Of a stretch of DNA of 64,000 bases, positions 1 to 64,000 are shown piece by piece. The stretch lies in NCBI GenBank assembly GCA_963847705.1, contig CAWKBC010000021.1, positions 160,001 to 224,000 on the forward strand. Direction: 5' to 3'. The number at the start of each line of letters is the position of its first letter. The stretch's first letter is position 1. Made by a program: the position numbers and the translations under genes. Below the pieces are notes generated by a model. That model ran no database searches. It saw only the letters and a list, made by a program, of their open reading frames with translations, and had not been told where the DNA came from. Origin of the DNA: an uncultured Pseudomonadota bacterium (GTDB lineage: Bacteria; Myxococcota_A; Polyangia; Fen-1088).

Positions 1-1391
1 TCTTCGGGCAGCATCCCGAAGGTCCCGTCGCCGAGCACGATCAGCTTGTCGCCGCGGCGGAGCGCGCGCAGGAGCTCGGGCAAGCTCGCCGAGACGCCGT
101 CGAAGTCGACCTTGGCCTGCAGATCGAACCAGTCGACTCCGCTCGTGACCGACAGGTCGAAGCGCCCCGCCTGCCGATACAGCTTCCCCTCCGCCTCCAC
201 CCGCCATCCCTCTGCCACCAGGAGCCCCACGGCAGCCGGCAGCTTCGCCTGCGTGATGTCGTATCGGCCGGCGTCGGACGAGGCGCCGACCGGTTCGGGG
301 GCGCGCTGGAATCCTGCTTCCAGCAGCTTGGCCGCGGCTGCCGTCTCGGCGGCGCGATCTCGCCGGAACAGGCGACGCTCGTCGATCCGGGCGATCGCCT
401 CGCGCGGATCGGCGGCGGCGACCGGGACGGCGCCATAGCGAAACGAGAGCTCGGCGACCGGGCGCTCCGACGCGCCAGCCGCCCAGCTTCGCGGGTCGGG
501 CGCTCCGATCTTGAGGTGCGGTTGGGGAGCGCCGGCGATCTCCTGCAGCGCGAGCGCTTCCGGCAGGTCCAGCTTCGGCAGCGCCGACAACCCGTAGAGG
601 CTCTCCAGGAAGGGGCCCTCTTCGGAAGCGGGCAGGGTCACCGCCGGCTGGCCCCGGAGCGAGCCGAGGATCCCGAAGGCGCCGAAGTGACGAACCCGTC
701 CCACGCTCTGCGCGAACACCAGCCATCCCGAGGCGGTCACGACCAACGGTGCCGACAGGTCCGCGCTCTCCGAGCCCCGCCGAAGCAGACCGGAGATCTC
801 GCTCCCCGCGCCGTCCGGTTTCCGACGGAGAGCGAGCACGAAATCCCAGGGCGGTTCGCCGTCATAGACGGCGGGCACGAGCGTCATCCCGGCGCCCGCG
901 CGCACGAACAGTCGCCCGGTGCTCGACAGCAGCGGCATCAGCTCGCCGGCCAGCGCGGTCGGGATGGGCGCTTCGGACGGGAAGCGGCGTTCGCCGTATC
1001 CGAAGGCGGCGTAGTCATGAGCGTTGGTGGTTCGGCTCCCCATCGCCGCCGCTGCTTGCAGGAGGGGCAGCGCCCGCCTGTCGCGCTCGTCGGGGAGATG
1101 TTCGAGGGCGTCCATCGCCACCGAGGCGGCTCTGTCCTTGCTCACGCCGCCGGTCTTTTTCGGCGCGCGCGTTCGCAGGGCAATGGTCAGCTCGCCGGTC
1201 TTCCGCGTCTTGTCGACCTCGACGACGTAGATGAGGTCGCCGGAGAGGGCCGGGACCATCCGGACCTGCTGCGAGGCCCGCGCCCTGGTCTCCTCGCCGA
1301 CCAGCAGGGTCCGCCAGTCGAGCTCCGGCGACGCCGCAGGCGACGGAGTCTGCGCCGTCTCCTGGTCCGATTCGCCGTCGCCGTCGGTCAC
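1..1391 (-). CDS. SNF2-family helicase, N-terminal part (runs off window edge)
   Basis: Manual translation from GTG at 1391 (MTDGDGESDQ...); the same frame at base 1 reads FDLSVTSGVDWFDLQAKVDFDGVSASLPELLRALRRGDKLIVLGDGTFGMLPE, the segment that typically precedes the ATPase core in bacterial SNF2 proteins. Not in the ORF track because it is truncated. Confidence 0.75.
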   Translation of the reverse strand, partial: MTDGDGESDQETAQTPSPAASPELDWRTLLVGEETRARASQQVRMVPALSGDLIYVVEVDKTRKTGELTIALRTRAPKKTGGVSKDRAASVAMDALEHLPDERDRRALPLLQAAAAMGSRTTNAHDYAAFGYGERRFPSEAPIPTALAGELMPLLSSTGRLFVRAGAGMTLVPAVYDGEPPWDFVLALRRKPDGAGSEISGLLRRGSESADLSAPLVVTASGWLVFAQSVGRVRHFGAFGILGSLRGQPAVTLPASEEGPFLESLYGLSALPKLDLPEALALQEIAGAPQPHLKIGAPDPRSWAAGASERPVAELSFRYGAVPVAAADPREAIARIDERRLFRRDRAAETAAAAKLLEAGFQRAPEPVGASSDAGRYDITQAKLPAAVGLLVAEGWRVEAEGKLYRQAGRFDLSVTSGVDWFDLQAKVDFDGVSASLPELLRALRRGDKLIVLGDGTFGMLPE

Positions 1392-1462
1392 GACCCCGTG
1401 CCTACCACGACCGGTCGTCGCGCGCGTCGCCCGCGAGGTCGAGACGTCATAGTCTGGGTGGC

Positions 1463-2107
1463 GTGACACGGACGGTTCACCAGGGCGACGCGCTGCCGTG
1501 GCTGCGCGACGCGGGCAGGCTGGCCGGTGCCAGCGTCGTGACCTCGTTGCCGGACTCCTCCGAGCTGCCGGCGCTGGGACTCGACGGCTGGCGCCGCTGG
1601 TTCGACGAGGCGGCGGTGCTGACCATGCAGAGTGTGCCCGACGAGGGCGTGGCCATCTTTTTCCAGAGCGACGTGCGCCGCGCCGGTCGGTGGGTCGACA
1701 AAGGGACGATGGTGTCGCGCGCCGCGGAGCGGGCCGGGATGGCGACGCTCTTCCACAAGATCGTCTGCCGCAAACCGCCCGGGACGCTGACGCATGGGCG
1801 GGCCAGCTACTCGCACCTGCTCGGCTTCGCGCGCGTGCTCCGGCCGACGCTCCGCCACGCCACGCCAGACCTGCTGCCCGACGGCGGCTTTCAGCCGGGC
1901 GTCAAGGCCATGGGGGTGCTCGCCTGCGTCGACGCCTGCCGCTTCGTGCTCAACGAGACCACCACCCGCACGATCGTCGATCCGTTCTGCGGGTGGGGGA
2001 CCGTCCTCGCGGTGGCCAACGCGCTCGGGCTGGACGCCGTCGGCGTCGATCTGTCGGCGCGCATGTGCAAGCGCGCCCGGCGGCTCACCGTCGCGCTCGA
2101 CCACTGA
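1463..2107 (+). CDS. SAM-dependent methyltransferase-like protein (N4/N6 MTase-like fold)
   Basis: C-terminal IVDPFCGWGT...GVDLS SAM-binding motif; N-terminal HQGDAL and VVTSLPD. Confidence 0.7.
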   Translation: MTRTVHQGDALPWLRDAGRLAGASVVTSLPDSSELPALGLDGWRRWFDEAAVLTMQSVPDEGVAIFFQSDVRRAGRWVDKGTMVSRAAERAGMATLFHKIVCRKPPGTLTHGRASYSHLLGFARVLRPTLRHATPDLLPDGGFQPGVKAMGVLACVDACRFVLNETTTRTIVDPFCGWGTVLAVANALGLDAVGVDLSARMCKRARRLTVALDH

Positions 2108-2135
2108 GCCCGCCTTCCCGCAGGCGGCCGGCAGG

Positions 2136-2261
2136 TCACTTCTTCTTGGTGGCCACCTGCTTGGCGGTCACCGCCGCCTGCTTCTTGCGACTGTTTTCGT
2201 CGGTCTTGGTCTGCTTTTGATCGGCTTGCTTGCGCATCGACTTCGGAGATTTGTCACCCAT
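2136..2261 (-). CDS. small Lys-rich hypothetical protein (41 aa)
   Basis: Manual translation MGDKSPKSMRKQADQKQTKTDENSRKKQAAVTAKQVATKKK*, GC3-biased codons, below the ORF-track length cutoff. Confidence 0.6.
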   Translation of the reverse strand: MGDKSPKSMRKQADQKQTKTDENSRKKQAAVTAKQVATKKK

Positions 2262-2374
2262 GGTGCCCCCATCATGCGCACGGATACCGGATAAAGACAG
2301 AGGCTCGCCCGCCACCTCATGATCGGCGTCCCGGTCGACCAGGGTCAGCCAGGGGTGGCCAAAGGCCGCAAAGC

Positions 2375-2638
2375 TCAGTGAGGCAGGAGCCCGAGCAGCG
2401 CCAGCAACCCCCCGATGACCGTCGCCGCGCCAAGGGAAAACGCGATCAGCAATCGCCAGCGGCGTTGACGAGCGCGCCGCCTGTCCAGCGCTCGCATCAG
2501 CTTTTGAAAGCTCGCTTTCGAGTCGAGACCAATCGCCGGAAACTCCATTCCGTCGAGGATGCGACTGATCTTGGGACGATCGACGAGGTCCAGGTCGTCC
2601 GGTCCAAGCTCGCCTCTACCTTCCGAGTCCCCGTCCAT
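2375..2638 (-). CDS. hypothetical protein with C-terminal transmembrane helix
   Basis: 87 aa, basic stretch then LLIAFSLGAATVIGGLLALLGLL. Confidence 0.55.
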   Translation of the reverse strand: MDGDSEGRGELGPDDLDLVDRPKISRILDGMEFPAIGLDSKASFQKLMRALDRRRARQRRWRLLIAFSLGAATVIGGLLALLGLLPH

Positions 2639-3337
2639 TCGACCTTGCCTACGCTCGTGGTTCGCGCTCGTTGCTCTGCAGGGTCATCGAGACGGCGGGC
2701 GAGGCTCGACGATGCATCGTCCTGCATCGGCCCCGAGCCCCCGGGACCCGGTTCGGGAGCTTCCGCCTGAGCTCGGCTCTCCGCCGGTGCCCGCGCCGCT
2801 GTTGCCGCCTTCGGACGGGTTCAAGCCAAGGACGGCTGCGCGCAGGCCGGCGCGAACACGAGAAAGCCGACGTTTCATTTGGCGATCCTCCGTCGTTGCC
2901 GATCGAGCATTACTAATGATGCCGGCCCCCATTGATACGGCGCCGCCCGTGCCACCGACCCCGCCGCCCGGCGGCGCCGGCGCCAGCAAACGCCCCCGCG
3001 CTGGCCGGCACCGACGACGCCCCACTACCCCCCCGGCTTCCGGCGTAACGCCGAAGCCGCAACTTCTGTCGGCCGCGTTGCCGCCACCGAAATCTTTTTT
3101 TTTGCGCCGCCGATCGCAGCTCCATCGCCGCCGCTCTCCCCGCTTTCTTCGCCCCCGCTTCCTGAGCGTGCTCTGGAGCAGAATTCTGTGGATGGGGGAG
3201 GCGCAATTTCCTGTCCGTCCGTCGGCGAGCACCGCCGGTGGGACCGGCGCTGATGGTAAATGGGCGGACAACCTGAAAACCTTCGCCTGTGTGAGCCGAA
3301 AATCGAACTAATGTGAATTTTACAGCAATAACAAGTA

Positions 3338-3367
3338 TTTACAAAATGACGCATGGGCCAATAAAAT
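3338..3367 (+). promoter_or_regulatory. sigma70-like promoter candidate
   Basis: TTTACA-N18-TAAAAT in an AT-rich patch; no convincing ORF downstream. Confidence 0.4.
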
Positions 3368-3374
3368 GTAGCTC

Positions 3375-3750
3375 GCCGGAATTCGGTCCGGCAGATGCCA
3401 GTCCGCCCCGCCTCTCGCGCGGGTCACCGATCGACCTGGCAGGTCTGCCTCTCCCCGAATATTTGTCGTCAGCCGGCCGCTGTTGTCATCAAGGTGACGG
3501 CCCCGTCGCTCCATCCGAGCTTCCGACGCAACACCCCGAACGAGCGCCCACCACGAAGGCCGGCGCAACGAGCCACTCCGCCCCGGCTCATCGCAGATCC
3601 ATTCAATTGTTGACCAATCACGCTTCCGTCCTCGGGTTCGGCTTTGGCCGCGCGTGAGGCGGCCTTGCACATCACTACATTCCCAATGACAGGTGTGCTG
3701 ATCGAACCGAATCCGCGCGAGAGGGGCTGTGACGGACATTTCGCTGGCTG
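3375..3750 (+). ncRNA. candidate long structured (rod-like) non-coding RNA
   Basis: Nested complementary blocks 3401-3405/3733-3737, 3411-3422/3713-3724 (12 bp perfect), 3428-3432/3700-3704, 3434-3438/3690-3694, 3475-3480/3659-3664, 3515-3526/3632-3641; G-U pairs favour the + strand. Confidence 0.45.
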
Positions 3751-3934
3751 ACGCTACGCCGTTAAAGCGGCTGATATTGTTCATAAAATAAGAGGAATTC
3801 GACCAAGAGGAATTCGACTTCGGCTCATGGTGGTGAAGATTGTTGGGCTGCCGGCCATTTGCCTCCGGCGCTGGACGGCACCCGCATCACGGCCGCCGAG
3901 GCGGCGCCATTGCAAGCCTCGGGCGCTCAGTCGG

Positions 3935-4318
3935 TCAGGCGCTCGCCGGCGTGGCCTGCAGGCGGCGCCAGAAGAAGTACGAGAGCCCCCAGAGCACGCC
4001 GGTGCCCGCCGCCCAGCCCCACGCCTTCGGGCCGTCGCCCACCGAGAGGTGGGCGATGAGCGCCGAGCCGAGAGTGATGGCGAAGCCGGCATAGGCCCAC
4101 TCCTTGAGCCGCGCCGGCACCGGCGCGAGCAGCAGCACCACGCCGAGGAGCTTGGCCCACGACAGCTCCACCCGGAAGTAGGCGGGGAAGCCGAGGTGGG
4201 TGAACATCGCCGCCACCTGCGGCAGGCGCAGCTGCGCGTAGGCGGTGAAGCCCATCTGCAGGCAGAAGAGCGCGGTGACGATCCAGAAGCCGATGACCGT
4301 TCGTTTGGAGCGGGGCAT
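3935..4318 (-). CDS. DoxX family membrane protein
   Basis: HLGFPAYF...AKLLG...LKEWAYAGF motif, four hydrophobic segments. Confidence 0.9.
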   Translation of the reverse strand: MPRSKRTVIGFWIVTALFCLQMGFTAYAQLRLPQVAAMFTHLGFPAYFRVELSWAKLLGVVLLLAPVPARLKEWAYAGFAITLGSALIAHLSVGDGPKAWGWAAGTGVLWGLSYFFWRRLQATPASA

Positions 4319-4328
4319 GCTCAGCCTC

Positions 4329-4890
4329 TCACGCGCCGCCCGAGGGCCAGCTCGGGGGCTCGACGCCGAATTGCTTGGCGTACTCGGCGTTCAATCGCTG
4401 CCAGCCGCTGAGCTTCATGGCCTCGGGGCCGACCATGCGTCCGATGGGCTGACCGGCCAGCAGCCGGTCCAGCACGTCGAAGCAGATGTGCCAGCCCGCA
4501 GCGCCCATCGAGATGAAACGACGGTCGATGTTGTGCCAGAGCGTGAGCCGGGTGCCGCCGCCCAGCGGCTCCAGCTCCCAGCGGATGCTCCTGTCCCCCC
4601 CAGTTGAATTCGAGCAGCCTGGGCGCGTCGGCGCGCTTCACCTGGGTCTCGGAGACGAGCGGCGTCGGCGCCCCCACGGTCGTGAGCTTCGCCGTGCCGA
4701 CGGCCCCGAGGCTCCGGTCGGAATCGAACGGGGCCCATTCGCGGAGATGCTCGGGTTCGGTGAGCGCCTTCCAGACCTTTGCCGGAGGGTGGGGGAGATC
4801 GCGAACGAGCACCAGCGTCCACGTCTCACCATCTTTTTGAACCTCGGCGCCGGCGGCGGCGCCTGGCGTGTATTCCTCGCGGCTGCTCAT
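4329..4890 (-). pseudogene. SRPBCC/AHSA1 domain protein, frameshifted in a homopolymer (possibly sequencing error)
   Basis: MSSREEY...VWKALTEPEHLREWAP continues as IRWELEP...AAGWHICFDVL after removing one base from the C7 run at 4595-4601. Confidence 0.8.
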
Positions 4891-5243
4891 TGTCGCGTCC
4901 TTCCTTTCTTCGTCGGGGAGACCCTGGCCGGCGCCTTGTCCATCGCGTTCAGGTGTCGTTCCAGGGCATCGACGTGCTTCGTCCAGAAGCGCCGGAAGGG
5001 GACCAGCCAGGCGTCGAGCTCCATGAGCGGCTCTGGTCGCAGGCGATAGAGGCGCCGCTGCGCCTCGATTCGCGACTCCACGAACCCCGCCTCGCGCAGC
5101 ACGCGCAGGTGCTTGGAGACGGACGGCTGCGACAGTCGAAGCTCGCGCTCGATCTCGCCCACCGAGCGCTCGGACGAGAGCAGCAGGCCCAAGATGGCCC
5201 GCCTGTTGGGCTCCGCGACGACGGCGAACGACGATGATTCCAC
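4887..5243 (-). CDS. ArsR/SmtB family transcriptional regulator
   Basis: AEPNRRAIL...SQPSVSKHLRVLREAGFV wHTH; overlaps SRPBCC start. Confidence 0.92.
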   Translation of the reverse strand: MESSSFAVVAEPNRRAILGLLLSSERSVGEIERELRLSQPSVSKHLRVLREAGFVESRIEAQRRLYRLRPEPLMELDAWLVPFRRFWTKHVDALERHLNAMDKAPARVSPTKKGRTRQ

Positions 5244-5328
5244 GGCAGGTATATAGCCGCAGGTTCATATTCCCGTCAAGTCATACACGAGAGGGAGGGG
5301 CGGCCTTTGGGTCCGACTCGCGGGAGCC

Positions 5329-5847
5329 CTATTTGCGCTTGACCGAGTTCGCGCTGGCCGACTTCGCCTGGGCCGACTTCGCGCTGGCCGGCTTCGCGCT
5401 GGCCGGCTTCGCGCTGGCCGGCTTCGACCTGGCCGGCTTTGCCTTGCGGGTGCTGTTGAGCGCGACCGCCTCGCGAACGAGCGCCTTGAAGGCGGCCGCA
5501 TCGACCTCTTCCCCTTCGGCGATGTCGATCGCGCGCCGCAGGTTTCCCCCGAGGCTCGAGTTGAAGAGACGGGCCGGATCCTTCAGAAACGCGCCCTTGG
5601 CGAAGGTGAGCTTCACCACCTGCTTGTAGGACTCACCGGTCGTGATGATGCCGTCGTGCGACCAGATCGGCGTGCCCATCCACTTCCACTCCTCGACGAC
5701 CTCCGGGTCTGCCTCTTTGATGAGCTTGCGCATCCTGCCCAGGGTCTTGCCGCGCCAGTCGCCGAGCTCGGCGATTCTCTTCGAGATCAGCTCCGACGCC
5801 GACTGGCCTCGATCCGCGCTCGCGCCCGACCTGTTCATGCGCTTCAT
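5329..5847 (-). CDS. DUF1801 (YdhG-like) protein with KPASA-repeat tail
   Basis: LGDWRGKTL...EEWKWMGTPIWSHDGI...DPARLFNSSL...RRAID. Confidence 0.88.
   Translation of the reverse strand: MKRMNRSGASADRGQSASELISKRIAELGDWRGKTLGRMRKLIKEADPEVVEEWKWMGTPIWSHDGIITTGESYKQVVKLTFAKGAFLKDPARLFNSSLGGNLRRAIDIAEGEEVDAAAFKALVREAVALNSTRKAKPARSKPASAKPASAKPASAKSAQAKSASANSVKRK
5345..5440. repeat. 15-bp coding tandem repeat (CTTCGCGCTGGCCGG-like, about 6 copies)
   Basis: Encodes KPARS/KPASA/KSAQA repeats. Confidence 0.8.
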
Positions 5848-6239
5848 CCTAGGAGCTCAGGACCGGGAAGAACAAGCGCGGTCTCTGGCCGGCCGCCCGG
5901 GTGGCAAGGGCTCAGCTCTGTTCATGGTTGGCTCCCGTCAGTCCCACCCAAATTGCCGGAAGGCGTGACCGCGGCCCCATCCTCTCTCTGGGTGCCGCGG
6001 GCCCATCTCCTCGGTTGGGGAGCCGGAGCGCCTTCGATCCACTGGCCCGCTGCCCGGGGTGTCAATCTCGAGGGCGGGCCAGCTCCACCCCATCCGTCCG
6101 GTGACAATCTCGTCCGCAATCTCGCTGACGCTTTCCAGGTCAAACTTCCGGGCAACCAGGAATACGCCAGGCTGGCCAGAGGTATAGAGAAGGACGTCGC
6201 GCGGGATCCCTGGTCGCGCTTCGTCCTCCGGCATTCCAC

Positions 6240-8516
6240 ATGAAGCAAACAAAAAAACTGTTCTCCTCGTTGGCGGCGCTCGCGCTCGCTGTGGCTTTTT
6301 CATCGATCGGCTTCGGGGGGCAGCTCGCCCGACCCACCGCCGACGCGCGCACGACCGACGCCAACATCACGCGCCTCACGACAGGAATGCTCGAGCAATC
6401 TCAGCTCGCCCATCACCCCTTCGACGGCCAGCTGGCCGGGACGGTGCTGGACCGCTACCTGGACGCGCTCGACGGCGGTCGCTCTCTGTTTCTCGCGGCC
6501 GACCTGGCCGAGTTCGCGGGCTACCGGGCCACGCTGGCGCAGGCGACGCGCGGCGCCGGTGACACCAGCGCGGCGAAGGCCATCTTTGCGCGCTACCTGC
6601 AGCGGTTGACGGAGCAGACGGCGTACGACACCTACGTGCTGCGGACCGCAAAGTTCGACTTCAACGGCCACGACAGCTACTCGTTCGATCGCGAGCACGC
6701 GACCCGGCCGGCCACGGTGGCGGAGGCCCGCGCGCTCTGGTGGCAGCAGCTCCGGGCCGAGTATCTGCAGGAGAAGCTGAACGACAAGAACCCGGACCAG
6801 ATCGTGAGCACCCTGACCCGCAGGCACGAGCAGGCCCTGCACACCATGACGGGGTTCAGCAGCGACGAGGTGCTCGAGGTCTATCTGGACACGCTGGCGC
6901 ACGTCTACGATCCGCACTCCGACTACCTCGGGCACGAACAGATGGAGAGCCTCTCCATCGCCATGAATCTCTCGCTGTTCGGAATCGGCGCCGCGCTGGG
7001 GAGCGAGGACGGGACCTGCACGGTCCGCGAGCTCCTGCCGGGAGGGCCTGCCGCGCGCAGCGGCCTCTTGAAGCCCGGTGACCGCATCGTCGCGGTGGCG
7101 CAGGCGGGGCAGCAGCCGGTCGACATCGTCAACATGCCGCTGACCCGCATCGTTCAGCTGATTCGTGGCCCCAAGGGCTCGACCGTCTCCTTGACGATCG
7201 TCCCTGCGGGCGGCGCCGCCGCAGCACCGACCCGGACCGCCTCGCTGGTGCGCGACGAGATCACGCTGGAGGACCAGCAGGCCAAGGCGCGGATCGTCGA
7301 CCTGCCGGTCGGCAAGGGCGCGACCACCCGCGCGAGCGCGACCGGCGCCAGCGCCAGCAAGGGCGCGACGCTGCGGCTCGGCGTCATCGAGCTGCCGTCC
7401 TTCTACGCCGACATGGGCGGCGGCCACCTGCGCAGCGCGACCGCAGACGTCTCGCGCCTCCTCACCAAGTTGCAGGAGCAGCACGTGCACGGGGTGGTGC
7501 TCGACCTGCGGCACAACGGCGGCGGTTCGTTGCAGGAGGCGATCAGCCTGACCGGGTTGTTCATTCGCAGAGGGCCGGTGGTGCAGACGCGCGGCGCCGA
7601 CGGAAAGGTCGAGGTCGACGAGGACACCGATCCGGCCGTGCTCTACGACGGGCCGCTGGTTCTGCTGACCAGCCGCTTCAGCGCCTCCGCCTCGGAGATC
7701 CTGGCCGGCGCGCTGCAAGACTACGGCAGGGCGATCGTCGTCGGCGACTCGTCCACCTTCGGCAAGGGGACGGTGCAGAACATCGTGCCGCTCGGGCCCT
7801 ACATGGACCAGGTCGGGCTCGGCCATTCCTACGATCCGGGGGCGCTCAAGATCACGACCAGCAAGTTCTACCGGCCGAGCGGCGCCTCGACCCAGCTGCG
7901 CGGTGTGACGGCGGACGTGGTGTTGCCGTCGACCAGCGACTTCAGCGAGGTGAGCGAGGCCTCTCTCAAGGATCCACTGCCCTGGGACGTGGTCCCGGCC
8001 GCGCCGTTCGAGCGGCTGAACCGCGTCGAGCCCTACGTGGCCGCCCTGCGGGCGAGATCCGACCGCCGGCGCGCGACCGAGAAGCCCTTCGCCGAGCTGG
8101 TGGACGACGTCGCCCGGCTGAAGAAGAGCCTGATCTCGAAGTCCGTTTCGCTGAACGAGGCGCAGCGCCGGCAGGAGATGGCGGAGTCCAAGGTTCGTGA
8201 AGCGGAGCTGGCCAGCGAGGAGCGTGCGCTCCGGGCGACCGGGCGCACGACCTACGAGATCACGCTGAAGAACGCCTCGTTGCCTGGCCTGCCGGCCCCG
8301 CTGGCCGCCGCGAAGGACACGCCGGCCAAGGACGCGCCGGCCAAGGACGGGGACAAGGCCGGGGAGAGCGAGGCCAAGATCCGCTCGGCCACCGACGACA
8401 TCATCCTGAACGAGGGCGTTCAGATCCTGGCCGACTACGTCAACGTCCTGAAGCCGCCGGTCGAGAAGGGCGCGCGCCCCAAGAGCACCGAGGCGGCGAG
8501 CCTGACGACGTACTGA
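6240..8516 (+). CDS. prc: carboxy-terminal processing protease (S41, Prc/Tsp)
   Basis: Signal peptide, DPHSDY, PDZ (GIGA...LLKPGDRI), DLRHNGGGSL, SASASEI, FGKGTVQ. Confidence 0.93.
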   Translation: MKQTKKLFSSLAALALAVAFSSIGFGGQLARPTADARTTDANITRLTTGMLEQSQLAHHPFDGQLAGTVLDRYLDALDGGRSLFLAADLAEFAGYRATLAQATRGAGDTSAAKAIFARYLQRLTEQTAYDTYVLRTAKFDFNGHDSYSFDREHATRPATVAEARALWWQQLRAEYLQEKLNDKNPDQIVSTLTRRHEQALHTMTGFSSDEVLEVYLDTLAHVYDPHSDYLGHEQMESLSIAMNLSLFGIGAALGSEDGTCTVRELLPGGPAARSGLLKPGDRIVAVAQAGQQPVDIVNMPLTRIVQLIRGPKGSTVSLTIVPAGGAAAAPTRTASLVRDEITLEDQQAKARIVDLPVGKGATTRASATGASASKGATLRLGVIELPSFYADMGGGHLRSATADVSRLLTKLQEQHVHGVVLDLRHNGGGSLQEAISLTGLFIRRGPVVQTRGADGKVEVDEDTDPAVLYDGPLVLLTSRFSASASEILAGALQDYGRAIVVGDSSTFGKGTVQNIVPLGPYMDQVGLGHSYDPGALKITTSKFYRPSGASTQLRGVTADVVLPSTSDFSEVSEASLKDPLPWDVVPAAPFERLNRVEPYVAALRARSDRRRATEKPFAELVDDVARLKKSLISKSVSLNEAQRRQEMAESKVREAELASEERALRATGRTTYEITLKNASLPGLPAPLAAAKDTPAKDAPAKDGDKAGESEAKIRSATDDIILNEGVQILADYVNVLKPPVEKGARPKSTEAASLTTY

Positions 8517-8518
8517 TC

Positions 8519-8558
8519 GCCGGCGATCTTCTGAGCGCCGCCGGCGATCTTCTGAGCG
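8519..8558. repeat. short direct repeat GCCGGCGATCTTCTGAGCG x2 between convergent genes
   Basis: Seen directly. Confidence 0.7.
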
Positions 8559-8570
8559 TCGGCCGTCCGC

Positions 8571-9278
8571 TCAGGCGCGGCCGTAGACCGGCACCAGCGC
8601 GCCGGAGGTGAGCACGTTGGCGGGGGAGATCAGCCAGGCGAGCGCCGCCGCGATCTCGCCCGTCTTGGGCCAGCGCGCGTGATCGGCGGCCGGCATCGCC
8701 GCGCGATTCGCCGGCGTGTCGATGATCGAGGGCACCACCGCGTTGACGAGGATGCCGTCCGCGCGCAGCTCGTCGGCCAGCGCCTCGGTGAGCGCCGCGA
8801 CGCCCGCCTTGGCGACGGTGTAGGCGACGGCGCCGCCCGCAGGAACGGCCGCCGCGCGCGAGCTGACGTTGGCGATCCGCCCGCCGCGCCCGCCGGCGCG
8901 CATGTTGCGAGCCGCCTCGCGGCAACAGAGAAACGCCGTGGTCAGGTTCTGCTCGATCTGCGTGTGCAGGTCGACCAACGTGGTGTCGAGGATCGGCGCC
9001 GCTCGAAACCCGCCCGCCAGGTGAACCGACGCCCAGAGCGGCGGCCGCGAAGCATAGAATTCGCGCACCGCCGCCTCGTCGGTGAGGTCGACCCCAGCCA
9101 CGCTGACGATCCGGGCGTCCTTGCGGACCTCCTGCCGAACGGCGTCGCCACCGCCGCGCAGCGGGAGGTGACAGGTCGCCCCCGCCGCCAGCAGCACCTC
9201 CACCACCGCGGGCCCGAGGCCTCCCGCCGCGCCCGTCACCACCACCTGCCGCCCCTCGAGCTCGCTCTGGCTGTTCAT
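8571..9278 (-). CDS. short-chain dehydrogenase/reductase
   Basis: TGAAGGLG, NVSS, YTVAK; start taken at MNSQSE. Confidence 0.9.
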   Translation of the reverse strand: MNSQSELEGRQVVVTGAAGGLGPAVVEVLLAAGATCHLPLRGGGDAVRQEVRKDARIVSVAGVDLTDEAAVREFYASRPPLWASVHLAGGFRAAPILDTTLVDLHTQIEQNLTTAFLCCREAARNMRAGGRGGRIANVSSRAAAVPAGGAVAYTVAKAGVAALTEALADELRADGILVNAVVPSIIDTPANRAAMPAADHARWPKTGEIAAALAWLISPANVLTSGALVPVYGRA

Positions 9279-9362
9279 GGGCGGCAAGGATGTCACGGCG
9301 GCCGAGCGCCCGCTCGCGGAGGTTGCGTCCGGCGCGCGCGGGCCCGCCAGACCCGCGCGCGA

Positions 9363-9596
9363 CCGACGGCCGGCTGGTCGCAACCGACGTCAGCTGGTCG
9401 CGCCGACGTCAGCTGGTCGCGCCGACGGTCAGCTGGTCGCGCCGACGTCAGCTGGTCGCGCCGACGTCAGCTGGTCGCGCCGACGGTCAGCTGGTCGCGC
9501 CGACGTCAGCTGGTCGCGCCGACGGTCAGCTGGTCGCGACCGACGGTCACCCGGTGGCGGCCGACGGTCACTTGTCGCGACCGACCGTCAGCTGGT
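9363..9596. repeat. intergenic minisatellite, about 12 units of 19-21 bp, consensus CCGACG(G)TCAGCTGGTCGCG
   Basis: Head-to-tail units with no spacers; degenerate at both ends. Confidence 0.92.
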
Positions 9597-10475
9597 GTAG
9601 TGGCCGGCTTCGAGATCCTGGATGAGGGTCGGGTGGGACGGCTGCCAGCCCATTCGTTGGCGGGTGAGCGTGTTCGACGCCGGCTGGTCCATCGAGAAGA
9701 AGCGGCCGAGCCAGCCGAAGTGGGCGCCGGCGGCCTCGGGGGCGATCGCGGCCACCGGCAGCCCGAGCTTCCGTCCGATGACTTCCGCGATCGTCCGGGC
9801 CGGCACGCCTTCGTCCGCCACCCCGTGGAGCACCGACCCCGCGGGCGCCTTTTCGAACGCCAGACGAAACAGGCTGCCGGCGTCGAGGCGATGAACCGCG
9901 GGCCAGCGGTTCTCCCCGTCGCCGATGTAGCCCGAGACGCCTTTGTCGCGGGCGATGTCGACCAGCACCTTGACGAACCCGTGGTCTCCCGGACCGTGGA
10001 CCGTCGGCGCCAGCCGGACGGCCGACACGCGCACGCCGCGCGCGGCCAACGCCAGCGCCACCACCGCGTTCGCCGCCCGCGGATGCGCCTGGGGATCGAA
10101 CGGGATCTCCTCGGTCGCGAGGCGCCTCGGCACCAACCCCACCACCCCGGAGGCGAACACCAACGGCCGCCCGGACCCGGCCAGGACGGCGCCCATCGCC
10201 TCGATCGCCCGACCGTCGGTCTGGATCGAGGCCTCGAAATTGGAGAAGTCGTGGATGAACCCCAGATGAATCACGCCGTCGGTCTCGGCCGCCCCCACCT
10301 GCAAGCTCTTCGGCTCATTCAGATCGCCGCGAAGCACCTCGGCCCCGGCGGCCGCCAGGGCCTTCGCCGAGGCCTCCGAGCGGGCCAGCCCCAGGACCCG
10401 ATGACCTGACGAGATGAGCTCGGGAACGACGGCCGAGCCGATGAAACCAGACGCGCCAGTGACGAATACCCGCAT
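9588..10475 (-). CDS. NAD-dependent epimerase/dehydratase (atypical SDR)
   Basis: MRVFVTGASGFIGS, WPAVHRLD. Confidence 0.92.
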   Translation of the reverse strand: MRVFVTGASGFIGSAVVPELISSGHRVLGLARSEASAKALAAAGAEVLRGDLNEPKSLQVGAAETDGVIHLGFIHDFSNFEASIQTDGRAIEAMGAVLAGSGRPLVFASGVVGLVPRRLATEEIPFDPQAHPRAANAVVALALAARGVRVSAVRLAPTVHGPGDHGFVKVLVDIARDKGVSGYIGDGENRWPAVHRLDAGSLFRLAFEKAPAGSVLHGVADEGVPARTIAEVIGRKLGLPVAAIAPEAAGAHFGWLGRFFSMDQPASNTLTRQRMGWQPSHPTLIQDLEAGHYTS

Positions 10476-10500
10476 GGGAATGCTCCTTTCGCGATGACAA

Positions 10501-10570
10501 TGTCAGTCGCTGTCATCGATCTAGCACCTGATGTCAGTGACTGCAATGGCGTCATGACAGGGACTGACGT
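10501..10570. promoter_or_regulatory. three TetR-type operator copies between divergent SDR and TetR
   Basis: TGTCAGTCGCTGTCAT, TGTCAGTGACTGCAAT and reverse-strand CGTCAGTCCCTGTCAT. Confidence 0.7.
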
Positions 10571-10581
10571 AGGTTGTGGGG

Positions 10582-11217
10582 ATGGCGCGCTGGGAACCCG
10601 ACGCCTCCGGCCGGCTGGTCGAGGCGGCGATGCAGCTCTACCGCGAGCGCGGGTTCGACCGGACCACGGTGGCGGACATCGCCGCGCGCGCCGGGCTGAC
10701 CGAGCGGACGTTCTTCCGCTACTTCGCCGACAAGCGGGAGGTCCTCTTCTCAGGCTCCGGCACGCTGGAGGAGCTCCTGGTCGACAAGGTCGCGTCTGCG
10801 CCGGCGTCCACGCCGCCGATCGACGTGGTCGCGGGCGCGCTCGCCGAGACCACAGCGTTCTTCGAACCGCGCCGCGACTTCGCCCGCCAGCGCCACGCCC
10901 TCATCGTTGCCCACGCCGAGCTGCACGAGCGGGAGCTGATCAAGCTCGCGGGGCTGGCGGTGGCGATCGGCGAGGCGCTGCGCCGCCGTGGCGTGCCGGC
11001 GCCAGCGGCCAGCCTGGCGGCCGAAGCGGGGATGACCATCTTCAAGCGGGCGTTCGAGGCCTGGGTCGAGGACGGCAAGAAGAGGGACCTCGGCCACCAC
11101 ATCCGGGCGGCGCACGCCGAGCTCGAAGGCGTCCTCGCGGGGACGCGGCAGAGGCGCGCGGTGGAGGGGCGCGCGGCGGCGGGACGCGGGGAACGGGCCC
11201 CCCGCGGCTCGCGCTGA
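10582..11217 (+). CDS. TetR family transcriptional regulator
   Basis: GFDRTTVADIAARAGLTERTFFRYFADKREVLF. Confidence 0.93.
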   Translation: MARWEPDASGRLVEAAMQLYRERGFDRTTVADIAARAGLTERTFFRYFADKREVLFSGSGTLEELLVDKVASAPASTPPIDVVAGALAETTAFFEPRRDFARQRHALIVAHAELHERELIKLAGLAVAIGEALRRRGVPAPAASLAAEAGMTIFKRAFEAWVEDGKKRDLGHHIRAAHAELEGVLAGTRQRRAVEGRAAAGRGERAPRGSR

Positions 11218-11293
11218 GGGACTGTCGTTCGGCCCGACCGCGGATCCGCTCCAGCGCGTCCCTCGCCTGAGCGGCTGGCGCTATAACCCGGGC

Positions 11294-12070
11294 ATGGATC
11301 TCGGGCTCGCAGGGAAGGTCGCATTGGTCACCGGCGCCAGCCGCGGCATCGGGCGCGCGATCGCGCTCGGGCTGGCGGCCGAGGGCGCGCGCGTCGTGAT
11401 GTGCGCGCGCAACGCTGCCGATCTGGACGCGGCCGTGCGCGAGGCGCGGGCGCGCGGCGGAGGCGAGACGGCGGCGGTCGGCGCGACGGCCGACGTGACG
11501 ACCCCCGCCGGCGTGGCCGCCCTCGTCGACACCGCGCTGGCCGCCTACGGCGGCATCGACCTGGTGGTCAACAACGTCGGCGGCTCGGGGGCGCGCGACT
11601 TCGCCTCCACCGACGACGCCGACCTGCAGGCGGTCCTCGAGCGCAACCTGTTCCCGGCGCTGCGGGTGTCGCGCGCCGCGCTCCCGCACCTCATCGCGCG
11701 CGGCGGCGGCGTCATCATCTTGATCGCCTCCGTCTACGGCCGGGAGTCGGGCGGCGGCCCCAGCTACAACGCCGCCAAGGCCGCCGAGATCAGCCTGGCC
11801 AAGTCGATGGCCCGCGACCTCGCCAAGGATGGCATCCGCGTCGTGAGCGTGGCGCCCGGCTCGGTCCTGTTTCCGGGCGGCGGCTGGGAGCGGCGCCAGA
11901 AGGCCGACCCCGAGGGGATCGCGGCGTTCGTCAAACGCGAGATCCCGTGCGGGCGCTTCGGCCGGCCGGAGGAGATCGCGGACGTGGTGACGTTCCTCTG
12001 CTCTTCGCGGGCGGGGTGGGTTACGGGGGCGTGCGTGCCGGTGGATGGGGGGCAAGGGCGGGCGTTCTGA
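11294..12070 (+). CDS. short-chain dehydrogenase/reductase (FabG-like)
   Basis: TGASRGIG, NNVG, YNAAK. Confidence 0.92.
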   Translation: MDLGLAGKVALVTGASRGIGRAIALGLAAEGARVVMCARNAADLDAAVREARARGGGETAAVGATADVTTPAGVAALVDTALAAYGGIDLVVNNVGGSGARDFASTDDADLQAVLERNLFPALRVSRAALPHLIARGGGVIILIASVYGRESGGGPSYNAAKAAEISLAKSMARDLAKDGIRVVSVAPGSVLFPGGGWERRQKADPEGIAAFVKREIPCGRFGRPEEIADVVTFLCSSRAGWVTGACVPVDGGQGRAF

Positions 12071-12212
12071 GCGTGGTGGCGCAGCTACGGGCTCTCGCCG
12101 TAGAGAATCAGGCGCATCCTTTTCCGCCTGCCATCCGGCGACGAACAAACGACGCAATCAGCGGATCTGGCTGGACCAGGTCGGAGTCGGGAGGGCGCCG
12201 CGCGCGCCTCGG

Positions 12213-13471
12213 TCAACCCGCGGCGTGGTGCGCGTCGGCCTCGGCGATGAACCGCCGCACCTCCGGATAGACCACCTCGCGCCAGCGGCGGCCGCTGAAG
12301 ACGCCGTAATGGCCTCCGCCCTTGATCGTCACCTGGCGCTTTCGCTCGGGGGGATCCCGCTGCACAGATCGAGCGCCGCCCGCGTCTGGCCGGCCCCGGA
12401 GATGTCGTCCAGCTCGCCCTCGATGGTCAGGAGTGCGGGTTTGGTGATCGCTTCGGGCGCCACGCGCGCTTCGCCGACGTACCAGAGGCCGCGCGGCAAC
12501 AGGTGCTCCTGGAAGACGATGCGGATGGAGTCCAGGTAGTACTCCGCGGGGAGATCCTGAACGGCGTTGTACTCGTTGTAGAAGCGCCGGTGCTCTTCAG
12601 CGTCGTTGAGGTCGCCCTCGACGAGGTGCCGGTAGAAGTCCCAGTGCGAGCTGAGATGTCGGACCGGGTTCATGGCCATGAAGCCGGCGTGCTGGAGAAA
12701 CCCCGGATAGACCCGGCGGCCCCGCCCGGGGTAGGTCACCGGGACCTCGTCGATGACGTACGTCTCGAACCAGCTCAAGGAGCGGTGGGTGGCGAGGTCG
12801 TTGACCTTGGTGGGGCTGCAACGCGAATCGATCGGACCACCGATCAAGGTCAAGCTGCGCGGCACCGGCTCGCCGGCTGACGACATCAGGGCCGCAGCGG
12901 CCAGGACCGGGACCGCCGGCTGACAGACGGCGATCACGTGCATCCGGTCCGCGCCGAGCGTCCGCAGGAACTGGCGCAGGTGGTTGACGTAGTCGTCCAG
13001 CGTGAAGGCGCCGCGAACGAGCGGCACCATCCGGGCGTTGACCCAGTCGGTCACGTAGACGTCATGGTTCGTGAGCAGGGTGCGCACCGTATCGCGCAGC
13101 AACGTGGCGTTGTGGCCCGACAGCGGCGCCACCACCAGGACTGCGGGGTCGGCCCGGAGGCTGGCATTGACGTCGTCGCGATCGCTGGAACGCCGGAAGT
13201 GCTTCAGCAGGCAAAACGGTTTCGCGAGCACCGTCTGCTCCAGCACGGCGACCTGGCTGCCGTGGGCCTCGACCACGTGAATCCCGAACTCGGGTTTGTT
13301 GTAGGTCTTGCCGAGCCGGTAAAGCAGCTCGTAGCCGGCGGCCAGGGTGGTGGCGCCCGGCAGCTTCGCCAACCAGGTCCCCGGTTCCGAGAACAGCCGG
13401 GCGCCTGCCTCGGCCATGTACGTGGTTGGTGCCAGCAGCTCGCGGCCGTATTCATGGAATTGGTAGAGCAC
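12213..13471 (-). CDS. phaZ: intracellular polyhydroxyalkanoate depolymerase; C-terminus frameshifted at G6 run 12348-12353
   Basis: GTG start after GGAG; APLSGH, VYVTDW, AVCQP, GELDDISG; catalytic-His segment GHYGVFSGRRWR lies in the shifted frame ending at 12213. Confidence 0.88.
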
Positions 13472-13580
13472 GCTCCTGGTCCCGCGACGCCAAGGTGGGT
13501 TCAAATCTCACGACATCAAGCTTGCGAAGGCGAGCGGACGGAAAATCGCCGCCCCGGGGCCAATGCTAGCTTTCAGGGGA

Positions 13581-13943
13581 ATGGTCAAGTTGAAGCGAGC
13601 CTACGAGCCGGCAGCGCGCGGCGATGGATATCGCGTGCTGGTCGAGCGGTTGTGGCCGCGGGGCATCCGGAAGGAAGAATTGGCCCTCGACGAATGGCGC
13701 AAGGAGGTCGCGCCGAGCGGCCAGCTTCGCCAGTGGTTCCACCACGATCCGGAACGCTGGGTCGAGTTCAAGCTTCGCTATCTGAAAGAGCTGAAAGAGC
13801 CGGCGGCTTCCGAGCAGCTGCACGCGCTGGCCGCTCGGGCGGCCGCCCGCACGCTCACGCTCATCTTTTCTTCCCACGACACCGAGCACAACAACGCGGT
13901 CGTGCTCAAGGGGGAGATCGAGCGCCTCGCCCGTCGGCGTTGA
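13581..13943 (+). CDS. DUF488 (YeaO-like) protein
   Basis: KRAYE...DGYRVLVERLWPRG...APS..LRQWFHHD...HNNAVVL. Confidence 0.92.
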   Translation: MVKLKRAYEPAARGDGYRVLVERLWPRGIRKEELALDEWRKEVAPSGQLRQWFHHDPERWVEFKLRYLKELKEPAASEQLHALAARAAARTLTLIFSSHDTEHNNAVVLKGEIERLARRR

Positions 13944-14062
13944 CGCTCACGGGAGCTCCGAACGAACCACGGGCTCGCGCGAGCGCGATGATGGCGCCGG
14001 CGCCGGAGACGCTCCGATGCAATTCGTTGACCCGCCGGCGGGGCCGGTGCGATCGTTGGCCC

Positions 14063-14359
14063 ATGTTCGTCGAGATCGCGTTGTTGAAGGCCAAGAGCGG
14101 GGACGCGGAGCGCTTGCGGGAGGGGCTGCGCGCGGCGCGTCCGGTGATCGCCAGCGCGGCCGGCTACCAGGGCAGCGTGTTTTACCAGGGGGTCGAGAGC
14201 CCGGAGTCGTTCATCCTGCGCGTGGAGTGGGAGACGCTGGAAGCGCACATGGAAGGCTTCCGGCAGGGGCCGCTGTTCGCCGAATGGCGCAGTCACTTCC
14301 AGGCCTTCCTCGACGGCCCGCCCGCCATGACGCACTACCAGCCGATCGCCGGGCCTTAG
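14063..14359 (+). CDS. antibiotic biosynthesis monooxygenase (ABM) domain protein
   Basis: MFVEIA...GVESPESFILRVEWETLEAHMEGFR. Confidence 0.88.
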   Translation: MFVEIALLKAKSGDAERLREGLRAARPVIASAAGYQGSVFYQGVESPESFILRVEWETLEAHMEGFRQGPLFAEWRSHFQAFLDGPPAMTHYQPIAGP

Positions 14360-14393
14360 CGTCGGTCGAAGCGCCGGCTCGGTCAGCCGTCCG

Positions 14394-15719
14394 TCACCAG
14401 CCGAGCTTGGCCTGGAGCTCGGTGACGAGCTGGTCGGCCATGATCTGGTTCTCGGCGGGATCCGGGTGGTACTGGCAGGCTTCCTTGTCGGCCGTCTGCG
14501 CCACGATCTTGTCGAAGAACTCGACGTTCTTGTCGCCGGCGGAGATGCGCGCGGCGACCGAGTTCTTGATGTGGCCCTGGATCGTCGTGAGGTCGGTGCC
14601 GCTGAGGAGCGGACCGATGATGCAGACGATCAGCGCGCCCGGGTACTTGGAGCGCACCGTCTGAAGCAGTCCGGTGTAGGCGGTCTCGAACGGCGTGCCG
14701 GGATCGCCTTTGTTGTTGCTGATGTCGTTCGTTCCGAGGTTGACGATCACCACCTGGGCCTGGGTGCGGAAGTCCCAGGCCGGCGTGGCGTCGTTCGTCA
14801 GCGCGCGTGGGTAGACCATCGGCAGCGTGTTGGTCATGTCACCGCCGTAGTTGCGGTAGACCCCCTGGCCCGACATGGCGATCGTGTTCACGTCGGCGCC
14901 GAGGGCGCGCGCGGCGACGGCGCCGTAGGTGTCCCAGTGGCTCTCGGTCGGGAAGCAGTCGCTGTCGGCCAGCGTGCCGAGCGTCCCGTACCCGCAGCTG
15001 ATCGAGTCGCCGATGATCTCGATGAGGCGGGCGGGCGCCGCCGGCGGGGTGGTGAGTGCGCCGCCACCGACGGTGATGGCGAGGAGCTGAGAGTCGCCCT
15101 GCGAGCCTTCGGTTTGGCGGTAGAGCTCGACGGTGTGCATCCCGGTGGCGAGGCCGCTGACCACGCTGGCCGTCTGCTGACCGCTCGGAATCGTGAACGC
15201 CGCCTGGGGCGTACCGTCGACGACCGCCTTGAAGATGAACGCGCCCGAGCTGTTGATCTGCACCGACAGCGAGGTCCCGGAGAAGCGGGCGACGAACCCG
15301 CTGCCCGACCAGGAGAAGCGGGGGCGCTGCGCGTCGGTGAGGTCGACCCGGCCGACCCATCGCACGCCGGCCGCGACGACGCCAGGTTGACCGGCGCCAC
15401 CGTCGGTCGAGCCGTCCGTTCCCGAGCTGCCGCCGGTGCCTGTGCCGCCGCCCGCTCCCGGCGCTCCGCCGGTCCCCGTGCCGCCGCCCGCTCCCGGCGC
15501 TCCGCCGGTGCCCGGTGTGCCACCGGTGCCGGGTGTCCCTCCGCTGCCGGGCGTGCCGCCGGAGCTTGCGTCGGACCCAGGTCCGGTGGACCCCGAGCCA
15601 CACGCGCTCGCCGTCGAGGCCACGCAGGCGGCGGTCACGACGAGCGCCTGCCAGCGGCGGGCGCGAGGAGGACGATGTCCGGAGGTCGCGTTGGGGCCGG
15701 CGGAACGCACGACCGGCAT
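14394..15719 (-). CDS. secreted SGNH/GDSL esterase (CE2-like) with Gly/Thr linker
   Basis: Lipobox-like ASAC, GGTPGT repeats, FSWSGSG, IGDSISCGYG, NLGTND, C-terminal HP. Confidence 0.88.
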   Translation of the reverse strand: MPVVRSAGPNATSGHRPPRARRWQALVVTAACVASTASACGSGSTGPGSDASSGGTPGSGGTPGTGGTPGTGGAPGAGGGTGTGGAPGAGGGTGTGGSSGTDGSTDGGAGQPGVVAAGVRWVGRVDLTDAQRPRFSWSGSGFVARFSGTSLSVQINSSGAFIFKAVVDGTPQAAFTIPSGQQTASVVSGLATGMHTVELYRQTEGSQGDSQLLAITVGGGALTTPPAAPARLIEIIGDSISCGYGTLGTLADSDCFPTESHWDTYGAVAARALGADVNTIAMSGQGVYRNYGGDMTNTLPMVYPRALTNDATPAWDFRTQAQVVIVNLGTNDISNNKGDPGTPFETAYTGLLQTVRSKYPGALIVCIIGPLLSGTDLTTIQGHIKNSVAARISAGDKNVEFFDKIVAQTADKEACQYHPDPAENQIMADQLVTELQAKLGW

Positions 15720-15767
15720 TGTAGGAACGACCGCTGCCGGTCGGGCAACAGGAAACGTGGCGCGGCG

Positions 15768-16700
15768 TTAGGACGAGCGCCTGGTGGCGGGCATCGCGAC
15801 GCGATCAAAACCGTAGGGGGGCGCGGGCGGGACGAGCTCACGCGGGAGCTGCTGCCGGTCTTGGCGGTCTTGCCGGTCTTGTCGCTCTCGTCGATCTGGC
15901 CTGGCCACGCTCTGCAGATAGACGGGCGGAGCTTCGCGGCGGACGGCTGTGGGCCGCTCGGAAGGAGCGCCGATAGCAGCGTCGATCCGTTGAAGCTTGT
16001 AGCCCACGCCCAGCACCGATTGCAGACGTTCGCCGTGATCCCCCAGCTTCCTGCGCAGGTTCAGGGTGTGGGTGTCGACGGTGCGTCCGCCACCTGCGTG
16101 GCGATAGCCCCAGACGCGGGAAAGCAGCTCCTGCCGAGAAAAAACCCGGTTGATCCGCTCGACGAGGAAACGGAGCAGCTGAAATTCGTACGGCGTCAGC
16201 TTGAGGGACTGCTCATCCCGGTAAGCCTGCCGCATCTCGCAGTCGAGCACGATCTCGCCGTATCGCAGCTGCAGCGGCGCGCGCGGCCGACTGTCACGCG
16301 CCTTGAGCTGCCAGAGCCGGGCAGCCAGCTCCTCCAGGGTGATGGGCGAGAGGATGAAGTCGTCCGCCCCGATCTCGGCGGTGAACGCCGTGACGCGCGG
16401 CAACTCCAGCGACAGAAGGATCCGCGCCGCAATCAGCTCCGGACGCCGTCGCAGCCGCTGGATGGCGCTTCGTCCGATCTCCAGGTGCTCCCCCGCCTCG
16501 ACGATGACCACGTCCGCCGGCACCGCCCGCGACTCGAGCTCGATCAAGTCGAAGCCCGACACGGTCACCTCGTGCCCGAGCGCGCGGAGCAGGGAGGCGG
16601 GCGCGTCGGTCCGGTCGTTGCCGTCGGGATCGAGGGTGACGACGACGGTGCGCAGACGCGGACCGAAGAACCCCATCCGAGCTGTCGACGAAAGCGACAT
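15768..16700 (-). CDS. OmpR-family regulator with degenerate receiver domain
   Basis: GADDFI, LTPYEFQLL, VWGY...RTVDTHTLNLRRKL wHTH. Confidence 0.85.
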   Translation of the reverse strand: MSLSSTARMGFFGPRLRTVVVTLDPDGNDRTDAPASLLRALGHEVTVSGFDLIELESRAVPADVVIVEAGEHLEIGRSAIQRLRRRPELIAARILLSLELPRVTAFTAEIGADDFILSPITLEELAARLWQLKARDSRPRAPLQLRYGEIVLDCEMRQAYRDEQSLKLTPYEFQLLRFLVERINRVFSRQELLSRVWGYRHAGGGRTVDTHTLNLRRKLGDHGERLQSVLGVGYKLQRIDAAIGAPSERPTAVRREAPPVYLQSVARPDRRERQDRQDRQDRQQLPRELVPPAPPYGFDRVAMPATRRSS

Positions 16701-16739
16701 TGAGCGCACTTTACCCAAGCGGAGCCGACCGATCCATAA

Positions 16740-16778
16740 GTAAGTAACTATTTACATCAAGTAAGTGATTGTTTACAT
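16740..16778. promoter_or_regulatory. tandem imperfect palindromic operators
   Basis: GTAAGTAACTATTTACAT and GTAAGTGATTGTTTACAT between two divergent regulators. Confidence 0.7.
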
Positions 16779-16832
16779 GCGCGAAACCTTGGCGTTACGC
16801 CAGACGGGTCGGGGGGACGTATTCTGGTATCG

Positions 16833-17471
16833 ATGAACGGCGGAAAGCGGAACGCAGACCGGACCCGGGAGAAGATCCTTCGCGCCGCCATCGGCGAGTT
16901 CTCGACCCACGGCTACAGCGGCGCGCGCGTCGAGCGAATCCGCCAGCGGGCCCGCGCCAACACCCGCATGATCTATCACTACTTCGGCGACAAGAGCCGG
17001 CTCTACGTCGCGGTGCTCGAGCACGTGATCGGGGAGCTGCGTCAGGAAGAGATGCGCCTGGAGATCGACCGGATCGACCCGGTGGAGGGGCTCCTGCAGC
17101 TGTTCGACTTCGTCGACCAGCACTTCACGGCGCATCCCGAGCTGATGACCCTGCTGAGCGGGGAGAACCTCCTGCGTGGCCGGTTCCTGCGCGCCTCCGC
17201 CAAGACCCGGATCATCAGCTCCCCCCTGACGTCACTCATCGAGGAGCTCCTCCGCCGCGGCGAGCGCAAAGGACTCATCCGGCCGGGCATCGATCCCCTT
17301 CACCTCTACGTGGTCATGGTGGCGCTCTGCTATTTCCACCGCTCCAACGCCCACACGCTCTCGTTCCTGTTTCACACCGACCTCCTGGAGACCGACTGGC
17401 AGAGCGCGCACAAGAAGATGGCCAACGAGATGCTCGTGGGATACCTGCGCGCCAGACGCGCCGCGCCCTGA
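16833..17471 (+). CDS. TetR family regulator (NicS/RutR-like)
   Basis: GYSGARVERI...RMIYHYFGDK; ENL motif in the C-terminal domain. Confidence 0.9.
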   Translation: MNGGKRNADRTREKILRAAIGEFSTHGYSGARVERIRQRARANTRMIYHYFGDKSRLYVAVLEHVIGELRQEEMRLEIDRIDPVEGLLQLFDFVDQHFTAHPELMTLLSGENLLRGRFLRASAKTRIISSPLTSLIEELLRRGERKGLIRPGIDPLHLYVVMVALCYFHRSNAHTLSFLFHTDLLETDWQSAHKKMANEMLVGYLRARRAAP

Positions 17472-17590
17472 CCCCCGACTATCCATCGCGGGCGCGGCCG
17501 CGCCATCGAAGCGCATCCGTGAGGAGATCTCGCAGGCGCTCGCGCTTGCAGGTCGCTCGATGCGGACGATGTTTCCTGGTGAGCGCGATC

Positions 17591-18397
17591 ATGCGACGAC
17601 GAGACCCGAATCGGGAGTCGGCTGGGGGAGGGGGTCGCCTTCGCGGAGTCTGGCCCCTGGTCGCGCTGGCCGCGCTGATGGTGCCGGTGAGCGCCTGCGG
17701 CAGGGCTCCCGTGCTGCTGCCGACCCGCGGCTACACGAGCGCGATCGGGAGAAGCTCGCTGGCGGTGGAGAGCCGAAGCGGTGTGACCATGACGGCCGAC
17801 GCCAGCGTCTGGGATGACTCACCAAGGAATCTGGCCAGCGAGGTGACACCCGTCTGGGTCACCCTCCACAACGCGAGCGGGCGGCGGCTGCGCGTCCAGT
17901 ACGATGAGTTCAGCCTGGGAGGAGCCTCCGGCGCGCACTACGTCGCGCTCGCGCCTTACGTCTTCCGCACCTCCACCACGAGGGCCGTCTTCGAGGTCCC
18001 GAACGGCGGCTACTTCGACAAGTTCCAGATCGCCGCGTACCTGGCCCCCTTCTATCCCTGGCTGCCGGTCTGGGAGGGCCCTCTTCCCTGCAGTCCGTTC
18101 GTCACGTCGGCCGCCTGGCAGACGCACCTGCCGAGCGCCGGCGTGCTCGATCGGGCACTGCCAGAGGGCGTGCTGGAGAACAGGGGCACCGCGAGCGGCT
18201 ACCTGTACTTCCAGAAGGTGGGCGCCGGGGAGCGTGAGGTGACCCTCCAGGCCGGGCTGCAAGAGCCGACGCAGGCGCGCCAGGCGACCACCCATCGGCT
18301 CGCGTCGATCGACATCCCGTTTCGTCGAGCCTATCGGCGGCCGCCCAAGCTCTCCCCCTCCTATACGCCGCCGCCAGGGGCGATCTGGATGTACTGA
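17591..18397 (+). CDS. hypothetical lipoprotein
   Basis: LVALAALMVPVSAC lipobox; ALPEGVLENRGTASGYLYFQ. Confidence 0.65.
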   Translation: MRRRDPNRESAGGGGRLRGVWPLVALAALMVPVSACGRAPVLLPTRGYTSAIGRSSLAVESRSGVTMTADASVWDDSPRNLASEVTPVWVTLHNASGRRLRVQYDEFSLGGASGAHYVALAPYVFRTSTTRAVFEVPNGGYFDKFQIAAYLAPFYPWLPVWEGPLPCSPFVTSAAWQTHLPSAGVLDRALPEGVLENRGTASGYLYFQKVGAGEREVTLQAGLQEPTQARQATTHRLASIDIPFRRAYRRPPKLSPSYTPPPGAIWMY

Positions 18398-18456
18398 GGC
18401 TCCCGGGCTCGATGCGGAAACGGAAGCGCGCGCGGCAGGAGTAGACTCCGCCGCGC

Positions 18457-19311
18457 GTGCACCTGGTCGCGCCCACGGCCTTCAAGGGGACCATGACCCC
18501 GCTCCAGGCGGCGCGGCATCTGGCCGCGCCCGGGGATCGGCTGTTGCCGCTCAGCGACGGCGGCGACGGCTTTCTCGAATGCTTGCAGCACAGGTTGGGC
18601 GGCGCCGTCGAGGAGGTGCCGGCCGCCGATCCGTTTGGCCGCGTTCGCCCCGTGCCGGTCCTGTTGCTGCCGGGCGGCGGGGTGGCCATCGAATGCGCCA
18701 AGGTGATCGGCCTCGCCGGCCTCGACCGGCGCGAGCCGCTGACGGCGTCCAGCCGGGGCCTCGGTGAGCTGCTGGGGCGATTTCGCTCCGAGCCGCGCCT
18801 CTGGCTGGGCCTCGGTGGCAGCGCCACCGTCGACGGCGGGCGCGACTGGCCCGCGCTCCCCCTGCCGCCCACCACGGTGTTCTGCGACGTGCAGACCGAT
18901 CTGGCCGACGCCGCGCGCCTGTTCGGGCCCCAGAAGGGGGCCGGCCCCGAGGCGGTGACGGTCCTCGCCGCGCGCCTGGCGGCGCTCGGGCTCCCGGGCG
19001 GGCCGCGCACCGGCGCCGCGGGCGGGCTGGGCGCGAAGCTGCTGTCGCTCGGCGCCGAGCTCGTCGACGGCGGCGCGCGGATGCTCGACCTGCTCGGGTT
19101 CGACGCCGCCTGTCTCGACTGCGACGCCGTCGTGACGGGCGAGGGACGCCTCGACGCCTCGTCGCTCGAGGGGAAGCTGCCGGTGGTGGTGGCGCGCCGC
19201 GCCCGCGCCCTCGGCCTGCGCGTCATCGGCCGCTTCGGCAGCCGCGGCGACGGCTGGGAGCGCGCCGCCGCGCTGTTCGACGAGGTCAGTTTCGAAACGG
19301 AGCAGCGCTAG
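18457..19311 (+). CDS. glycerate kinase (GlxK/GarK family, compact)
   Basis: APTAFKGT, LSDGGDG, GLGGSATVDGG, FGPQKGA, GAAGGLG, TGEGRLD. Confidence 0.9.
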   Translation: MHLVAPTAFKGTMTPLQAARHLAAPGDRLLPLSDGGDGFLECLQHRLGGAVEEVPAADPFGRVRPVPVLLLPGGGVAIECAKVIGLAGLDRREPLTASSRGLGELLGRFRSEPRLWLGLGGSATVDGGRDWPALPLPPTTVFCDVQTDLADAARLFGPQKGAGPEAVTVLAARLAALGLPGGPRTGAAGGLGAKLLSLGAELVDGGARMLDLLGFDAACLDCDAVVTGEGRLDASSLEGKLPVVVARRARALGLRVIGRFGSRGDGWERAAALFDEVSFETEQR

Positions 19312-19386
19312 GCTGTCCCCGGATGGATCGCGTGCGCGCTGCTCGAGATTCACGGCTGCGCGACGCCGCGCGCCGGCCCGAGAGGG

Positions 19387-20322
19387 TCAGGCCGCTTCGG
19401 GGAGCGCGGCGTGGGGCGCGGCGTCGCCCGGCGCGCGCAACACTTCGGCGGGCGGGCGGCGAAGGTCCCAGACCAGGCCGCAGCGCTCGAAGAGGCGCAG
19501 CACGTAGAACGTCACGTCGATCTCCCACCAGCGAAAGCCCTGGTTGGCCGAGCTCTGGTAGTGGTGGTGGTTGTTGTGCCAGCCCTCGCCGGTGGTGAGG
19601 AGCGCCAGCGCCCAGTTGTTGCGCGAGTCGTCGCCGGTCGCGTAGCGGCGCCGCCCGATGAGGTGCGACAGCGAGTTGATGGCGAAGGAGCCGTGCCAGA
19701 GCATCACGGTGGAGACCAGGAACCCCCAGACCAGGGCCGGGAGGCCGCCCAGGGCGAGCAGCGCGAGCGCGAGCGGGACGGCCGGGAGCATCTGGACGCC
19801 GGGGCGGTTGAGGGCCCGCAGCTCGGAATATTTCGCCAGATCGCCGACCAGCTCGAGGTTCGTGCGGTCGTAATCCTCGGCGGTGATCCAGCCGACGTGG
19901 GCCCACAGGAAGCCGCGCTGCTTGGCGGAATGCGGGTCGAGCGGTGTATCGGAGTGCTTGTGGTGATAGCGGTGATTGGCGGCCCACCAGAGCACGCCCT
20001 TTTGCAACGAGCTCTGCGCGCCGAGCGCGAGCAGGAACTGAAAGGCGCGCGAGGTCTTGAACGCGCGGTGCGAGAAGTAGCGGTGGTAGCCGCCGGTCAC
20101 CAGCACCATGCGGACGAAGTAGCTGCCGACCGCGAGGGCGAGGCCGCCCCAGGAAAAGCCGCACAGGATCAGGCCCACCAGCGCGGCCAGGTGGAAGCCC
20201 CAGAACACGAGCGTGGACGGTCGGAAGTAGTCGCTCAGGCGCGCGCGACGCAGCACTGCGCCGGGGCCCGGAGCCCTGTCCCTGTCCATGTCCGATGGGA
20301 TGCTTGAGCGGGAGGCGGTCAC
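19387..20322 (-). CDS. acyl-CoA/acyl-lipid (delta-9-like) desaturase
   Basis: His boxes HRYFSH, HRYHH, GEGWHNNHH. Confidence 0.93.
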   Translation of the reverse strand: MTASRSSIPSDMDRDRAPGPGAVLRRARLSDYFRPSTLVFWGFHLAALVGLILCGFSWGGLALAVGSYFVRMVLVTGGYHRYFSHRAFKTSRAFQFLLALGAQSSLQKGVLWWAANHRYHHKHSDTPLDPHSAKQRGFLWAHVGWITAEDYDRTNLELVGDLAKYSELRALNRPGVQMLPAVPLALALLALGGLPALVWGFLVSTVMLWHGSFAINSLSHLIGRRRYATGDDSRNNWALALLTTGEGWHNNHHHYQSSANQGFRWWEIDVTFYVLRLFERCGLVWDLRRPPAEVLRAPGDAAPHAALPEAA

Positions 20323-20451
20323 ACATCCAAGATGGAGAAACGCCGGTCAGAACCGCGCGATCCTTCGGTCATATTCGCGTCAGCCACAGCCGTCGGGCTC
20401 AGGATCCTTCTTACGCCGGGCCCCACCGGTGGCTAGTCTCTGTCTGCGCCG

Positions 20452-21171
20452 ATGACGATGAGGATCCACCCGTACCGCCCTGCCAGATCGCTGGCCGCCA
20501 ATCTGTGGCAGGTGGAGGGGTCGCTGGCCAACGGGCTGCCGCGCAACATGACGGTCTACCGCCTGCCCGACGGGCGGCTGCTGCTCTATAGCGTGGTGGC
20601 GATGCACCCGGCGGACATGGAAGCGCTCGAGAAGCTGGGCCGCCCGGCGATCCTGGTGATGCCGCACGATCGCCACCAGATGGACGCGCCGTTTTACAAG
20701 CGCCGCTACCCTGACCTCCGGGTCCTCGCGCCCGACCCCCGGCACCCCCGCAAGGTCCCGGTCGACGGCGATCTCGGCGAGCTCGCAGCGTTCGGGATCA
20801 ACGCCTACGTTCTGCCGGGCACGACCTATCACGAGGCCGTCCTGGAGCTCCCCATCGACGGTGGCCAAGGCGGCCAAGGTGGGATGTCAGGCATCGCGCT
20901 CTGCACCACCGAGCTCCTGGGAAACCTCGGCGGCCTTCCGGGGCTGCCGCGCCTGATGCGTCTGCTGCTGCGCCTCATCGGCCCTCCGGGCGGCGGGCTG
21001 GGGGTGGCGCGCGTGGTGAGATGGCGGGAGGTCTCCGATCGCGAACGCGTCCGCGCCTGGATGAAATCGCTGGCCGAGCGCCCGGAGCTGCGCATGGTGC
21101 TGGTGGGGCACGGCAGCCCGGTCACCGAGGATGCGCGCGCCTCCCTGCGGCGCGCCGCCGCCCACGTTTGA
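20452..21171 (+). CDS. hypothetical protein, metallo-beta-lactamase-like/DUF4336-like
   Basis: RNMTVYRLPDGRLLLYS, PHDRHQMD, VLVGHG. Confidence 0.65.
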   Translation: MTMRIHPYRPARSLAANLWQVEGSLANGLPRNMTVYRLPDGRLLLYSVVAMHPADMEALEKLGRPAILVMPHDRHQMDAPFYKRRYPDLRVLAPDPRHPRKVPVDGDLGELAAFGINAYVLPGTTYHEAVLELPIDGGQGGQGGMSGIALCTTELLGNLGGLPGLPRLMRLLLRLIGPPGGGLGVARVVRWREVSDRERVRAWMKSLAERPELRMVLVGHGSPVTEDARASLRRAAAHV

Positions 21172-21364
21172 AGGCAAGCCACCGCGATGGGCACAGTCGA
21201 TGTGATCATCGTGGGCGCGGGGACGCCGGCCTCGGCGCCCTGCGCCGCTGTCGGCGCCGCCGGACTGGCGACGCGGCGGGCCGCGCGCCAGATCAGCCAC
21301 TTCCTCGTTCTGCGGACGTGCTTAGGTTTTTGCCTTAGTGACAGCACAAGCAGAGGGAGAGAAC

Positions 21365-21676
21365 ATGAACAAGATACGTGGACTGGTCGTGGGAGTTTTG
21401 CTGGCGGTGTGGTGTTTCCCGGCGCTGAGCTCGGCCAAGGGCCTGCCTCCCGCGTCGCCGACCCCTCCGGCGTTCGTCGCGACGGGGACGACCGCGGCGG
21501 AGACGACGGCGGCTTCGTCGAACGCGTCGTCGACCGACGGGCAGGCGGCGAGCCTCGCCCAGCGTGAACAACAGTCGTCCAATCTTCAGGACTTCAAGGG
21601 TGGTGCCGCGGTCATCTTCATTGGCGGCGGGACGGTGCTGGTTCTGGTGATCATCCTTCTGATCCTTCTCATCTGA
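21365..21676 (+). CDS. small exported protein with C-terminal hydrophobic helix
   Basis: RBS GAGGGAG, signal peptide, LQDFKGG followed by hydrophobic tail. Confidence 0.75.
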   Translation: MNKIRGLVVGVLLAVWCFPALSSAKGLPPASPTPPAFVATGTTAAETTAASSNASSTDGQAASLAQREQQSSNLQDFKGGAAVIFIGGGTVLVLVIILLILLI

Positions 21677-21686
21677 GGCGACGGGC

Positions 21687-22028
21687 ATGAACGACCGAGG
21701 GAGAGTCCACCACTGGAGCGCCTACGTGTTCGGCGCGCTCGGCGCGCAGGAGCTGGACGAATTCGGCGAGGCGATCAGGTCTCCCTGCATCACCCCCGCC
21801 GAGGTCCGACGGCTCACCGAGGCGATGGCCGAACGGGCGCGTTCCTACTTCGCAGATGGCGAGGGAGATCGGGACAACGGTGAGTGGGCTGCCCTCGGAA
21901 TGCTGGATGGCGCCGACGCCGAGCTGGCGGGCCTCCAACCCCACCGGACGCCACGCCCCCGCCGGGGGAGCGTGCGCTCGGCGGGTGTCACGGAGGACAC
22001 GCTGGTGTCGACCGCCACGGCCGCCTGA
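21687..22028 (+). CDS. hypothetical protein
   Basis: ATG 10 bp after previous stop, GC3-biased. Confidence 0.45.
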   Translation: MNDRGRVHHWSAYVFGALGAQELDEFGEAIRSPCITPAEVRRLTEAMAERARSYFADGEGDRDNGEWAALGMLDGADAELAGLQPHRTPRPRRGSVRSAGVTEDTLVSTATAA

Positions 22029-22110
22029 TTCTCGCTGCGCCCCTTGCGGCGCCCGCGGCGCGACTCACTCTTTTGAGGCCGCGCTGGCGTGGCGATCAAG
22101 AGGTGGAGCG

Positions 22111-22680
22111 ATGAATCGGAAGAGCAAGTTGACGATCGGTGTCGCGACCGCGGCCCTTGCGGTCCTTTCTTTGGTGGGCGCCAGGGCCTTTTCTGCCGCG
22201 CCGGACAAGTACAGCCTGAAGGTGCCGGGCGGCCTGGCCTTCGCCGAGTTCAAGGGATACGAAAACTGGCAGCTCGTCTCCATCAGTCAAAACGGAAAGC
22301 TGATGGCGGCGATCCTCGGCAATCCGACGATCATCGAGGCCTTTCGGGCCGGCATCCCGGTCAACGGCAAGCCTTTCCCCGACGGCTCCAAGATGGCCAA
22401 GATCCACTGGATCCCGAAGGTGAACGAGAACGCCCCCGGTCCGCCCACGGTGCCGGGCATCCAGCACGACGCCGACTTCATGGTGAAGGACAGCAAGCGG
22501 TTCCCGGACAGCGGCGGGTGGGGATATGCCGCCTTCGAGCACGACGCCGCCTCGGACACGTTCGCGCCCGCCACCATGGCGGCCCATCCCCCGCAGGGGA
22601 ACGACGCCAAGTGCGGCGCCGCCTGCCACACTAAGGCACAGGCGCGGGACTTCGTCTTCACCGAATACGCGAAGCGCTGA
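22111..22680 (+). CDS. cytochrome P460 family protein
   Basis: Signal peptide, FPDGSKMAKIHW, FMVKDSKRF, GGWGYA, CGAACH. Confidence 0.9.
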   Translation: MNRKSKLTIGVATAALAVLSLVGARAFSAAPDKYSLKVPGGLAFAEFKGYENWQLVSISQNGKLMAAILGNPTIIEAFRAGIPVNGKPFPDGSKMAKIHWIPKVNENAPGPPTVPGIQHDADFMVKDSKRFPDSGGWGYAAFEHDAASDTFAPATMAAHPPQGNDAKCGAACHTKAQARDFVFTEYAKR

Positions 22681-22935
22681 CCAGCGGGTCGGCCCCGGGG
22701 GCCGCTGCTGCCCGAACCGCTGTCTGGTCGGCGATGACTGGCGACCTCGTCAGCGGCGGGATTGCCGGCCTGTTTCGGCCGCATCGAGATGACTGCCTTG
22801 AGTGGGTGAAGGGCGCGCCGAGTGGTCCGTCGCGCGCGAGGTGGTGGTCGGTCTGGCCGAGGATCTGCTCGTCGAAGATGACTCCAACTGAAACCTCATC
22901 GGGCATTCGAAGAGCCCGGCCTGACCGTCGGGGCG

Positions 22936-23416
22936 CTATTCGGCGGCGCGAAGGTCGTGGTGCTGGGCCTCCGTGATGGCGATGTCCCCCGTCTCGAGCA
23001 GGGACTTCAGGTTGGAGAGGACGCGCGGCCAGCCGCCCGACACGGCCTTGATGAGCTTGGACTCCGGTCGTTCGAGCTCGTGGGTGACGGTGAGCTTCAC
23101 CGCGCGGCCCACCGGCTCGAGCTCCATGGTGCAGCGGCCCAGGCCCCTCGGCCTTGAGCTCGGGCTTCCATTCGTTCTGCCACCGGATGACCAGCCGTCG
23201 CGGCGGATCGATCTCCAGGATCTCCCCCGAGTCCGTCAGACCTCCGTCCGAGCCGATCAGCTTCCAGGGCGATCCCTTCTTCCACCCGGACGCGACGGCC
23301 GTTCCGAACCAGTACTGGCGGGTGAACTGCGGGTCGGTCAGCGCCTCCCACAGTTTCACCGGTGTCGTGCGAATGAAGGTGACGTAGACGAAGCTGCTGC
23401 GGTCGGCTGCGCTCAT
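22936..23416 (-). pseudogene. SRPBCC domain protein, frameshifted near 23137-23147 (possibly sequencing error)
   Basis: FVYVTFIRTTPVKLWEALTDP then RCTMELEP...GGWPRVLSNLKSLLETG after a one-base shift in a G run. Confidence 0.8.
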
Positions 23417-23763
23417 GGCGTTCTCCTGGTCTTGGGTGTTCTCGTGCCGCCGTCTTCCAGGCGGTGCTTCAGGTCGCGCAGGGCCTCGAGGCGCGGCCTT
23501 TCGAACTTGCAGATCCAGCGGTCGTAGATCTCCTGCAGCGGCACCGGATTGAGGAAGTGCAGCTTCTCGCGCCCGCGCCACTGCACCGCCACCAGGTTGG
23601 CCGCCTCGAGCAGCGCGAGGTGCTGGGTGACCCCCTGGCGGGTCATGTCCAGGTGCCGGCACAGCTCGCTGAGCGTCTGGCCGTCGTGGGCGTGCAGACG
23701 GTCCATGAGCTTTCGCCGCCCGGGATCGGCAAGGGCCTTGAACAGGAGATCGGCGTCGGACAC
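23413..23763 (-). CDS. ArsR family regulator
   Basis: FKALADPGRRKL...MTRQGVTQHL; GTG start at 23763 preferred over TTG 23781, which lies in the operator. Confidence 0.9.
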   Translation of the reverse strand: MSDADLLFKALADPGRRKLMDRLHAHDGQTLSELCRHLDMTRQGVTQHLALLEAANLVAVQWRGREKLHFLNPVPLQEIYDRWICKFERPRLEALRDLKHRLEDGGTRTPKTRRTP

Positions 23764-23776
23764 GGGCGAGATGATA

Positions 23777-23793
23777 GGCAAGTGAATACTTGC
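23777..23793. promoter_or_regulatory. ArsR operator palindrome
   Basis: GCAAGT-GAAT-ACTTGC directly upstream of arsR. Confidence 0.7.
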
Positions 23794-24198
23794 ATGTCAA
23801 GGCCGGCTGAAGACCGGCTCCAAGGACCCAGCTGGAAGGCCGGCCCGAAGGCCGGCTCAAACCCCGGGGCAGCAATGGCTCACGGCAGGCGCTCTGCCCG
23901 TCGGCCACCGGTCGAGGTGCGCGGTTCTGGAGGCCGGTCGCGGACCGCTGGATCCCCACCGTCAGCCAGACACCTGACGAAGCTCAGGCTGGAAGCTGGA
24001 GATCCGGCCGCGCGTCGGCGGTCAGCGCCCGCTTCGACGCGCTTCTGGAGGCTGCCATCGTCCCCGCCCGTGGTTGTCAGCCCGCGGTTGCATCAACGAC
24101 AACCGGTGCGTCGCCACTCCATCCGCCCTTGACGCCCGACGCCGTGGCGACACCTTGCCACGAGGTCGCGAGGTCGCGAGGTCGAAAGGGAGGCCGGC

Positions 24199-25344
24199 AT
24201 GGAGATGGAAGGGCGGGGAAGCACCGGGCAGGACCTGCGGCGGATCGGTATTCATCCTGATTTTTGGTATCCGCTGGCCCGGTCGAAGGACCTGCGGCCC
24301 GGGCACACCCACCTGGCGACCTTCGCCGGCGAGCCGATCGTCCTGGCGCGCACCGAGACGGGCCAGGTCTTCGCGCTCGACGATCGCTGCGCGCACCGCC
24401 AGTTTCCGCTGCACAAGGGCGTCGTCTGCGGCGAGATGCTGAGGTGCGCCTACCACGCCTGGACCTACCAGCAGGACGGGCAGATTGCGGCGGTGCCGTA
24501 CTTGCCGAAGGGGGCGGCGCGACCGTCTGGCGTCAGGAGCTATCCCTGCCGCGAGGCCTACGGTCACCTGTTCGTCTTTCCGGGCCAGCGCGAGAAGGCC
24601 GCGCAGGTGCCGCTCCCCGCGCTGCCCGGCTACGAGGCGCCGAACACCCGCACGATGGCCTTCTGGCGCCAGGTCAGGTGTCACTACTCGTTCATGCACG
24701 AGAACCTGATGGACATGAACCATCAGTTCCTTCACCGGGGCATCATGGGCACCATCAAACCGACGATGCTCGGGTTCGAACGCGGGCCCGACTGGGTCGA
24801 GGCGCGCTACCGGTTTCGGCACACGGCCGGCAAGCCCGCGCGGGGCGCCCGGCTGATGCTGGCAGGCAGCGGCAACGGCGCCCCCGCCTCCGGCGACGGG
24901 CACGCCCCGGAGGGCGGCGGCGATCTGATGACCATCCGCACCGCCTATCCCTACCAGACCTTGAGCCTCTTCCGCGGCGGGGCCTCGCACCCGTCGTTCC
25001 ATCTGTGGGCGGCGTACGTTCCCGTCGATCGCGAGCAGCGCGCCAACACCAGCATGGGTCTGTTGACCATCGAAAAGCCCTCCGTCCCGGGCCTGATCAA
25101 CATCTTCTGGCCACTCATCCGCCGCTTCGCCGAGGCGGTGTTCACCGAGGACCGGGCCGCGGTCGAGGCCGAGCAACAGGCGTACGATCGGCAACAGGCC
25201 GACCGCAACCAGGAGATCAATCCGGTGATCCTCGCGCTGCGCGAGGTGCTGCTTCGCAACGGCGTCCCGTTTGCGGACGCGCGCGCGCCGCTGCCCGCGC
25301 CTCCCGACGGGCTCGGCGTGACCCCAGCGGACAGCGGTCCCTGA
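24199..25344 (+). CDS. Rieske non-heme iron oxygenase alpha subunit (VanA-like)
   Basis: CAHR...CAYHAW Rieske motif, ENLMDMNHQFLH iron motif, EDR. Confidence 0.92.
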   Translation: MEMEGRGSTGQDLRRIGIHPDFWYPLARSKDLRPGHTHLATFAGEPIVLARTETGQVFALDDRCAHRQFPLHKGVVCGEMLRCAYHAWTYQQDGQIAAVPYLPKGAARPSGVRSYPCREAYGHLFVFPGQREKAAQVPLPALPGYEAPNTRTMAFWRQVRCHYSFMHENLMDMNHQFLHRGIMGTIKPTMLGFERGPDWVEARYRFRHTAGKPARGARLMLAGSGNGAPASGDGHAPEGGGDLMTIRTAYPYQTLSLFRGGASHPSFHLWAAYVPVDREQRANTSMGLLTIEKPSVPGLINIFWPLIRRFAEAVFTEDRAAVEAEQQAYDRQQADRNQEINPVILALREVLLRNGVPFADARAPLPAPPDGLGVTPADSGP

Positions 25345-25378
25345 CGGGGAGCGTGCCGTCTTCGTGGCGCCTCGGCCG

Positions 25379-27361
25379 CTACTTCGACATCACGAGGAGG
25401 GCCACCGAGTTGGCGGCCAGAGAGAACCCCGTGAGGGTTCCGTTCGTCAGCGCCACGGCCGTGTCGGGCGCCGGGGCGCCGCCGCCGACCATCCGGTAGA
25501 CCTGCGCAGAGCCCGTTGGCGTGAAGTTCTTGAGGGTGACGGAGAGGCCCGATTGCGCAGCGCCGCTCACGTTCACGAGCATGACCCAGACCTTGGTCGG
25601 GGCGGCCGGCGAATCCGACGCCGCGTAGACGTTGACGCCCGCGTTGGGGCTGGCCGCGCCGATCGAGAACGCACCGAAGCGCGCGCCGTTGCCGTCGTAG
25701 CTCCGGTACATGGCCATGGCGTTGTAGATGGGCAGGTGGGTCGACCCGTGAACGAGCGTGGTCCAGTACGAGGCGACCTGGTACCCGAGCCGCCCGTACA
25801 TCCCGAGGATGTCGGCCTCCTGCGTTCCCGTCGTGGCGTCCGGCGTGCTGCCGTCGCCACCGTCCTTGGGGACGTTGTACTCGCTGACGCAGATGCCGGT
25901 CCCGGGATAGGTTGCGTTGATCCACCCCTGCACGTGCGGAACGACCGACGTGCCCGTCGCGTCCCAGAGCGCCGAGGTGTCCCCCAGGCCCTTGCCGGGG
26001 AAGGGGTAGTGCATGTCGACGCAGTCGAGCGGCCGGACGTGCGTCGCCGCCTCCTGGGCGGCGGCGAGCTTCAAGATCGCCGTCGTCAGTGAGTTGCTGA
26101 CGCTGTACGGCCCGGTCGGGTTGCCGCACTCGACGTTGGGGAGCGCCACCAGGTCCTGGGAATTTTCGGTGGACATGAAGAGAACCGAAGCGGTCGGGTC
26201 GGCCGCCTTGATCGCCTTGGCGTAGGCCATGGTGCGGTTGATGAAGTCCTGGTTGAGGCTGGTCCCGATGCTGGTGTTGGTCGTGTAGAAGGGCTCACAC
26301 CAGGTGCCCGGGGGATAGAACGCCGGATAGATGTCGGCGCGGAGGGCCTGCCAGTTGTCGGGCTCGTTGTCGAGCTGGTAGTACCTCACGCCGCCATTGG
26401 CGGCCGAGCCGAACGTCGACACCAGGTGCGTGACCCAGGCGCCCATGAACGACGTATCGAGCACGCCCGAGCCCTTGTCGACCACCTCCTCTTCGGAGGT
26501 CCCCAGCGTCTGGCAACAGGTGGAGATGGAGCTGCTGCCGGCGCAGTCCGGCGTCCCCGGATTGGGCGTCGCCATGCTGGCCACCCATCCGGTGATGGGG
26601 ATCGTCATCAGCGTGTCGGCATGCTGGGTGATGTTGTAGTGGACGAACTGGTCCGAGCTGGTCGTGAGCGAGGACGCGGGCGTGGGTGAGGTGAAGCGAC
26701 CGACATAGTTCGCGCAGTTCCAGTCGTCACCCGCGTTGGAGACGTCGATCTTCCAGTTGTACGAGCTGGTGGCGTCACCGCCCCACCGGTTGAGCGCGGC
26801 GAGCTTCATCGAGTCGCTGCTGTCGAGCGCCACGCCATAGATCCCGGGTGAGATGGGCGTTCCCTGGGAGCTCGCGTCCACCACGACGCTCGTCGTGCTG
26901 GAGGAGGCGACGCAGGTCTGCGCTGGCCCGCAGAGCTGGGAGGGCGGACAGCCGCCGCAGGTGTGCCCGCACCCGTCGTCGCCGCAGGTCTTGCCGGTGC
27001 AGCTGGAGGAGCAACTCACCCCCTCTCCACCTGCGGTCCCGGCCGATCCGCCGAGGCCGCTCGAGTTACCACCAGAGCCGCCGCTGCCGCCCGTGGCCAC
27101 CGCGCCGCCCGTGCCGGCGCCCCCAGAGCCGCCGCCCCCGGTACCAACAGCTCCGGCGCTGCTGTGGCCGCCGGTGCCGGCGCCCCCAGAGCCGCTCATG
27201 CCGCTGCCCCCGGTACCAACAGCTCCGGCGCTGCTGTGGCCGCCGGTGCCAGAGCCCCCTTGCCCGACCGCCCCTCCCGAGCCGGTCGGCGACGTGACCC
27301 CGGTCTTGGTGCCGCAGCCCAGGAGGGCGCACAGCGTGATCATCGGAGCGAGCGATCTCAT
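25379..27361 (-). CDS. glycoside hydrolase family 44 lipoprotein with Gly-rich linker and Cys-rich module
   Basis: LLGC lipobox, ISPGIYG, RWGGDATSSYNW, YQLDNEP, VSEYN, QADILG-like. Confidence 0.87.
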   Translation of the reverse strand: MRSLAPMITLCALLGCGTKTGVTSPTGSGGAVGQGGSGTGGHSSAGAVGTGGSGMSGSGGAGTGGHSSAGAVGTGGGGSGGAGTGGAVATGGSGGSGGNSSGLGGSAGTAGGEGVSCSSSCTGKTCGDDGCGHTCGGCPPSQLCGPAQTCVASSSTTSVVVDASSQGTPISPGIYGVALDSSDSMKLAALNRWGGDATSSYNWKIDVSNAGDDWNCANYVGRFTSPTPASSLTTSSDQFVHYNITQHADTLMTIPITGWVASMATPNPGTPDCAGSSSISTCCQTLGTSEEEVVDKGSGVLDTSFMGAWVTHLVSTFGSAANGGVRYYQLDNEPDNWQALRADIYPAFYPPGTWCEPFYTTNTSIGTSLNQDFINRTMAYAKAIKAADPTASVLFMSTENSQDLVALPNVECGNPTGPYSVSNSLTTAILKLAAAQEAATHVRPLDCVDMHYPFPGKGLGDTSALWDATGTSVVPHVQGWINATYPGTGICVSEYNVPKDGGDGSTPDATTGTQEADILGMYGRLGYQVASYWTTLVHGSTHLPIYNAMAMYRSYDGNGARFGAFSIGAASPNAGVNVYAASDSPAAPTKVWVMLVNVSGAAQSGLSVTLKNFTPTGSAQVYRMVGGGAPAPDTAVALTNGTLTGFSLAANSVALLVMSK

Positions 27362-27569
27362 CGCGTCTGCTTGGAAAGCGACCACCGGCCGCGGTCGCCT
27401 GGGGACATCGTTCAAGATGCTCTCCTGTTTCTCGATTGGCCGTCGATCGGGCGACCGACACCCACGTCGAGCTCCAGAATACCGCACCACGATGGGTTGC
27501 CGTCGATAATTCCGGAAATCTTCCGCGCGGGCTCCGCGCCGCTGGCGGTGCGCTGGTAAGCTGCCGCGG

Positions 27570-28400
27570 GTGAACCGGATCTCCTTCGCCTCGGTCGAGT
27601 GCTCCGACCCGCGCTTCGAACGAGACGGCCTTCGCGTGATCACGGTGCGCAGCGGCGCGCTCGATCGCCGCGCCGACATGTGCTTTTGGGCGCCGCCGAT
27701 CGGCAACGCTCCGACGACGCTGCCGTTGCTGATCCTGCTCCACGGCTCGGGTGGAAGTGCCTGGTCGTGGCCGCTGAACGGTGGCGCCCACCTGACCGCG
27801 GCGCGGCTCGTCGAGGCCGAGGAGATCGCGCCCGTGGCGCTGGCGATGCCGTCCGACGGCTTGTGGGGCACCGGCAGCGGTTACGTCCCGCATGCCGACG
27901 CCGACTACGAGCGCTGGATTGTGGACGAGGTCCCGGCGGCGGCGGCGCAGCTCGACGCTCGGATCACCGGTTCGTCGCCGCTCACCATCGCCGGCCTCTC
28001 GATGGGCGGGTTCGGAGCGCTCCGGCTGGGGGCCAAATACCCGGACCGCTTCCGCGGCATCTCCGCGCACTCGGCGGTCACGACGCTGGGGCGTCTGGCC
28101 GAGGGGACCGGCGATCGCCTGGAGGCGCTTCCCGGCTTTGGCCAACCGGAGGGCGCCGCGCTGCACTGGCTGGAGGTCAACGCCGCACGCTTGCCGCCGC
28201 TGCGGTTCGACTGCGGCAACGACGATCACCTGCTGCCCGCCAACCGCGCCCTGCACGCCGCGCTGGAAGCGCGCAGCATCGACCACCAGTACGAGGAGTT
28301 CGCGGGCGGCCACGACTGGCTCTACTGGCGCCTGCACCTGGCCGATTCGCTCCGGTTCCTCGATCGGGCGATGGCGCGCGCGCCAGGCGCGGTGCAGTAG
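27570..28400 (+). CDS. putative esterase (alpha/beta hydrolase, CE1-like)
   Basis: LLHG, GLSMGG, DCGNDD, GGHDW. Confidence 0.9.
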   Translation: MNRISFASVECSDPRFERDGLRVITVRSGALDRRADMCFWAPPIGNAPTTLPLLILLHGSGGSAWSWPLNGGAHLTAARLVEAEEIAPVALAMPSDGLWGTGSGYVPHADADYERWIVDEVPAAAAQLDARITGSSPLTIAGLSMGGFGALRLGAKYPDRFRGISAHSAVTTLGRLAEGTGDRLEALPGFGQPEGAALHWLEVNAARLPPLRFDCGNDDHLLPANRALHAALEARSIDHQYEEFAGGHDWLYWRLHLADSLRFLDRAMARAPGAVQ

Positions 28401-28463
28401 GCCGAGTCGACCGCCGTGTCAGTCGGCTGACCGCTTAACCATTGCCGAGGGTGCCGCGTCCTC

Positions 28464-30389
28464 TTGCCGGTGCCTCGGCAAGGGTGGTTCGCAGCGGTGG
28501 TGGTGGTGCTCGGTCTGGGCGGGTGTGGGGTGGTCTCCTTCCCGCATCCGATGACCGCCGCGGACCTCGCCACCCTCGACTCGGGTGACGCGCTGGTCGC
28601 CTACCTCGCGCAGCGCGACGCCAGCGCGGCTGTTTGCGACCTCCGTTCGACGGGGCCGCACCTGGCCGCGTTCGACGAGGAGATGGCGACGACGCTGGTT
28701 CAGGGCCTCGACGCGGGGAAGGTGGACCCGTCGCTCGGCCGCGCCTGCATCGACGCCGCGCTGGAGGGGGGCTCGCAGGCGGGCGCGGTGCAGCTCGTCG
28801 ACGCCGTCGCGCGCGGCATCCATTCCCTGGCGAACGACAGCGCCCTCGAGACGTCGGGCGCGGTCGAGGAGCGGCTGGCGATCCTCCAGTCCATCTACAT
28901 CGAGAGGCCCAGCGGAAAAGACGGCGATCCGAAGACGATGGACCGCATCTTCGAGCAGCTTCGCCGGAAGTTCTGGGGCGGGCGATTCGGCCAGGTCGGT
29001 GCGCGCTACATCAACGTGCTCCTGGGCGTGGTCGATCTCGAGCAGGGACGCTACGGCGGACGGCCCGTCGACCTGGCGACGATCGACGGCCTCGCCGCGC
29101 GCCGCGCCGAGACGCTGCTGCGCCGCTTCGCCGATCGACTCCCCACACCGGCGCTCCGGGTCGCGTCCCAGCGACAGCTGGTCCGCTTGCGGATTGCCGC
29201 CTCGCTCTTCCCGGAGGTGCGGGCGCAGGCCGCGGCGGTCGAGGCGCGGGTCATGCAGCAAGGGATCAACCGCGTCTCGCTGACCGACGAGCCCGCCGTC
29301 AGCGCCTCGGTCGACGCCGCGAAGCTGCCGGCGCGCAACATCCTGGTGAGGCAGGACCTCACGAGCCAGTCGGCGACGCTGTTCGGCTACGTGACGGGAC
29401 GAAACGATCTGTCGGTCATTCCCAACCTGTCGCTCGGCGGCGCGCTGTGGGTGACGGTGACCGGGCTGTCGCGCCCGATCACCATCTGCGGCTCCCCGCG
29501 CTCCTACGATCCCACGCCGTGCCTCGGCGCCGACGACGTCACGCTGGAGAACCCCTTCGCGGCCTCCGAGCACGACGGGACGTTTCACTTCCGCGACCAG
29601 GCCAGCGAGGCCGAGGTCGTCGGCCTGACGCAGTCGGATTCGTTCCCGCTTGCGATCGACGTCGGCGGCCACCGGCTGGTCTCTCTCACCTGGGCGCTTC
29701 GTTTTCAACGTCCGGACGATCTGGTCCTCTCCCCCAGCGTCGGTCGCGGGCCGGACCTGCAAGTGACGGTCGACCACGCCGATCCGTACCTCTACGTGTT
29801 CACCGTGAGGGAGGGACGCCACTTTTCCCGCGCCGTCATCGAAAAGACCGATCTCGCCGGGTTTCACGTCGTCTCGCGGGGAGCGACCGGAGCGCCCGGG
29901 ATGGACGGGGCCCCCGGCATGGACGGCACCGACGGCTCCGACGGAACCTCCGCCAGCTGCCCCTCGATGTCGGGCGGCGACGGCACCGACGGCACCGACG
30001 GCGGCAACGGGGGCGACGGCGGTCCGGGCGGCCCCGGTGGCGACGGCGGCAACGTCTTCGTGCGGTTCCAATGTGGCGCGGCCGCTTGCTCGAATGATGA
30101 CCTGGCGTTGTTGCGCCGGGTCGTCCTCAGCCAGGGCGGCCCCGGCGGCGCAGGGGGCTCCGGCGGTCGCGCCGGCCGGGGAGGACGCGGTGGCGCAGGC
30201 GGCTCGGGGGCGACCTGCGTCGACCCCTCGGACGGCTCGAGCAGCAGCCTGAGCGGAGGGAACAGCGGCAGGAGCGGCAACAACGGCTTTCCGGGCAGCG
30301 ACGGCCCGGCCGGGGCGCCGGGACGGCCGGGGACGGTGCGGATCGAGCTGGCGGCGGCACAACAACCGCCCGGCCGCCACGCTCAGTAG
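28464..30389 (+). CDS. hypothetical lipoprotein with collagen-like Gly-X-Y C-terminus
   Basis: LGGC lipobox; GAPGMDGAPGMDGTDG and GGPGGAGG repeats. Confidence 0.75.
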   Translation: MPVPRQGWFAAVVVVLGLGGCGVVSFPHPMTAADLATLDSGDALVAYLAQRDASAAVCDLRSTGPHLAAFDEEMATTLVQGLDAGKVDPSLGRACIDAALEGGSQAGAVQLVDAVARGIHSLANDSALETSGAVEERLAILQSIYIERPSGKDGDPKTMDRIFEQLRRKFWGGRFGQVGARYINVLLGVVDLEQGRYGGRPVDLATIDGLAARRAETLLRRFADRLPTPALRVASQRQLVRLRIAASLFPEVRAQAAAVEARVMQQGINRVSLTDEPAVSASVDAAKLPARNILVRQDLTSQSATLFGYVTGRNDLSVIPNLSLGGALWVTVTGLSRPITICGSPRSYDPTPCLGADDVTLENPFAASEHDGTFHFRDQASEAEVVGLTQSDSFPLAIDVGGHRLVSLTWALRFQRPDDLVLSPSVGRGPDLQVTVDHADPYLYVFTVREGRHFSRAVIEKTDLAGFHVVSRGATGAPGMDGAPGMDGTDGSDGTSASCPSMSGGDGTDGTDGGNGGDGGPGGPGGDGGNVFVRFQCGAAACSNDDLALLRRVVLSQGGPGGAGGSGGRAGRGGRGGAGGSGATCVDPSDGSSSSLSGGNSGRSGNNGFPGSDGPAGAPGRPGTVRIELAAAQQPPGRHAQ

Positions 30390-30597
30390 GGTCCTTTACT
30401 TAGTCGCGTGAGCGTCGACGGGCTTTGCCCGGCGATGCTCGTCGCGGGGGATTTAAAGGACCCTCCCAGGGTCCTTTGTTTAATAGTCGCGTGAGCGTCG
30501 ACGGGCTTTGCCCGGCGATGCTCGTCGCGGGGGATTTGCCCGGCGATGCTCGTCGCGGGGGATTTAACGGACCCTCCCAGGGTCCTTTATTTAATAG
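30389..30597. repeat. composite REP-like intergenic repeat
   Basis: Two units of about 80-110 bp, three copies of TTTGCCCGGCGATGCTCGTCGCGGGGGAT, hairpin AAAGGACCC-TCCCA-GGGTCCTTT. Confidence 0.85.
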
Positions 30598-32555
30598 CTC
30601 AGTCCGTAGGCGTACGGGTAGAGCGGGTTGTAGTTGGCGTCGCCGACGTTGATGGGGATCTGCGCCATGCTGTTGGGCCAGGTGCGGGGGAGCTTGCCGG
30701 TCGGATGCACGTCGCCGAAGAGCACGTCGGTCACGCCGGCCCCCTCGGTGCCGGGCAGCCAGGCGACCACGATCGCGTCGGCGATCGGCAGGATCTGATC
30801 GAGGATCAGCGGGCGGCCGGTCACCAGCACGACCACGGTCTGGAGGCCCGCGCTCTTCATCTTTTGGACGACCGCCACGTCGGCGCTGTCCACCTCCAGC
30901 GTCGTCGGCCGGTTGCTGCAGGAACTCCCGCCCTGTGGGTTGGGGATGTCGCCGCACCCCTCTGAATACGGCGTCTCACCGATGACGGCGATGCCGACGG
31001 TCGACCCGTTGCCGGTCGCCGAACCGTCCAGCGCGTAGTTCACGCGCGCGGTCGTCAGCACGTTCTGCAGCGCCGCCCGAATGGTGGTCCCGCCGGTCGT
31101 CACGTTGCCGCTCATCCCCTGCCAGGTGACGGTCCAGCCGCCGCACTGGTTGCCGATGTTGTCGGCGGTCTTGCCGCCGAGCGCGACGCCCGGGACGGAC
31201 TTCGACAGCGGCAACACGCCGCCGTCGTTCTTGAGGACCACCACCGACTCCGCCACCGCCTGCCGCGCCACCGCCCGGTGCGCGGCCGAGCCGACCGCCG
31301 CGGTCAAGGTCCGGTCGACCAGCCGCTGCGTGCCGTCGAGCAGCCCCATCTCGCACTTGACGACCAGGATCCGCCGGGCGGCGTCGTCGATGCGGCTCTG
31401 CGGGACCGTGCCGGGAACCAGCGGGCGCACCATCGACAGGAAGGATGAGGCGCTGGGCCCGAACGTCATGACCATGTCGACGCCGGCGTTCAGGCAGGGC
31501 CCCAGGGTCACGCCGTTCGTGGTGCAGCCGTTGTAGTCCGAGCCGACGAACCCGGCGAACCCCAGCTGCCCCTTGAGCACGTCGGTGATCATCGTGGTGT
31601 TCATGTGCATCCGCGTCCCCTGCCAGCTGCTGTAGGAGGCCATGATCGACCCCACGCCGGCGCTGACCGCCGCCTGGTAGGGCGTCAGGTGCAGCGCGCG
31701 CAGCGTCGTCTCGTCGCCCGAGGTGTCGCCCTCGTTGATGCCGTTCAGGGTCCCGCCGTCGCCCAGGTAGTGCTTGGCGTTGGCCAGCACCGTGAACGGC
31801 CCGCCCAGCTTCTGAAACCCGTTGATGTAGGCGACCCCCATCGCGGAAGGGAGCTCGGGCGTCTCGCCGAACGACTCGTAGGTGCGCCCCCAGCGCTCGT
31901 CGCGGGCGACCGCCACCACCGGCGCGAACGGAAAGTCGGCCCCGGAGCCGGTGGCCTCTTCCGCGACGGCGGTCGCGACCTGCTCGACCAGGGCGACGTC
32001 GCGCGTGGCGCCGAGCCCGATGTTGTGCGGGAAGACAGTGGCCCCCTTCACCGGTCCGACGCCGTGCACGACGTCGAGGCCGTAGATGATCGGGATCTTG
32101 AGGCGGCTGGAGAACGACGCCGTCCGAAACCCGTCGACCATGTCGGCCCACCCGGTGGGCGTGTTGGTGGCGGGGGCCGAGCCCCCCTGGCTGTAGACGG
32201 AGCCGACGCCGTAGGTGGTGATGTCCGACGCGCTGACGTTGGCGCGCTCGATCTGCTGCATCTGCGCCAGCTTCTCGTCGGAGGTCATGGTGGCGAGGAG
32301 CGCGCTGGCCTTGTCCAGGCAGGCCTGGGTCGGGAAGACGCGCGCGGTGCCGGCGTCGGGGGTGCCGAGCGCGCCTGCCACGTTGCCGGTGCCGGAGTAG
32401 CCGCCGTCGAGCGGCGGAATGTAGTACCCGCCGGCGCCGGTGGAGCCGCCGGTGCTGCCACCGCTCCCGCCCTGCCCGGCGGGTTTGGACGCGCAGGCGA
32501 TCGGGAGGGACGCCGAAAGAAGGACCAAGGGAAGGACCAAGCCAGGACGCGACAT
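30591..32555 (-). CDS. glycoside hydrolase family 3 beta-glucosidase lipoprotein
   Basis: DVVHG, FPHNIGLGA, RWGRTYES, AKHYLGDG, GSDY, AWLPGTEG. Confidence 0.93.
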   Translation of the reverse strand: MSRPGLVLPLVLLSASLPIACASKPAGQGGSGGSTGGSTGAGGYYIPPLDGGYSGTGNVAGALGTPDAGTARVFPTQACLDKASALLATMTSDEKLAQMQQIERANVSASDITTYGVGSVYSQGGSAPATNTPTGWADMVDGFRTASFSSRLKIPIIYGLDVVHGVGPVKGATVFPHNIGLGATRDVALVEQVATAVAEEATGSGADFPFAPVVAVARDERWGRTYESFGETPELPSAMGVAYINGFQKLGGPFTVLANAKHYLGDGGTLNGINEGDTSGDETTLRALHLTPYQAAVSAGVGSIMASYSSWQGTRMHMNTTMITDVLKGQLGFAGFVGSDYNGCTTNGVTLGPCLNAGVDMVMTFGPSASSFLSMVRPLVPGTVPQSRIDDAARRILVVKCEMGLLDGTQRLVDRTLTAAVGSAAHRAVARQAVAESVVVLKNDGGVLPLSKSVPGVALGGKTADNIGNQCGGWTVTWQGMSGNVTTGGTTIRAALQNVLTTARVNYALDGSATGNGSTVGIAVIGETPYSEGCGDIPNPQGGSSCSNRPTTLEVDSADVAVVQKMKSAGLQTVVVLVTGRPLILDQILPIADAIVVAWLPGTEGAGVTDVLFGDVHPTGKLPRTWPNSMAQIPINVGDANYNPLYPYAYGLSY

Positions 32556-32558
32556 CGC

Positions 32559-33044
32559 TCAAATGTACACCCTGGGATCCGTCAGGGGGCGGGTCGCGGA
32601 CAGTCGGGAGCCAGCGCGCATGGGGACCTCCTTGAACGTGACGTGGATGCTCTCCGCGCTGCGTGGAGCCTTGGCGTCCGCCGTGCGGACCGTCCCGTCG
32701 GGTGCGAACGCCCTTGCGATGCTGCCGCGATCCTCGACCTCGCGGACCGAGTCCCCGAACGCGCCCCACAGATCGATGTGAGGGCGCCGCGCTTCGACCG
32801 TGATCGCCAGCGGCGCGATCCGGTGCAGGTAGAGGTGCTACGGCACGTTCGCCAGATCGGCGCCGTGGTTCCGCGGCATGTCGCCGATCGCGACCGCGAC
32901 GAGAATCAGCAGCGAGCCGAGGCAACCTACGCGCCCGCGCGGCCGGGGCGGCGGATCGACGGGCCGGTCTCGCATGGGGCGTATTTTCGTCGAGGCGGGG
33001 GGGGGCGTGTCGAGGCGGGGCCGCGATGTCATTGCCATCGTCAT
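32559..33044 (-). pseudogene. hypothetical ORF coupled to the kinase, interrupted by in-frame TAG at 32838-32840
   Basis: ATG overlaps kinase stop (ATGA); frame stays open with GC3 bias for about 90 codons after the TAG. Confidence 0.45.
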
Positions 33045-34915
33045 TGACACGGCACGCCCGGGGTCTCCTGGACGATCAGCGCCCATCTCCCCTTCCGCCC
33101 AGCCACTGCCTGACAGACGGTTGCTCCGCGCGCCTCCAGCTCTTGCACCCTCTGTCGGAGACTGGGATCGACCTTCTTGCTCATCGCCACGCTTCGGCTC
33201 CCGACGATCATCCACTCGCCGCTCGGCCCAACGCTCACGTCGACGATACGACCATCCGACGAAGCCCTCGACACGGCATCTTGGAGCTCACGGCCATCCT
33301 CGTTCATGACCGTGGCGTGACCGTCAGCGTACACGGAGACGGAAGGCGATCCCGAGAGATCCCCGTCGGCGTCGTCAGGGACAATTTCGAACAGCTTCAG
33401 GTATGAAGAACCGTCGGCGGCCCGAGCCGAAAAGACGTCCTCCGGAAAACTCTCGCTCCTGAACAGCCTGCCGTCAGACGTCAGGATCAACCACGAGCCA
33501 TCCACGGCGAGCTCTGGACGCACGATGGTCTTCAGCTGTTCCCTGTCGCTCATGTGAGCCACGAAGGCCGCTGGAAGGTGCGCCGACTTCGACATCGTGC
33601 GATCCGACCAGAACAGGAACCACTCGCCGTCCGACGGAAGGTCGAGTGCTCCGTGGGTGAGGACGGCCTTCTTCGATAAGCCCTCGTTCAACGCCTTCAG
33701 CGCACCCTCGGGGAAGCCCGGCGCAGCCACCACCGTCAGCGCAGATTCCTTCACCGATGACACCGCGGCGGCGGGCGCCATCGGCTGGGGCGCATGAACG
33801 GCGACCAGCGAGGCTGTTGCAGGCGTCGGACCTCTGGCGACCACCGAGGCCGTTGCGGGCGTCGGACCGGAGACCGCGCGACCTCTGAGAAAAATGAGTC
33901 CCAGCACGACGGCCGCCGCCAGAGCGGGGACCGCCAGGCGTGCCCGCGATCGCAGCCGTTTCTGAGGGGCATCTTCGACCTTCGCCGATGATTCCAGCGC
34001 CCGGGCGTACTGGGTCACGGTGCGGGATGACGTCCCGAGAGAGTCCGCCAACCGTCCTTGCCCGCGATACGGTGCTCCAGTCTCCCGGCGCAAATGGTGA
34101 TCCGTCGAAAGCGCTTGAAGCCTTCGACACACCTCCTCGGCATTCTGCGGACGCAGGTCCGGGTTTTCATCGAGACACGAGAGCAGCAGATTCGTGAGCG
34201 CCTCCGGAACACCGCGCCGGAGCAAGCTGGTCCCGACCGGCAGCTCGGAAGATCCTCCGGAGATGCCCGTCTGCCGGGGGTCAGACCGAGGAGGCAATCG
34301 CCCCACGATCATCTCGAACATGATGGCGCCGACCGAGTAGATGTCCGCTGCCGGCGTCACATCCGCCGAGTTCCGCCACTGCTCGAAGGGGGCGTAGGAG
34401 ATGTTTCCGACGAAGTCCCCTGTCTGAGTCAGCTCACTTCCCGTGACCTTGGCAACGCCGAAATCGAGGAGCTTGATGGTTCCATCATTGAGGATGAAGA
34501 TGTTCGAGGGTTTCAGATCCCGGTGAACGATGCCGCGCGTGTGAGCCAGGGCCAGCGCATCCGTCACGGGGATCATCACGCTCATGACCTCTCCGAGCGA
34601 GTAACGACCGTTTGCACGGCTGCCGTTCAACTCTTTGAGGGTCTGACCAAGCAGGAGCTCCATTGCCATGTACGGCACGTCGCCGTCGATCCCGCAATCG
34701 AGGACACGTACGATCCCGGGATGTTCGAGACTGGCGGTCGCCTGTGCCTCTCGAAGAAATCTTTCTCTGAACACGGGATCCGACTGCGGTTCCAGAACCT
34801 TCACCGCGGCCTCACGGTCGAGGAAGCGATGCCTGGCCTGAAAGACGCCCGCCTGCGCGCCCTTGCCGATCCGACGGCCGAGCAGAAAGTTACCTACGAT
34901 TGCGCCCTCTTGCAT
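33041..34915 (-). CDS. Hanks-type Ser/Thr protein kinase with TM helix and extracellular domain
   Basis: IGKG, AAVK, HRDLKPSN, DFG, DIYSVG. Confidence 0.92.
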   Translation of the reverse strand: MQEGAIVGNFLLGRRIGKGAQAGVFQARHRFLDREAAVKVLEPQSDPVFRERFLREAQATASLEHPGIVRVLDCGIDGDVPYMAMELLLGQTLKELNGSRANGRYSLGEVMSVMIPVTDALALAHTRGIVHRDLKPSNIFILNDGTIKLLDFGVAKVTGSELTQTGDFVGNISYAPFEQWRNSADVTPAADIYSVGAIMFEMIVGRLPPRSDPRQTGISGGSSELPVGTSLLRRGVPEALTNLLLSCLDENPDLRPQNAEEVCRRLQALSTDHHLRRETGAPYRGQGRLADSLGTSSRTVTQYARALESSAKVEDAPQKRLRSRARLAVPALAAAVVLGLIFLRGRAVSGPTPATASVVARGPTPATASLVAVHAPQPMAPAAAVSSVKESALTVVAAPGFPEGALKALNEGLSKKAVLTHGALDLPSDGEWFLFWSDRTMSKSAHLPAAFVAHMSDREQLKTIVRPELAVDGSWLILTSDGRLFRSESFPEDVFSARAADGSSYLKLFEIVPDDADGDLSGSPSVSVYADGHATVMNEDGRELQDAVSRASSDGRIVDVSVGPSGEWMIVGSRSVAMSKKVDPSLRQRVQELEARGATVCQAVAGRKGRWALIVQETPGVPCQ

Positions 34916-35006
34916 CGATGTCCCCGGGGTCGCTGCTCCTGCTGGTGGAAGCGTAGCAGAGACGCCCAGCGTGGCCCGGAGCCCGGCCGTATAGACTCAC
35001 GGGCCT

Positions 35007-35981
35007 GTGTCCGCGCGCCGGCCCCTGCCTCCTTACGATCCCCAGCTGGCCCTCCTCGCGAAATCCGCGCCCGAGGGTGACGGGTGGCTCCACGAGGTCA
35101 AGTTCGACGGCTTCCGGATCGGAGCCGCCGTCGAGCACGGCCGGGCGACGCTGCTTTCGCGGCGCGCGAAGGACTGGACGGCGGAGTTTGCCTCCGTCGC
35201 CGCGGCCGCGGCGCGGCTGGGGGCGAAGAGCGTTTTACTGGACGGTGAGGTTGCCGCCGTCGGGAGTGACGGCCGCACCTCGATGGGCGGGATGCACGAG
35301 GGCTCCAACGGATCCACGATCGCGTACTTCGTCTTCGACTTGATTCACCTCGACGGCGAAGACCTGACCGGGCGGCCCATCGAAGAGCGAAAGGCGCGCC
35401 TCCGGGACCTGCTGGGCCGCGCACCGCCCGTGCCGCTTCGTTATGTCGACCACGTCGTCGGCGGCGGCCCCGCGTTCTTCGAGGAGGCCTGCCTCCACCG
35501 CCTCGAAGGAATCATCTCCAAGGCGGCCGGGTCGACCTATCGCCCCGGCTCCCGGAACGCGACCTGGCAGAAGGTGAAGTGCGTCCTCCGGCAGGAGTTC
35601 GTGATCGGCGGCTACGAGCATTCGACGGTCGGAACCCTGGGCGCGCTCTGGCTCGGCTACTACCTCCCGGACGGCAGCCTGGAGTTCGCGGGGAAGGTCG
35701 GCACCGGTTTTCAGCGCGAGTCGGCCGGTTTGCTGAAGGCGTTCAAGAAGCTGGAACGCGACACCCCCCCGTTCGGTCCGGGGCTACCGACGGGCTTCCG
35801 GGTGCGGGACGCGGTGTGGCTCGAGCCGACGATGGTCTGCGAGGTCGAGTTCATGGAGTGGACCGGGCACGGCCACATCAGGCATCCGTCGTATCAGGGG
35901 CTGCGGCCGGACAAGGAGCCGGGCCAGGTGGTGCGGGAGGTTGCGGGGAAGGTGCCGGTGTTGCCGAAGGGGTTGCGGTAA
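35007..35981 (+). CDS. ligD: ATP-dependent DNA ligase, stand-alone LigD ligase domain
   Basis: HEVKFDGFR, LDGEV, FDL, EGIISK, WQKVK, RHPSYQGLRPDK. Confidence 0.9.
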   Translation: MSARRPLPPYDPQLALLAKSAPEGDGWLHEVKFDGFRIGAAVEHGRATLLSRRAKDWTAEFASVAAAAARLGAKSVLLDGEVAAVGSDGRTSMGGMHEGSNGSTIAYFVFDLIHLDGEDLTGRPIEERKARLRDLLGRAPPVPLRYVDHVVGGGPAFFEEACLHRLEGIISKAAGSTYRPGSRNATWQKVKCVLRQEFVIGGYEHSTVGTLGALWLGYYLPDGSLEFAGKVGTGFQRESAGLLKAFKKLERDTPPFGPGLPTGFRVRDAVWLEPTMVCEVEFMEWTGHGHIRHPSYQGLRPDKEPGQVVREVAGKVPVLPKGLR

Positions 35982-36075
35982 CCACACGACACCAGCAGGC
36001 CCAGATCGCCGTTTCGCGAGCTCATCTGAAGGTCTGGAAGGCGCGGCAGAAGGGATGACAGCTCGCTTTCTCGCT

Positions 36076-36104
36076 TTGACGATATTGGCTTTATCCAATA
36101 TTGT
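36076..36104 (+). promoter_or_regulatory. sigma70 promoter with operator palindrome in the spacer
   Basis: TTGACG-N17-TATTGT; ATATTGG-N6-CCAATAT at 36082-36101. Confidence 0.72.
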
Positions 36105-36125
36105 TATCTGAGTGAGAGATCGACG

Positions 36126-36422
36126 ATGGCGACCAAGTTCAGCGATTTCATGGCTGAGTTGAAGCGCGAGGCGGAGGCGGAGGCGGAGGGGCCCGAGGCG
36201 GTCGCTGAGCTGAAGCACTTTCGCGAGCGCTATCGCCTCGCCCGTCGCTTCGCCGAGGCGCGTCGGAGGCGCGGCTGGACGCAGAAGAAGCTGGCCCAGA
36301 AGACAGGCCTCAACCAGAGCGAGATCTCGACGTTCGAAAACGGTCAGGCGAATCCCACCTACCGGACGCTTCAGACACTCGCAGCGGCGCTGGGTGGGAA
36401 GATCGAGCTGGTCATCGGGTAG
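36126..36422 (+). CDS. XRE-family HTH protein (HigA-like antitoxin)
   Basis: WTQKKLAQKTGLNQSEISTFENGQANPT. Confidence 0.88.
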   Translation: MATKFSDFMAELKREAEAEAEGPEAVAELKHFRERYRLARRFAEARRRRGWTQKKLAQKTGLNQSEISTFENGQANPTYRTLQTLAAALGGKIELVIG

Positions 36423-36487
36423 GGATCGAAGTTCGCGGAGGGATTTGAGGGGGCCTGGTAAAGGGGCCGGCTATAATCGTTCGCGAA

Positions 36488-36718
36488 ATGACGATCCTGC
36501 GCGGGCACGTCGAAGGCGGCCGAGTCGTCCTCGACGAGGAGTGCGATTTGCCGGAAGGGGCGCAGGTCGAGATCGCGGTCCTGAGCGAAGAGGATGAGAT
36601 GACACCGGAAGAGCGGGCGGAGCTCTTGGCCTCGATCGATCGCGGCCTCGACCAGGCGGCGCGGGGCGAAGGAATACTCGCCGAAGAAGTCCTGCGGCAT
36701 CTGCGCTCGCTCGGATGA
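36488..36718 (+). CDS. putative orphan antitoxin (AF2212-like N-terminus, ParD-like C-terminus)
   Basis: GHVEGGRVVLDEECDLPEGAQVEI and SIDRGLDQAARGEGILAEEVL. Confidence 0.6.
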   Translation: MTILRGHVEGGRVVLDEECDLPEGAQVEIAVLSEEDEMTPEERAELLASIDRGLDQAARGEGILAEEVLRHLRSLG

Positions 36719-36921
36719 GATCCCGGCGGCGGCTGGCAGCCGACAACGGCGCGCGCCGCGAATCCGCCTTCAGGACGCGCCGTAGCCCGAGCCAGATCTA
36801 GCCGTCCTGATCTCAGGCAACCCGGCACGCGGTCGGTACGAAAACCGCAGGACTTCACTGCGACGACCGAGTCCGTAGACAGGTGGCCAACGATGTGTAA
36901 TATTTTTGGTACGGGATCTTG

Positions 36922-37305
36922 GTGACCCGTCGAACCCAGCCCGTCCTGGGGGTGCGGTTCTACCGGACGCCGACAGGAGCTCGTCCAGTGCGGGACTGGC
37001 TCTTGTCCCTATCGAGAGAGGTACGACGAGAAATTGGCGCCGACATCGGGAGAGCTCAATGGCAATGGCCGGTGGGAAAACCCCTGGTCGACGGGTTCGG
37101 CGGCGGCCTCTACGAAGTCCGGACGTCGCACGAGGGTGAGCAGTACCGCGTGCTCGTCTACGTCGATGGCGACGCGTTGGTCCTGGTCCACGGCGAGTCA
37201 ACCCGGGGGACGATGGTGCTCGTGCATGGGATTCACAAGAAGACGCAGAGGACGCCGGCCGCGGCGATCGCGCTCGCGCGGAAGCGCATGAAGGAACGGA
37301 CATGA
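36922..37305 (+). CDS. RelE/HigB (Gp49-like) toxin
   Basis: FYRT..G..PVRDWL, GLYEVR, YRVL, LVHGIHKKTQRTP. Confidence 0.88.
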   Translation: MTRRTQPVLGVRFYRTPTGARPVRDWLLSLSREVRREIGADIGRAQWQWPVGKPLVDGFGGGLYEVRTSHEGEQYRVLVYVDGDALVLVHGESTRGTMVLVHGIHKKTQRTPAAAIALARKRMKERT

Positions 37306-37628
37306 AGAGGCAAACCAAGGACGAGCTCGCAGAGATGTTCGAGGAGCTCGGCGAGCTCGAGGAGGTTCGAGCGCTCACGCGGAAGAAGGTCCTCGCCGAC
37401 GGGCTCCGGAAGGCGATGAAGTCGCAGAAGGTCACGCCTGCCGAGATGGCCCGGCGCATGGGGACGAGCCGGCCGACCGTGTACCGGTTGCTCGACCCCG
37501 CGGAGCGTGGGGCGACGCTGGACACCCTGGAACGGGCGTCACTCGCGCTGGGCCTCGATCTCCAGATCAGGCTGGTGCCGGCGGGTAGGCCGAAGGGACG
37601 CCGACAGTCCAGCCGCCGCGCCGCGTAG
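37302..37628 (+). CDS. XRE-family antitoxin (HigA-like)
   Basis: ATGA overlap with toxin; AEMARRMGTSRPTVYRLLDP...TLDTL. Confidence 0.88.
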   Translation: MKRQTKDELAEMFEELGELEEVRALTRKKVLADGLRKAMKSQKVTPAEMARRMGTSRPTVYRLLDPAERGATLDTLERASLALGLDLQIRLVPAGRPKGRRQSSRRAA

Positions 37629-37789
37629 GCGATTGCCCCCGCCTTGCGCCGCGGCTATGCTCGAACTGTGAAGTCAGCGCTCCGGATCGGCCTGTTCGCC
37701 TCCTCGCAGCCGCGCTATTAGCCGCGGCGACGTCGGCGATCCGTCTGTCGAGCGCCAGAGTGAGAGTCGTTTCACGCGAGGAGTGCCCC

Positions 37790-38484
37790 ATGTCCGTCAC
37801 GTCCGTTCCGTCCGTCATCGTCGAGATCCGCGCCGCCGAAGGGGGCGAGGACGCCAAGTCCCTGGTCGACGAGCAGCTGCGCATCTACGCCCGCCGCGCG
37901 CTCCACCACGGTCTTTGACCTGGAGGTCGTCGAGGCGCGGCGGGGCCTCTGCGTCCTGCGCGTGAGCGACCGAGGAGGGGCGCGCGCCGAGCCCCTGTTC
38001 CGCGACGAGGCCGGCGGCCACCGCTGGCAGCGCGTCCCGCGCAACGAGAAGCGCGACCGCGTCCACACCAGCACCATCACCGTCGCCGTGCTCCCCGAGC
38101 CAACGGAGGTGGAGGTGCGCGTCGCGGAGCGGGATCTGGAGTGGTCGACCTGCTACGGCACCGGCCCCGGCGGCCAGAAGCGCAACAAGACCGAGTCGAC
38201 GGTGCTGCTGACGCATCGGCCGTCGGGGTTGCAGGTGCGGTGCGAGACGTCGCGCTCGCAGCAGCGGAACCGGGTCGTGGCGCTGGGGTTGTTGCGGGCG
38301 CGGCTGTGGGCGCTGGAGGCGGCGCGGGTGGGGGAGGCGCGCGCGGCGGAGCGGCGGGGGCAGGTGGGGTCGGGGATGCCGGGGGACAAGCGGCGGACGG
38401 TTCGGGCGCAGGACGGGACGGTGGTGGACCACGTCGCGGGGAGGCGGTGGGAGCTAAGGGGGGTATTTGAGGGGGGCTTGGTAA
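37790..38484 (+). CDS. short RF1-like peptide chain release factor homologue, predicted +1 programmed frameshift
   Basis: RBS GAGGAG; frame A IVEIRAAEGGEDAK...HHGL ends CTT TGA C (37913-37919); +1 frame DLEVV...GGHRWQRVPRNEKRDRVHTS...GPGGQ...RSQQRN...GSG..DH; likely end YLRGAW* needs one G less in run 38458-38463. Confidence 0.85.
37913..37919 (+). other. prfB-type +1 ribosomal frameshift motif CTT-TGA-C
   Basis: Exact motif, in frame, at the junction of two RF-homologous segments. Confidence 0.75.
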
Positions 38485-38553
38485 ATGGGGCGCACTCAGC
38501 TAGAGACGTCGAGGACAGCGAGGGTCCGTTCGCAGTACTATCAGCCCGCCGTT

Positions 38554-39495
38554 GTGAAGGTCTACGTCGCCGTCACCGACAAGGACTGGTTTCAGTTTCT
38601 TGGCCGCCTCAAGGAGCGGCGTGAGGCGGCGGGGGACACGTTAGACGAAGTGAATTTCTGGCAACCCGGGGGAAAGCAGCTCTTCAAGGCGCAGCAGCCT
38701 GGGGATCTCTTCCTCTTCAAACTGCACAGCCCCGACAACTTCATCGTCGGTGGAGGGTACTTCGGGCACGCGTCGCTGCTGCCTGCGCCTCTCGCGTGGG
38801 AGGCCTTCGGGCAGATGAACGGCGCCGTCTCTTTCGATGAGATGCAGATGCGGATCGCGAAGTACCGCCGGATCTCGGACGTCCGCGAGCACTTCACGGT
38901 CGGGTGCATCCTGCTGCAGAGCCCATTCTTCCTGGAACCGTCCCGTTGGATTCCCGCGCCGACGGACTTTCACCTCAATATCGTGCAGGGGAAGGGCTAT
39001 GACGGTTCCTCGTCGGAAATGCAGCGCGTGGTAGCTGCGCTCGGAGCGCCGGGCTTGACCGGGCTGCCGATCGGATTGGCCGAGGTCGATGGACCTATGT
39101 TCGGCGATCCGACGCTGGTTCGTCAGCGCCTAGGCCAAGGAACATTCCGCGTGCTGGTCACGGACACGTACGAACGGCGATGCGCGATCACGCGAGAACG
39201 CACGCTCCCGACGCTCGAAGCTGCTCACATCCTGCCCGTCGGCGAGGGGGGGAGGCACCGCGTGGACAACGGCCTTCTGTTTCGGTCGGATGTGCACCGG
39301 CTCTTCGACGCTGGTTACGTGACCGTCACACCCGACTACCGCTTTCGCGTCAGCAGCAGAATCAAGAAGGAGTTCGAAAATGGGAAGGAGTACTACGCGA
39401 TTGACGACCGGCCGCTGTGGCTTCCTGCCAATCCAGCCCTGCAGCCGAACAAGGAGTTTCTCTCCTGGCACTCGGAGGCGCGATTCGTGGGATAG
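38554..39495 (+). CDS. HNH endonuclease (putative modification-dependent restriction enzyme)
   Basis: VAVTDKDWF...EVNFWQP N-domain; RLGQGTFR, CAIT, LEAAHI, NGLLFRSDVHRLFD; alternative ATG at 38485. Confidence 0.9.
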   Translation: MKVYVAVTDKDWFQFLGRLKERREAAGDTLDEVNFWQPGGKQLFKAQQPGDLFLFKLHSPDNFIVGGGYFGHASLLPAPLAWEAFGQMNGAVSFDEMQMRIAKYRRISDVREHFTVGCILLQSPFFLEPSRWIPAPTDFHLNIVQGKGYDGSSSEMQRVVAALGAPGLTGLPIGLAEVDGPMFGDPTLVRQRLGQGTFRVLVTDTYERRCAITRERTLPTLEAAHILPVGEGGRHRVDNGLLFRSDVHRLFDAGYVTVTPDYRFRVSSRIKKEFENGKEYYAIDDRPLWLPANPALQPNKEFLSWHSEARFVG

Positions 39496-39504
39496 GGTCG
39501 GCCC

Positions 39505-39849
39505 ATGACACCCCTCGACGAGCTTCGCGGAGAGCTTCGAGCTTTCGTAACGGCACGCGACTGGGAACAGTTCCACGACCCGAAAAATCTGGCCATGCTG
39601 GTGGCGTCAGAAGCCGGGGAGCTGGTGGCGGAGTACCGATGGATCCGAAGCGACGAGGCGGACGCTCACTCTCGCGAGCCGGCAACGCGCGAACGGATTG
39701 CAGCGGAGGTAGCCGATGTGGGGATCGGACTGCTGCTTCTATGCGAAAGGATCGGGTTGGATCTGGTGGAGGTGATGCGGGCGAAGGTGGCTAAGAATGC
39801 CGAGCGGTATCCGGCGGAGGCGGCGCGGGGACGGGCGGAGCGACCATAG
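39505..39849 (+). CDS. MazG-like nucleotide pyrophosphohydrolase (dCTPase-like)
   Basis: RDWEQFHDPKNLAM...EAGEL...EVADV...KNAERYP. Confidence 0.92.
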   Translation: MTPLDELRGELRAFVTARDWEQFHDPKNLAMLVASEAGELVAEYRWIRSDEADAHSREPATRERIAAEVADVGIGLLLLCERIGLDLVEVMRAKVAKNAERYPAEAARGRAERP

Positions 39850-39868
39850 GGTGGAGTGACGAGAGTCT

Positions 39869-40105
39869 TCAGGTTTCTGAAGCAATCAGATCAAGGAACT
39901 CGAGCACAGTTAGACCGCATGCCAGGGCAGCACCCTCGAGGAATCCGCCTGCGTACGCGGCCGACGCTGGCAAGGTTTCCAGGTTCTCGACGACGCGTGT
40001 GCCGAAAAGAGCATCGGCATCTACCCCGGTGACCGTGGTCAGAGTGTTGAGCGCTTCTTCGACGGCTTCACGGAGTTCCATGGGAACGGGAGGTGTGGTG
40101 TCCAT
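39869..40105 (-). CDS. small acidic hypothetical protein (78 aa)
   Basis: RBS AAGGGAG before MDTTPP; helical, acidic. Confidence 0.55.
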   Translation of the reverse strand: MDTTPPVPMELREAVEEALNTLTTVTGVDADALFGTRVVENLETLPASAAYAGGFLEGAALACGLTVLEFLDLIASET

Positions 40106-40228
40106 TCGCGGGTCTCCCTTGGTTCGAGGGCAGGGCTGCGATCTCTGTTGGACGATAGCCTGAGCGGCATCGTGAGCAATCTCGAAATCGGCCGCGAGCG
40201 GACCGTCGTGACGTGCGATGCTCCGCTC

Positions 40229-43200
40229 GTGGCACGCCCGCTTCCGGAGGGAGTCTACGAGCATCCAATCACCCGGGAACTCGAGGCGGCGTTGCAGGCG
40301 CTCGATGCTGATCGACAACAGCTTGGCGCGATCGGAGACGCGGAGAGTCCCGCCGTCGTCGCTCGACATGTGGCACAGGAACTTGCCCGCGTACTTGACG
40401 GCACCGATATCAAGGACCGTGCGGAGGTCGCCCGTGCGCTAGGTGATCGACTGCTCGCGGAGATTGCGACGTTCGCCACGGCTCACCACCAGGACGAGGT
40501 GCCGGTCCTCGACCAACGACTCGCACCGCCGCCGCGTCGACTGCTCTCGATTCACAAAGGCCGACCGCCGGCTCGTCCAGAGACACCATTTTCGACATCC
40601 ACCCTGCTCACCCGGAATCGTGCTGAGCCGGCCCTTGGACGCGAGCTTGCATGCGAGCTAGGCACGGCCAATCGTGTAGATGCCATCGTCGCCTTCGTTA
40701 CGGTGGGCGGAGTTCGACTGCTCGGCGAGGCTCTTGAAGAATTCAGCGCTCGGGGCGTCGGACTTCGGTTTCGCTTGCTGACGACGGTCTTCAGCGGGAC
40801 CACAGAGATCGAGGCGATGGACCGCCTTGCACGGCTGCCCGGGGTACAAATCAAGATTTCCTACGACGTACGTCGGACACGACTTCACGCCAAGGCATGG
40901 CTCTTTCATCGCGACAGCGGCCTGTCGACGGCGTATGTCGGTTCGGCCAACCTTACGTCGACGGCGCTCGGCGGTGGCCAAGAGTGGATGGTCAAGGTCT
41001 GCGCGGCCGACCTCCCTCAGGTGATCGAGAAATTCGAAGGCACCTTCGACAGCCTCTGGGAGGATCCGGAGTTCGAGGCATACGATCCCGGTCAGGAAGA
41101 AGGTCGCACGCGCCTGCGATCCGCCCTGGGCGCCGAACGTTCGGGCTCGGACGTGCCGACTTCGCTGGTCTCGCTTCGGCCGCTCCCATTTCAGGAGGAG
41201 ATCCTCGATCGGCTAAGGGTCGAACGCGAGCTTCACGGGCGCCGCCGAAACCTTATCGTTGCCGCCACCGGCACTGGCAAGACTGTCATCGCCGCATGTG
41301 ACTACGCGCGCATCGCTGCCGCATTAGGCACGCGTCCCCGACTGCTCTTTCTCGCCCATCGGAAGGAGATCCTTCTGCAAGCGCGCGACACGTTCCGTCA
41401 TGCAATGCAGGACGGTGCCTTTGGTGAACTTCTGGTCGACGGCGACCGCCCTGAGGCTTACCAACACGTCTTCGCTACAATCCAGAGCTTCGCCGCGGCG
41501 GGGCTGATCGAGCGCCTCGGGCCCGCCCACTTTCACCACGTCGTCGTCGACGAGTGTCACCATCTCCCAGCGCCGTCGTATCAAAGCGTCGTTCTGCGCC
41601 TGCAACCCGACATCTTGGTCGGCCTCACTGCCACACCCGAACGCAGCGACGGGAAGTCACTGCTGCCCGACTTCGACGGTCATGTCGCGCACGAGCTTCG
41701 CCTGTGGCAAGCGCTAGACCAGCAACTTCTGGTTCCGTTCGAGTACTTCGGGATCTCAGACACCACGGATCTGCGAAGCGTCCGTTGGACACGCACCGGT
41801 TACGACCAGGCAGCGCTCTCCGACCTCTACACGGGCAACGATGCCCGCGCCGCGCTGGTGCTGGCACAACTGGCCCGCCGCGTCGGCGACCTGCGCATGA
41901 TCCGCGCACTCGGATTCTGCGTCAGTGTCGAGCACGCTAAGTTCATGGCCACGCAGTTTTGCATTGCCGGCACTCCTGCCCTGGCCGTCCACGGTGATTC
42001 GCCTGCCGACGAGCGCGCGCGCGCCGCCGCCCGTTTGCGTGAGCGCGAGGTGAACATCGTCTTTACGTGCGACCTTTACAATGAGGGCGTCGACCTCCCA
42101 TTCGTGGATTCGCTCCTGTTGTTGCGGCCCACTCAGAGCGCGACGCTATTCCTTCAACAGCTCGGCCGCGGTCTGCGCCATCACGAGCGTAAGGAGTCCT
42201 GTCTAGTTCTCGATTTTATTGGCCAACAGCATGAGCGTTTCCGCTTCGATGGTCTTTTCAGCGCCATGACAGGTGTGCCTCGTGCCCGGCTGACTAAAGC
42301 GGTCGCGGACGGCTTCCCCTATCTCCCGAGCGGCTGCACGGTCCAACTTGACCGCGTCGCTCGCGATGAGGTCCTTCGCTCGCTCCGACAGACGGTCGCC
42401 ACCGCCCGTACGATGGTGCCTGAACTCAAAGAGCTCGCCGCCGAGAAATCGGGCGCGTTGTCATTGCGCGAGTACCTCGCCGCGACAGGTCGCGAACTCG
42501 AAGATATCTATGCGGCCGGCGGCTGGACGACATTGAAGCGCCGGGCGCGCTTGGCCGACGGCGATGATGCCGAGACGGAGGATCTCAGTCGTCGACTTGG
42601 ATGGTTACTACACATCGACGAGCCTGCGCGGCTGCAAGCCCAAGGGTTGGCCATCTCCCTACCTGACGGCGGCCAGGTCGACGGGGCACTCTCAGCAATC
42701 GATAAGAGGCGGATCGAGATGCTCGACGCTCAGCTTTGGCCTCGTGGTGAGGTCCGATCCGCCGAGGAGACAGTACATGCCCTGACGGAGCGTCCAGGCA
42801 TTGCGGCGGAGGTGGGTGAATTACAGGAGGTCCTAAACGAGCGGATAGTCGTTGCGAGCGCGATCTATCCGGTACCGGAGTGGCCGCTCTGCCTGCATCA
42901 CCACTACTCGCGGCGGGAGATCGTGGCCGCAGTAGGGTTTGTTGGACAGGGGGAGAAGAAGAAGAGTCTTCAAGGAGGCATCCTCACGCTGAAGGACCGT
43001 CCGTGCGAGTTGCTTTTCGTTACGCTCGACAAGACCGGTGCTGGCTTCTCGCCCACCACCCGCTATCGAGACTACGCGATCAGCCGAGACCTGTTTCACT
43101 GGGAGACGCAAGGGGCGGCGAGCGTATCGCGCCCGAGTGGGCGTCGGTATATAGAGAGCCCAGGCAACGGTATGACGTTCCAGCTATTCGTCCGGCTGGG

Positions 43201-43342
43201 GCCAGACGACGCGTTCGCGTACCTGGGCCCTGCGCTTTATGTGCGACACGAGGGCGACCGACCGATCGCGATCACTTGGAAGTTGGAGGCCCCGATGCCC
43301 GGGGGACTCTTTGAGAAATACGCGACTTTGGCAACGTCGTAG
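40229..43342 (+). CDS. PLD-nuclease/SF2 helicase/DUF3427 protein (SauUSI-like type IV restriction enzyme)
   Basis: LHAKAW...GSANLT (PLD), AATGTGKT, DECHH, TATPER, QQLGRGLR, YRDYAIS..LFHWETQ; upstream in-frame start at 40148 possible. Confidence 0.9.
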   Translation: MARPLPEGVYEHPITRELEAALQALDADRQQLGAIGDAESPAVVARHVAQELARVLDGTDIKDRAEVARALGDRLLAEIATFATAHHQDEVPVLDQRLAPPPRRLLSIHKGRPPARPETPFSTSTLLTRNRAEPALGRELACELGTANRVDAIVAFVTVGGVRLLGEALEEFSARGVGLRFRLLTTVFSGTTEIEAMDRLARLPGVQIKISYDVRRTRLHAKAWLFHRDSGLSTAYVGSANLTSTALGGGQEWMVKVCAADLPQVIEKFEGTFDSLWEDPEFEAYDPGQEEGRTRLRSALGAERSGSDVPTSLVSLRPLPFQEEILDRLRVERELHGRRRNLIVAATGTGKTVIAACDYARIAAALGTRPRLLFLAHRKEILLQARDTFRHAMQDGAFGELLVDGDRPEAYQHVFATIQSFAAAGLIERLGPAHFHHVVVDECHHLPAPSYQSVVLRLQPDILVGLTATPERSDGKSLLPDFDGHVAHELRLWQALDQQLLVPFEYFGISDTTDLRSVRWTRTGYDQAALSDLYTGNDARAALVLAQLARRVGDLRMIRALGFCVSVEHAKFMATQFCIAGTPALAVHGDSPADERARAAARLREREVNIVFTCDLYNEGVDLPFVDSLLLLRPTQSATLFLQQLGRGLRHHERKESCLVLDFIGQQHERFRFDGLFSAMTGVPRARLTKAVADGFPYLPSGCTVQLDRVARDEVLRSLRQTVATARTMVPELKELAAEKSGALSLREYLAATGRELEDIYAAGGWTTLKRRARLADGDDAETEDLSRRLGWLLHIDEPARLQAQGLAISLPDGGQVDGALSAIDKRRIEMLDAQLWPRGEVRSAEETVHALTERPGIAAEVGELQEVLNERIVVASAIYPVPEWPLCLHHHYSRREIVAAVGFVGQGEKKKSLQGGILTLKDRPCELLFVTLDKTGAGFSPTTRYRDYAISRDLFHWETQGAASVSRPSGRRYIESPGNGMTFQLFVRLGPDDAFAYLGPALYVRHEGDRPIAITWKLEAPMPGGLFEKYATLATS

Positions 43343-43407
43343 GACCTCGGCACGACCAAGCCCCCTGCTCATCGCGGCCCCCGCGGGATGAGTTATATAG
43401 ACAGCCC

Positions 43408-43782
43408 GTGGCGTTGGACGTGAAACATCTGCATCTCGCCTCGCGCGATCACGCCGTGAGCCGGCGTTTCTACGAGGCCTACTTCGGCTTTCGGTTCGAC
43501 AGTCTGTTTCCACGCGGCGATCAGCCCGAAGCGACCATCCTGCGCTCGGCGGGCGCCTTCCAAATCTACCTCGAGGGCGCGAGCGACGACCGACTGCCCG
43601 GGTGGTTCCACTTCGGGTTCCTCGTCGAGTCGGACGCCGCTTGCCGCGAGTTGCACGATCGCATGCGGCAGGATCAGGTGCCGATCGCGCGACCGCTCAT
43701 CTCCGAACCGTTCACCAAGTACTTCTGTACCGATCCGGACGGCCACCTACTCCAAGTCTATTTCGATCCGCACGCGACATAG
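43408..43782 (+). CDS. VOC/glyoxalase family protein
   Basis: HLHL...SRRFYE..FGF, FHFGF, DPDGHLLQV. Confidence 0.85.
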   Translation: MALDVKHLHLASRDHAVSRRFYEAYFGFRFDSLFPRGDQPEATILRSAGAFQIYLEGASDDRLPGWFHFGFLVESDAACRELHDRMRQDQVPIARPLISEPFTKYFCTDPDGHLLQVYFDPHAT

Positions 43783-43801
43783 TGGCTCGGGTCGCCAGGC
43801 A

Positions 43802-44140
43802 TCACTGGATGTCCCACGCCTCCTGGAGCCACCCCACGAGGCTCTCCTCTTCGACCGAAATCGAATCCGCCCCCGCCAACCCCAGCACCGACTCATAAAT
43901 CAACTCCCGCGCCTCCGCCCGCTCGATGCTCCCCAAGAACTTCTTCAGCGCGGCCTCATCCGGAAACGACTCCGCCGCCTTGGCGAACAGCCTCCGGTAC
44001 GTCGCCTCCCCGATCTCCGCCGCCATGATCGCGATCGCCTCCCCCTCCAGCTCCGACACCTTCCCGTCCGCCCGCGCCACGGCCCGGCTCAACGCCACCA
44101 GCGCCAGGCTCTCCTCAGGCAAAAGGTCGCTCAAATGCAT
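43802..44140 (-). CDS. TerB-like protein
   Basis: ARADGKVSELE and AGADSISVEEE motifs. Confidence 0.75.
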   Translation of the reverse strand: MHLSDLLPEESLALVALSRAVARADGKVSELEGEAIAIMAAEIGEATYRRLFAKAAESFPDEAALKKFLGSIERAEARELIYESVLGLAGADSISVEEESLVGWLQEAWDIQ

Positions 44141-44151
44141 CGCTCGCTCCC

Positions 44152-45699
44152 TCACACCCGGACGACGTTCCGCCCGGCCTGCTTCGCCGCGTACAGCGCC
44201 GCATCCGCGCGCTCCACCAGCTTATCGAAATCAAGCCCAGGCGCGTGCGCCCCGAGCCCGATCGAGACAGTGACCTCCAGCGCCAGCCCCTTGCCGCCGT
44301 CGCCGTCGCCGATCCGAATCGGCCACCCGCCCACCGCAACCCGCAGCCGCTCGGCCACCGCCCCCGCCTCCTCAACATTCGTCTCGGGAAACACGACCAG
44401 GAACTCCTCACCGCCGTAACGCCCGAACAAATCGTTCGTCCGCAGCGTCTGCCGGCAGCGCGCCGAGATCTCCCGCAGCACCTCGTCGCCGGTCTGATGG
44501 CCGTAGGTGTCGTTGATCCGCTTGAAGTGGTCGGCGTCGATCATCGCGACCGCCAGCGGGCGGGCGTGGCGCGCGGCGCGGTCGACCTCCTTGCGGAGCA
44601 GGTCCTCGATGTGGCGGCGGTTGAAGACGCCCGTCAGCGCGTCGTGGGTCGCCTGTTCCAGCAGGTCCTCGCGGGCCTGCCGCTGCGCCGTGATGTCGAC
44701 GATCGCCGCCAGCAGCGCGTCGTCGCCGGCGTACCGCAGGCGCTGGCCGGAGAGCGACGCCCAGAACGTTCGCCCGCCGCGCGTGCGCATCTGGGCTTCG
44801 AAGTCGTCGACGCGGCCGTGGCGAAAGATCTGGGCCAGGTATCGGTCGCGCTCGGCCACGTCCACCCAGTGCTGGGGGGTGTGGCGGCCCGAAACCTCTT
44901 CCAGCGGGACATCGAAAGTGGTGCCCGCCCGCCGGTTGGCGAGCAGGACCGTGCTGTCGGCGATGCGGGTCAGCACCATCGCCACCGGCGAGAAGTCCAC
45001 CAGCGCGCGCAGGTTGGCCTCGCTCTCCTGCAGGTCGCGCGTGCGCTCGCTGATCTTCGTCTCCAGCGCGTCCCGCTCGACGCGCAGGGCGTCCTCGATC
45101 TCGTGCCAGGCGGCGGTCTCCAGCACCAGGGCGACGAAGTCCGCGAAGGAGCTGGCGAGCAGCTCCTCGTGCAGCTTCCAGCGGCGGGGTTTCCCCGTGT
45201 GCTCGTGGCAGACGACGCCCGCCATCTTGCCCCGCAGAAAGACCGGGGCGTCGAGCATCGAGGTGATGCCCAGCGGCTCCAGGTACGACGCGGAGAACTC
45301 GCGGGTGCGCTCGTCGGTCAGGGCGTCGTGGGCGCGGATCGACCGTTCCTCTTGCAGCGCCTCGAAATAGCGCGGCACGTCGGCCGCCCGGATGCGCGTG
45401 CCGGCCGTGTGCCGGCCCTGCGCCCGCTCATAGAGATCGATGCACTCGATCGCCCCGCCGCCGTCGACCAGGCGCCAGATGCTGGTGCGATCGACCTCCA
45501 GCACGTCGGCCGCGGTCTCGGTGATCTGCTTGAACGCGCGGCTGACGTCCCCCTCTCCCAGGGCCTGCGAACGCATCAGATCCGCCAGCGCCTTGCGGTG
45601 CGCCGACAGCTCGCCTTCGAGGTCGCGCGCCGGCTTCAGATCGAGGCTGCCGGACTCCGCCACGGCGAGCGGGCGGCCCTTGACGTTCCCGGTTCCCAC
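44152..45699 (-). CDS. diguanylate cyclase (GAF-PAS-GGDEF)
   Basis: GAF (SMLDAPV...GVVCHEH), PAS, DALTG, DADHFKRIND, RYGGEEF. Confidence 0.93.
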   Translation of the reverse strand: MGTGNVKGRPLAVAESGSLDLKPARDLEGELSAHRKALADLMRSQALGEGDVSRAFKQITETAADVLEVDRTSIWRLVDGGGAIECIDLYERAQGRHTAGTRIRAADVPRYFEALQEERSIRAHDALTDERTREFSASYLEPLGITSMLDAPVFLRGKMAGVVCHEHTGKPRRWKLHEELLASSFADFVALVLETAAWHEIEDALRVERDALETKISERTRDLQESEANLRALVDFSPVAMVLTRIADSTVLLANRRAGTTFDVPLEEVSGRHTPQHWVDVAERDRYLAQIFRHGRVDDFEAQMRTRGGRTFWASLSGQRLRYAGDDALLAAIVDITAQRQAREDLLEQATHDALTGVFNRRHIEDLLRKEVDRAARHARPLAVAMIDADHFKRINDTYGHQTGDEVLREISARCRQTLRTNDLFGRYGGEEFLVVFPETNVEEAGAVAERLRVAVGGWPIRIGDGDGGKGLALEVTVSIGLGAHAPGLDFDKLVERADAALYAAKQAGRNVVRV

Positions 45700-45835
45700 G
45701 AGCTCCCGACGAGGGTATCACGGGCGGTCGGCGCCGGAATTCCGCCGGTTCGGCGGCGGTCGGCTTGTCGGCGGCCTGGCCGGCGCCCGGCGCGCTCCGG
45801 CGCGGCGACTCCGTGACCAGCGGTCCGCGCGGCGT

Positions 45836-46834
45836 TCAGGCGTAGCGCTTGGCGGCCCGCCGCAGCTCCCCCGCCACCGCCTCCCGCAGCTCCGCCGGCT
45901 CCACCACCCGCGCGTCCCCTCCGAACCCCAGCACCCACCCCACCACCTCCGTCGTCCCCCGCACCTCCATCGTCATCTCCAGCCCCGCCGCCGTCCGCTT
46001 GAACCGTTGCGTGGGGTGCCACAGGACCCGCTCCACGTAGCGCGCCACCTTCGGGTCGAACAGGATCCGCACGCGCGTCACCTCCGACCCGCGGATCAAC
46101 CCGAAGGCCCCCTCGGTCAGCTGCTCGGGGCGGTAGTCGGCCGGGTAGTCGAACGCGTCGCCCCGCAGCCACTCGACCTCCCGGAACGCATCCAGCGCAA
46201 ACGTCCGGAGCGCGCCCGCGTGCCCCTCGCTCCGCCCCACCAGATACAACCCCTTCTTGTAGACCATCAGGGTGTACGGCTCGAGGACGAAGGTCTTCCT
46301 GCCGCCCGAGACGCTCTCGTGGGTGACCCGCAGGCGCTCCTCGCGCAAGAGCGCGGTGACGATGTCGTTCACGTCCTCGATCCGCCCCTCGTAGAGGTGG
46401 CGGGCCTCGTTCACGTCGAAGACCTTGCGATCGAGGTTGCGGGCGGCGGCGAAGTCCTTGCGGCGGAGCTGCGCCTCCAGCTTGCCGAAGAGATCGTCCA
46501 GGTCCTCCTTGAACCCGGTGCCGGCCAGGAAGTCGAACACGCGGCGGGAGAGAAACAGCGCCACCATCTGGGCGGTCGTCAGGGTCACCGTCTGCTGGCG
46601 GGCGCTGGCCATCAGGCGCCAGACCTTGCGCCGCCCCTCGACCTCCTCGTAGAGCGGCTCGCCCGCCATCTGCAGCGCGCGGATGTAGCGGATCGCCGTG
46701 CGGACGCTGACGGCGAACCGCTCGGCGATGTCGTAGACGCTGGCCCCCTCGCCGCTGTTGAGCAGGCCGCGCACCTCGGCGAGGCGGCGGGCGGGGGCGT
46801 AGCGCTCGGCGCGGGGCGGTCGGCGGGCGGGCAT
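45836..46834 (-). CDS. WYL-domain transcriptional regulator (wHTH-WYL-WCX; PafB/DriD-like)
   Basis: IAERFAVSVRTAIRYI HTH; LEPYTL...LYLVG...RTFALD; WVLGFG...VVEPAELR. Confidence 0.92.
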   Translation of the reverse strand: MPARRPPRAERYAPARRLAEVRGLLNSGEGASVYDIAERFAVSVRTAIRYIRALQMAGEPLYEEVEGRRKVWRLMASARQQTVTLTTAQMVALFLSRRVFDFLAGTGFKEDLDDLFGKLEAQLRRKDFAAARNLDRKVFDVNEARHLYEGRIEDVNDIVTALLREERLRVTHESVSGGRKTFVLEPYTLMVYKKGLYLVGRSEGHAGALRTFALDAFREVEWLRGDAFDYPADYRPEQLTEGAFGLIRGSEVTRVRILFDPKVARYVERVLWHPTQRFKRTAAGLEMTMEVRGTTEVVGWVLGFGGDARVVEPAELREAVAGELRRAAKRYA

Positions 46835-46839
46835 CTGGG

Positions 46840-46856
46840 CTGACCCAGTCTGTCAT
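46840..46856. promoter_or_regulatory. putative WYL regulator box (autoregulatory)
   Basis: CTGAC-CCAGTCT-GTCAT 5 bp from the WYL start; 13/17 identical to the recA box. Confidence 0.65.
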
Positions 46857-46928
46857 GGGACCGGAAGAAACGGCGGCGCGGGCCGACGCCCTCCTGGTCA
46901 GCTCGGGCCGCCCGGCCGCTGCGTGCCG

Positions 46929-49286
46929 CTACGGATTGTACTCGAAGGCCCCCATGTCCCAGGAGGAGCCCTGCGGCCGCGCGACGCGATAGAAGTCTTC
47001 GTAGTCGTGGGTGTTGGTCCCGGTGTTGATCGCGGGCGAGGTGCTCTGAAGGACGTAGTTCGACGGCTGCGTCGGCGAGATGCTGCTGTCGGCCGGGCGG
47101 CTGACGAATTGCGGATCGGTGGTGATGCCGTGCGCCCCCACGTTGGGCGCGCTCGGCTTCGCGTTTGGTGAGTACATGTCGTTGTAGTCGATGGTCTCGG
47201 TGCCGGCGCCGTCGGCGGAGACCATCTGGCTCCCCGCGCTGGTGTTGCCCTGCCAGAAGATGTTGTTGAGGAACGTCGCTGCCCCGGTGGTGATCTCATG
47301 CACCGCGAACTGGACGGCGAAATTGTTGGGCCTGGGAGAAGGCGGATTCACGTAGGCGGTGTTGTTTTCGACGAACACCTGGTCGATGTAGTTCGCCGGC
47401 ATCAAGGGATAGTTGGCTCCGTAGCCGACGTAGAAGGCGACGTCGCCGTTGACGACCAGGTTGTTTCTCGCCTCCACCTTGCTCGCGTTGAGCGTCAGCC
47501 CGGTGCCGTCCTGGGCGGGCCAGTCCACCACGTTTCCTTCGAACAGCGCGTAGTCCGGACCGCCGGTGGAGGTCGCGTTCGTCGGACCGATCCCGCAGGG
47601 GTGGTCGACGGTGTTGCCGGCCACCACGGTGTTCTTCATGTCGCCGTGGATGGTGAACGCGGTGTAGATGTTTCCGGTGGGGCCGACCGTGATGGTGTTG
47701 TCTGTCAGGACGTTGTTCACCTTGCACTGTCCGGAGCCGTCCTCGCAGGCGTTCAGCCGAACGCCGTGGAGGGACTGCGCCACACTTCCACCCGAGAAAT
47801 TGATGATCCTGTTGCCGACGATGGCGAGGTTGCTGGCGCTGGCGTAGATGCCGTACGCCGTGAAGTCGTGCATGTAGTTGTCGAAGATGAACGAGTTGAC
47901 GGAGCCGTCCGGATAGATGTTCTCCTGTTTGGTCCCCGGCGCGCCCAGACCCTCCATCTCGACATACTCGACCAGGCTGTTGGTGCTGGGGAGCCAGAAC
48001 CACACGTTCATCCCGTTGGTGGAAACCAGATGGAGATGCTGAAAGCGCAGGTCGTTCGCGCTCACGTTGAACTGTGTGTTGGCGTTGACCGCCGTGGTGA
48101 TGACCGGGTCGGCGGTCGAGGCATGGTTGGGGTCGGTGTAGGCACTCATCAGGAAGGGACCGGCGGTCGCGTAATTGACGCTGCCGATGGCGTCCCCGGC
48201 GAAGGTGTCGCCGCGACGGAACAAGATCGTGTTGTTCGTCGCGTAGCCCACGCTGACGGCGTGGGCCGGCGTCAAGAACGGCGAGGACATGCTGGTGCCG
48301 TTGTTGGAGTCGCTGCCGCTGGAGGCCACATAGTAGGTGGTCCCGCGCATCGCGGTCACGGTGATCGTCGTGGTGGTGCTCCCGGCGCTCCCCCCCAGAT
48401 CGTGGACGCGCGTGACGACGTTGTAGGTGCCGGGGCTGTCGAAAACGTGACTGGCGATGAAGCCGATCGCGCCGTCGTGCGCACTCGACGGGTCGTTGAA
48501 GTCCCAGGTCCAGTTGGCGCGCCAGTAGTTCGAGCCCGAGAGCCCGCTCGTGCTGGTCGCGTCGAAGAAGACGCCACAGGGGGCTGCGCAGCTCGTTCGA
48601 TTGGCGACGACGGTGGGCTTGATCGTGCCACCCGTGCAGGCGCTGACGTTGAACTGGCAGCTCGACGAGCAGGAGAGCGAGCCTCCGGAGTAACCCAGCG
48701 AGGCGCAGGTGGCGCTCTGCAGGTCGCTTCCATCGCAGCTCTCGCCGGGATCCACCTGGCCGTTTCCGCAGGTTCCCGTGCTGCCCGTGCTGCCGCCGGT
48801 GGAGGCACTCACGGTCCCGGAGGTGCCTCCCGACTGGCTTCCGGTGGTGCCACCGGTGGAAGCACTGGTGGTGCCACCGGTGGCCGCGCTGGCGGTCCCG
48901 GAGGTGCCTCCCGACCGACTTGAGGTGGTGCCACCGGTGGCCGCGCTGGCGGTCCCGGAGGTGCCTCCCGACCGACTTGCGGTGGTGCCACCGGTGGCCG
49001 CGCTGGCGGTCCCGGAGGTGCCTCCCGACTGGCTTGCGGTGGTGCCACCGGTGGCCGCGCTCGGGGTCCCCGAGGTGCCTCCCGACTGGCTTCCGGTGGC
49101 GCTCCCCGTGCCCGCGCTCGCGGTCCCCGAGGCGCTTCCCGACGACTGGCCTCCGCTGGGGCCGCTCGCCACGTTGCTGGAGGCGTTCACGTCACTGCCG
49201 CCTGCACTCTCAAAGGTGCCTTGGCAACCAATCGAGGTTCCCAGTGATGCGCAGAAGATGCCAACCAGCCAATGTCTTCTCAGCAT
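46929..49286 (-). CDS. secreted lipoprotein with PKD domain and probable right-handed beta-helix
   Basis: SIGC lipobox, S/T/G repeats, CGNGQVDPGESCDG module, WTWDFND...HVFDSPGTY PKD, YYVASSGSDSNNG, DMGAFEY end. Confidence 0.82.
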   Translation of the reverse strand: MLRRHWLVGIFCASLGTSIGCQGTFESAGGSDVNASSNVASGPSGGQSSGSASGTASAGTGSATGSQSGGTSGTPSAATGGTTASQSGGTSGTASAATGGTTASRSGGTSGTASAATGGTTSSRSGGTSGTASAATGGTTSASTGGTTGSQSGGTSGTVSASTGGSTGSTGTCGNGQVDPGESCDGSDLQSATCASLGYSGGSLSCSSSCQFNVSACTGGTIKPTVVANRTSCAAPCGVFFDATSTSGLSGSNYWRANWTWDFNDPSSAHDGAIGFIASHVFDSPGTYNVVTRVHDLGGSAGSTTTTITVTAMRGTTYYVASSGSDSNNGTSMSSPFLTPAHAVSVGYATNNTILFRRGDTFAGDAIGSVNYATAGPFLMSAYTDPNHASTADPVITTAVNANTQFNVSANDLRFQHLHLVSTNGMNVWFWLPSTNSLVEYVEMEGLGAPGTKQENIYPDGSVNSFIFDNYMHDFTAYGIYASASNLAIVGNRIINFSGGSVAQSLHGVRLNACEDGSGQCKVNNVLTDNTITVGPTGNIYTAFTIHGDMKNTVVAGNTVDHPCGIGPTNATSTGGPDYALFEGNVVDWPAQDGTGLTLNASKVEARNNLVVNGDVAFYVGYGANYPLMPANYIDQVFVENNTAYVNPPSPRPNNFAVQFAVHEITTGAATFLNNIFWQGNTSAGSQMVSADGAGTETIDYNDMYSPNAKPSAPNVGAHGITTDPQFVSRPADSSISPTQPSNYVLQSTSPAINTGTNTHDYEDFYRVARPQGSSWDMGAFEYNP
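48790..49110. repeat. 45-bp coding tandem repeat (SQSGGTSGTASAATGGTT-like linker)
   Basis: Repeated GGTGGTGCCACCGGTGGCCGCGCTGGCGGTCCCGGAGGTGCCTCCCGAC. Confidence 0.8.
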
Positions 49287-49500
49287 TCGAGGTGACTCCT
49301 TGCAATCGAGCGGGCCGGCGGGCCGACGATCGCGGCCAGTGTGGCAGCGATCACAAGAGCGCCGGGGGATAGGTGCGACGGACCGGATGTTCCGGTGAGT
49401 CGGACGAGACGGGGTCGATAAGCGTCTCTAAGGTCTCCTGCAGGGCCTGTTATTGATGCTTGCTCGCGTGATCGCTACAAAGGGGGGCGGTGGGAAGGGG

Positions 49501-49614
49501 GCCGGCGAAGGCAACGGCAGCCCGGAGCTCGACCGCTGAAGACCAGCGGACACCCGGTGGTTCCTCTTGGGCAACCATCGGAATTTCTCCGGCACCGTCG
49601 ACACTTTCGCCGGC
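49501..49614 (-). ncRNA. candidate structured leader/sRNA (four-way junction)
   Basis: 9-bp outer helix GCCGGCGAA/TTCGCCGGC, inner helix with G-U pairs on the minus strand, three enclosed hairpins. Confidence 0.4.
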
Positions 49615-49790
49615 GTCGTTGTTGGGGGATCTTTGTTAGCAGCTTCGTGCGTGTGGGTTCAAGAAATAATGTCCGGGGGCGGTCGTTTTTGTGTTGCAAG
49701 TCGGCACGTTGACTCACGTCGTCCGACATCCATCCGGACATCGTCGATCCGGCGGACTGGGCGGAGCCGCGCCGAGAGCTCGCCTCCGGT

Positions 49791-49823
49791 CTGACCCGTT
49801 TTGTCAGAGGTGAGAGTTACGGT
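49791..49823 (+). promoter_or_regulatory. WYL box plus RecA-NDp/PafBC-type promoter of recA
   Basis: CTGAC-N7-GTCAG palindrome; TGTCAG-N10-TA-N3-T (TTGTCAGAG-GTGAGAGT-TACGGT). Confidence 0.72.
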
Positions 49824-49849
49824 GGGCTCATCGAAAAGGAGCGCCACCC

Positions 49850-50992
49850 ATGACCACCCAGCAGACGTCCACCCAGCAGACCTCCACCCAGACCCCGCCC
49901 GAGAAGACGAAGCAGGCCCCCGGCGAGACCGAGCGCGCGCGCGCCCTCACCGCCACCCTGGCCGACATCGAGAAGCAGTTCGGCAAGGGGACGTTGATGC
50001 GACTCGGGACCGGGGAGGCGACGGTGGAGGTGCCGGTCATCTCCACGGGGTCGATCGGGCTCGACATCGCGCTGGGGACGGGCGGGCTGCCGCGCGGCCG
50101 CATCGTCGAGGTCTACGGGCCCGAGTCGTCGGGGAAGACCACGCTGGCCCTGCACGTGGTGGCGGAGGCGCAGCGCCTCGGCGGCACCTGCGCCTTCATC
50201 GACGCGGAGCACGCGCTCGACATCGGGTACGCGCGGAAGCTGGGGGTGAAGGCCGACGACCTTCTGGTGTCGCAGCCGGACTGTGGCGAGCAGGCCCTGG
50301 ACATCACCGAGATGCTCATCAAGTCGGAGGCGGTCGACGTGGTGGTGATCGACTCGGTGGCGGCGCTGGTGCCCAAGGCTGAGCTGGAGGGGGAGATGGG
50401 GGACTCGCACATGGGGCTGCAGGCGCGGCTCATGAGCCAGGCGCTGCGCAAGCTGACCGCCGCCATCGCCCGCAGCCACACGCTGGTCATCTTCATCAAC
50501 CAGCTGCGCATGAAGATCGGCGTGATGTTCGGCAACCCGGAGACGACCACCGGGGGCAACGCGCTGAAGTTCTACGCCTCGGTGCGGCTCGACATCCGGC
50601 GGATCGGGGCGCTCAAGGACGGCGATCTGGTGGTGGGCAACCGGACGCGGGTGAAGGTGGTGAAGAACAAGATGGCGGCGCCGTTCCGCGAGACGGAGTT
50701 CGACGTCGGCTACGGCCAGGGGATCTCGCGGGCGGGCGAGATCATCGACCTCGGCGTGGAGGCGGGCCTGCTGGAGAAGAGCGGCGCCTGGATCGCCCAC
50801 CGCGGCGAGCGCCTCGGCAACGGGCGGGAGGCGGCCAAGGCATACCTCCTCGAGCACCAGGAGCTGCTGCGCCAGCTGCGGACCAAGCTGCTGGAGAAGA
50901 GCGGGATCGGCGGGAGCAAAGTTGCGGCGCAAGAGACCGACAAGGCCGAGGCGGCGGAGGCGCGGCCCGCCGCCGCGAAGAAGGCCGCGTGA
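49850..50992 (+). CDS. recA: recombinase RecA
   Basis: [45 protein letters not shown]; RBS AAGGAG. Confidence 0.98.
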
Positions 50993-51174
50993 GGGGCGCC
51001 TCGCTGACGATCTGCGACGCCCCGCCGGCGAACGACAACGCCTACACCGCCGGGCGGCCGGTGGTGCGCGTCCCCCGCGGCCGCGCCGACAGGACCTATG
51101 CCCGCTCGGAGAACGTCATCCTGCCGCTCCGCTTCGCGGAGCGAATGACCGGGTGGCAGCTGAAGCGCAGCTGA
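50989..51174 (+). CDS. small hypothetical protein coupled to recA
   Basis: GTGA overlap with recA stop, GC3-biased 61 aa, PANDN motif. Confidence 0.55.
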
Positions 51175-51290
51175 GCGAGAGAGGCCGCCGGGGCGGCAGA
51201 GAACGGCGTCCCTGCCGGCAGGCCTGGATCCCACCCTGTCTTCATCTCACCTTCGGGCGCGCCAACACCGGCGAAAGAGTGCGGAGAGAT

Positions 51291-51968
51291 TCAGTCGTCC
51301 GCGGTCGGCGGCGCCGGAAGGGGCTGGGTTCGAGCCGCGGGGAGCATCCCCAGGTCGGCCGCCAGGCGCACCAGCTCGGCCAGGTTGTGAAGCCCGAGCT
51401 TGTGGTTGATCCGGTAAAGGTGACTGTCGACGGTCTTGCGGGCGATGCAGAGCTCGCGGGCGATCTCTCGGGCCGGCACACACTGCGCGGCCAATCTGAA
51501 GATCTCCCGTTCTCGCTCGGTGAGGACCGTCAGGACGTCGTCGCTCTTGCCTCGCTGTTTTTCCAGGGTCGAGAGACTCCCGACCAGGGCCGGGGCCACG
51601 TAACGCTGGCCCCGACTGACGGTCAGGATCGCCTCGACCAGGGTCTCGGGCTCGTCGCTCTTGAGCACGTACCCGGACGCCCCGGCCTCGAAGGCATCGA
51701 AGACGTCATTGACCTGGTCGTGCGCGGTCACGATCACCACGCGCGCCTGCGGGACCCTCCGCCGGATCTCTCGCGTGGCCAGGACGCCGTCCATGCCGGG
51801 CATCGCGATGTCCATCAGCACGATGTCGGGTCTGACGGTGTCCACCAGCTCCAGGCCGCGGCGCGCCGTGCTTGCCTCTCCGGCGATCTCGAAGCCCGCG
51901 GTGCCTCCCAGCGCCAGGCGCGCGCCCATCCGAAACAGAGCGTGGTCGTCGACCAGGATGATCTTCAT
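51291..51968 (-). CDS. NarL/LuxR family response regulator
   Basis: LVDDH, DIVLMD, GYVLK, LTEREREI HTH. Confidence 0.92.
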   Translation of the reverse strand: MKIILVDDHALFRMGARLALGGTAGFEIAGEASTARRGLELVDTVRPDIVLMDIAMPGMDGVLATREIRRRVPQARVVIVTAHDQVNDVFDAFEAGASGYVLKSDEPETLVEAILTVSRGQRYVAPALVGSLSTLEKQRGKSDDVLTVLTEREREIFRLAAQCVPAREIARELCIARKTVDSHLYRINHKLGLHNLAELVRLAADLGMLPAARTQPLPAPPTADD

Positions 51969-52065
51969 CTGCCAGCAGGTCCCACAGGGCAGAGGGTACT
52001 CCGATGCCCGGCGTTTCGACGCCGGATTGTCGTCGGTCACCGCCTCGATGACCGCAATCACGCGC

Positions 52066-52165
52066 CGGGCGACCGGGGGCTCCCTGCGCGCGCACGTCGC
52101 CGCGCGGTTCCCCCTCGAGCGGGTGGCGGAAGCTCACCGCCACATCGAGACCGGCCGGACTTCTC
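52066..52165 (+). pseudogene. C-terminal remnant of a zinc-binding/quinone oxidoreductase
   Basis: GSLRAHVAARFPLERVAEAHRHIETGRT resembles the MDR C-terminal FPL..VAEAHR motif; no upstream gene body. Confidence 0.55.
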
Positions 52166-52254
52166 TGCTACGAAACAATTGCTCCCAACTCGTCGCTTGC
52201 TGATGGCGGGGCGCGGGCTATGAGATAGGGCGAGCAGTTGAGACAGGGGGGGCC

Positions 52255-54618
52255 ATGGCCGACGGACCACTTTCGACCGGGGAGCTGAACGCGCTCGATG
52301 CCTACTGGCGCGCGGCGAACTATCTGACCGTCGGGCAGATCTATCTGCAGGACAATCCGCTCCTGCGCGAGCCGCTCCGGGCGGAGCAGATCAAGCCGCG
52401 GCTCCTGGGGCACTGGGGGACCTCGCCGGGCCTGAGCCTGGCCTACGTCCACATGAACCGCGCCATCCGGGCGCGCGACCTGAACGCGATCTTCCTGGCG
52501 GGTCCGGGGCACGGCGGCCCGGCCGTCCTGGCCAACGTCTATCTCGAGGGCACCTACTCCGAGACCTACCCTGCGGTGACGACCGATGTTTCGGGTCTGC
52601 GTGCTTTCTTTCGGCAGTTCTCCACGCCGGGGGGCGTCCCCAGCCACGTCAGTCCGCCGACCCCCGGCTCGATCCATGAAGGTGGGGAGCTCGGGTACGT
52701 GCTCAGCCACGCCTTCGGCGCCGTCTTCGACAACCCGGGCCTGCTGGCGCTGGCGGTGGTCGGGGACGGCGAGGCCGAGACCGGGCCGCTCGAGGGATCG
52801 TGGAAGGGGATCAGCTTCTTGAACCCGGTGCGTGACGGAGCGGTGCTGCCGATCTTGCATCTCAACGGCTACAAGATCTCCGGTCCCACGGTCCTCGGGC
52901 GCTCGACCGACGCCGACATCGCGGCGCTGCTCACCGGCCACGGGTACGACCCACGCTTCGTCAGCGGCGATCAGCCGGCGGCGGTCCACCAGGCGCTCGC
53001 GGCGGCGCTCGACGGTTGCCTGACCACCATCGCCCGCATCCAGACCGAGGCACGGGCCGCCGGCAAGGTCGCCTCCCGCCCGCGCTGGCCGGTGCTCGTG
53101 CTCCGCACGCCCAAGGGGTGGACGGGGCCGAAGGAGGTCGACGGCGTGCCGGTCGAGGGGACCTTCCGCGCGCACCAGGTTCCGCTCGCCGAGGTCCGGA
53201 GCAACCCGGGCCACCTCGCCATGCTGGAGCGCTGGATGAAGAGCTACCGCCCGGAGGAGCTCTTCGACCAGGAGGGACGTCTGCTCGCCCCTCTGCGCGA
53301 GCTCGCGCCCAGGGGAGATCGTCGGATGGGCGCCAACCCGCACGCCAACGGCGGCCGTCTCTCGGTTGCGCTCGATCGTCCCGCGCTCGAACCGCACGCG
53401 CTCGCGGTGGAGCGACCCGGCGCTCTCAAGCACGAGTCGACGCGCCAGCTCGGGCTCTGGCTCCGCGAGCTCTACGGCCGCAACCCCTACAACTTCCGGC
53501 TCTTCTGCCCCGACGAGACCAACTCGAACCGCCTGGGCGCCGTGTTCGACGACGAGGACCGCTGTCTGGTCGAGCGGGTCGAGCCGGGCGACGACCACGT
53601 GGCGGCCGACGGTCGCGTGATGGAGGTGCTGAGCGAGCACAACTGCGAGGGGTGGCTGGAGGGCTACCTGCTCACCGGCCGGCACGGCCTGTTCGCGACC
53701 TACGAGGCCTTCGCGCTGATCGTCGCCTCGATGGCCACCCAGCACGCCAAGTGGCTGGAGGCCTGCGTCGACCTGCCCTGGCGCGCTCCGGTCCCCTCGC
53801 TGAACATCCTGCTCACCTCCACCTGCTGGCGCAACGATCACAACGGCTTCAGCCACCAGGGGCCGGGGTTCATGGACACCATCCTGTCGAAGAAGGGGAC
53901 GGTGGCCCGCATCTATCTGCCGCCCGACGCCAACTGTCTCCTCTCCGTCGCCGATCATGCGATGGCCAGCCACAACTACGTCAACCTGATCATCATCGAC
54001 AAGCAGCCGGAGCTGCAGTGGCTCGACCTCGAGGCGGCGCGCGCGCACTGCGCCCGGGGCGCCTCCGTCTGGCCATGGGCCGGCAACGAGGACGGCGGCG
54101 CGCCCGACGTGGTGCTCGCCTGCGCCGGCGACGTGGCGACCCTGGAGACGCTGGCCGCCGCCTGGTGGCTGCGGAAGAAGGCGCCGGGGCTCAAGCTGCG
54201 GGTGGTGAACATCGTCGACCTGATGGCGCTCTACGCCGCGTCGGAGCACCCGCACGGCATGACCGACGAGCGCTTCGCCGACCTCTTCACCGAGGACACC
54301 GACGTCGTGTTCGCCTTCCATGGCTACCAGGGCGCGGTCCACCAGGTCATTCACCGCCGCCCCAACCCGGCGCGCTTCCACGTCCGCGGCTACCGCGAGG
54401 AGGGGACGACCACCACGCCCTTCGACATGGTGGTGCTGAACGAGACCAGCCGATTTCACCTGGCGATCGAGGCGCTCCGGCGCGCGCGGCGGCCGCAGCC
54501 CGAGGCGGACCTCCTCATCGACGAGTGCCGCGCGATCCTGACGCGCCACCGGGCCTACGTGCGCGCGCACTTCGAGGACATGCCCGAGATCCGAGACTGG
54601 ACCTGGACCTCGCCGTGA
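52255..54618 (+). CDS. xfp: phosphoketolase (XFP/XPK)
   Basis: LLGHWGT, GPGHG, HEGGELG, GDGEAETG, LHLNGYKI, PDETNSN, DHNGFSHQ. Confidence 0.96.
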   Translation: MADGPLSTGELNALDAYWRAANYLTVGQIYLQDNPLLREPLRAEQIKPRLLGHWGTSPGLSLAYVHMNRAIRARDLNAIFLAGPGHGGPAVLANVYLEGTYSETYPAVTTDVSGLRAFFRQFSTPGGVPSHVSPPTPGSIHEGGELGYVLSHAFGAVFDNPGLLALAVVGDGEAETGPLEGSWKGISFLNPVRDGAVLPILHLNGYKISGPTVLGRSTDADIAALLTGHGYDPRFVSGDQPAAVHQALAAALDGCLTTIARIQTEARAAGKVASRPRWPVLVLRTPKGWTGPKEVDGVPVEGTFRAHQVPLAEVRSNPGHLAMLERWMKSYRPEELFDQEGRLLAPLRELAPRGDRRMGANPHANGGRLSVALDRPALEPHALAVERPGALKHESTRQLGLWLRELYGRNPYNFRLFCPDETNSNRLGAVFDDEDRCLVERVEPGDDHVAADGRVMEVLSEHNCEGWLEGYLLTGRHGLFATYEAFALIVASMATQHAKWLEACVDLPWRAPVPSLNILLTSTCWRNDHNGFSHQGPGFMDTILSKKGTVARIYLPPDANCLLSVADHAMASHNYVNLIIIDKQPELQWLDLEAARAHCARGASVWPWAGNEDGGAPDVVLACAGDVATLETLAAAWWLRKKAPGLKLRVVNIVDLMALYAASEHPHGMTDERFADLFTEDTDVVFAFHGYQGAVHQVIHRRPNPARFHVRGYREEGTTTTPFDMVVLNETSRFHLAIEALRRARRPQPEADLLIDECRAILTRHRAYVRAHFEDMPEIRDWTWTSP

Positions 54619-54646
54619 GCGACGCGGCCCGCCCCGGGGACGATGA

Positions 54647-55207
54647 CTACCCCAGGCCCCGGAGCCACTCTTCGCTGGTGACGACCTCCGCCTGGCGCAC
54701 GAAGACCTTTTCCAGCAGCACGCGGTGGACCTCCGGATCGGGATCGAAGCAGAGGTCGGAGAGCACCGTCAGGCGATAGTCCTTGTCGGCGGCCTCGCGG
54801 AGCGTCGAGAGCACCACGCCGCTGGTGGCGATGCCACAGAGCACCAGGTGCTGGACGTCCCCGCTGCGGAGAACGACCTCCAGATCGCTGCCGGTGAAGG
54901 CGCTCACCCGCCGCTTGGTGAGCACCACGTCGCCTTCTTCCGGCGTCAGCGCCGGACGCGGATCGATGAGAAACGCCGGGGTTGGCTGCTGCTTGTAGGC
55001 CCCGAACCCCCGGTTGCGGGCCGAGGCGTCGGGCATTCCAGGTCGGAAGCCGACCACCACGAAGCGCACCGGGATCGCCTGGCGGCGCGCCGCTTCGACG
55101 GCCGAGCGAACGCGGGCGAGATAGTCGTCCTTGTCGGGCAGGCGTTCGAGGATCCCGGGCTGCACGTCCATCACCAAGAGCGCGCTGTTCTGGGCGGGGT
55201 TGGGCAT
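54647..55207 (-). CDS. isochorismatase-family cysteine hydrolase
   Basis: ALLVMDVQ, KRRVSAF, GIATSGVVLST. Confidence 0.9.
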   Translation of the reverse strand: MPNPAQNSALLVMDVQPGILERLPDKDDYLARVRSAVEAARRQAIPVRFVVVGFRPGMPDASARNRGFGAYKQQPTPAFLIDPRPALTPEEGDVVLTKRRVSAFTGSDLEVVLRSGDVQHLVLCGIATSGVVLSTLREAADKDYRLTVLSDLCFDPDPEVHRVLLEKVFVRQAEVVTSEEWLRGLG

Positions 55208-55234
55208 GCACCGACGATAGACTGCGCATGCGAA

Positions 55235-55264
55235 TTGCACAAGTCACTTGCGCAAGTTACTTGC
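55235..55264. promoter_or_regulatory. overlapping MarR operator palindromes
   Basis: TTGCACAAGT-C-ACTTGCGCAA and GCAAGT-T-ACTTGC between divergent genes. Confidence 0.7.
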
Positions 55265-55295
55265 TTAGATGGCGCGCGGACGATAGATTCGGAGC

Positions 55296-55772
55296 GTGCC
55301 CCCGAAGTCCAAGCTCCCGGCGGCCGACACGCTGGCGGTGAGGCTGGCCGTCGCGCTCAAGCGCCTGCACGCCCGGCTCCGCGAAGCGGCCTGGTCGTCG
55401 GGGGTGGAGGTGCCGATCGCGCAGCTCTCCATCCTCAAACGTCTGCGGGACGGCGGGCCCACCACGGCGGCGGTCCTCGCCGCGGCCGAGCACGTGAGCC
55501 ATCAGGCCATCGCGCAGACGCTGGTGGCCCTCAAGCGCGCCGGGCTGGTGGGCATGGCGCCCGATCCCAACGACGGGCGGAAGAGCCTGGTGCGCATCAC
55601 CGCCCTCGGCCGTCGCCTGTTCGCCTCCGCGGTCGCCTCGCGCGACGCCTGGCTCGCGCACGCCATCGAAGAGACCGTACCGGCCACCGAGCGGTCCGCC
55701 CTCGAGCGGACCATCCTGTTGCTCGAACGCCTCGCCGCGGCCGATCGCCCCCGGTCTTCCGTGGGTGGGTAG
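55296..55772 (+). CDS. MarR family regulator
   Basis: LAAAEHVSHQAI...GLV..PDPNDGRK. Confidence 0.9.
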   Translation: MPPKSKLPAADTLAVRLAVALKRLHARLREAAWSSGVEVPIAQLSILKRLRDGGPTTAAVLAAAEHVSHQAIAQTLVALKRAGLVGMAPDPNDGRKSLVRITALGRRLFASAVASRDAWLAHAIEETVPATERSALERTILLLERLAAADRPRSSVGG

Positions 55773-55784
55773 GGGAGGGGGGCG

Positions 55785-57029
55785 ATGTCGCGCGTTCTCT
55801 CGCGCACCTTCCACGCGCTCCGGAACCGAAATTTTCGGCTCTTCTTCGTCGGGCAGACGATCTCCAACACCGGCAACGGGCTGACCAACGTCGCGCTCAT
55901 CCTGTTCGTTCTGCAGCTCACCCACAGCGGCTTCGCGGTCGGTGCGCTGGCCGCCTGTCAATTCGGACCGCTGCTCCTGCTCTCGGCCTGGGCGGGGGTC
56001 GTCGCCGACCGCGGCGAGAAGCGGAGCCTCCTGCTCCTCACGCAGAGCCTCGAGATGTTGCAGTCCGTCGGGCTGGCGGTGCTGGCGTTTCGTCCCGCCT
56101 CGCCCCATCCGCCGATGGTCGCGCTCTACGGTCTGGCGCTCGCCGGCGGCGTCCTGCTGGCCTTCGACAACCCGCTCCGCCGCTCGTTCGTGCCGGAGAT
56201 GGTCCCCAAGGACGATCTGGCGAACGCCGTGGTCCTCTACAGCACCATCGTCAGCGTCTCGCAGGTCTTCGGGCCCGCGCTGGCCGGGCTCATCGCCACC
56301 ACGCTCGGCTATGGATGGTGCTTCGCGCTCGACGCGGTCTCTTACCTGGCCGTGATCGCCTGCCTCTTGATGATGCGCGTCGCCGAGCTCTTCAGGGCTC
56401 CCCGGGCGCCGCGCACGGGCCGCGGGGTGCGCGACGGGCTGCGCTACGTGCTCTCGGTGCGTGACCTCTGGCTCAGCTTCGCGATGTTCGCCGCCGTCGG
56501 CACCTTCTCCTTCAATTTTCGCGTCGCGCTCCCGCTCCTGGTGACCCGCTCGCTCCATGGCACCGACGTCGGGTTCACCGCGCTTTACACGATCACCAGC
56601 CTGGGCGCGGTGGTGGGCGCGCTCCTGGTGGCGCACCGGAGGTTCGTCGAGCTTCGGCACGTGATCGGCGCCGCCTTCGCGCTCGGCGTGGCGATGCTCG
56701 TCCTCTCCGCGACGCCCAACCTCTATCTGGCTGCGCCCGCGGTGTTCCTGGTGGGCGGCGCGAGCATCGTGTTCATGACGGCCATCACCTCGCTGGCCCA
56801 GGTCGATACGCCGCGCGACATGATCGGCCGCGTACTGGCCTTGCAGACCGCGCTCATCGGCGGCACCGCGCTCGTCGGCGGTCCCATCGTGGGCCGGCTC
56901 GCCGACTTCGGCGGTGGCCGGGCCCCCATCGTCGTCGGCGGCCTCGTCTGCCTGGTCGCTTCGCTGGCGGCGCGCGCGGTGCAGACCGATTCATTCCGAT
57001 CTTCGAAACGGCCGGCCGACAATCAATGA
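55785..57029 (+). CDS. MFS transporter
   Basis: ALRNRNFRLFF, GVVADR, about 12 TM helices. Confidence 0.92.
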   Translation: MSRVLSRTFHALRNRNFRLFFVGQTISNTGNGLTNVALILFVLQLTHSGFAVGALAACQFGPLLLLSAWAGVVADRGEKRSLLLLTQSLEMLQSVGLAVLAFRPASPHPPMVALYGLALAGGVLLAFDNPLRRSFVPEMVPKDDLANAVVLYSTIVSVSQVFGPALAGLIATTLGYGWCFALDAVSYLAVIACLLMMRVAELFRAPRAPRTGRGVRDGLRYVLSVRDLWLSFAMFAAVGTFSFNFRVALPLLVTRSLHGTDVGFTALYTITSLGAVVGALLVAHRRFVELRHVIGAAFALGVAMLVLSATPNLYLAAPAVFLVGGASIVFMTAITSLAQVDTPRDMIGRVLALQTALIGGTALVGGPIVGRLADFGGGRAPIVVGGLVCLVASLAARAVQTDSFRSSKRPADNQ

Positions 57030-57080
57030 GTGGTCGCTCACCGCGTTCTGGCCCAGGAGGTATCGTGGGGGGGGCCAATC

Positions 57081-57536
57081 ATGATCGTCGGCGTCATCTC
57101 GGACACACATGGATTGTTGCGACCCGAGGCGCTGACTGCGCTTCAGGGCTCAGATCGCATCATCCACGCGGGTGACGTGGGCGGGCCGGAGGTGCTCGCC
57201 GCTCTGTCGGCGCTGGCCCCGGTCACCGTCGTGCGAGGCAACAACGATCGCGGCGCCTGGGCAAAAGCGATCGCGGCCACAGAGGTCGTCGAGGCGGACG
57301 GGCTGCTCATCTATGTCATCCATGACGTCAAGGAGCTCGACCTCGATCCGGTGGCAGGGGGATTCCGGATCGTCGTGTCTGGACACTCCCACCGTCCGGC
57401 ACAGGAGGAGCGCGACGGCGTGCTCTGGTTCAATCCGGGCAGCGCGGGCCCGCGCCGGTTTCAGCTGCCGATCGCGGTCGGTCGCCTCACCATCGCCGGC
57501 GGCGTGGCCCGCGGGGAGATCATGACGATCGGGTGA
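57081..57536 (+). CDS. metallophosphoesterase (YfcE family)
   Basis: SDTH, HAGD, RGNND, GHSH, NPGS. Confidence 0.92.
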   Translation: MIVGVISDTHGLLRPEALTALQGSDRIIHAGDVGGPEVLAALSALAPVTVVRGNNDRGAWAKAIAATEVVEADGLLIYVIHDVKELDLDPVAGGFRIVVSGHSHRPAQEERDGVLWFNPGSAGPRRFQLPIAVGRLTIAGGVARGEIMTIG

Positions 57537-57728
57537 GGGTGAGCTCCCGCCGCCGCGGGCGGTCGTCTTCCAGCTCGTGCAGACATGCAGTCTCCCTTTG
57601 CAAAGCTGATGTTGGTCGGTGCGACGGGCAAGCCTGCGGGCTATCTCATCGCAGAATTCGATCGTCGGGGTTCACCGGCGACAACTTCGCGCGCTCGCCC
57701 ACCGAGAAACGGTAAGCTGAGGCGCCCC

Positions 57729-60239
57729 GTGCAGCTCGTCATCGCCGAGAAGCCATCCGTCGCGCGCGATCTGGCGCGCGTGCTCGGCATCCGCGGCACC
57801 GGCAAGCACGCCCTCGAGGGGCCCGGGCGGGTCATCACCTGGTGCATCGGCCACCTCGTCGAGCTCGAGGAGCCCGCCGCCTACGATCCGGCCTGGAAGG
57901 CGTGGCGGCTCGACACGCTGCCCATGCTGCCCGCCACCTTCAAGCTGCGCCCAGTCCCGAGCACGCGCGATCAGCTGCGGGTCGTGCGGGAGCTGCTGCG
58001 CGATCGGCGCTTCAACGAGGTGGTGAACGCCTGCGACGCCGGGCGGGAAGGTGAGCTCATCTTTCGCTACGTCTATGAGCTGGCAGGCAGCCGCCTTCCG
58101 ATCAAGCGCCTGTGGATCTCGTCCCTCACCGACGAGGCGATCCGGGCGGGCTTCGCCCGGCTGCGCCCCGGCGTCGAGCTGGACGCGCTGGCCAGCGCCG
58201 CGCGCTGTCGCTCGGAGGCGGACTGGCTCGTCGGCATGAACGCCACCCGGGCCGTCACGGTGAGCTCGCGGGCCGCCGCGCCGCGCCCCCGCCTGGCGCG
58301 CCCGCCGCGCCGCGGCCAGCGTGGGCAGAGCGACTCGCCGCTCTATTCGATCGGCCGCGTGCAGACGCCGACGCTGGCCATCCTGGTGCGGCGGGAGCTG
58401 GAGATCCGGCAGTTCCGGCCGTGTGACTACTGGGAGGTGCGCGGGGTGTTCGCGCCCGCGGGGGCAGAGGGCGAGGCGGCCGAAAAAGTGACCGCCACCT
58501 GGGGCGTCGCGCTGCCGGACGGCAAGGCCATCCGCTCGCGCCTCGGCGCGCGCACCCTGGCGGAGGAGATCGTCGCCCGCGGGGCGCTCGCCGCGGGTGG
58601 GCCGCACGGCGCCGTGGTCGAGCGGCTGCGGCAAAAGCGCGTGCGCGAGCCGCCGCCCCTGCTGTTCGATCTGACGTCGCTGCAGCGGACCGCCAACCGC
58701 CGTTTTGGTCTGTCGGCGACGGCGACGCTGGCGGCCGCCCAGGCGCTGTACGAGCGATACAAGATCCTCACCTACCCCCGGACGGACTCGCGCCACCTCA
58801 CGAGCGACCTGGCGAAGGAGCTGCCCAAGCTGTTCGGGGCGCTGGCCGCGCTGCCCGACTACGCGCGCTTCGCGGCGCCGCTGCTCGCGAGCGCGCCCGC
58901 GCGCTCGCGCCGCGTATTCGACGACGCCAAGGTGAACGACCACCACGCCATCGTCCCCACCGGCAAGCCCGTGCGGCTCGAGGAGCTGCCCCAGGATGAG
59001 CGGCGCATCTTCGATCTGGTGGCGCGGCGCTTTCTCGGCGCCTTCCACCCCGACGCCGAGTTCGCGCTCACCGACGTCGTCATCCGCCTCGGTCCTTCGG
59101 AGGCCCCGTCAGACCGCGCGCCGCGCGCCGCGGCCGAACCGGGCGACGCCGATCTGGCCGCGGGCGCCGACGAAACGCTGGTCATGACGTTGCCGCCGCC
59201 GCCCGATCGCTACCGCGCGCGGGGACGGGTGCGGCTCGTCGCCGGCTGGCAGGACGTCGCCCAGCTCGGCCAGCCCGCTCGGCCCGGTCAGTCCGGCGCG
59301 ACCCAGGGCGAGCGCGGAACCCGCGGCGACGTCGGGGACGGCGAGGGTGGGCCGACGCTGCCACCACTCGCGGAGGGACAACGCCTGGAAGGCAAGCTCG
59401 AGCTTTTGACCAAGCAGACGCGCCCGCCCCCCCGCCACACGGAGGCGACGCTGCTGGGCGCGATGGAGTCGGCGGGACGCGACATCTCCGACGAGGAGCT
59501 GCGCGCGGCCATGCGCGATTCGGGCCTGGGCACGCCCGCGACGCGCGCCGCGACAATCGAGACGCTGGTCCGGCGGACCTTCGTGGCCCGCGACGGGAAG
59601 AACCTCGTGCCCACGGAGATGGGCATCGGGCTCATCGACGCCCTGCCCGAGAAGAGCCTGGCCTCGCCCGAGCTGACCGGGAGCTGGGAGGCGCGCCTGG
59701 CGCGCATGGCGCGCGGCCAGGAGACGCGCGCTGCGTTCATGGCGGACATCTCCCGCTACGTGAGCGACGTGGTGACCGCAATCCGCGGCGGTGCCGGCGT
59801 CGTGCAGGCGTCGGGAGCGAGGGCGCCGCGCCCCCCGCACCTCGCGACCGGCGCGTCGGTCGCCTCCGGGACCCCGCCCAAGCCAAGGGCGGCACCCCGG
59901 GCGCCGGGCGCGAGCGCCGCGCGCGCCCTCGCGCCGGCCGGAGGGACACCCGTGGCCGCGACGCTCGGTTGCCCGCGCTGCAAACAGGGCGTCCTGGTGG
60001 CGGGGAATCGTGGTTGGGGCTGCGCCCGTTGGCGCGAGGGGTGCGCTTTCGTGATCTGGTTCGAGATCGCCGGGCGCCGCATCACCGAGGCCGAGCTCAG
60101 CGACCTGGTGTCGAAGGGGAAGACCCGCAAACGAAAGTGGCGCTCGGTCGCAGGGACGGAGATCGGAGGCCGCCTGGTCCTGGATCTGTCGGCCACCCGC
60201 GCCGCGGGCGCGGCCCGCCTCGACGCGCCCGGCGAGTAG
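57729..60239 (+). CDS. topB: DNA topoisomerase III
   Basis: IAEKPS, DAGREGELI, GRVQTPTL, TYPRTDS, GLGTPATRA, C-terminal Cys ribbon; GTG start at 57729. Confidence 0.93.
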   Translation: MQLVIAEKPSVARDLARVLGIRGTGKHALEGPGRVITWCIGHLVELEEPAAYDPAWKAWRLDTLPMLPATFKLRPVPSTRDQLRVVRELLRDRRFNEVVNACDAGREGELIFRYVYELAGSRLPIKRLWISSLTDEAIRAGFARLRPGVELDALASAARCRSEADWLVGMNATRAVTVSSRAAAPRPRLARPPRRGQRGQSDSPLYSIGRVQTPTLAILVRRELEIRQFRPCDYWEVRGVFAPAGAEGEAAEKVTATWGVALPDGKAIRSRLGARTLAEEIVARGALAAGGPHGAVVERLRQKRVREPPPLLFDLTSLQRTANRRFGLSATATLAAAQALYERYKILTYPRTDSRHLTSDLAKELPKLFGALAALPDYARFAAPLLASAPARSRRVFDDAKVNDHHAIVPTGKPVRLEELPQDERRIFDLVARRFLGAFHPDAEFALTDVVIRLGPSEAPSDRAPRAAAEPGDADLAAGADETLVMTLPPPPDRYRARGRVRLVAGWQDVAQLGQPARPGQSGATQGERGTRGDVGDGEGGPTLPPLAEGQRLEGKLELLTKQTRPPPRHTEATLLGAMESAGRDISDEELRAAMRDSGLGTPATRAATIETLVRRTFVARDGKNLVPTEMGIGLIDALPEKSLASPELTGSWEARLARMARGQETRAAFMADISRYVSDVVTAIRGGAGVVQASGARAPRPPHLATGASVASGTPPKPRAAPRAPGASAARALAPAGGTPVAATLGCPRCKQGVLVAGNRGWGCARWREGCAFVIWFEIAGRRITEAELSDLVSKGKTRKRKWRSVAGTEIGGRLVLDLSATRAAGAARLDAPGE

Positions 60240-60269
60240 CAGGGCCCGGAGCGCCCGGCGCGCGCGCCG

Positions 60270-61058
60270 CTACATCAGCGAGAACGGATACGAGATCACC
60301 TGGCTCATGTTCGACGCCGGGAACCGCAGGCCGCCCACCACGCCCTTGATGCAGCCGGTGAGCCCGCCCTTGTGCAGGATGACCGGCGCCTCGACCTGCA
60401 CGCCCTTCACGGCGCCCTTGGCCTGGATGCGGAACCTCACGGTGACGCGGCCCGGGACGTCGGTGTACTCGTCGGGCCGCGCGCGCGCGATGCAACCGAG
60501 CACGGCGTCCTCCTTCGTGCGGAAGCGCGCGTCGATCTCGTCCTGCGACAGCTCGTGCCCGACGGCGTCCTTCGAGAAGTCGAGGCGCTGGTTCTCGGCC
60601 CGGGACAGGTCCTCGCCCTGCCAGACGATCTTGAGATCGGCGGGGCGCAGCTTGACCGGCTCGGGCTCGGCGAGGGGCTGACGCCGCCCGCCGCCCGACG
60701 CGGGGGCCGGTGACGAGAGCGTGCCGAACACCTCCGAAGGCGCCGCCTCGGTCGTGGAGGCGCCGCCCGGCGCGAGCGGGGCCGGCGGCCGGTCTTCCGG
60801 CGGCGGCGGTGCGAGAGCCGGCGACGTGCCTTCGCCGCCAGCCGCTTCGTCCGATGGTGGCGAGGCGACGAAGGCCTCGTTGCGCGCGAGTCGCCGCGCG
60901 CCGCGCTTCCGCCGTCGTCGACGGTCCTTGCCGTCCTTGGCGGGCGCGCCGGCAGCCGCGACGACCGGCTTGGCGGGCGCCTGGAGGGACCGCCGCCAGT
61001 AGAAGACGCCGGCGAAGCCCGCGGCGGCGAAGACGACCAACAGCAAGAACCCCTTCAA
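60270..61058 (-). CDS. AgmX/PglI (TonB C-terminal-like) domain membrane protein
   Basis: N-terminal TM, Pro-rich linker, C..GRVTVRFRI..G.V...GCI...LRFP...ISYPF. Confidence 0.75.
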   Translation of the reverse strand: MKGFLLLVVFAAAGFAGVFYWRRSLQAPAKPVVAAAGAPAKDGKDRRRRRKRGARRLARNEAFVASPPSDEAAGGEGTSPALAPPPPEDRPPAPLAPGGASTTEAAPSEVFGTLSSPAPASGGGRRQPLAEPEPVKLRPADLKIVWQGEDLSRAENQRLDFSKDAVGHELSQDEIDARFRTKEDAVLGCIARARPDEYTDVPGRVTVRFRIQAKGAVKGVQVEAPVILHKGGLTGCIKGVVGGLRFPASNMSQVISYPFSLM

Positions 61059-61103
61059 TGGCCTGGACGGAGCCTACCGGAGGTCATTGAGCAAGGCGAG
61101 GGG

Positions 61104-61931
61104 TCAGCGCTGGTCTGCCGGATCCCAGCCGGTGACGAGCCCTTCTTCCAGCGCGTCGAGCTCGGCCATCGCTCGCTCGTCGAGCGTGAAGTCGAAGAGG
61201 CGCGCGTTCTCGGCGATGCGCGACGGTCTGGTCGACTTCGGCAGGACGACGTTGCCGTGCTGCACGCTCCAGCGCAGCAAGACCTGCGCGACCGTCCGAC
61301 CGACGCGGCGGGCGATCTCCGCGAGAACCGGGTGATCCAGCCGACGTCCGTGCGTGAGCGGGCTGTAGGCCTCGACGACGATGCCGCGCTGCCGGCAGAA
61401 GGCCGTGGTGTCGCGCCGCTGCAGGAACGGGGTCAGCTCGATCTGATTGACGGCGGGGCCGTGCCTGGCGACGCCGAGCAGCTCTTCCAGGTGAGGCACC
61501 AGGAAGTTGCTCACCCCGATCGATCGGGCGCGCTTCTCCTCGTAGAGGCGCTCCAGCGCCCGCCACGAATCCAGCCGTTTGCCGGCGACCGGCCAGTGCA
61601 GGAGGTAGAGGTCGACGTAGTCCAGGCCCAGGCGCTGCAGACTGGCGTCGAAGGCGCGCAGCGCGTGATCGTAGCCCTGGTCGTCGTTCCAGAGCTTGGT
61701 CGTCACGAACAGCTGCTCGCGCGCCACGCCGCTGGCGCGGATGCCGGCGCCGACGTCCTTCTCGTTGCCGTAGATGCGCGCGGTGTCGACGTGGCGATAG
61801 CCGACGCGCAGCGCCTCCGACACCGCCTGGCGCGCCGTCGCGCCGGCCGGCGTCTGCCAGACGCCGAGCCCGACCTGCGGAATCACGGCGCCCGAAGGCA
61901 GGGGGAGGGTGGCGGTGGTTGCGTCGATCAT
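61104..61931 (-). CDS. aldo/keto reductase
   Basis: GYRHVDTA..YGNE, TTKLW, DLYLLHWP, IGVSNF, AYSPL, LPKS. Confidence 0.94.
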   Translation of the reverse strand: MIDATTATLPLPSGAVIPQVGLGVWQTPAGATARQAVSEALRVGYRHVDTARIYGNEKDVGAGIRASGVAREQLFVTTKLWNDDQGYDHALRAFDASLQRLGLDYVDLYLLHWPVAGKRLDSWRALERLYEEKRARSIGVSNFLVPHLEELLGVARHGPAVNQIELTPFLQRRDTTAFCRQRGIVVEAYSPLTHGRRLDHPVLAEIARRVGRTVAQVLLRWSVQHGNVVLPKSTRPSRIAENARLFDFTLDERAMAELDALEEGLVTGWDPADQR

Positions 61932-62009
61932 GGCCAGGTTCTGACATCCGGCGGTTGCGAGCGCCACGTCGGTTCCCTCAGCGAGGCGACCCCGCGCCTG
62001 GCGCGACCG

Positions 62010-62731
62010 TCACCGATTCAACGCCATCATCTCGGGGTAATGGTAGACGTCCGATTTCGCCGGCGGGTTCAGCGAGGTCGCGATCATCGCCCTGGCGATC
62101 TGCTCGACGGTGATCGATCGGTATTTCGCCGGCGTCACCAGGGAGAACAGAGGAAGCACCTTCTCGAGCAGCCACGGTGTGTGTTGCGATCCGATGATCA
62201 TCGCCGGGCGGAAGATGCTCACGACAGCCGGACCACCCTCCTTGACCGCCTCTTCGGCCTCGCCTTTCACCCGCGCGTAGCGCGCCATCCCGGCGGCGCC
62301 CGCTCCGGTCGCCGCCGCGGTGGGATCGGCGCCGGCGGCGGACATGAACGCCAGGTGTTTCACGCGCCCCGAGGCCTTCAGCCCTCGCGCGAAGGCGGCG
62401 TTCAATTGCACGTCGACCGCGCGATGCGCGTCGAGCGCGAGCCTGGCGGTGCCGGCCCCGACGCCCAGCGCACTCAACCCGACGATGGGGCCTTCGAGCG
62501 AACGAACGGCCTCCCGGGTCGCAGTCTCCAGACTGGCCGGATCCATGGCGGGAACGAGCGTCTCGCGCAGCTCGACACCCGCCTCACCTGCCATCGCGAT
62601 CTGAGCGGGCTGCGAACGGCGCCCCAGCGTCACGATGGGTGTGAACGAGCCATTGCGAATCAGCTCCGTGATGAGCGCGGTGCCGACCGATCCCGATGCC
62701 CGAGAACCATCGCCGCCTGCCTGCCCGACAT
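62010..62731 (-). pseudogene. NAD(P)H-binding oxidoreductase (YraR/TIP30-like), frameshifted near 62699 (possibly sequencing error)
   Basis: MSGRQAAMVLG joins ASGSVGTAL...TLGRR if one G is added; YARVKGEAE, IFRP. Confidence 0.78.
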
Positions 62732-62762
62732 GAAATGCCTTTCGTCGACGGGGCGAGGCCCG

Positions 62763-63278
62763 TCAGCGCTGCCAACCCCGAAGCACCTTCTCCATCCGCA
62801 CCACCGGCACCGAGACTCCCGCGGAGGCCAGAGGCTCGGGGCCACCGAGCGCGCGAAAGCCGGCGCGGGCGTAGAACGGGACCGCGTTCAGGGACATCGC
62901 GCCATGGAGGCGCTTGCCGCGACGCCGTCGAACGCGACGTTCGGTCTCGCCGAGCAACAGGCTGCCGACCCCGCGCTGCTGGACATCGCCTTCCACGAAC
63001 AGGGCGCGCAGCCGGTCCGTGGCGGGATCGAATTGCGCGAAGCCGACCGGCGTCTCCTCTTGCACCGCGACGAGCGACTCGAACGGGCCCAGCGCCTCGG
63101 CGAACAGGCCCTGCGCGTAGGTCAGGAACACCGCCCTTCGCTGGGCTGGGCTGTAGTGTTCACGGCAGCCGCGCTCGACGGCCCGCTCGATCAAGCCGAG
63201 GACCGCGGCGACCTCCTCGAAGCGGATCGGTCGCAATTCGAGCGAGGGCGTTCGTATCGGCGCGGAGGTGGCTGACAT
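62763..63278 (-). CDS. GNAT family acetyltransferase
   Basis: LFV...QQRGVGSLL, SLNAVPFY..AGF. Confidence 0.88.
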   Translation of the reverse strand: MSATSAPIRTPSLELRPIRFEEVAAVLGLIERAVERGCREHYSPAQRRAVFLTYAQGLFAEALGPFESLVAVQEETPVGFAQFDPATDRLRALFVEGDVQQRGVGSLLLGETERRVRRRRGKRLHGAMSLNAVPFYARAGFRALGGPEPLASAGVSVPVVRMEKVLRGWQR

Positions 63279-63465
63279 CACTGGGCCGGCGCCGCGGGCG
63301 CGGCGCGCCGCCTGATCTTAGCTCGTGACCGGCCGGAAGGCCGACTGGCCGGCGGATCCTCCGACATGGCCGAATCCCTCACCGAGCTCCGAGTCGACAA
63401 CCGCTCTGCGGGGGCGGAATGCCCTGACGAGGAGATTCGCCCCGTTCGATCCCGTCGGCGCTGCG

Positions 63466-64000
63466 CTAGGGCTGCTTCGTCAGGACCGCCGGTCCGACCA
63501 CGGCCGTTCCGACCAGACTCACGGCGTCGAGCGACAGCCCGCTCCCCTGGACACAAAAATTGTTGGTGGTCGAGGTCGTCGAGCCCGCGCGGGTCAAGGT
63601 CACGGTGTCGGCGCCGACGACGTAGGTCCCGGTCGCCGACACGGTCTGTCCATTGAAGGTGAACGTGCAGACGCAGTTCGTGCCCGACACGGCGCAGCCG
63701 GCGCTGGCGTAGGGCGATCCGGGTTGTGACACCAGCGACGAATAGGTCGAGTTGAACACGGCGCAGGTGGTGGCGATCGGCTGCGCGGGCGTGCAGCTCT
63801 GGGGCATGGTGAAGCCGAGGGTGCCGGAGGGGGTCACGCTGGCTGCATAGGTCAGGTCGCTGTTGAACACGTAGCTGCCGCTCTCGTGAAAGGTGGCGGC
63901 GTCGACGGTCTCGTCCGCACAACCGCTCCCCGCGGGGGGCATGGAGAAACAGGTGCTCGCCAGCTGCCAGGTTCCGAGCAGGGTGCCGCCGCAAGCGGCG
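63466..64000 (-). CDS. Cys-rich secreted hypothetical protein (5' end outside window)
   Basis: Frame open to the edge: AACGGTLLGTWQLASTCF...FCVQGSGL. Confidence 0.7.
   Translation of the reverse strand, partial: AACGGTLLGTWQLASTCFSMPPAGSGCADETVDAATFHESGSYVFNSDLTYAASVTPSGTLGFTMPQSCTPAQPIATTCAVFNSTYSSLVSQPGSPYASAGCAVSGTNCVCTFTFNGQTVSATGTYVVGADTVTLTRAGSTTSTTNNFCVQGSGLSLDAVSLVGTAVVGPAVLTKQP

Follow-up and report, generated by a model that had tools for sequence, protein, structure and literature searches.

An RF1-derived release factor without domain 1, with a CTT-stop frameshift site and a short upstream reading frame: a likely backup for slow termination

Introduction

Among bacterial class-I release-factor genes, recoding is known from prfB, in which a CUU-stop-C site has to be passed by a +1 frameshift (PMC12421855, PMC5009743). 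The accessible part of a 2025 survey reports no programmed shift in prfA and no TAG gate, the latter in none of 8,164 prfB sites (PMC12421855), and a 2016 review, in the text available, calls both readthrough-gated RF2 genes and an RF1 counterpart unknown (PMC5009743). According to the accessible part of PMC1586002, domain 1 of class-I factors is needed for RF3 and not for release. The words “frameshift” and “phage” are absent from the accessible text of the PrfH paper PMC6514570, and the accessible text of PMC7162821 describes huge phages that encode “release factor 1 and 2” with no recoding noted. Related literature, likewise available in part, includes PMC3711429, bioRxiv 2021.08.26.457843, PMC13166195 and PMC5776981.

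The system described here has a short upstream open reading frame (uORF) in addition to a frameshift gate. In attenuation of the ermC type and in tnaC, a ribosome that is stalled on a short upstream reading frame controls the downstream gene. The gene was noticed in a window of 64,000 nucleotides (positions 160,001 to 224,000 of contig CAWKBC010000021.1, assembly GCA_963847705.1). By sequence comparison, its family is a new RF1-derived branch that lies outside RF1, RF2, PrfH and ArfB as defined. We propose, with a probability of roughly 0.55, that it encodes an RF1-derived factor without domain 1, gated by CTT-stop and a short uORF, which likely serves as a backup when RF1 or RF2 is slow. In the literature covered, with subscription papers mostly outside its scope, no description of such a gated RF1-derived family was found, in line with what the preliminary description of this DNA had assumed, and the supplements of PMC6514570, PMC7162821 and PMC12421855 may list family members.

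Results

Gene layout and the copy in the window

The preliminary description had read a ribosome-binding site (RBS), an ATG and 42 codons up to CTT TGA C, and an RF1 alignment that continues through GGQ in the +1 frame. The former is seen directly in the sequence (Table 1), and the latter is confirmed by matches to Pfam PCRF, Pfam RF-1 and the RF1 model. The first part, ORF0, covers the beginning of RF1 domain 2 with the GG loop at the tip of alpha5, and its last letters are GGT CTT TGA C. With CTTT read as one step, a stretch of 228 amino acids results, which matches positions 101-194 of Pfam PCRF and the whole of Pfam RF-1. As RF1 models match this protein only from position 105 on (match start 105-113), domain 1 is absent, as had been claimed. 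With 177 bits for RF1 (cut-off 400), 111 for RF2 (370), 65 for PrfH (167) and 30 for ArfB (100), the protein stays below every curated cut-off, and an AlphaFold2 model of residues 1-228 (pLDDT 88) gives TM scores of 0.89-0.90 against ribosome-bound RF1 and of 0.64 against PrfH. The GGQ motif is 100% conserved in all family groups, in a set for which the locus parser itself required GGQ.

Table 1. Features of the gene and its leader (window positions).
Feature	Position	Strand	Basis
Box TATGCT, -10-like; 6 nt separate it from the leader GTG	37656..37661	+	sequence
Leader uORF, 17 codons, GTG start, ends in TAG followed by C	37668..37721	+	homology boundary, coding selection
Pyrimidine-rich stretch in the uORF; predicted pairing partner of the RBS region 37776-37785	37697..37707	+	MFE and centroid folds
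RBS of the release-factor gene, GAGGAG	37778-37783	+	sequence
ORF0, 42 codons from ATG 37790, ends at TGA	37790..37918	+	sequence, RF1 profile matches
+1 shift site CTT TGA C (CTT 37913-37915, TGA 37916-37918)	37913..37919	+	sequence
+1-frame body, domains 2/4 and 3	37917..38484	+	profile matches, AlphaFold2 model
PxT-equivalent motif, PRN in the window versus PPT/PPN in the family	38037..38045	+	alignment
GGQ catalytic motif	38169..38177	+	present in every family group

As written in the assembly, the +1 frame extends to 38624. Its run 38458-38463 has one G more than both independent DNA runs that cover it and than relatives, and the gene therefore most likely ends at TAA 38482-38484 with a protein of about 230 amino acids. 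The motif PRN, on which the preliminary description had relied, does not hold for the family: G38041 is C in all four independent DNA runs (none of them from the window's own sample), which turns PRN into PPN, so that PRN appears to be private to the window or an error. GMPG is a further private change.

The host is a soil bacterium whose nearest named relatives are Polyangia. Its genome (85% complete) contains intact RF1 and RF2 genes and a separate ArfB-like gene, and its prfB, with a canonical GGGGG-CAT-CTT TGA C (G000:C27, about 641773), offers an internal comparison for the gate. PrfH and RtcB were not found in this 85% complete genome. In a sister genome (G021), the copy L007/L099 has neither RBS nor start, is deleted across the GGQ region and appears to be a broken copy or an assembly fault. 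An 86-base second gene fragment (L439, G001:C10 586905-586990) lies about 2 kb upstream of an intact copy.

Family, distribution and descent

In a profile search, genome contigs gave 149 relatives, viral contigs 300 and metagenomes at least 454. The best 80 of each were kept; together with the window and three more genomes they make up the classified set of 244 loci, in which some contigs are present in two collections and which comprises 182 distinct site contexts. A +1 shift is required in 201 of these loci, 20 have in-frame stops, 13 are continuous and 10 could not be parsed. Carriers are myxobacterial chromosomes, large phages and plasmids; the phage and plasmid branches had escaped the preliminary description. 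The distribution is patchy, with the gene in 6 of 26 genomes of the genus, and a search of the phylum, in which split family genes and RF1 were not distinguishable by score, gave family-type matches in about 4 of 401 genomes. Carriers keep their own RF1 and RF2. Gene callers mostly give just the +1 part of the gene, and RefSeq splits the Variovorax plasmid copy in two; this readthrough-type copy (L300, annotated as two genes) and another one (L103) sit on Variovorax and Cupriavidus megaplasmids. Uncultured phage records of 485-735 kb (L326-L330) carry one copy of the frameshift type and four with one or two in-frame TGA codons.

In a tree of 47 rows (quick IQ-TREE) that includes RF1 and PrfH, all family members form a single clade (99*), which joins RF1 (98*) to the exclusion of three PrfH rows. 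This bears out the earlier view of a distinct RF1-derived factor and argues that domain 1 was lost independently of PrfH. The statement that the gene is not prfH and is not accompanied by rtcB also stood: the protein reaches 65 of the 167 bits required for PrfH, its clade is separate, and rtcB was found neither among 187 neighbouring ORFs nor in the 85% complete host genome. Family members start 2-20 codons ahead of the first strand. Long, fused or domain-1-bearing members were not seen among 166 matches of 413-2000 amino acids, the top two of which are chimeric RF1, and this is weak evidence. The PDB contains no member, and Pfam, NCBIfam and PHROG have no dedicated family for this release factor.

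The break in the reading frame

Could the break simply be an error? In three of the four independent DNA runs (X1, X2, X3; none from the window's own sample), contigs bridge the shift site without a gap and with at least 31 letters on each side, and the same break is found in 201/244 related loci, which rules out a sequencing slip at the TTT, the point at which the preliminary description had seen a risk. Contigs from RNA runs span the leader and the shift site, and such contigs cannot show transcription or a start site. Both parts of the gene are under purifying selection: over 51 disjoint pairs, pN/pS is 0.27 for ORF0 in frame versus 1.74 off frame, and 0.12 for the +1 body, with an off-frame range of 1.7-3.9 for both parts. 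The extra G near the 3' end of the assembly, the private changes PRN and GMPG, and the deletions in the sister genome's copy would suit an assembly error or a pseudogene. A site that is common to 201 loci, gap-free bridging by independent contigs and selection on both frames make such an origin of the break hardly credible, and for the family as a whole these data refute it; that the window's individual copy is decaying is unlikely. That the recoding is programmed is nearly certain.

The frameshift gate

CTT directly precedes the stop in 201/201 shifted loci and does so at the same codon in 196 of them, while among the leucine codons downstream of the gate it accounts for a background of 231/2446. 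A prfB-type site at a new position, namely the start of domain 2, had been recognized in the window, and this is confirmed. GGAGG lies at exactly 3 nt before CTT, the spacing of prfB, in 116/201 shifted loci. That an internal Shine-Dalgarno (SD)-like element is missing had been noted as a caveat. For the window this is correct: its clade has lost the element and is among the 27/201 shifted loci without one. The caveat does not extend to the family. The +4 base is C in 84% of the shifted loci. Homologues are shifted in the large majority, as the preliminary description would have it, and continuous in 13/244 loci, which are scattered over the tree (12 changes), so that the gate can evidently be lost.

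The gate stop is TGA in 138, TAG in 57 and TAA in 6 of the 201 shifted loci (49/24/2 in genome loci). TGA and TAG differ even between near-identical proteins, and on a FastTree of 242 rows the TAG label requires 34 changes, of which starred branches force at least 15. It had been suggested that the factor is made when UGA termination is weak, and this is too narrow, because TAG and TAA gates as well as branches with in-frame stops exist; the gate does not appear to be specific for UGA, and any stop codon seems to serve. Codon-specific protein variants that match the gate stop were considered as well, and none was left after tree correction: among the best 14 of 754 tests that were examined, no residue tracked the gate stop beyond the one coded by the site itself.

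Branches with in-frame stops

A second viral scan was seeded with the in-frame branch, and its best 80 loci contained 10 duplicates, 1 unparsed locus and 69 distinct parsed loci, of which 58 have in-frame stops, 7 are shifted and 4 are continuous. One of the shifted loci (L340), among the best matches of the readthrough branch, carries CTT TGA C and an SD-like element at codon 41, which is a second frameshift position. The 58 in-frame loci carry TGA (46), TGA+TGA (9), TGA+TAG (2) or TAG (1). In 37 loci, an in-frame TGA lies at or beside a column in which RF1 has Trp in 92%. An alternative code in which TGA means Trp (code 4) was nevertheless ruled out: the in-frame stops are confined to the first ~55 codons, TGG is used elsewhere in the same genes, five such genes end in TGA, and TAG replaces TGA in three in-frame loci. 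Of 81 neighbouring long ORFs, 20 end in TGA. A coding-coverage test was uninformative on code 4, as coverage goes up no matter which stop is taken out. The history of the gate includes at least four separate moves to readthrough, and the stop codon was kept as the gate each time. An ATG directly follows the in-frame stop in L200, L202-L205, L209 and L126, where, besides readthrough, re-initiation could yield a protein of two chains. Near a TGA-gated copy (L264), a tRNA with CTA anticodon was called.

The leader reading frame

The window and its two closest relatives are homologous between 37668 and 38483-38484, which is exactly from the leader GTG to the terminal TAA. This upstream layer, the stop of which is matched to the gate stop, is new and had been missed by the preliminary description. 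As the -10-like box is only 6 nt away from the GTG, the leader transcript would be leaderless; a full sigma-70 promoter match was not found at the window leader. In 12 pairs, the uORF has a pN/pS of 0.38 in frame versus 1.35-1.54 off frame. Leaders were collected with a rule that is blind to stop identity (a box, a start, 6-20 codons and a stop 45-135 nt upstream), after a first weight matrix had collapsed onto one clade and was rejected. With a box score that was hand-tuned after the sequences were seen, and among loci with fewer than 3 tRNAs, the rule finds leaders in 36/73 genome loci versus 4.3 in shuffles and in 18/55 metagenome loci versus 5.2, whereas viral loci show no enrichment (7/39 and 6/33 versus 6.1 and 5.8). 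The leader was found in only about half of the chromosomal loci; the rule does not find it in Minicystis or Pyxidicoccus, and in Archangium only at threshold.

The uORF ends in TAG C, TGA C or TGA G in 48/49 leaders. A conserved arrest peptide was not found in these 49 leaders, which have 8 different last residues, nor was a Rho-type bias of C over G seen after the leader stop (C 0.35, G 0.33), and Rfam has no match to the leader. The leader stop equals the gate stop in 46/51 loci (independent pairs 6:0, p about 0.03), with TGA at both in 24/51, while the terminal stop does not covary with the leader or gate stop (1.8:1.8). The window is among the mismatches, with a TAG leader and a TGA gate. 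Host stop bias explains part of this match, because the share of TAG among the stops of neighbouring genes is likewise raised around TAG gates (0.43 versus 0.29), but this bias appears too small for a match of 90%.

Might the stops be fixed dampers that hold a toxic factor at a low, constant level, without any sensing? The stop is free to change, in proportions that roughly follow host usage (49/24/2 versus 59/32/9%), and the SD-like element was lost in 27/201 loci, all of which would suit a damper, but the gate stop switches in step with the leader stop and not with the terminal stop, and the moves to readthrough and the second shift position all retain a stop as the gate. We consider fixed damping very improbable.

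In MFE and centroid folds, the uORF is predicted to pair with the RBS and the start codon and may thereby mask the RBS. This masking is weak by several measures. The overall fold z is about 0 for the window leader, and the predicted pairing is therefore weak in this copy; it is stronger in other clades. Across 15 related leaders, a whole-leader hairpin taken from the fold of one member is compatible with 79.7% of cells versus at most 40% when slid, and RNAalifold finds only 4 pairs. When the leader stop is covered, the cost of opening the RBS drops by 2.2 kcal/mol versus 0.4 in shuffled leaders (34/49 loci). The opening cost of the free RBS does not differ from shuffles (p 0.20), and the RBS pairs to the uORF with 0.41 versus 0.31 in shuffles, a weak difference. 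The Wilcoxon tests used in these comparisons ignore kinship.

Codon reading

Apart from PRN in the window, the family has PPT (52-69%) or PPN (25-39%), with PPTE in 64/69 loci of the second viral scan, and the SPF motif of RF2 is absent from the family. In comparison with T. thermophilus RF1, the family keeps G116, Q181, P184, mostly T186, H193 and T194, which we take to be stop-reading residues, and from the RF1-like equivalents of Q181, P184, T186, H193 and T194 only UAA and UAG reading would be predicted. Near the decoding head there are almost invariant changes (T115 to E, E119 to D, V180 to W), and family-specific invariant changes cluster around this head; Asn replaces T186 in 25-39% and Gln replaces H193 in about 40% of the family. 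At the positions of E167, E170, E172 and K177 of RF2, in a numbering counted back from S205, the hairpin of the family has 9 residues versus 13, is less acidic and has Arg in 171/224 rows. The RF2 mutations E167K, E170K, E172K and K177R give UAG and UGG reading (PMC7530605, accessible part), and by analogy with these RF2 mutants, the altered hairpin may relax codon reading also in the family. TAG and TGA gates guard the same protein, for which release at both stops is therefore probable. Mainly by this logic of matched gates, in hosts whose genes mostly end in TGA, codon reading is probably relaxed; reading of both UAG and UGA would be the most uncertain step of our proposal.

Alternatively, the product could be a plain RF1 that takes over UAA and UAG only under the same gating, with TAG gates as RF1-type autoregulation and TGA gates as a proxy that responds to RF2 shortage or UGA leakiness. 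In agreement with this alternative, readthrough is easiest at UGA, the decoding residues are of RF1 type, and phage members mostly end in TAA (46/77; 51/58 in the second viral scan). The clustering of family-specific invariant changes at the decoding head is not expected from it, and as host long ORFs end in TGA (59%), TAG (32%) or TAA (9%), an RF1-only backup behind TGA/TGA gates (24/51) would not relieve the stall that induces it. A plain RF1 is therefore rather doubtful in our view. The gene itself ends in TAA in 30/79 genome loci and 46/77 viral loci, far above the share in host long ORFs.

Neighbourhood

A conserved partner gene was not found among 187 scanned neighbour ORFs (35, 79/148 and 73/115 of those listed), the largest neighbour cluster being an HNH nuclease in 17 loci. 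Phage copies often lie in tRNA arrays (37/77 with 3 or more tRNAs), and Pth2, NADAR, SLOG and HNH genes recur near them. Just upstream of the window copy (36126-37628), there is a toxin-antitoxin-like cluster with an HTH gene, a RelN-like antitoxin and a Gp49/RelE-like toxin with an HTH partner, and about 36420 to 37660 is missing in two syntenic relatives (L032, L099). Downstream (38485-43342), an HNH nuclease, a MazG-like gene and a PLD-helicase-DUF3427 gene look like a defence island. A stand-alone LigD-type ATP-dependent ligase domain (35007-35981) and, on the minus strand, an ORF of 332 aa that looks like an HTH-WYL regulator by eye (45836-46834) are also present.

Such surroundings could point to a codon-independent rescue factor of the PrfH/ArfB kind that acts on damaged or stalled ribosomes in conflicts, with slow termination merely as the alarm. 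The missing domain 1, as in PrfH, and the net charge of the family (+9 versus -2 in RF1) would be in line with this, as would the phage copies among tRNAs with Pth2, NADAR and SLOG nearby and the toxin-antitoxin and nuclease genes that adjoin the window copy. Against a rescue factor, the stop-reading residues are kept, rtcB is found neither among the 187 neighbour ORFs nor in the 85% complete host genome, and the tree places the family with RF1 rather than PrfH, which renders it quite improbable. The absence of RF3 was also considered as a driver and rejected: the host has no prfC over the cut-off, but prfC is present in 5/5 other carriers.

Discussion

How could the two gates cooperate? In the backup mechanism that we favour, a ribosome would start on the uORF, linger at its stop when termination is weak, unfold the leader and thereby free the RBS. 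At CUU-stop, for which the signals are present in the sequence, a paused ribosome with an empty A site would, as in prfB, slip by +1, usually aided by GGAGG 3 nt upstream, and in the other branches a near-cognate tRNA would read through the in-frame stop. The product would then bind the A site, hydrolyze the peptidyl-tRNA by means of its GGQ motif and leave without RF3, and a release at both UAG and UGA would close the gene's own switch. The TAA-rich end of the gene would provide a stop that either host factor can read. The window copy, with its TAG leader, TGA shift site and missing SD-like element, would either require that both host factors are impaired or be a weakened copy. That the family encodes a backup factor induced by slow termination, whether or not it reads like a plain RF1, is quite probable.

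A more far-reaching reading is tentative, with chances that we place somewhat below even. The family would then represent a third stop-codon-reading class-I factor of bacteria that acts at all three stops without RF3, was spread by large phages and plasmids and became domesticated in myxobacteria, where leader and frameshift stop, retuned together to UAG or UGA, would form a two-gate sensor of a specific failure of RF1 or RF2. This would imply that toxins or antibiotics which disable a single release factor await discovery. Is there a natural bacterial factor that reads all three stops, and which agents attack termination in nature? Both questions are testable. Matched leaders and gates would report inhibition that is specific for RF1 or RF2. 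For recoded organisms, a factor that works without domain 1 and RF3 could be useful. For annotation, the family means that hundreds of its loci are split or truncated. It also supplies both missing cases, namely the TAG gate or readthrough gating and recoding on the RF1 side.

With leader-ORF attenuation of the ermC type and tnaC, the family shares a short upstream ORF on which a stalled ribosome would control the gene, but what is conserved is the leader stop followed by C or G, matched to a second gate, and not an arrest peptide. PrfH (RFH) is likewise a class-I factor without domain 1 that occurs sporadically and in conflict settings, as described in the accessible parts of PMC1586002 and PMC6514570; in contrast to it, the family is a separate clade with an RF1-type motif, has no rtcB and is gated by stops. 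ArfB consists of the GGQ domain and a basic tail, whereas the family keeps domains 2/4 for codon reading. The eRF1 genes of Mimivirus and Megavirus are also viral release-factor genes that need readthrough and/or a CUU-UAG/UAA-C frameshift, but they have the eRF1 fold, belong to eukaryotic viruses, and come without a described upstream ORF in the accessible text (PMC3521657). With RF1 (prfA), the family shares domains 2-4, GGQ, the equivalents of Q181, H193 and T194 and a TM score of 0.9; its PxT-type motif is PPT or PPN, and PRN in the window. It differs from RF1 by the missing domain 1, 177 bits versus a cut-off of 400, a shortened acidic hairpin, a patchy distribution and the need for recoding, which for prfA was not seen in PMC12421855 and is called unknown in PMC5009743, according to the accessible texts. 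The closest likeness in control is to prfB, another class-I release-factor gene with a CUU-stop-C slippery site and an SD-like element, which 116/201 shifted loci of the family have at the same spacing (PMC12421855, PMC5009743). In comparison with prfB, the family encodes an RF1-derived protein without domain 1, has its shift site at the start of domain 2, uses a TAG gate in 57/201 loci versus 0/8,164, comes also in readthrough versions and with an upstream-ORF layer, and is an accessory gene besides intact prfA and prfB.
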